A stretch of 64,000 nucleotides of DNA, from NCBI RefSeq assembly GCF_002571385.2, contig NW_019217896.1:616546-680545 (forward strand). The letters are read 5' to 3'. The notes beneath the pieces are model-generated. The model saw nothing but the letters and a program-made list of their open reading frames with translations, was not told where the DNA came from and ran no database searches. Positions 1 to 64,000 of the stretch are shown piece by piece (within the stretch, counting starts at the first letter, position 1; every line of letters begins with the position of its first letter). Position numbers and translations under genes: made by a program. The stretch is from Stylophora pistillata. Its lineage: Eukaryota.

Positions 1-70
1 AGCTTAGTAGCCAAAGGAGCCGAGCTTAGTAGCCAAAGGAGCCGAGCTTAGTAGCCAAAGGAGCCAAGCT
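1..70. repeat. 22-bp tandem repeat x3
   Basis: AGCTTAGTAGCCAAAGGAGCCG repeated at the window edge. Confidence 0.9.
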
Positions 71-549
71 TATTGTATTGTAACCTTGCTTTTCTAACCT
101 TACCTTGGGGGGTCTATGTAACTACCTTCATTAGTAGTAACTGGAGGTTTCACTCCATAGCAAGTTGACGCCCTGTAGTAAAACAAGTTTGTCCCTCCCC
201 CTGCCCTACCCTTACAAATAATTTGTCCCCAAAATCTCATGACTCATTTCCTTACAGCTGGAGGTATACTGTTGGAGTTGTGATAATTCACATTCTATTT
301 CAGTCAGCATGAAATCTCACAGAAGAACTATAACAAAGTTCAAGCAACATGCAAATTACCAGCTGTTTATAAAAAATTACAAGTTGCTTGAAACACATCA
401 TGAATTTTCTGTAAATTAGTATGATTTGAACAAAAAAGGAATATGTTCCACTATCAGTAAATGAGTCGAAAGATTTGGGGGAAACTGGTAAAGGTGGCGG
501 CAAACTTTCTCTACATCAGGAGATGAACTTGCAAAGGAGATAGGAGACA

Positions 550-971
550 CATGGTTCGTACAATCTTGAAAAGGTCTTGAATTTTTAACAGTCATCTTGA
601 AGAGTCCTTGAATTTGGTTAAGTCCTTGAAAAGTACTTGATTTCTTTAGTAGGTCATGAAAAGTCCTTGAAATTTAGCAACTTCTTTGCGCCTTATGGCT
701 TTTCTGATAAGTTAATAAACGATTTTGCTATGGAAAATTTGTCCACCAGTAACTACCAAAAAAGCGAAAATGTAGTGGTTTGGCTATGTTTGGTCGAGGA
801 ATTTTTCATTTCCCTTTGTTTTCAATTTAATTGAGCGATTGGCAAATGTGTATTCAATCATAAATGGTTTAGATTTCTGAATTAAACTTAGTCCTTGAAA
901 ACCATTTTTTGTCCTTGAAAATTCCTTGAAAAGTCCTTGAATTTTGTTTGTCTGAAGTTGTACGAACCATG
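550..971. mobile_element. MITE with 14-bp TIRs
   Basis: CATGGTTCGTACAA...TTGTACGAACCATG, flanked by direct GAGACA; subterminal AAAGTCCTTGAA repeats. Confidence 0.85.
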
Positions 972-1182
972 GAGACAAATCTGCAATGGGGTAAAACTTC
1001 CAGAAACACTATCAGCTCATACACTGTAGTTGATAAACAACAAAATCTTGACTTGTCTGGTCATGCGGCAGATCTTTCAGTAATTTACCAAATACCAATC
1101 AAACTTTTTTAAGTTAATATGAAAAGTGGCAAGGAGATATAAAGCCAACTTGTAAAATTGCCGTCTAGTTTTGTTGTGTCTA

Positions 1183-1470
1183 CAGCCGTCAGGTTAGTTC
1201 ATGTTGTAGAGTGCCGAACTGCTGTGTTTAAGCCCCAGACCTGACCAACACTCTGGGTCTTAAAATAACTGAGGAGAATGTGCTACATTTGCTATGACAT
1301 CTGCAGTGGTCAGACATTCTAGTCTGATCAGATAAGGACGAAAAACCTGAGGCCCCACCTCCTGTAACTACTTGGACAGTACTGGTTAGCAGGGGACGTT
1401 AAAGAACCCACACAATTATCTCAAAGAGTAGGGAATGTAGCTCCGGGTGTTGTGGTCTGGGCTTGATTCT
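1183..1470 (+). mobile_element. tRNA-derived SINE, degenerate
   Basis: tRNA-like head (GGTTAGTTCATGTTGTAGAGTG) then body ACCAACACTCTGGGTCTTAAAATAACTGAGGAGAA...GGGACGTTAAAGAACCCACAC, recalled as a common anthozoan SINE. Confidence 0.6.
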
Positions 1471-1643
1471 GATAATAGGGGCATCTCCGAAATTTCCTTC
1501 GAAAATTGTAACTGCTCAATGCAGTCTGACTAAAGTCCCCCCACAAAGTGTTAAATTGGAAGAGCCACATAGTGGAGATGTAATACAGATATTGTATTGC
1601 ACTGTCTGCTTACTGAAACTTTTTTTCAACTTTTCATGAGCAG

Positions 1644-4600
1644 CTCGTCGTGTATCCTCCACCAGATACCATGCACCGTTACAAAGACTTCATTCCCGTG
1701 TCAGAAATCTGGATAAACTGGAGAAAACAGATAGAGGATCTTCAGAGCACAAGAGAAAATCTCGAGAAGGTATTCGTGTCCTTCCTAAAATCAAAGAGGA
1801 TCAGGTGTCACTTGGAGTTGAAGATGACAAAGAAAATGAAAAAGTTTTGAAACCTGTCCATGAAAGCAAACATCATCATCGACACCATGGGCGACACCAT
1901 AAAGACCACAAAGAGCGTAAAGGACATAAGGATATGAAAGATGCTGGCGAAAAGAAACCTCATCATCATCATCACCATCGTCATCATCATCACCATCCAC
2001 GCCCTGTCTTGCATCATCACAGAACCATATCAGAGAGGGAGCAATTGGAATCCAGGCTGCGCTCAGGAACATTGACGCTTAAAGAGATTGAGCCAATCCA
2101 GGAACGTTTAGCAACTGAAAAAGATGAAGCAAGCTTTCTGGCCAAAAGAGATTTGGAAGAAATGGCATGTAAGTAGAATTAGGCATTAAAACTGAGTATT
2201 AGTATTCAGATATCAAGAGATAAAAGGTCAGGGAAAACATTTTGGGTCTAATTCAACATCTGAGAGAAAGTAACATCTTATTTCAGATAATGTCACTCAT
2301 TAATCACACATTTCTTTACCTTCTGACACCAAGGAGTGACCACCATCTAGTTTCTCCTATTTTATATCAAACTGTGTTTCTTAGAGTACAAATAACGTAT
2401 GAGACAAGTACAAATACCACACAATATTTGTACTCCAGAAATATCAGCGAAATTCACCTGCACTGAAATAACAATTTGGAGTGTTGGATAGTAAATCTCT
2501 TATCAGATGTTTTGTTGTGTAGGTATTGCTGAGTATTTTTACTCGTTGTTTGTAATTTTGACTCACCCTTCAGGCTCATCAAAATATAGCACAACTTGTA
2601 AAAATAATCAGCGGTATTATGCAACAAAATGTCTAATAAGATACATGTATTATCACCCCCAAATCACTCATTAAGGTCACAAGAATTATAGAAATGATCA
2701 CCAACTGGAGAAGCTCTTGATTTTTAAACAAACTCCAAACAGTATGGAGAATGTTAGGGTGTAAAGGTTTAACAGATTATTTCTTTTGCGCAGGGCATCG
2801 TTTTGAGGACCTAAGAGGCCTCAGAAGGAGGCGCCCTCATCTTCCACGGCATAAATCTGGCATGTCAACTCACTTCAGCAGCACAGACATCAGCAAAAGT
2901 TTGCAGAAATTTCCCGTAAAGTATGACCACAGTCCTCATGAGGTATATTGAAATGAAAACTCTATTGGAACTTTTGAATGTTTGATGAGGCACAGGGGAA
3001 GAAACCCCAGAGCTCAAAAAGTTTGTTCTTCATAACCTCATGCAAGTCTATGGTTTCACCTTAATTCTATTTAGTGTCTGCTGTACAATTCTTTTGATGT
3101 TAATTGGAAGAATTTGGTATTGAATCAACTAATAATCCCATACTTGTTATTTTTTCCCTCCTCCAAGTCTGTTGTTTTACCCTTTCTCTCCGAAGGTCTT
3201 ATATTAAGTAATTCTCCATACTGCCTGCCCAACCATTCTTGTGCTGTTAATTGGAAGAATTTGGTATTGGATCAACTAATAATCCCTTACTTGATATTTG
3301 TATTTAATCTCATGAGTTGTATGCTTGGCATTGTAATGACATTGTATAGATATTTTACAAATGATACATTAACTGAGTAACTATTTATTTTACTCTATTT
3401 GCAAAATAACCAGGCATTTATTGAGTTAGAGCAATTGACAAAGCATGGCGAGGAGATGGAATGGAAGGAGACGGCCCGGTGGATAAAATTTGAAGAGAAT
3501 GTTGAAGATTCAAACCGTTGGGGAAAGCCGCATGTGGCCTCGCTCACCTTCCATAGTCTACTTGAACTGCGCAAAGGTCTAGAGAAAGGTATGATAACTC
3601 CAGCTCGTTAACCAGAATTTGAAGTTGAAAGGTCCTGCCTTTTTGTCATTAACTGAGATAAAACTTCCCAAATGAGCGGTCTAGTAACCTAAATAAAATA
3701 CTTGCTCATTCAAACAAGCTAAAATTTTATCTATAAACAGAAGGCAAATCATATTGCACTAACTGGTCTCATTCGAAGAGTTCCTTATTAAGAGAGAAAA
3801 AAAGTGAGGCACATTGGCTGTTATGTTGAAGAGAACCACCAGATTCACTGTTTATGAGGCTCATTGATGCTTTATGAAGTTACCAGTACAATAAGAGAAA
3901 ATAGGCTTAACCAGTAACTCTTTGATATGAAAGAGTGACCAGCATCTATTTTCTCTATACGATGTCACCCCTCAATCAAACATTAAGGTCAGGAGAATAC
4001 AGATGATGATCATCAACTAAAGAAGCTTTGATTGTTAAACAAATTCTGCTTGTCAGCTCCTTAGGAAATGTATAGAGAACAGTATGGAGAATATGCATAC
4101 TGATGTTAGGGTGTAAAGAGTTAAGAATTACCCTCTTTTTGATGTCATAGGTACTGTATTGCTGGACTTAGAGAAATTTGATCTGCCAAGTATTGCTGAA
4201 GCAGTAGTAGAAAACATGGTGATTACAGACCAGATAAGTCAGACAGACAGTAATAAAGTCCTGGCAGCATTGCTTTTACGGCATAGACATCAGTATCAGA
4301 TGTCTCCTCCTATTGCCCGACGGCCATCATCATATAATCTTTTGGCTTTGGCAAGGAAGGACTCCAAACACCCAATAGAAGATTCTGAAAATAAAGTGTT
4401 AGAACCTGAAGAAGGTGAAACGTTGGGTGATGGAGCTATCCGGCTAAAGATTGATGAAAGTGACAGTGATTTTCCTGGGCAAGAAATCAGTCCGGTAAGT
4501 CACACAAGCCTTGCCATTGCCAGCAGGGTTTATTGTTGAAATTGGTCAAAGAGGGCCCAGTAGACGCCATTTTCTTGTTTTAGGGGAGCTTTATCAAGAT

Positions 4601-7600
4601 AGCAAGCTCAAGAAAGAAGGTTCCCTAAAATGTGATTGCTTCTGGTTGTTAAAGGGGCAATGTTGTCTTTCTCTTTAGAGTTAATTAACTAATATTTCTT
4701 CGATAGTTATCACTGAGTGGTGATGAAAAACAAGATCAGAAGGCAGAAGTGTCCTTTGCACCAGAACCTGCTGTGGTAGAAGGAGGTTCTGGAAAACAAG
4801 AATCAGATGTCAAGTCAAGAATTCCTGAAGGAGCAGAGGCTACTACTGTCCTTGTAGGAACACTCGATGAACTCCAATATCCAGTTGTAGCATTTGTTCG
4901 TCTCGCCAAAGGGTGCCCCTTGAATATCACAGAAGTGTCCATTCCTGTCAGGTTCATGTTTGTGTTGTTGGGTCCAAGCTCGGAGGAAGAGTCTTACTAC
5001 GAAATTGGTCGGTCCGTGGCCACCCTAATGTCAGATCAGGTCTGTTATATTCAGATTCATTTAATGAGCTGAATTATGTATTTTGATTGACTGTTACCTA
5101 TGATCTACTATTAGAGGACAGACGTAGAGATGATGTCACCAGTTACTCCTTAACTTTCAAGATCTGATCGTTAATTCTCCCCTCTAGCTGCTACACATTT
5201 CCTTGTAAAGGAAAAGAGAATTTGGTGTTAGATCAAGATAACAATTTCTACCTGATAAGCTTGAGTATTCTCGTTACCTATTTTTCTGGATAATGTAGGG
5301 ATATTATAGAGAGAAGTTTCGTGTTAATCACCTATGTTGCCATGGGTCTGTACAGTAATGGCTTACAGAAAACGTCAAAATGTAGCAAGAACATCAGTGA
5401 CACACGGGGCTGGGCTTCTTGTGCCACCTTTTTGTTCTCATCACATTCTAAGGGGTNNNNNNNNNNNNNNNNNNNNNNNNNNNNNNNNNNNNNNNNNNNN
5501 NNNNNNNNNNNNNNNNNNNNNNNNNNNNNNNNNNNNNNNNNNTATTATCGTAACGGTGGCCAATTTACCATTTCAACTTTGTTGATATATTCAAATTATT
5601 TCGTTACCCCCACCGACGCAGCCCCAAACGGTTTCTTTAGAAACTATCAGCCTTTATTTATTGGTAGCCTGAGTTAGTTTTTACAATAACTATGTCACAA
5701 TGAATACATATATATATTCTTGTAAGAAGTTTAAAAATTTTTTCCAGGTGTAAAACGGACAACAAGAACCTGCATTTCATAAGTAGGCAGTCAAATTTGA
5801 TCGTATACTTTTTTAAAACGCCAAAATTCTCCGTAAGATCGTTTAGGGCTAGAGAATGCTTGTCGCAAATATTGCTTGCCAATTTAGGAAGAAGTGTTTT
5901 TGTGTTCTTGAACACGTTAGTGCAGATGGCGGTGAGCGAAACCAGTTTTGTTCTTGTGTAATTAAACCTAGTTTAAGCTGCAGTCATATTTTGCTTTCAA
6001 AAGTTTCACGAACTTTAACACTGTATATAATGGAAAAAGGGTAGATATAGAGAGAGGATCTACACAGTTAGAAGTAATTGTTTTGTGTGGTTTTCATGTT
6101 TCAGGCATTTCATGACATTGCATATCGCGCAGATTCTCGGGAAGACCTCCTGTCAGCTATCAATTGTTTCTTGGATGACACGGTTGTATTGCCGCCTGGA
6201 GAGTGGGATCGTAACGTGTTGCTTCCAATCCTCATTGCTCAAAGCAGAGCTATGGCACGAAGAAGAAAGATGGCTAAAGCTGGTAAGGACAAATTTGGTG
6301 GATGTTTGTGTTTGATTCAGTGTGACTAAAAGATCTCGACGACAGGCGAAAATTTTGTGAACAGACAATGTTTAGGCCGGTAAGGTAATACTCTCAACGA
6401 AGTGTCTACTAGTTACAGGGTGGCTGGGATTTTGAAGTTCTTGACGATAAGATGTTAGGATACTAGAGCGCATTTTTTTAAAGTGTCGTAATACCAAAAC
6501 TATTGTAATTACAAGAGCCAATCAGAACAAGGTAAATTATAACAAGAACCAGTAGGAATTTAAATTAAGAACAAGCCAACCGCTTGATTAATTGAGAAAG
6601 TGGCACGAGGTTTCTTGAATAATCACAGAGCGGTACAAGGCAACACAAAGCGCGGGAAAACGCGAATGGTGAGCTCGTGGTAGGTTTTAGTTTGAATCTG
6701 ATTGGTTGAGAAGTTGGCGCGAGTTTTTTGGACCAATCACAGAGCGAAGTAAGGCGACAACAACGCAATCCCGAATTATTTTCGACTCTGAATTAAAAAT
6801 TGCTCTGTATCGTCGTTTACAGCTCTCGCTGCAGTTGCTGAGGAACAAGAAATAGACCCATTGGAAAGAACAGGTTCATTCTGTGGTGGCCTTGTGGAAG
6901 ACATCAAAAGACGAGCTAAAGTTTACCTCAGTGACTTCAAAGATGGACTTAATTTGCAGTGTCTCCTAACGTCGATATTCCTTTATTTTTCTGTCTTTGC
7001 TCTTTTGGACAAGAAAACTACCTCAGTGACTTCAAAGATGGACTTAATTTGCAGTGTCTCCTAACGTCGATATTCCTTTATTTTTCTGTCTTTGCTCCCA
7101 ATGTTGCGTTCGGTAGTCTTTTGGACAAGAAAACTGATGGATGGCTTGGTGTGTCAGAAGTAATTCTAGCTACTTGCATGTGTGGAATTTTGTTTGGTCT
7201 TCTTGCGGGACAGCCACTGATTATTATTGGCGCTACAGGGCCTGTGTTGGTTTTTGAGCAGACTATTTATGAGGCAAGTGTACGGCAACATCTGTTTACT
7301 TTCTCTATTCTGTCTTCATTTCGTGATCCACGGATTGACAAAGAAAAAAACCAAAAAAAAAAAAAACCGAGAGCAGGACGGAAATTTCAAATTCTCTTTC
7401 CATTAAAATGAGACACGACTGCCTATTCCATGCGCCATCGGTAGCCGCTTATGGTAAAAGTTATGGGAACCCCTGCATCATATGCTTGGATGGAGAATGG
7501 AATGGTGAATTGAGTAACGAGTTTGTTGTTTTTATTTTACATCTTTTCTTTAGTTCTGTAATGTTTACAACGTGGAATTTCTTCCATGGCGCTGTTGGAT

Positions 7601-10600
7601 TGGCTTCTGGGTCATGATGATCCTGTTTGGGGTGGTTGCTTTAGAAGGCTGTTTTCTTGTACGATATTTCACCAGGTTTACAGAAGAAATCTTCGCTTGT
7701 CTGATCTCTGCTATCTTCGTCTATGAGGCCATACACTTTTTAGAAGTGGTAAGATATTTACAGAAATTTAGTTTTACTTATTATAACTGATTTTTTAGTA
7801 TTAAGTTTACGTGTGTAATGAACTAAATTATTCGCTGTAGGTTTTCAAGAAAAATCCTTTGCAGAAAACGTACACAGAATCACCTAAATCTCCTGAATAT
7901 GAAGTGAAGGGGCAACCAAACACTGCTCTTCTTTCCACCATCATGGTTCTGGGAACATTCTTCGTTGCCTTTTACCTGCGGAAGTTCAGAACAAGCTACT
8001 TTTTTGGGAAAAAGGTTTGTAGTGATCACAACTAGCGTGTGGTGTATATTCCCTCTCAAAGTTGAAAATATGTAAGGCACCTAGGCCCGGTTATGTTATT
8101 AAAAAAAACCGCGTTCTAATCTATCTTGAATTTAGCTCAATCTTTAATCTGAACATTCAGTTTTGTAAACACTGTCTAGAGGACCGAAAGCTAGCTGTGG
8201 AAGAACATTTATTTAATGAAAAAACCTCCTATAGAGAATGCGTAAGGCCCAGTGCTTGCGTAAAACTGCAATTTGGGTTAGACCTCGTGTAAATAACCGT
8301 ACTTTAATGTTATGCAGCCTTGTTATACCTTTTAATTACTCAAGCTCGATTCTGAAACTCAGGTTGCTATATGTTAGCCAGATTCTGTCGATTGAAATTT
8401 AGCTTAGAATCCGTAAGTTTCAAGTTTAAAATTTGAGTGGAGGTTGACTTGGTATATAACTCCCATAACCATATAGTAAATTCTTGCTTCCAGCCGTTAT
8501 ATGTTTTCTTTGGGATGAGTGGAGAGAATTTTGCGTTCCCTCAAGACAAAACCGTCCAGCTGTGTGGTTTCTTTCTCCTCGCAACCTTTTTTCGAGAGCA
8601 ATACTCAATTGAGTGTCGAAGGTTGTTGGTTTTACTTTTCTTTGCTTTGTAATTGGCTTAGAAAACTCCCGCTATTCGGCTCTCAAACAATCAAATTCAA
8701 ATATAAGACTAATCGCGTCTTGATCAAAACCGTCTTCCCGCGCTTCATGCAGTTCACTCGTTTTAAACGTGAGTCGTCATTGGCCCCTTGTAAGATATCG
8801 ATTGTTTTGATTGGCCGTTGCGTATTCTTTGCCTTTGGTGTCCATTACTCAATCGGAGAAGCTTCTGGATTTAAATGGAGCTAAGCACAGGATGTCGGGA
8901 TCCTTAGAGCTCAATAAGACTCGACTTTTTTTTCTCAGGCCAGAAGACTTGTAAGCGACTTTGGCATAGTCATAGCCATGGCTTGTATGTTACTCGTGGA
9001 TGTCTTTCTTTACGATAAAGTCGTCACGCAGAAGATTACCATTGGTGATCCTACGAAAAGAGGTTTTTTACCAACAAGATACACAGAGAGAGGCTGGTTT
9101 ATTAACCCTGGAGGGATGAAAAGACCCATGGAACCTGGCTGGATTTTTGCGGCCATAATTCCAGCCTTGTTCGTGGGAATCTTGCTGTTTATGGAAACTG
9201 AACTGACGGGAGTGCTCTTGAACAAGAAAGAAAACAAACTTTTAAAGGGCGCCGGCTTTAATTTGGACCTAATCGTTATGGGATGTCTGTCGTTTGTTTG
9301 CTCCATGATGGGGCTGCCATGGATGTGCGCGGCGACTGTCCGGTCGGTGTCACACTTAAATGCGCTGTCTATCTGGAGTACGTCTCAAGCTCCTGGCGTT
9401 AAACCACATCTGGTCGAGGTCAAAGAACAGAGGGTTACAAACATTGCCATACACGTGTTGACAGGTCAGTTCAATGGGTTTTGTGAACGAATTTTAACAG
9501 CGTGTCGAAAGTTATGGGGTCACGTTGGTTTTCTCTACTTTGCTCTGTGATGGGGTTTAGAGAATTTGCGCCACGTTTTAACCAATCAGATGTAGTACCA
9601 GCGACTTGGGTAAAGGGGTAAACATCTTAAGAAGCTGTAGTGCTGCGTCGGTTGAGGCTGGGGTTCTACCAAATGATTTAGTTTAATCAACTGAGTCGGT
9701 AATGTAAATGGGCTTCCGTAAAGGGTTTCTAAAGCTGTCGTTTCGAGCCTTAGCCCTTTGTCAGAGCCAGCTCTTCGTTAGCTCTTCGAACGGTTGCGAT
9801 TGAAACTTCAAACTGCCTACATACACACACAAAAAAGAAATAAAAATTACCAAAATATGAAAAATAAAATAGGATTTGCGGTGCACATTCCACCATGTGG
9901 CTCTTCTTGTCCACTGTTTCCAATTCGAATTGGAATTTAGAATGTTGATAAACCAAAGAATTTTGTATTGGCGACTTGGTTATGACTGTTTTCCCGCGCG
10001 ACGAGCATATGGCTCGTTTTTTCTTCGAGTTTTCATTGGCTCCTAGTGATTCTTCCTTTGTTCTGATTGGCTGTTATGACAAATTACGACACGTGGCGTG
10101 GTTTTTCTTTAAGTTTTCATTGGCCCCTTGAAATTTTTCCTTTGTTCTGATTGGTTGTAACGGACGTTTTGGTCGATTGCAGGGGTTTCCATTCTACTTG
10201 CTCCAGCTCTTCATCGTATCCCCGTCGCAGTCATGTTTGGTGTACTGTTCTATCTTGGTGTTTGTTCCTTGTCTGGTATTCAGCTCGTCGACAGAATAAT
10301 TATGATGTTTATGCCCCCAAAGTATCACCCAGATGTGCAATATGTTAGAAAGGTAAGCTGCTACAGACACAGCGATCGAACACAGGACATGCGCAAGGGA
10401 ATTAATTTCGTTCAGCCGTGCGCCAATTTCCCGCGCAAAATTTCAAAGGAAAACATGAGAAACAATAGCTGTCACGCAAAATAAGCAATAGAAAATGGAA
10501 ACATGCATAGAAATCTGAAAAGGAAACAAAAAAATTACGGGTTCCCTCCTTATTTATCATTTTGTTTTGAGCTTTACCGAGAAAGCTTCGCGGTTTTCAA

Positions 10601-11909
10601 ACACCACGACCTACTCGCGCTCGTGTCTGTTTTCATGATAACTTGATTTTGACACCCTTAAAACACGTCACCTACCTCTACAAACTCGCAAGTGCACAGA
10701 CGTTTGGCCGCCTTGCTGCTGCTACGATACGTACAGCAGTTTTTTCGATAGTGACTTTGACGTTGATGAACGATATGATAAACGATGTTGATTTTGAATA
10801 CTAGCACACGCGAGGCGTTATTCAGCTGCAGCAGCTAGCAGACAGGACTCGTTCAAAACTGTAGCGTCTTCATTGCTCTGTAAACTTACCATGTGCGCAA
10901 TAAATGGATGATACGTAAACAAAAAGCGAAAGATAGCGTGCGCCCGCGTTGATAGCGCGCCTATCTTCCAATGTCAAACGAGAAAAGTTCATGTGCATTT
11001 ATTCGTGATTCGTACCATTTTTTTCCTTAGGTCAAAACCCGAAAGATTCACTCGTACACAATCATCCAAGTCGTCTGCCTGATTCTCCTCATCGTGGTCA
11101 AGTTAAACGTCATCGCTCCGTCATTTCCATTTTTCATCATATGCTTGATTCCTCTTCGCAAAGTTTTGACAAAGTTTTTTGAACAGAATGAACTCGAAGA
11201 GGTACGTCAATTTTTTATTCCTTTATCCCAAGATGGGATTGTTAATTCTCCCCTTTAGCTACCACACATTTCCTTGTAAATTAGTTACGAGAATTTGGTG
11301 TTAGATCTACTTGATAAGTTTGAGTATTGTCGTTACCTTTTTGCTGGATAATGTATCGATATTGTAAGGTAGTGTAGAAAAATGTTCGTCTCACTTCGTG
11401 CGAGACAAACTGGTCGACCAAAATGAACATTCATATTGTCGCCTACAGAAAGGTACTGAATTTGGAATCTGTCGATTATGATACATAAAGTTATACTTAA
11501 CTTAGACATCGGACGTGTTTCTTGACTTTCTTCATTTGATACGTGCACTTTTCACAGCGGCAGTCACATAGCTTTGTGCTTATCGTGTGAAAACCCTGAG
11601 ACGTTTGTTATGCAGTGACTCAATAACTCGTTATGTGGCAAGCTAACTGAAGTTGATTTAGTCTCAGAGGGAAATGGCCCGTAAGTGCCCCTGGATAGGA
11701 TGCTAATCCATCACAGAGCCCCCTCCCCGTCCCCCCCCCCCTCCTCAGAGTATCTTTTCGATTCAAAGACGCGTTAACCTCCAGGCCATTGCATCTCCCG
11801 GAGCCAACTCGAAATTCTAAAATCATTTTCCTGACAGCTTGACAATGAAGAGCTACCTGACGATGATAGCGACCTGGACGAGTACGACAGCGTGTACATG
11901 CCAGTGTAA
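1644..11909 (+). CDS. SLC4beta: SLC4 anion exchanger / bicarbonate transporter, AE2-like (probable coral SLC4beta); 5' end not located; frameshift in exon 7 as assembled
   Basis: 13 phase-consistent exons: 1644-2168, 2794-2942, 3414-3588, 4151-4494, 4707-5039, 6105-6282, 6823-7273, 7554-7748, 7841-8014, 8939-9464, 10183-10352, 11031-11201, 11838-11909. Band-3 motifs: [72 protein letters not shown]-terminus [10 protein letters not shown]. First visible exon opens in phase 1 without ATG, so the start is further upstream. About 1120+ aa if the 95-bp duplication is removed. The beta label is inferred from ancestral-type termini. Confidence 0.93.
2498..2641. mobile_element. Short MITE
   Basis: TCTTATCAGATGTTTTGTTG ... 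CAACAAAATGTCTAATAAGA inverted termini. Confidence 0.65.
3907..4124. mobile_element. TTAA-flanked ~210-bp MITE family (piggyBac-like), representative copy
   Basis: TTAACC...GAGTTAA termini. Related copies near 2310-2500, 2650-2773, 3180-3350, 5145-5345, 11220-11370, 32164-32374, 37207-37353, 37635-37760, 42985-43560 and 45480-45641. Confidence 0.7.
6924..7097 (+). repeat. Exact 79-bp direct duplication inside SLC4 copy-1 exon 7 (net +95 bp)
   Basis: 6924-7002 = 7019-7097; the spacer TCTTTTGGACAAGAAAACT copies 7117-7135. Confidence 0.95.
9625..9767 (-). mobile_element. Penelope-derived repeat with degenerate hammerhead-ribozyme motif
   Basis: Minus strand CTCTGACAAAGGGCTAAGGCTCGAAACGACAGCT; same family at 5550-5645 (+) and 35268-35312 (-). 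Confidence 0.6.
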
Positions 11910-12356
11910 AGGATACGGACATATTTGGAGAAGAAGTGACCCTTGGAGAACACAGCATTATGGTGATGGCATAATTTTGATGATGATCTTCATTGATTCA
12001 AACCGTGAAAGGGGTGCTGTTACATATCAATAGTTTCCTTGTAGCTCTTGTATCAATTTTTTTTTTGAGATGCAGAGTGCAAAAAAGTGTTACACGCAAA
12101 GCACTGCAAATTGAATGTGACCCAACATTCTCACGGTTGAGGCGAAAAGGGACTTCATTCATACAGGTTCTTGCAAGGAGTGCTCCGTGAGGGTCAATCC
12201 TTTAAAAAACCCTTCCAGAAATCTTGTAGGAGGACCCTCTTTATGGGAAACCCTACTGAAATATCCGGAGGGACTTCAGAAGTGCCCCAACACGACCATT
12301 TTTTAGAGGTGCCTCGGTCTTTCGTAACTAACTTTGTATAATTGTTCAGCTAGAGA

Positions 12357-12634
12357 TAGAGCGCCTTTCGAGTGAGTGTCGTAAAACCAAAACCAAACCA
12401 AACCAATCAGAAGAAAGGAATATACCTTAAAGAGCCAATGAGAACTCAAACTAAAAACTAACAAACTACCTTAAAGCGCGGGAAAACGCGGGTGAGCGAT
12501 AGTCGTGATTGGCTTTTGCATCTGATTGGTTGAAAGAATGGAGTGAGTTTTTTGGACCAATCACACTGAGCAAAGGAAAGCAAATGGAAAAAAGATCCCG
12601 GATTGCTTTCGACACTCAATTGAAAACTGCTCTA
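12357..12634. mobile_element. TAGAGCG...GCTCTA MITE family rich in CCAATCA/TGATTGG, representative copy
   Basis: Inverted termini TAGAGCGCCTTTCGAGTGAGTGTCG / CGACACTCAATTGAAAACTGCTCTA. Other copies ~6465-6807, 8595-8865, 9495-9600, 9970-10160, 13946-14190, 36075-36280, 38822-39060, 41370-41620, 42505-42590. Confidence 0.8.
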
Positions 12635-50690: not shown

Positions 50691-53149
50691 TTTCCGCAGC
50701 AGAATAATATATTGCCAGGGTTACAATTGAGTCCTTTCTTAACTCTATCACTAAGCCTGTGAAATTAAAAGTTATCAATGTCACAAGACCAGAAATGACC
50801 CATTCAAATGTGATTGCCTTGACGTCATTTCAAACTTGATGACCAGAATTCACAATTTAAGCAATGTAATGTACTTATTGATTGATAGTGTATGACAGAC
50901 AAGAAGATATTTGGCTGAATGTCATGATTAATAGAGAGGTGTGCAAATGAAAAGAGAATGCAAGCACTCTCATGGATCTCCTTTCTCAGGACACCCTTAT
51001 GACCATGGTAAGATTTCTCTGAACATAGCTACTCTTTTATAGGAGCCAGGTCATGAAATCTTTGAACTAGCCAATTGGCAGATAGAAATAACAGCTTAAT
51101 ATTGTGAATAAACCAAACAAAATACTGAAATACCCTATTTAAGGTGATAGGAAACGGTTTTTTAAGACACCTTCTGACTCAATAGTTTCAAAGTGCTCAA
51201 AAATCAACTTTCCCTGTTTGCAGTGAAACTAACTTCACACGTGCTGACCCTGCTGAAGATTGAAATAGTGGGTATGGCATGGCAATCACTATACTCTAAT
51301 AATATTAGGAGCATATTCCGCTTAATAGTTTTTGAGGATAGTCTCGGGAATTCTGCTAGAGATTTCTCTTTTTAAGGTAAGGCCTCACTTCTGAGTGAGT
51401 TTTAACGAAGGAAATCTAGCTGTTTCAAAATTATGATGCCACGACATTTACAGCTTGCCACTACATAATACTGTTTACAGAAAGAGTTCTATAAGTACAT
51501 GTTGAGTATTTAAAGTACTGAGGAAATTAGGCAAAAGTTTTATGGAGCCATTTCCATGATAAGAAAAGAAACTGATCCCATTAAGGTTGTATGCACAATG
51601 TTTAACATAAGAAATATAATACCAAGCAGTCACGATACGGTCGATTGTCAGTCACCCTCTTTAGAGGATGAAAGATAAATCATATCTTAATATTTCTAGG
51701 GAAAAAAACGTACGAAGCATCATTGATCTTAAACGAGTTTACTTTTCCTTTGCGGAATGGTGATAATAATGATTTCAAAAGGGAACTTAAGAAAAATCGT
51801 ATTTGAGACGCGGACAGAAGGCGGAAGTTAAAAGTTCTCATTCCTGATGCTTAATAGACCTCTATGATCAGCGCAATATGTGGCTAAAAGTACGCCAGAG
51901 TCAGTTTTGTTATTCTTCCAATTACCTTCCGTAAACGACTTTACCATGATCTTCGATACTACAGCAAATTGGCTATCAGATTCCAAATGGGAGATTGCGT
52001 GTTGCATATATACCCGTTGAACCTCCCAGACAGTCTTCTTATCTGTTCAAGTTGTAACTTTAACATACTTTCAAGAATTCCTTAATGAAGGGTTATGCAT
52101 TCGTCCATGCAAAAGAAGTAGGCAGTTAGGCCTTTAACCTCCCGATTTCCTTCCTTCGAACTACATCAGTGTGATTCTTTGGTACCTGGGAACATAAGCT
52201 TGAGAGGTGCTTCGAGGGGACAGTGAGATGCCCAACAATGGGTAAGCGGTAGTTTGACAAAATGTTGCGAGTACTTCCAAAGTTTTCGTTACTCCTGCTT
52301 CCAGTAACCTGTGAACCTTATTGGCTCATACGTCACATTTTCGCAAAGCGGGAAAACCAGACGAGCGGGGTAAAGCCTTCAAGCACCAAAAGACTCAATC
52401 AACACACGAAGTAAAGGAAAAGGAGATTACATTTTTTCAAGGAAACTTCGACAAAGTTGGTTTTCCCGAAAATTATTGCAGCCGCGGAAAGCCTCAATGA
52501 GTTGATCGAGAAATATCTACAGCAACAGAGAGAGCATCAATAGCAAGCAAATATAGCGTCAATAATAGGATTTCGCCTTCACTGATTTAGTTAATATGTA
52601 GTAACTAAGTGTTCGAATTAGTCATCCGGTAAAATTCTTATCAAATAAAGCTATTAAATAAAGTTATCCTTTTAATTATTAATGCGAACACTCTCAGGGT
52701 GTGCCCTTCCTAGTGCCCGCCTTCGAATAATTGCCGCCAACACCCCTTCCTACCATATCTGGTTTGTGCTATATTTCAGTTCAGGGAGTCGCATGGTGGT
52801 TCTTAATAAAGAAAAGAAGAAAGGATGCTCGTCAGTAGTGTGACCGCGATGAAGAAAAAAACGTATCTGAAGTTCCAAGGATTAAGAAAATTTGTAGAGT
52901 ACCCAGCCCGTATCCAGAAGAGGGTGATAAATATCATTCTTTACTATGAGATCGATGAAGGATTAAAGCTATCAGACAGTGCCAGCGCCAGCGCTGTGTC
53001 ATGAGGAAACAGATGCACTAGCACGTTAAGATTCCCTTGTCTTCTCATCACCAAGTACCAAGGGCACCACATCGGTACCTTCGCCACCAGTAACTATAGT
53101 GTAGAGAGTAGGATTCCAAACAACATTTACGATCTTGCAGGCAATGGAG

Positions 53150-53192
53150 TAGTTGACCCCTACGAAGTTAGGACAGAGATTTCGAGTTTTAG
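53150..53192 (+). pseudogene. Degenerate copy of SLC4 copy-2 terminal exon
   Basis: GAC AGA GAT TTC GAG TTT TAG (DRDFEF*) versus GAC AGC GAC TTT GAA CTA TAA (DSDFEL*), followed directly by a copy of the 3'UTR sequence. Confidence 0.6.
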
Positions 53193-55766
53193 TTCGTTAT
53201 TGCATCTTCTGTGTCTTGCGTGACTGGTGTTGTGTGACTCACTTTACTTCTCTACCATTATGGGACACACGAAAGTTCTTCGATATGGAGAAGAACGCAA
53301 TTAGAGTACAGCCTGCTTTCCAATCAGACTGAAAGAAGCTTTTATTCATGTAACAATGAATAATGATTGAAATTAACACATCACTGGCGATTGGAAAAAC
53401 TTGTCTTTCATTTTATTGTCTATTTTAGTGTAAGGGTGGAATAAAACTGAAGCGGTATGCACAGAGGTCCACACGAAGCGAGGAGTACTTATCCTCTTGT
53501 GCGTGACCCACCCTTCACGCGTGCCTCGCGTTTGCCTCGCTGTTCCCTTCCCTCCTCTGTAAAACAAAGAAGAAATGATTGCTGTTCTTATCTCGACTCA
53601 GGGATTCTGCTTTTACTACAATATTACCAATTCAACAACCGATGGATGCTATATTGATTTTCCGATAGTTCCGCGGGACCAAATGCAAATATATGAAATA
53701 CAATATGGAGTTAATTTACAGATTTAATGCTCTATGCATCATCAATTTTGTAAAGGTTGTATTTGAAAAACTTAAAGTTATTGAACACTGTCAGGAGCCC
53801 ACCTAACACTGTAGATTAACTCCATATTGTATTTTATATATCTGCATTTGGTGCCGCGGACTACCGGAAAATCAATATAGCATCCGTCGGTTGTTGAATT
53901 GCTCTATTTTTGTCACTTTTTTGTTGGAAGTTTGATGATGTTTTCAGGGAGATATCACCTGTTATCACTCCTGTGAGTGGGTAAGGTCAAAACAAGCATA
54001 TTTGACTGAATTAAGACACGACCGTGATGTGATATTCCAGAGAGAAACGTAACCTTGCGGCAATTTTCCTCGAATGCGCCTGAAACTTGATTGTTGTTTA
54101 GCTAGTAACTTGGCCGCTTACCCACGAGGGTTAAAGACTTCATGTCTACAACTGTATCGATTCGAACCGAAGCGCTAGCTTTGTTACAACAGTACAGCCA
54201 ATCACCAAATGGAATAAAGGCTGTTTGTGGTGCGCGCGTTTTGGGGTGCCATTCGGGATTTCGTGTTTCCGGCTAGGTTACAAAGTTGTTTTTCAAAATG
54301 GCGGCCTCTGCAGTCGACTTTGTGACAAAGAAAAGAATCTCCGAAGGTTTGGTTTCTCTCTGGAAACTCAAAACTAGGCAAGAATTCAACGTTTTTATAT
54401 GCTTTTCAACAGAGGATATAAAAATCTCAGGGTTTCCGGAGTACACTTGTCCCACATATCAGTTAATTAACACTGGACCTTGCAGGTGTACGACTAGTGC
54501 AGGATTGGTGCAGGTCTCCTCCTTCAACAGGTTCAAGTAAATTACCAAAAGATAGCGAGCCCAACTTTAAATTTCTTCACAGCCGTCACAACTTAAAAAA
54601 ATCAGCTATTTTGAGCCACCTTTATCGCGCGTGATGATGGAAATTGTAAAAACGCGAGTGTAGTACGTGGTTTAGAGGCGTAAATGGTGTTTTGAAAGTT
54701 TGCCGAATTGCACGAGCCGTAGGAAAGTGAATTTGAAAACTTTTCAAAACATCACGTGTGAATATCACGGAAACTATGAGCGATTCACACGATCATTTGT
54801 CCTTTATGTTATCAACAAAATCAGTTCTTAGGGCAACTTTCACGGTCTGGGTGGGCATAGCTCCAATTCTAACACACGTCAACGGTTTGGGAAAAGGTTC
54901 TGTTCTCTTAGAATTGGTTATATTTGATACAAGGGTTCTAGTACAATAACCGAGAAACTCCGCACCCACCCTTCCCCTGATCCAACATTAACCGTAGCTT
55001 GTTATTCTGTTGACTCGCTGGCTTTTGGGTCACGAGAGGGGTAGGTGCGCAATTGCCCAAATAGTGACATTGATCCAATACCAGGGGCGGACCTAGGGGA
55101 GGGGCACGGGAGGACCGGACCCTCCCCCCTCAGTTTGGGTAAAAAATAAACGCAGAGGGAAGAACATCCGGCAGGTAAACACACAGAAAAATAAAACGAC
55201 CCCCCCCCTCAGCTCAAGGTCTGGATCCGTCAATGGATGGAATAACTGTGACAGACAAACCAGTCTTTACGGATTTCGTAGCATTTCACAAAGTAGCATA
55301 TCTTTTTTTATATCCTTGAAAGCTTAAATTTCTAGAGTATGCGGAACGGAAATCCAGTTTTAGACTCTGCAGCCTATTTGTGCATTTGAAGTTGAATAAT
55401 CAAGAGCGAGATGTTTTGCTGAGTTTGTTATAATCTCTGCCATGGCGGATCGCTATAAAAGAAAATATGAATCAAAATATGTTTAGAAATGAGGTTTGTA
55501 CGTTCGGCTAATCCTAATGAGTTAGTCAATGCTGTTACTCAGCAATCGGCTCTTTTCCTTGTAATAAATTGAAATTGCTGAACTGGACACGATTTACCTA
55601 AGTGCACAGCTTTTATAAAAAAAAAAAAACATCTTTGGCCTAGGTTCTGGAGGATTCTACTTAGTACACCAGGTCGCTTCACTCAGGTTTCGTGTGTACT
55701 AAATTGCTACAGTTTCGGCTTAATTTTGATGGTCACTTTCTTTGTGCTTCATTTGAACCCTCATCC

Positions 55767-56637
55767 TTAAAGGTCTCCGGCCTTAAACTTCTCGGCGATG
55801 AATTTCCGTACCATTCCCTGAATCTCATCTTCCTCTGGGCATTCCAATTCGCTTAGCAGCCCCTTGATGTCTTGGACAGCCTGCGTAGTCCAGCCTTTAT
55901 GCATCTCTAAAGACGATTTCATCAACATGTAGATATCCAAAGGTAACAACACGGCGCCAACAATTCCTCCAGCTAAATTGGCCACGCGCACTCCCGCCAA
56001 ACCCCCGGTTCGCGCGAAGCCACCAGCAGCAGCAAACGCCCCAGCCCCTATTGAAGCCGTGGACGAGAAGCCCCAGAAAAACCTGGCGGAGAAATCTACT
56101 TTCTCCTCGGTTGAAGTCGTGAACTCCCTTTGAGCTAGATTGTGAAGAAACGCAGAACCCTCGTTTTGTATTCCTCTCAGATCGGAGATGAACTTCTCGA
56201 GGTTGTCCACCTTTCCTTTCAGTTGCGTGCAGGCTCCCCTGTCCTCGTCAATGGTTTCCTTAACTTTCTTCAGTCCTAACTTTGCGAGGGTTATGTAGAT
56301 TGCTTTGGAAACAGACATCCTCAAGACTCCTGCGACTATGATTACGGCGCCAGCGAGGGAGACCACAAGCCCGGCTCCAAAAGTAAAGAGCGTGGTAATC
56401 AGGCCCACTATCGCTAGGATTCCTCCTAGGGTACTCGCAGAAGCACCTGCTACGGTCGATTTACTGACATTCATGTGGTGTTCGAGTAATTTGGACGCTA
56501 GTTCCTCTAGTTTTTCCATAGTATGTTTCCTCCTTGGTATCCAGCGCCTAAAAGCGTTAATCAAGTCTTCTTCTAACCGGCCCAACACTCGGTAACTCGT
56601 CGTGACTCGGACATAATCTTTGTTTGACAACAAATTT
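55767..56637 (-). CDS. Apolipoprotein-L-like domain exon 2
   Basis: HHMNVSKSTVAGASASTLGGILAIVGLITTLFTFGAG...LLPLDIYMLMKSSLEMHKG...LECPEE; clearly paralogous to 58402-59374 (shared WIP.RKHT.EKL.ELA, IDEDR.ACTQL, VDF.ARFF). Confidence 0.85.
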
Positions 56638-59600
56638 CTGCAAGACAAATATTCAATGAAGTAAAAAATTATCTTTGAAGGTCTAGTCCATGAAAAAAAA
56701 TTTGGAAGCATAATTATGTGATAGGCTGTCGCTATTTCGCATCAAATTATAATGAGTTTCAGGTTTTAGTTTCACTGAAAGAATATAATCTCTTGGTTGT
56801 ACCGACTGCAAGCTCACGCGTGACTTATCCTCCAAACATTAGAATTCTGGTTGATGTTTCAAAAAATCATTCACCCAACCATCACTATAATTATATTCAA
56901 GCTTTACAACTGAAGTTTATAAAATTACTTAGAGATTGGTTGCTTTCATTGCTACTTTTATCATAAATCTGCCCGCATTCCACCTCTGCAAGAAAATGTA
57001 TTTGGGTTAAACGACTTCCCTGAAATCTGATCCGGACTTTCGTTTGTGCAAAGGACTGTAGGATCGCCAGGTGCGAAACATTGCAAAAAGAAAACGCACT
57101 CAGAATACATGGCGAAATTTGTTTCAAGGTCCGAAGAAAACAGAAAAAATTTTGAAGAAAGATCTTCGATTCTGGGGTAAAACAATTTTAGGAAACAAAA
57201 CTAAAAGACGAATTTCTTTTCACTGAACTAAGATGAAAGTTATCAATAATAGTGATATTTCTAAATCAACTTGAGTAGGTTTCTTCATTGTAACTCATTA
57301 TCAACGCAGAAACGACTAAACGTTGATAAAGCTGAACCTCCCAGGAAAGGTCGAAGTCTATCTCTCCTAAACCTTTCGGTACATAATCTAGCAAACAGGT
57401 GCTGAGATTGTAAAAGTTGTCATCGGGAAATTTTTTAACACAACATTCTCTTGAGTAGTTTATGAGAAATTATAACCCACCCATTAATTTTGGCGCGATT
57501 TTAGTGGTTACTTTACGTCACCTGGTGCGAAATCACAGGACAGCTATCACGCAATAAACCCCGTCCGCGTCGATATTTGTCCTCCGATTTTTTCCGTGAA
57601 AAAGAAGCATAGTCAACACAAGAGTTTCAACTTTTCCGTTCTCCTATTTACATGGAAGAAAACCAAACTGGTTTTTTTTTCAGTCCTCACAGTGAAAATT
57701 GAAATGATTTGATTTTTTCCTGAGACTGATAAACATTTCTTTGTAGTCAAGTTTTTGAACAGCACGTCGGAAAATGTGAACCAAAAGCGCCAAGTTTTCG
57801 AGTTTTTGATCTAAGGGGCGTTATGAGAATTAATTTCAAATGACAGCTTGTCAAGGTTTGGTCCAATCACATTAAAAAAAAGTAATTTAAACCAATCATA
57901 TGTACTTAATTGCTTGCATCAATCACGCGCATTCGCCATCAAATCACCACTGGCTTTTTTATACTGTGTTTACCCGCAGTTTAATTGCGATGTGAAAATT
58001 AATGAGAGGGTTACAAAATAAATAAACCCCGTTCTGGATTGCTGGTATGTCGGCTGATAATGTCCTTGGCTGAGAGATTGTCCTCAAAATTTCATATTTG
58101 CCCTCGAAGCTTCGCTTCTCGGCCAAATATTTATTTTTCGGACCATCTCTCAGCCGCAGACATTATCAGCCGACATAACAGCCGCCCGAAGGGGGTTTAT
58201 TTACTAAATATACTGCAAATATACTGCAGTGAGTATTACGAATCAGATTTTGTGAGATAAAGTGTTAAGACCCAGCCTCACTGAGGCTGGGTCTTAACAC
58301 TTAAGACCCAGTCGTTAAGTCGTTAAGTCGTTAAGACCCAGTGATTAATTGGTTAAAGACCCAGCCTCTTTAACCAATTAATCACTGTTCGCACCACTCA
58401 CATCTTTTGGTTTTTCTGTGGCGTTTTCGGCTTTGCTCTTGTCATTATTATAGGCCTCAGTTTGGCCTCAGTAAACTTTTCTTCGATAAACCTCTCCACC
58501 ATGAGTTGAATTTCTTCCTCCTCTGGGCATTCTAACTCACTTAAGATCTGCCTGATGTCTTCCACCGCCTTGGAAGTCGAACCTCTTTTGAGCTCTACTG
58601 ACGACTTCACTAGCAATACGATGTCCAGAGGTAACACTGCCGCGCTTACTGCTGAACCGGCCACATGTGCAACAGGTACTCCCGCCAATGCCACGCTCCC
58701 CACCAAACCTCTCGTCGTGGTAGCGTACGCTGAGGCCGAGATTGAAGCCGCGGACAAGAAAATCCGGAAGAACCTGGCGCCGAAATCTACTCTCTCTCCG
58801 GGGGAAGTCGTGGGTTCAGAAGGGGTTAGATGGTGAAGGAATGTAAAACCACTACCTTCTAATTCTCCTCTCAACTGAGCATCGTTGTGAAGAGGTTTCA
58901 GAAACTCTGCTAGAGTGGAGATGAAGTTCTTGAGAGCTTCCAACTTTTCTTGCAGTTGCGTGCAAGCTTCCCTGTCCTCATCAATGGCCTCTTGAACCTC
59001 TTTCAATCCTAATTTTGTGAGAATTAGCTCAGTTACCTTGGAACCTGACATCACCAGACCTCCCGCGCCTCCAATTCCGGCGCCAACGAGTGAGATCGCA
59101 ATCCCGTCTCCAAGAGTGAAAGGTGCAACGATGAGGCCCGCTATCGATAGGATCCCTCCTACGGTACCCATAGACGCCCCTGTGATGGTTGATATGTTAA
59201 CATTTGTGTGATGTTTGTTTAAATTTGTCGCAAGCTCTTGCAGTTTCTCCCTGGTATGTTTTCTCTTTGGTATCCATTCGATAAAAGTCTTGTTCAGGTC
59301 TTCTCGTAACTGGCGCAATTGCTTGAATTTTTGAGTGATTTGGTTCACGACGTATGAAGTTGACAGTTCCGGATCTAAAATGATAAAATGATAAAAGAAT
59401 TATCTAAGATGATAGAAGGGTTAATACATGGTGGTAAAATTTTGTCTCATTAAAAGCTGCTTTGTAATCTTAGTACATCAAACTGAAAAACTGAGAAAAA
59501 GCTTCTTACAAACTTTTGGTTTTTTACATCATGCTTTCATAGAAGAAAATGGTTAAAACGCTATTAACATCAGCTCAGTGTACCAAACTACAAAATAAAT

Positions 59601-61177
59601 ATATATCCTCTTTGAGAATGGGAAGGATACAATGACACATAACATCAAAAGCCAAAGGAATTAACAAATATTTAAAGGTGCAGACTGTGATAAGAAATAA
59701 ACACTAAAATTTGATAAGAAATTTCCAAATTCACTTGCTTTGCAAGTGATTCAGCCCTGATACCTTTTGCTCCATCTTGAAGGTCTTGTCTTAGATACTC
59801 CACTTCTTGGGCTGTAGTTTTTACTTCTCCTCCGAGCTGATCTCTGTTGTCTTGGGTTTCATCTTGAAGCTCTTGTCTTAAGCACTGCACTTCTAAGGCT
59901 GAGGTCTTTACTCTTACTCCACTCTGATCTCTATCGCCTTGGGCTTCATCTTGAAGCTCCTGTCTTAAGCACTGCACTTCTTGGGCTGTTGTTTTTTCTT
60001 CTCCTCTAAGCTGATCTCTCGTGCTTTGGGCTTCATCTTGAAGCTCTTGTCTTAAGCATTGCACCTCCTGGGTTGCAGTTTTTACTTCCCCTCCAAGTTG
60101 ATCTCTGATGTCTTGGGCTTCATCTTGAAGTTCCTTTCTTAAGCACTGCACCTCTTGGGCTGTAGTTTTTATTTCCCCTCCAAGGTGATCTCTGATCTCT
60201 TGGGCTTCATCTTGAAGTTCCTTTCTTAAGCACTGCACCTCTTGGGCTGTAGTTTTTAATTCCCCTCCAAGCTGATCTCTGCTGTCCTGGGCCTCGGCTT
60301 GAGGTTCCTGTCTTAAGCTCTGCGCTTCTTGGGTTGCAGTTTTTACTTCCCCTCCAAGGTGATCTTTAATGCTTTGGGCCACATCTTGAAGTTCCTGCCT
60401 TAAGCACTGCACTTCTTGGGCTGTAGATTTTACTTCCTCTCCAAGATAATCTTTGATACCTTGGGCTTCATCTTGAAGCTCTTGTCTTAAGCGCTGCACC
60501 CCTTGGGCCGTAGTTTTTATTGAAGAGTTCATCGTTGTCATACATTCCTTTACTTCCATATCACTCTGGTACCAAATGCGCAATTCCCCCTCATCATGTT
60601 TCTTGTGTTTGTCAGTAAGGGGATCTTTCAAAAGTGTACCAATAGCCTTCCGCCATTCTGTTTTCTTTACAGGGTTGACTTGACCCGCAATTCTTACCAG
60701 AGCCTCGCTGATTTCTTTCCAGTGTACTAAAAAATCATCATCTGATACTTCCATTTTCTCATTCACATGACCATATATTGAATTATGGTAGAATTTAATT
60801 CTTGCTAAATCTGCCTCTAAGCTTTGGTCTGTGGGTAAAGGTAAAGAATCCCAACCTTTGGCTGGAGGGGTGAGGCTGCAAATTGTTCTCAGCAACCGAA
60901 AGAGAAGAGTTATATCAAAGTCTGTTGACTTTCCATACACCCCTGGGGATGGGTACAAACACTCCCATTGTGGTTTGGTGAGCTTTGCAGCCTTGAGTAG
61001 CTTCTTTGTAGCTGGGTTCTTCAGGATTGCTGGAAGATTACTCGGTGGACATTTGTTGTCAAAAACCTCCCTCAATAGCACAGTACCTCCACCTATTAAA
61101 AGCCGAGCCATCCGTTGAAAATTATCTCGCCCTTTTGAAGGACATAGCACAGCGTCTGGTCTAAGAGCAGTGGCCAT
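55767..61177 (-). CDS. Predicted 3-exon fusion gene: HEPN_DZIP3-like domain + 29-aa repeat helical stalk + two apolipoprotein-L domains (~1085 aa)
   Basis: Exons 61177-59764, 59374-58402, 56637-55767. Intron 1: donor AAG|GTATCA and acceptor TTTTATCATTTTAG|AT, both phase 1. Intron 2: donor AT|GTGAGT and acceptor TTTGTCTTGCAG|A, both phase 2. Total 3258 nt, in frame. Neither APOL ORF begins with an ATG (track starts are GTG, or an ATG in intron-like sequence). Confidence 0.7.
58016..58210. mobile_element. Short MITE in intron
   Basis: AAATAAACCCC...GGGGTTTATTT inverted termini. Confidence 0.65.
58261..58387. repeat. Two perfect hairpins built from a shared TTAAGACCCAG motif
   Basis: 20-bp stem with 1-nt loop at 58261-58301; 21-bp stem with 7-nt loop at 58339-58387. 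Confidence 0.95.
58402..59374 (-). CDS. Apolipoprotein-L-like domain exon 1
   Basis: HHTNVNISTITGASMGTVGGILSIAGLIVAPFTLG..ISLVGAGIGGAGG and C-terminal LPLDIVLLVKSSVEL..GS.SKAV.DIR match APOL-family hallmark segments. Confidence 0.85.
59764..60520 (-). repeat. Coding tandem repeat, 87-bp unit, ~9 copies
   Basis: Consensus KTTAQEVQCLRQELQDEAQDIRDQLGGEV. Confidence 0.95.
59764..61177 (-). CDS. Exon encoding DZIP3/hRUL138-like HEPN domain followed by ~9 tandem 29-aa repeats
   Basis: NFQRMARLLIGGGT..LREVFD, QWECLYP, FDITLLFRLLRTICSL, GWDSLP..D.SLEADLARIKFYHNSIYGH are typical of the HEPN_DZIP3 N-terminal module of cnidarian NLR/TPR-type genes. ATG in AAAATGGCC context; 5'UTR acceptor TTTCACAG| at 61244. 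Confidence 0.85.
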
Positions 61178-62204
61178 TTTTAATAAATTAAATTATTGCA
61201 GGCTGGGGTTAGAATCAAGTTCTTTCTTAACTCTTTGACTAAACCTGTGAAACAGAACAACGAAATTAAAGGTTATTAATGTCACAAGACCAGAAATGGC
61301 TCTTATCAATTTTGCTGTCTTACTTTATTTTTGAAGCTGCAGACAACCAGAATTCCCAATTTACCATGAAAATTAAATGTAGTTGATGACTGAGGAAGTG
61401 AGCAAGACAAGAAGAAAAAGATTGGCTGAATGTTATGAATTACCGGCTTGGCGCAGATGTGCAAACGAAAAGAGAACATTGGCACTCTCATAGATCTCCT
61501 TTCTGAATGGGACGCTCTCAGGACCAAGATAAGATTCCTCTGAACATGGCATCTGCTCCTTTCTAGGAGCCTGGTTATAAAATCTTTGAACGGGCCAATT
61601 GGAACATAACAATAACAGCTTAAAGTTGAAAATAAACAAAAAAATATATCCCATTTAAAAAAAAAGTATGGGTGGTTGAGTTAGATAACACTAAATAGGA
61701 CTGTTATGGAATAGAGCAGAAAATCTGCAGTGCTTCTGTAGCATAGGCTTGCCTTTTCTAGAGAAAGACTTTCGTTCTACAAATCTGATTTTTGGGCTTC
61801 GAAAAATAACACCAAAATCTTAAAGTCGAGGGTTTTCCAGTTTTTCACTCCCGCATGACAATGACCCAATAGATGCAAATGTAAGGTGTACCTGTTTGTT
61901 GCAGAATTCTTAGTATTAATTAATATTTAACCTTATAGGGAGGTTCGTCTAGGATAATTTAGCAGATATTTTCAAGTCTGTTATTTGCAGCCACTGTAAT
62001 GTACTCCACCCTTCTTTCATTCCCTTCGAAAAAAAAAATATATAAATATATAGAGAGAGGGGTTAAACTTGACTATCCGTAAAACAGTGCTCGATACATA
62101 TAGTAGAGCGAGTATAACGTGTGATAGGCAGAAAAAAAAAATCAATCAACTATATTTCATCCCTACAGACCTGTTTCGTGGTTGCCCACACATCAGGGGA
62201 TTTA

Positions 62205-62325
62205 AAATCTCTTTCTGCTCGTGGTCCTGAGGTGTGTTCAAAAGTAGCAAGTCCGTCGTCTCTGTATAGACCGATGCATTCTTTTCCGTAAACCTGACAT
62301 AAGCCGCTAAGTATGTTATATATCC
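62205..62325 (-). mobile_element. Penelope-like reverse transcriptase fragment
   Basis: IGLYRDDGLA...SGP.AER motif. Confidence 0.65.
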
Positions 62326-62822
62326 CTTGTGGCTGTAACCCAGAAATCACAAAAGGAGAGAACTCAACTGTGTATCTAGTGCAAATGCCTAACTACCAGG
62401 ATACTCTGGAAAAAAAACAGTAAGTAGCACCGGGAAACAACGGGTCAAAATTGGGTCAAGATCGGAATCCTATTGTTCAACTTACTCCCTCATTCATCTC
62501 GACAACATATGTGGCTTTGCCTCCAAAAGGAGGAAATAGCCACAAAAATTGAGACGAGGCGAAATTCTTTTCTGACCATTTACTCGTGCAGATTTAAAAC
62601 ACACATTCGGGCGACTAGTAATTGAAGAAAGATAGCATGGACACTCAGCTTATGAAGCTTACAATCTTAAAAGTATTTAATTGTGACAAGACAAATACGA
62701 ATTAATGAACACAAAGCAGCTACAAACGCCGCAGTCGTGGACCAGTCTTTCAGCGGTTAAATTGTTATGCCTCGAGTTCAGACCACGTGACCAATCTGTG
62801 CCGTATGAAGCTAGCCTGTGTA

Positions 62823-63334
62823 CGGCAAGTAATTCATGGCAGTCTCCATATAGACTCCCTGTTACCCAGTCTCCATATAGACTCCCTGTTACCCAGTCTC
62901 CATATAGACTCCCTGTTTAACCTGTGTATCCTGTGTACCCATGTGTACCCTGTGTATTCTGTGTACCCATGTATACCCTGTGTACCATGTTTACCCATTA
63001 TACACTTTGTACCCATGTATATCATGTATATCCTTGTAAACTTCGTATACCCTGTCTACCTTGTGTACCCTGTACACCCTGTATTTAACAATTATTCCAC
63101 GAGCGCGCGTTGGATATGAGATGATACTATNNNNNNNNNNNNNNNNNNNNTGTGGGTACACAGGGTACACAGGGTACACAGGGTACACAGGGTACACAGG
63201 GTACACAGGGTACACAGGGTACACAGGGTACACAGGGTACACAGGGTACACAGGGAGAATGGGTAACAGGGAGTCTATATGGAGACTGGGTAACAGGGAG
63301 TCTATATGGAGACTGCCATGAATTACTTGCCCTG
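62823..63334. mobile_element. Foldback element with 25-bp and 9-bp minisatellite arms
   Basis: GGCAAGTAATTCATGG(CAGTCTCCATATAGACTCCCTGTTACC)n mirrored at 63259-63331; (TGTGTACCC)n versus (GGGTACACA)n; apparent TGTA target duplication; N gap in the middle. Confidence 0.8.
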
Positions 63335-63863
63335 TGTACAGCCGCACCCAATGTGATTAGCCGTTGATAATCGTGTTCAAGCACCATGCGGTTTTTTTCA
63401 GGAATGCATGGAAAATGATTTGATTGGCTATTACCTGTAAATGACTGCGTCGCCAAAACAACAGGATTTCACTGTTTTTAACTTTCACGGGTTTATAACA
63501 TCTCTATGTGCTTGGTTTTCACTAGCAACGTAAGGACAAGCACAAGAACTCTTATTTTTCTCCCATTTTCGATTTTCATCGTGATAGCAAACAACCCTAA
63601 GCCCTCCAAGGGTCGATCCGCACAGGGGACAAAACTGTTTGTTTTAGAATAAAAATCTGTCAACACATAACTTTTATCAGTGCGGAATGTTTTTCCTGCA
63701 AGGACAAAATAATATTGTTTTGACTCGGACAAATTTATCAAAGGAGCCGTCGTCCTGCCTTGCTTTCTTTTGTTCTCGCGACAATTGTCATTTACAAGTT
63801 CCGGTTCTTTCTGACCTCTTGCTCGTAATCAAATACCGCCACAGGGCGGCCCAAGCGTACTGT

Positions 63864-63956
63864 GGGTGTCTCGAAAACGCAGACCTCGAAAACGCAGACT
63901 GCAGACCTCGAAAACGCAGACCGCAGACCTCGAAAACGCAGAGCAGACCTCGAAAA
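63864..63956. repeat. Tandem CAGACCTCGAAAACG repeats (probable MITE terminus)
   Basis: About 5 degenerate 15-21-bp units. Confidence 0.75.
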
Positions 63957-64000
63957 GTCTGTTTTCGACATTTGGAAGAGAACCGTGGTTGTGAAGCAAT

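What the first reader, a model, noticed from the sequence alone, without database searches (positions are those of the whole stretch)
55767..61177. Candidate new effector architecture: HEPN_DZIP3-like domain + repeat stalk + tandem double apolipoprotein-L in one gene
Seen: three minus-strand ORFs that look like separate genes are joined by canonical splice sites with matching phases (1/1 and 2/2) into one 3258-nt frame. Junctions read ..DGAK-D-PELSTS.. and ..KNQK-I-NLLSNK... Established: HEPN domains are often RNases in defence systems; the DZIP3-like HEPN is an N-terminal module of invertebrate NLR/TPR/ankyrin proteins; APOL proteins are membrane-disrupting innate-immune/cell-death effectors, normally single-domain. 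Inference: a chimeric sensor/effector in which an oligomerising HEPN-stalk drives a tandem APOL membrane-attack module. I do not recall this architecture being described, but cannot exclude it.
Basis: partly seen in the sequence, partly recalled or inferred. Interest (0 to 1): 0.9.

Follow-up and report, generated by a model that had tools for sequence, protein, structure and literature searches.

The report
Young HEPN–double-ApoL fusion gene in coral
In the coral Stylophora pistillata, a copy of an RNase-like "HEPN + helical repeat" gene has recently fused with two neighbouring apolipoprotein-L (membrane-attack type) genes into one spliced, expressed gene; this domain combination was not found elsewhere, and the DNA steps that built it can still be read.

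Summary
Three minus-strand ORFs (HEPN_DZIP3 plus 8.8 copies of a 29-aa repeat; ApoL; ApoL) join through GT-AG introns at exactly 59764^59374 and 58402^56637 into a 3258-nt frame. Both joints occur in polyA-RNA contigs from three independent studies.

The genome is Stylophora pistillata. The gene is a young chimera:
- A HEPN-repeat gene copy, with its own upstream region, sits directly in front of an a-type ApoL gene whose leader exon and original acceptor are missing.
- An 11-nt tandem duplication frameshifts that ApoL's tail, so a latent GTGAGT splices into the existing acceptor of the next, b-type ApoL gene.

Other a/b ApoL pairs in the genome, and about 170 coral ApoL relatives, are stand-alone. 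No HEPN+ApoL protein was found in any search or paper.

The proposed mechanism is untested. In the assembly the HEPN motif Arg is His (Arg in two of three RNA studies). ApoL-b has lost four conserved hairpin glycines. Listed allelic differences are 29 non-synonymous to 7 synonymous. Multi-ApoL proteins and other ApoL fusions already exist.

Verdict: a real new variant of known invertebrate immune-domain shuffling; function uncertain. Two first-reader notes of this scan cover the same stretch.

The parts
61178..61648 (-). Upstream block duplicated together with the HEPN exon (putative promoter and short 5'UTR)
   Evidence: 80% blastn block 60360-61648 against the broken HEPN copy at 49843-51124. 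RNA depth is zero at 61213-61400.
59764..61177 (-). Coding exon 1 (ATG at 61177; 471 full codons plus 1 base): HEPN_DZIP3 domain plus helical repeats
   Evidence: AlphaFold pLDDT is about 78-91 over most of the HEPN part, and the repeats form three long helices.
60599..61045 (-). HEPN_DZIP3 domain (aa 45-193)
   Evidence: Pfam PF18738, 140.9 bits against a cut-off of 27.
60767..60787 (-). HEPN Rx5H motif, here H-N-S-I-Y-G-H. Codon 131 is CAT (His) in the assembly and CGT (Arg) in RNA contigs of X3 and X7
   Evidence: Arg is present in 23 of 23 aligned relatives and in the broken copy.
59757..60519 (-). Tandem repeat of 87 nt (29 aa), 8.8 copies. Donor 1 lies inside the last, degenerate unit
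   Evidence: TRF; repeat register; homology to repeat units ends at 59763.
59375..59763 (-). Intron 1 (389 nt, GT..AG): filler carried along from the flank of a HEPN-repeat gene
   Evidence: Zero RNA depth and the joint. About 75% matches on C1166, C3506 and C2035; on C2035 the match lies downstream of a HEPN-repeat exon.
58402..59374 (-). Coding exon 2: a-type ApoL domain. It lacks the ancestral leader and has no in-frame ATG before codon 68
   Evidence: Pfam ApoL 80 bits. 83% identical to the stand-alone gene P0272 on C148. Homology to a-type genes ends at 59373. The ancestral acceptor lies 14 codons upstream in P0272.
58451..58472 (-). 11-nt tandem duplication (ACTGAGGCCAA) that frameshifts the ancestral acidic tail into a basic linker and bypasses the ancestral stop
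   Evidence: DNA alignment with both C148 a-copies. The shifted tail is also present in P0271 from another sample.
56638..58401 (-). Intron 2 (1764 nt, GTGAGT..CAG): the former intergenic spacer between the a and b genes. It contains a high-copy repeat at about 57470-58257
   Evidence: Joint in three runs. Collinear with the C148 a-to-b spacer. Minor unspliced contigs at depth 6-11 against 80-190 for the exons.
55767..56637 (-). Coding exon 3: b-type ApoL domain, stop codon at 55767-55769
   Evidence: Pfam ApoL 40.7 bits. The acceptor is conserved in the C113 b copy. b-type relatives are 70-76% identical and stand-alone. Four conserved hairpin Gly are replaced by Val/Ile.
55617..55766 (-). 3'UTR (at least this far; one run's contig reaches 55500)
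   Evidence: RNA contig ends.

Best explanation
This is one lineage-specific chimeric gene of Stylophora pistillata. It encodes a cytosolic protein of 1085 aa with no signal peptide: HEPN_DZIP3, then about nine 29-aa helical repeats, then an a-type ApoL, a basic linker and a b-type ApoL.

It arose in two DNA-level steps inside a tandem array of a/b ApoL gene pairs. (1) A duplicate of a HEPN-repeat gene, with about 470 nt of its own upstream region and a piece of its downstream flank, landed directly in front of the a-type ApoL core. This removed that gene's leader exon and original acceptor. A donor inside the last repeat unit and a new acceptor at the breakpoint now join the two parts. (2) An 11-nt tandem duplication shifted the frame of the a-type tail, so the ancestral stop is bypassed. 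A formerly coding GTGAGT now acts as donor into the pre-existing acceptor of the neighbouring b-type gene.

Inferred function: a membrane-active innate-immunity or cell-death effector. ApoL-a is the most likely working membrane-permeabilising unit. The HEPN-repeat module, which is also found alone or fused to TRADD-N or TPR in corals, adds RNA binding or cleavage and perhaps self-association. The gene evolves under weak or diversifying constraint. The sequenced haplotype has His in place of the HEPN motif Arg and is probably RNase-dead, while other haplotypes keep Arg.
For: Shown:
- ORFs, domains and splice sites.
- Both joints in RNA of three studies, at exon-level depth. 14 polyA runs hold about half of the sampled words, roughly the exon share of the stretch.
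- No indels inside exons in any RNA contig (table 4).
- Exon 2 has no start codon of its own before codon 68.
- Block boundaries at 59373 and 59763, and the origin of the intron-1 filler.
- The 11-nt duplication and the reused GTGAGT.
- The conserved b-type acceptor.
- Three a/b pairs in the genome, only this one preceded by a HEPN exon. The nearest annotated paralogue is a stand-alone 355-aa gene.
- dS of about 0.2 to the C148 pair, so the fusion is young.
- Two hydrophobic hairpin regions in each ApoL exon and none in exon 1.
- The HEPN module's partners elsewhere.

Inferred from published knowledge of the families: HEPN domains are RNases or RNA binders that need the Rx4-6H motif (PMC3710099). 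That APOL proteins are membrane permeabilisers is general knowledge, not tested here.
Against: - No single RNA molecule spanning both joints was seen; only overlapping short contigs.
- Listed allelic differences are 29 non-synonymous to 7 synonymous, which is about the neutral ratio.
- The reference haplotype carries derived residues at strongly conserved sites: R131H, L152H and F182L in the HEPN domain; A219T, G221R and R233P in ApoL-a.
- ApoL-b has lost four conserved glycines.
- Neighbouring copies are pseudogenes.
- No orthologue with this architecture was found in another genus.
- Models of the ApoL part are poor (pLDDT 51).
- No biochemical property was tested.
Confidence: 0.6

Rival explanations
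1. A functionless evolutionary accident. The rearrangement and the frameshift created a transcribed, correctly spliced chimera that is not under selection and is drifting towards pseudogenisation, like its broken neighbours.
For: The 29:7 non-synonymous to synonymous ratio among listed RNA-versus-assembly differences. Ten derived changes on the reference haplotype, several at sites that are invariant or nearly invariant in relatives, including the HEPN motif Arg. Loss of four conserved Gly in ApoL-b. omega of 0.4-0.7 against paralogues. Adjacent broken HEPN and ApoL copies. No orthologous fusion found elsewhere.
Against: A 3258-nt frame is intact in the assembly, and no exonic indels appear in contigs of haplotypes about 2-3% diverged, from three studies. 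Expression is robust in all 14 polyA runs listed. omega against paralogues is below 1. High non-synonymous diversity is also what immune effectors under diversifying selection show.
Confidence: 0.3
2. Not one gene product. The locus yields separate messages (HEPN-repeat with or without ApoL-a, and ApoL-b alone), and the two joints never occur on the same molecule.
For: No contig spans both joints. Depth rises from exon 1 to exon 3. Low-depth contigs run from exon 3 into intron 2, where an in-frame ATG at 56711 could start a stand-alone 314-aa ApoL-b. An mRNA left unspliced at donor 2 would stop one codon later, giving HEPN-repeat-ApoL-a.
Against: Joint depths equal the exon depths, while unspliced contigs are about 5-10% of that. 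Exon 2 has lost its leader exon and acceptor, has no ATG before codon 68, and is reached only through joint 1. A 3' bias in depth is normal for polyA libraries.
Confidence: 0.07
3. One reading: an RNA-sensing, oligomerising HEPN stalk that activates a cooperative tandem ApoL pore module as a dedicated sensor-effector.
For: HEPN domains commonly act as dimers (general knowledge). The repeats are predicted as very long helices with 3-4 hydrophobic spacing. HEPN_DZIP3 sits at the N-terminus of many invertebrate immune proteins (PMC3710099, PMC10236652, PMC8195603).
Against: The self-association prediction gave no verdict. The motif Arg is absent in the assembly's allele. ApoL-b is degenerate at conserved hairpin glycines. 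The double ApoL arose from a frameshift that read into the next gene, not from selection for tandem units.
Confidence: 0.15

Closest known systems
Stand-alone coral 'apolipoprotein L3-like' proteins (e.g. P0272, S. pistillata, 355 aa; relatives in Oculina, Desmophyllum, Porites, Montipora, Acropora)
   Same: Exon 2 is 81-83% identical to P0272 over the whole ApoL core. It has the same two hydrophobic hairpin regions and the same C-terminal helix.
   Different: Those proteins have a short acidic leader encoded by their own first exon, and an acidic tail with a stop. Here the leader is replaced by HEPN plus repeats, and the tail is frameshifted and spliced onward.
Coral HEPN_DZIP3 + 29-aa-repeat proteins (P0084 'E3 ubiquitin-protein ligase DZIP3-like', S. 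pistillata; P0001 and others), and HEPN-repeat-TRADD-like_N proteins (P0081, Oculina patagonica)
   Same: The same N-terminal module: 57-67% identity, the same repeat type, and the same weak Apolipoprotein/ApoLp-III-like profile hits.
   Different: Those proteins end after a conserved Ser/Gln/Gly-rich tail or continue into TRADD-N. All keep the motif Arg. None has ApoL.
Human APOL family (APOL1 channel former, APOL3 bactericidal; general knowledge, not tested here)
   Same: Pfam ApoL family membership, and the layout of a hydrophobic hairpin, a second hydrophobic region and a C-terminal amphipathic helix.
   Different: The relationship is distant, with no PDB match by sequence. Activity is unknown. 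There is no secretion signal. Two ApoL units sit behind a HEPN module.
Multi-ApoL and other ApoL fusion proteins in public data (P0161 with 3 ApoL; P0172, P0209, P0177 with 2 ApoL; P0240 kinase-ApoL; P0213 helicase-ApoL; Ricin-B-lectin-ApoL on C50 of this genome)
   Same: ApoL is used as a repeated module, or as a C-terminal module behind a variable N-terminal domain.
   Different: None carries HEPN_DZIP3. Identity to exon 2 is about 30% or less for the long proteins.

Membership tests
ApoL (Pfam PF05461) | Profile match above the curated gathering score (25.9 bits) | tested here: met
   Exon 2 scores 80.0 bits and exon 3 scores 40.7 bits.
ApoL (Pfam PF05461) | Two hydrophobic helical-hairpin regions followed by a C-terminal amphipathic helix | tested here: met
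   Kyte-Doolittle segments at aa 63-110 and 222-261 in exon 2, and at aa 60-118 and 212-243 in exon 3. The conserved C-terminal 'LSELECPEE..' helix aligns in both.
Coral ApoL3-like subfamily (a and b types) | Conserved Gly-rich first hairpin (GAGIGGAGGLVMS) | tested here: not met
   Met in exon 2. Not met in exon 3, where four glycines are replaced (GAVIIVAGVLRMS), against 10 of 10 other aligned a- and b-type sequences.
ApoL | Membrane insertion, ion-channel or lytic activity | not testable with these tools
   Needs liposome or cell assays.
HEPN_DZIP3 (Pfam PF18738) | Profile match above the gathering score (27 bits) | tested here: met
   140.9 bits, covering profile positions 1-142 of 144. 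The domain folds with pLDDT of about 78-91 over most of its length.
HEPN superfamily (catalytically active members) | Rx4-6H motif | tested here: not met
   The window reads H-N-S-I-Y-G-H, with codon 131 = CAT. 23 of 23 relatives and the broken paralogue have Arg. RNA contigs of X3 and X7 read CGT = Arg, and X1 reads His. So the motif is met in other haplotypes but not in this sequence.
HEPN superfamily | RNase activity or RNA binding | not testable with these tools
   Needs biochemistry on the Arg and His alleles.
Coral HEPN + 29-aa-repeat family | HEPN followed by tandem 29-aa helical repeats and a conserved Ser/Gln/Gly-rich tail | tested here: inconclusive
   HEPN and repeats are present. 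The family's tail is absent because donor 1 lies inside a repeat unit.
Exchangeable apolipoproteins (Apolipoprotein A1/A4/E PF01442; ApoLp-III PF07464) | Profile match above the gathering score | tested here: not met
   23.0 bits against 90, and 31.6 bits against 36.3. The repeats only resemble them.
Self-associating coiled-coil stalk | Homo-oligomerisation of the HEPN-repeat part | tested here: inconclusive
   Long helices at 189-289, 296-412 and 428-470 with pLDDT 40-70. The two-copy complex prediction gave no verdict.

The most novel reading that the evidence does not exclude
A newly born dual-effector immune protein, combining a HEPN RNase with an ApoL membrane permeabiliser. Its HEPN catalytic arginine would segregate as an Arg/His polymorphism in natural Stylophora populations, maintained by balancing or diversifying selection. 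That would be a natural on/off experiment for coupling RNA attack to membrane attack in a coral.
Probability: 0.12. Interest if true: 0.8.

Novelty: new variant of a known kind. Interest (0 to 1): 0.55.

Why it matters
Corals and other marine invertebrates diversify innate immunity by shuffling a limited set of effector and adaptor domains. The events themselves are rarely visible. Here every step can be read in one 6-kb stretch and is backed by transcripts: the duplicated donor module with its promoter, the breakpoint that became an acceptor, an 11-nt duplication that turned a stop-terminated gene into an internal exon, and the intergenic spacer that became an intron.

The locus adds ApoL to the known partners of the DZIP3-type HEPN module. 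It shows ApoL serving as a modular C-terminal effector in corals (HEPN-ApoL and lectin-ApoL in one genome). It also offers a tractable test of whether coral ApoL proteins are membrane-active immune effectors. If the gene is merely neutral, it is still a clean example of the birth of a chimeric gene.

Tried and rejected
- Exons were searched separately. Because of the length window of the search for homologous proteins, a public model longer than about 824 aa would not have been listed. No entry about 100% identical to exon 1, 2 or 3 appeared, or in the all-length search, apart from the exon-level ORF P0271 (95%).
- The AlphaFold model of ApoL-a was too poor (pLDDT 51) for a fold search.
- Foldseek on the exon-1 model found nothing with E <= 0.001.
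- PDB sequence searches found nothing.
- Complex prediction on two copies of exon 1 gave no verdict. It is neither support nor evidence against self-association.
- The JGI metagenome scan gave only three stand-alone ApoL loci.
- Literature searches for HEPN with apolipoprotein L, and for ApoL in Stylophora or cnidarians, found nothing relevant.
- I considered whether the Arg-131 transcripts come from the near-identical HEPN fragment on contig C3506. That contig shares only one of the three listed RNA variants in the overlap and has a different upstream region. So this is unlikely but not excluded.
- I considered an assembly chimera and rejected it, because the RNA joints link the exons independently of the assembly.
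- A run of N in the C113 b-type copy (locus L029) was left as it is.
Full report
**1. The observation**

The three minus-strand ORFs are present at 59672-61177 (501 aa), 58398-59348 (316 aa) and 55767-56711 (314 aa). Pfam assigns:
- HEPN_DZIP3 to the first ORF (E 3.3e-41, aa 45-193; 140.9 bits against a cut-off of 27);
- ApoL to the second (80 bits) and the third (40.7 bits), against a cut-off of 25.9.

Read directly, exon 1 ends at 59764 (AAG|GTATCA) and exon 2 starts at 59374 (TTTTAG|AT), in phase 1, making a GAT (D) codon. Exon 2 ends at 58402 (AAGAT|GTGAGT) and exon 3 starts at 56637 (TTGCAG|A), in phase 2, making ATA (I). The exons of 1414, 973 and 871 nt give the 3258-nt frame (1085 codons plus the stop).

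The "stalk" is a tandem repeat of 87 nt (29 aa), 8.8 copies, 82% matches, at 59757-60519.

**2. Transcript evidence**

Fourteen polyA RNA runs from four studies hold about half of the sampled 31-mers of 55500-61400, which is about the exon share of the stretch.

I laid contigs of three runs from three studies, plus one raw-read run, on the stretch:
- Joints 59374^59764 (skips 389) and 56637^58402 (skips 1764) appear with CT..AC ends on the + strand, that is GT..AG on the gene's strand.
- They are present in X1, X3 and X7, with 30-215 nt on the shorter side.
- Their depths equal those of the neighbouring exons.
- Intron 1 and the 190 nt upstream of the start region have zero depth.
- Raw reads are one-stranded over the exons.
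- No insertion or deletion falls inside an exon in any run.
- Contigs at depth 6-11 (against 80-190 for exon 3) run from exon 3 into intron 2, so a minor unspliced fraction exists.

No single contig spans both joints. One continuous mRNA is therefore inferred from overlapping contigs, not shown directly. All searches were exon by exon.

**3. Whose genome, and what the pieces are related to**

The closest annotated relative of exon 2 is "Apolipoprotein L3 [Stylophora pistillata]" (P0272, 355 aa, 81%). It lies on a contig of 622,374 bp, exactly the length of contig C148 of this genome. The genome is therefore S. pistillata. It holds more than 150 HEPN_DZIP3 matches and at least 31 ApoL matches.

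- **Exon 1.** Public relatives are at most 59% identical. They are 300-470-aa coral proteins with HEPN_DZIP3 followed by the same kind of repeat. One annotated S. pistillata member (P0084, 329 aa) stands alone, and Oculina members continue into a TRADD-like N domain.
- **Exon 2.** The 120 listed relatives are ApoL-only proteins of 277-523 aa from many scleractinian genera.
- **Exon 3.** It belongs to a second, b-type lineage: dS 0.9 and 53% identity to exon 2. Stand-alone members occur in S. pistillata and Pocillopora.

**4. Is the architecture known?**

An all-length HMMER search of 1.84 billion representatives with exon 2 gave 1419 hits. I scanned the 18 longest of the best 150 against Pfam. 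They include proteins with two or three ApoL domains (P0161, P0172, P0209, P0177), a protein kinase-ApoL (P0240) and a SecA_DEAD-like helicase-ApoL (P0213). None has HEPN_DZIP3.

This genome also encodes a single-exon Ricin-B-lectin-ApoL protein on C50.

[quoted passage not shown] The TRADD-N study adds TRADD-N, macro and PARP in cnidarians (PMC8195603). The Tara coral genome paper notes many N-terminal DZIP3-like HEPN domains on NLR-like proteins (PMC10236652). None mentions ApoL. A full-text search for HEPN together with apolipoprotein L found one irrelevant paper.

So the combination appears undescribed. It is, however, a new pairing within a well-known pattern of domain shuffling. "Tandem ApoL" is not new in itself.

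**5. How the gene was built (shown at the DNA level)**

*The ApoL array.* ApoL genes here come in a-then-b pairs. There is one at C113 about 702.8 kb (a, broken) and 698.6 kb (b), one in the window, and one at C148 20.9 kb (a = P0272) and 16.1 kb (b, broken), plus a further b'/a' pair on C148. Only the window's pair has a HEPN exon in front. The HEPN-repeat paralogues on C366 and C148 have no ApoL within the fetched flanks.

*Step 1, HEPN joins ApoL-a.*
- Nucleotide homology to a-type genes stops at 59373, one base inside exon 2.
- In P0272 the ancestral acceptor lies 14 codons further upstream, after a separate 14-codon leader exon. That acceptor and the leader exon are missing here.
- Homology to HEPN-repeat units stops at 59763, the first intron base, so donor 1 lies in a degenerate repeat unit.
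- The HEPN block extends about 470 nt upstream of the ATG, shared with the broken copy at 49809-51124.
- The 389-nt intron 1 is filler. It is about 75% similar to sequence on three other contigs, and on C2035 that sequence lies downstream of a HEPN-repeat exon.
- Exon 2 has no in-frame ATG before codon 68, so it cannot encode an ApoL on its own.

*Step 2, ApoL-a joins ApoL-b.*
- Relative to both C148 a-copies, exon 2 carries an 11-nt tandem duplication (ACTGAGGCCAA, 58451-58472).
- It shifts the frame, turning the ancestral acidic tail into a basic linker.
- The frame then runs into what used to be the codons GAC GTG AGT, now AT|GTGAGT, which is used as the donor.
- The acceptor of exon 3 (TCTTGCAG|A) is conserved in the intact b-type copy on C113, so it is ancestral.
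- Intron 2 is collinear with the a-to-b intergenic spacer on C148.
- The shifted tail is also present in P0271, an exon-level ORF from another sample (95% identical).

*Age.* With dS of about 0.2 to the C148 pair and 0.15-0.35 to the broken HEPN copy, the fusion is young. No orthologous fusion was found in other genera. The only metagenome loci recovered are stand-alone ApoL genes.

**6. State of the domains**

*HEPN.* All 23 aligned relatives and the broken paralogue read R-N-x-x-Y-G-H. The window reads H-N-S-I-Y-G-H, with codon 131 = CAT at 60787-60785. RNA contigs of X3 and X7 carry C at 60786 on the + strand, giving CGT = Arg. X1 carries the assembly's His. The Arg contigs are about 2.4% diverged. 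They share only one of three listed variants with the near-identical HEPN fragment on contig C3506. So they are most likely another haplotype of this gene, though this is unproven.

*Repeats.* The 29-aa units show hydrophobic residues at 3-4 spacing and are very acidic and Gln-rich. AlphaFold predicts three very long helices at modest confidence. The HEPN core is confident over most of its length (pLDDT about 78-91). Matches to exchangeable apolipoprotein profiles are below threshold. A two-copy complex prediction returned no verdict.

*ApoL-a.* It keeps the family's conserved core and two hydrophobic hairpin regions.

*ApoL-b.* It has the normal b-type 14-residue gap. But it alone replaces four conserved glycines of the first hairpin, adds an Arg there, and has a shortened tail.

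*Localisation.* Exon 1 has no hydrophobic segment or signal peptide, so the protein should be cytosolic.

**7. Selection**

- Against paralogues, omega is 0.41-0.54 for ApoL-a, 0.5-0.67 for ApoL-b and 0.3-0.58 for the HEPN exon.
- Of the 36 listed exonic differences between RNA contigs and the assembly, 29 change the amino acid. That is close to the neutral expectation of about 3:1 and far from typical purifying selection. Only the best-supported 40 of 89 differences were listed, so this is a partial sample.
- Polarised against outgroup alignments, 10 changes are derived on the assembly's haplotype, 5 on the RNA haplotypes and 13 are unresolved.
- The assembly's derived changes include R131H, L152H and F182L in the HEPN domain, and A219T, G221R and R233P in ApoL-a.
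- The frame nevertheless stays open in all haplotypes seen.

**8. Interpretation**

- *Most likely (0.6 overall; about 0.9 for the gene model, about 0.4 for the function).* One young chimeric gene whose product is a cytosolic, membrane-active immune or cell-death effector. ApoL-a is the working unit and the promiscuous HEPN-repeat module is an added RNA-directed or assembling part.
- *Main rival (0.3).* A transcribed but unselected accident on its way to decay.
- *Minor rival (0.07).* Separate messages only.

**9. Verdict**

The feature is real, well supported, apparently undescribed as a combination, and unusually instructive about how such genes arise. It is a new variant within a known kind of lineage-specific immune-domain shuffling, and its function is unproven. 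Two first-reader notes of this scan cover the same stretch. I tested both and they hold for the assembly: the HEPN exon with two partners, and the loss of the motif Arg in the intact copy. The qualification is that Arg is present in transcripts from other samples.

Noticed in passing
window 49809-50690 (-), with 49180-49522 (-): A second HEPN-repeat copy, about 80% identical. It has three in-frame stops inside the HEPN domain but keeps the motif Arg and has only 2-3 repeat units. Short ORFs with TPR_12/TPR_1 matches follow it. It looks like a decayed HEPN-repeat-TPR gene.
   Followed up: partly
L001:1174-2538 (-) = G000:C50:49287-50651: A single open frame of 454 aa with an N-terminal Ricin-type beta-trefoil lectin domain and a C-terminal ApoL domain. 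This is a sugar-binding module fused to ApoL in the same genome.
   Followed up: partly
window 57470-58257 (inside intron 2): A high-copy repeat. RNA contig depth reaches 400-1650 and many loose ends lead elsewhere, so related copies are abundantly transcribed from other places in the genome.
   Followed up: no
L035 = G000:C3506:1-1917: A 1.9-kb unplaced contig carries a 97% identical copy of the first 270 nt of the HEPN exon. Its upstream region differs and contains the intron-1-like filler. It is either a further recent paralogue or a rearranged haplotype.
   Followed up: partly
L025:6426-8605 = G000:C148:6426-8605: A stretch of about 2.1 kb that is open in several frames on both strands (ORFs of 674-721 aa) with no Pfam match. 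It abuts and truncates the b' ApoL copy. It is probably a stop-free simple or tandem repeat.
   Followed up: no
G000:C113:697743-698618 and 702028-702825 (17-22 kb beyond the window's end; L029, L030): Another a/b ApoL pair on the same contig. The a copy is broken by frameshifts and stops. The b copy is open but has a run of N near its acceptor.
   Followed up: partly
public proteins P0240, P0213, P0137: ApoL relatives with unusual architectures. P0240 has two protein-kinase domains plus ApoL (1198 aa). P0213 has an N-terminal ApoL on a 3277-aa SecA_DEAD-like helicase protein. P0137 is a 2761-aa repeat protein that matches a 39-residue ApoL segment 19 times.
   Followed up: no
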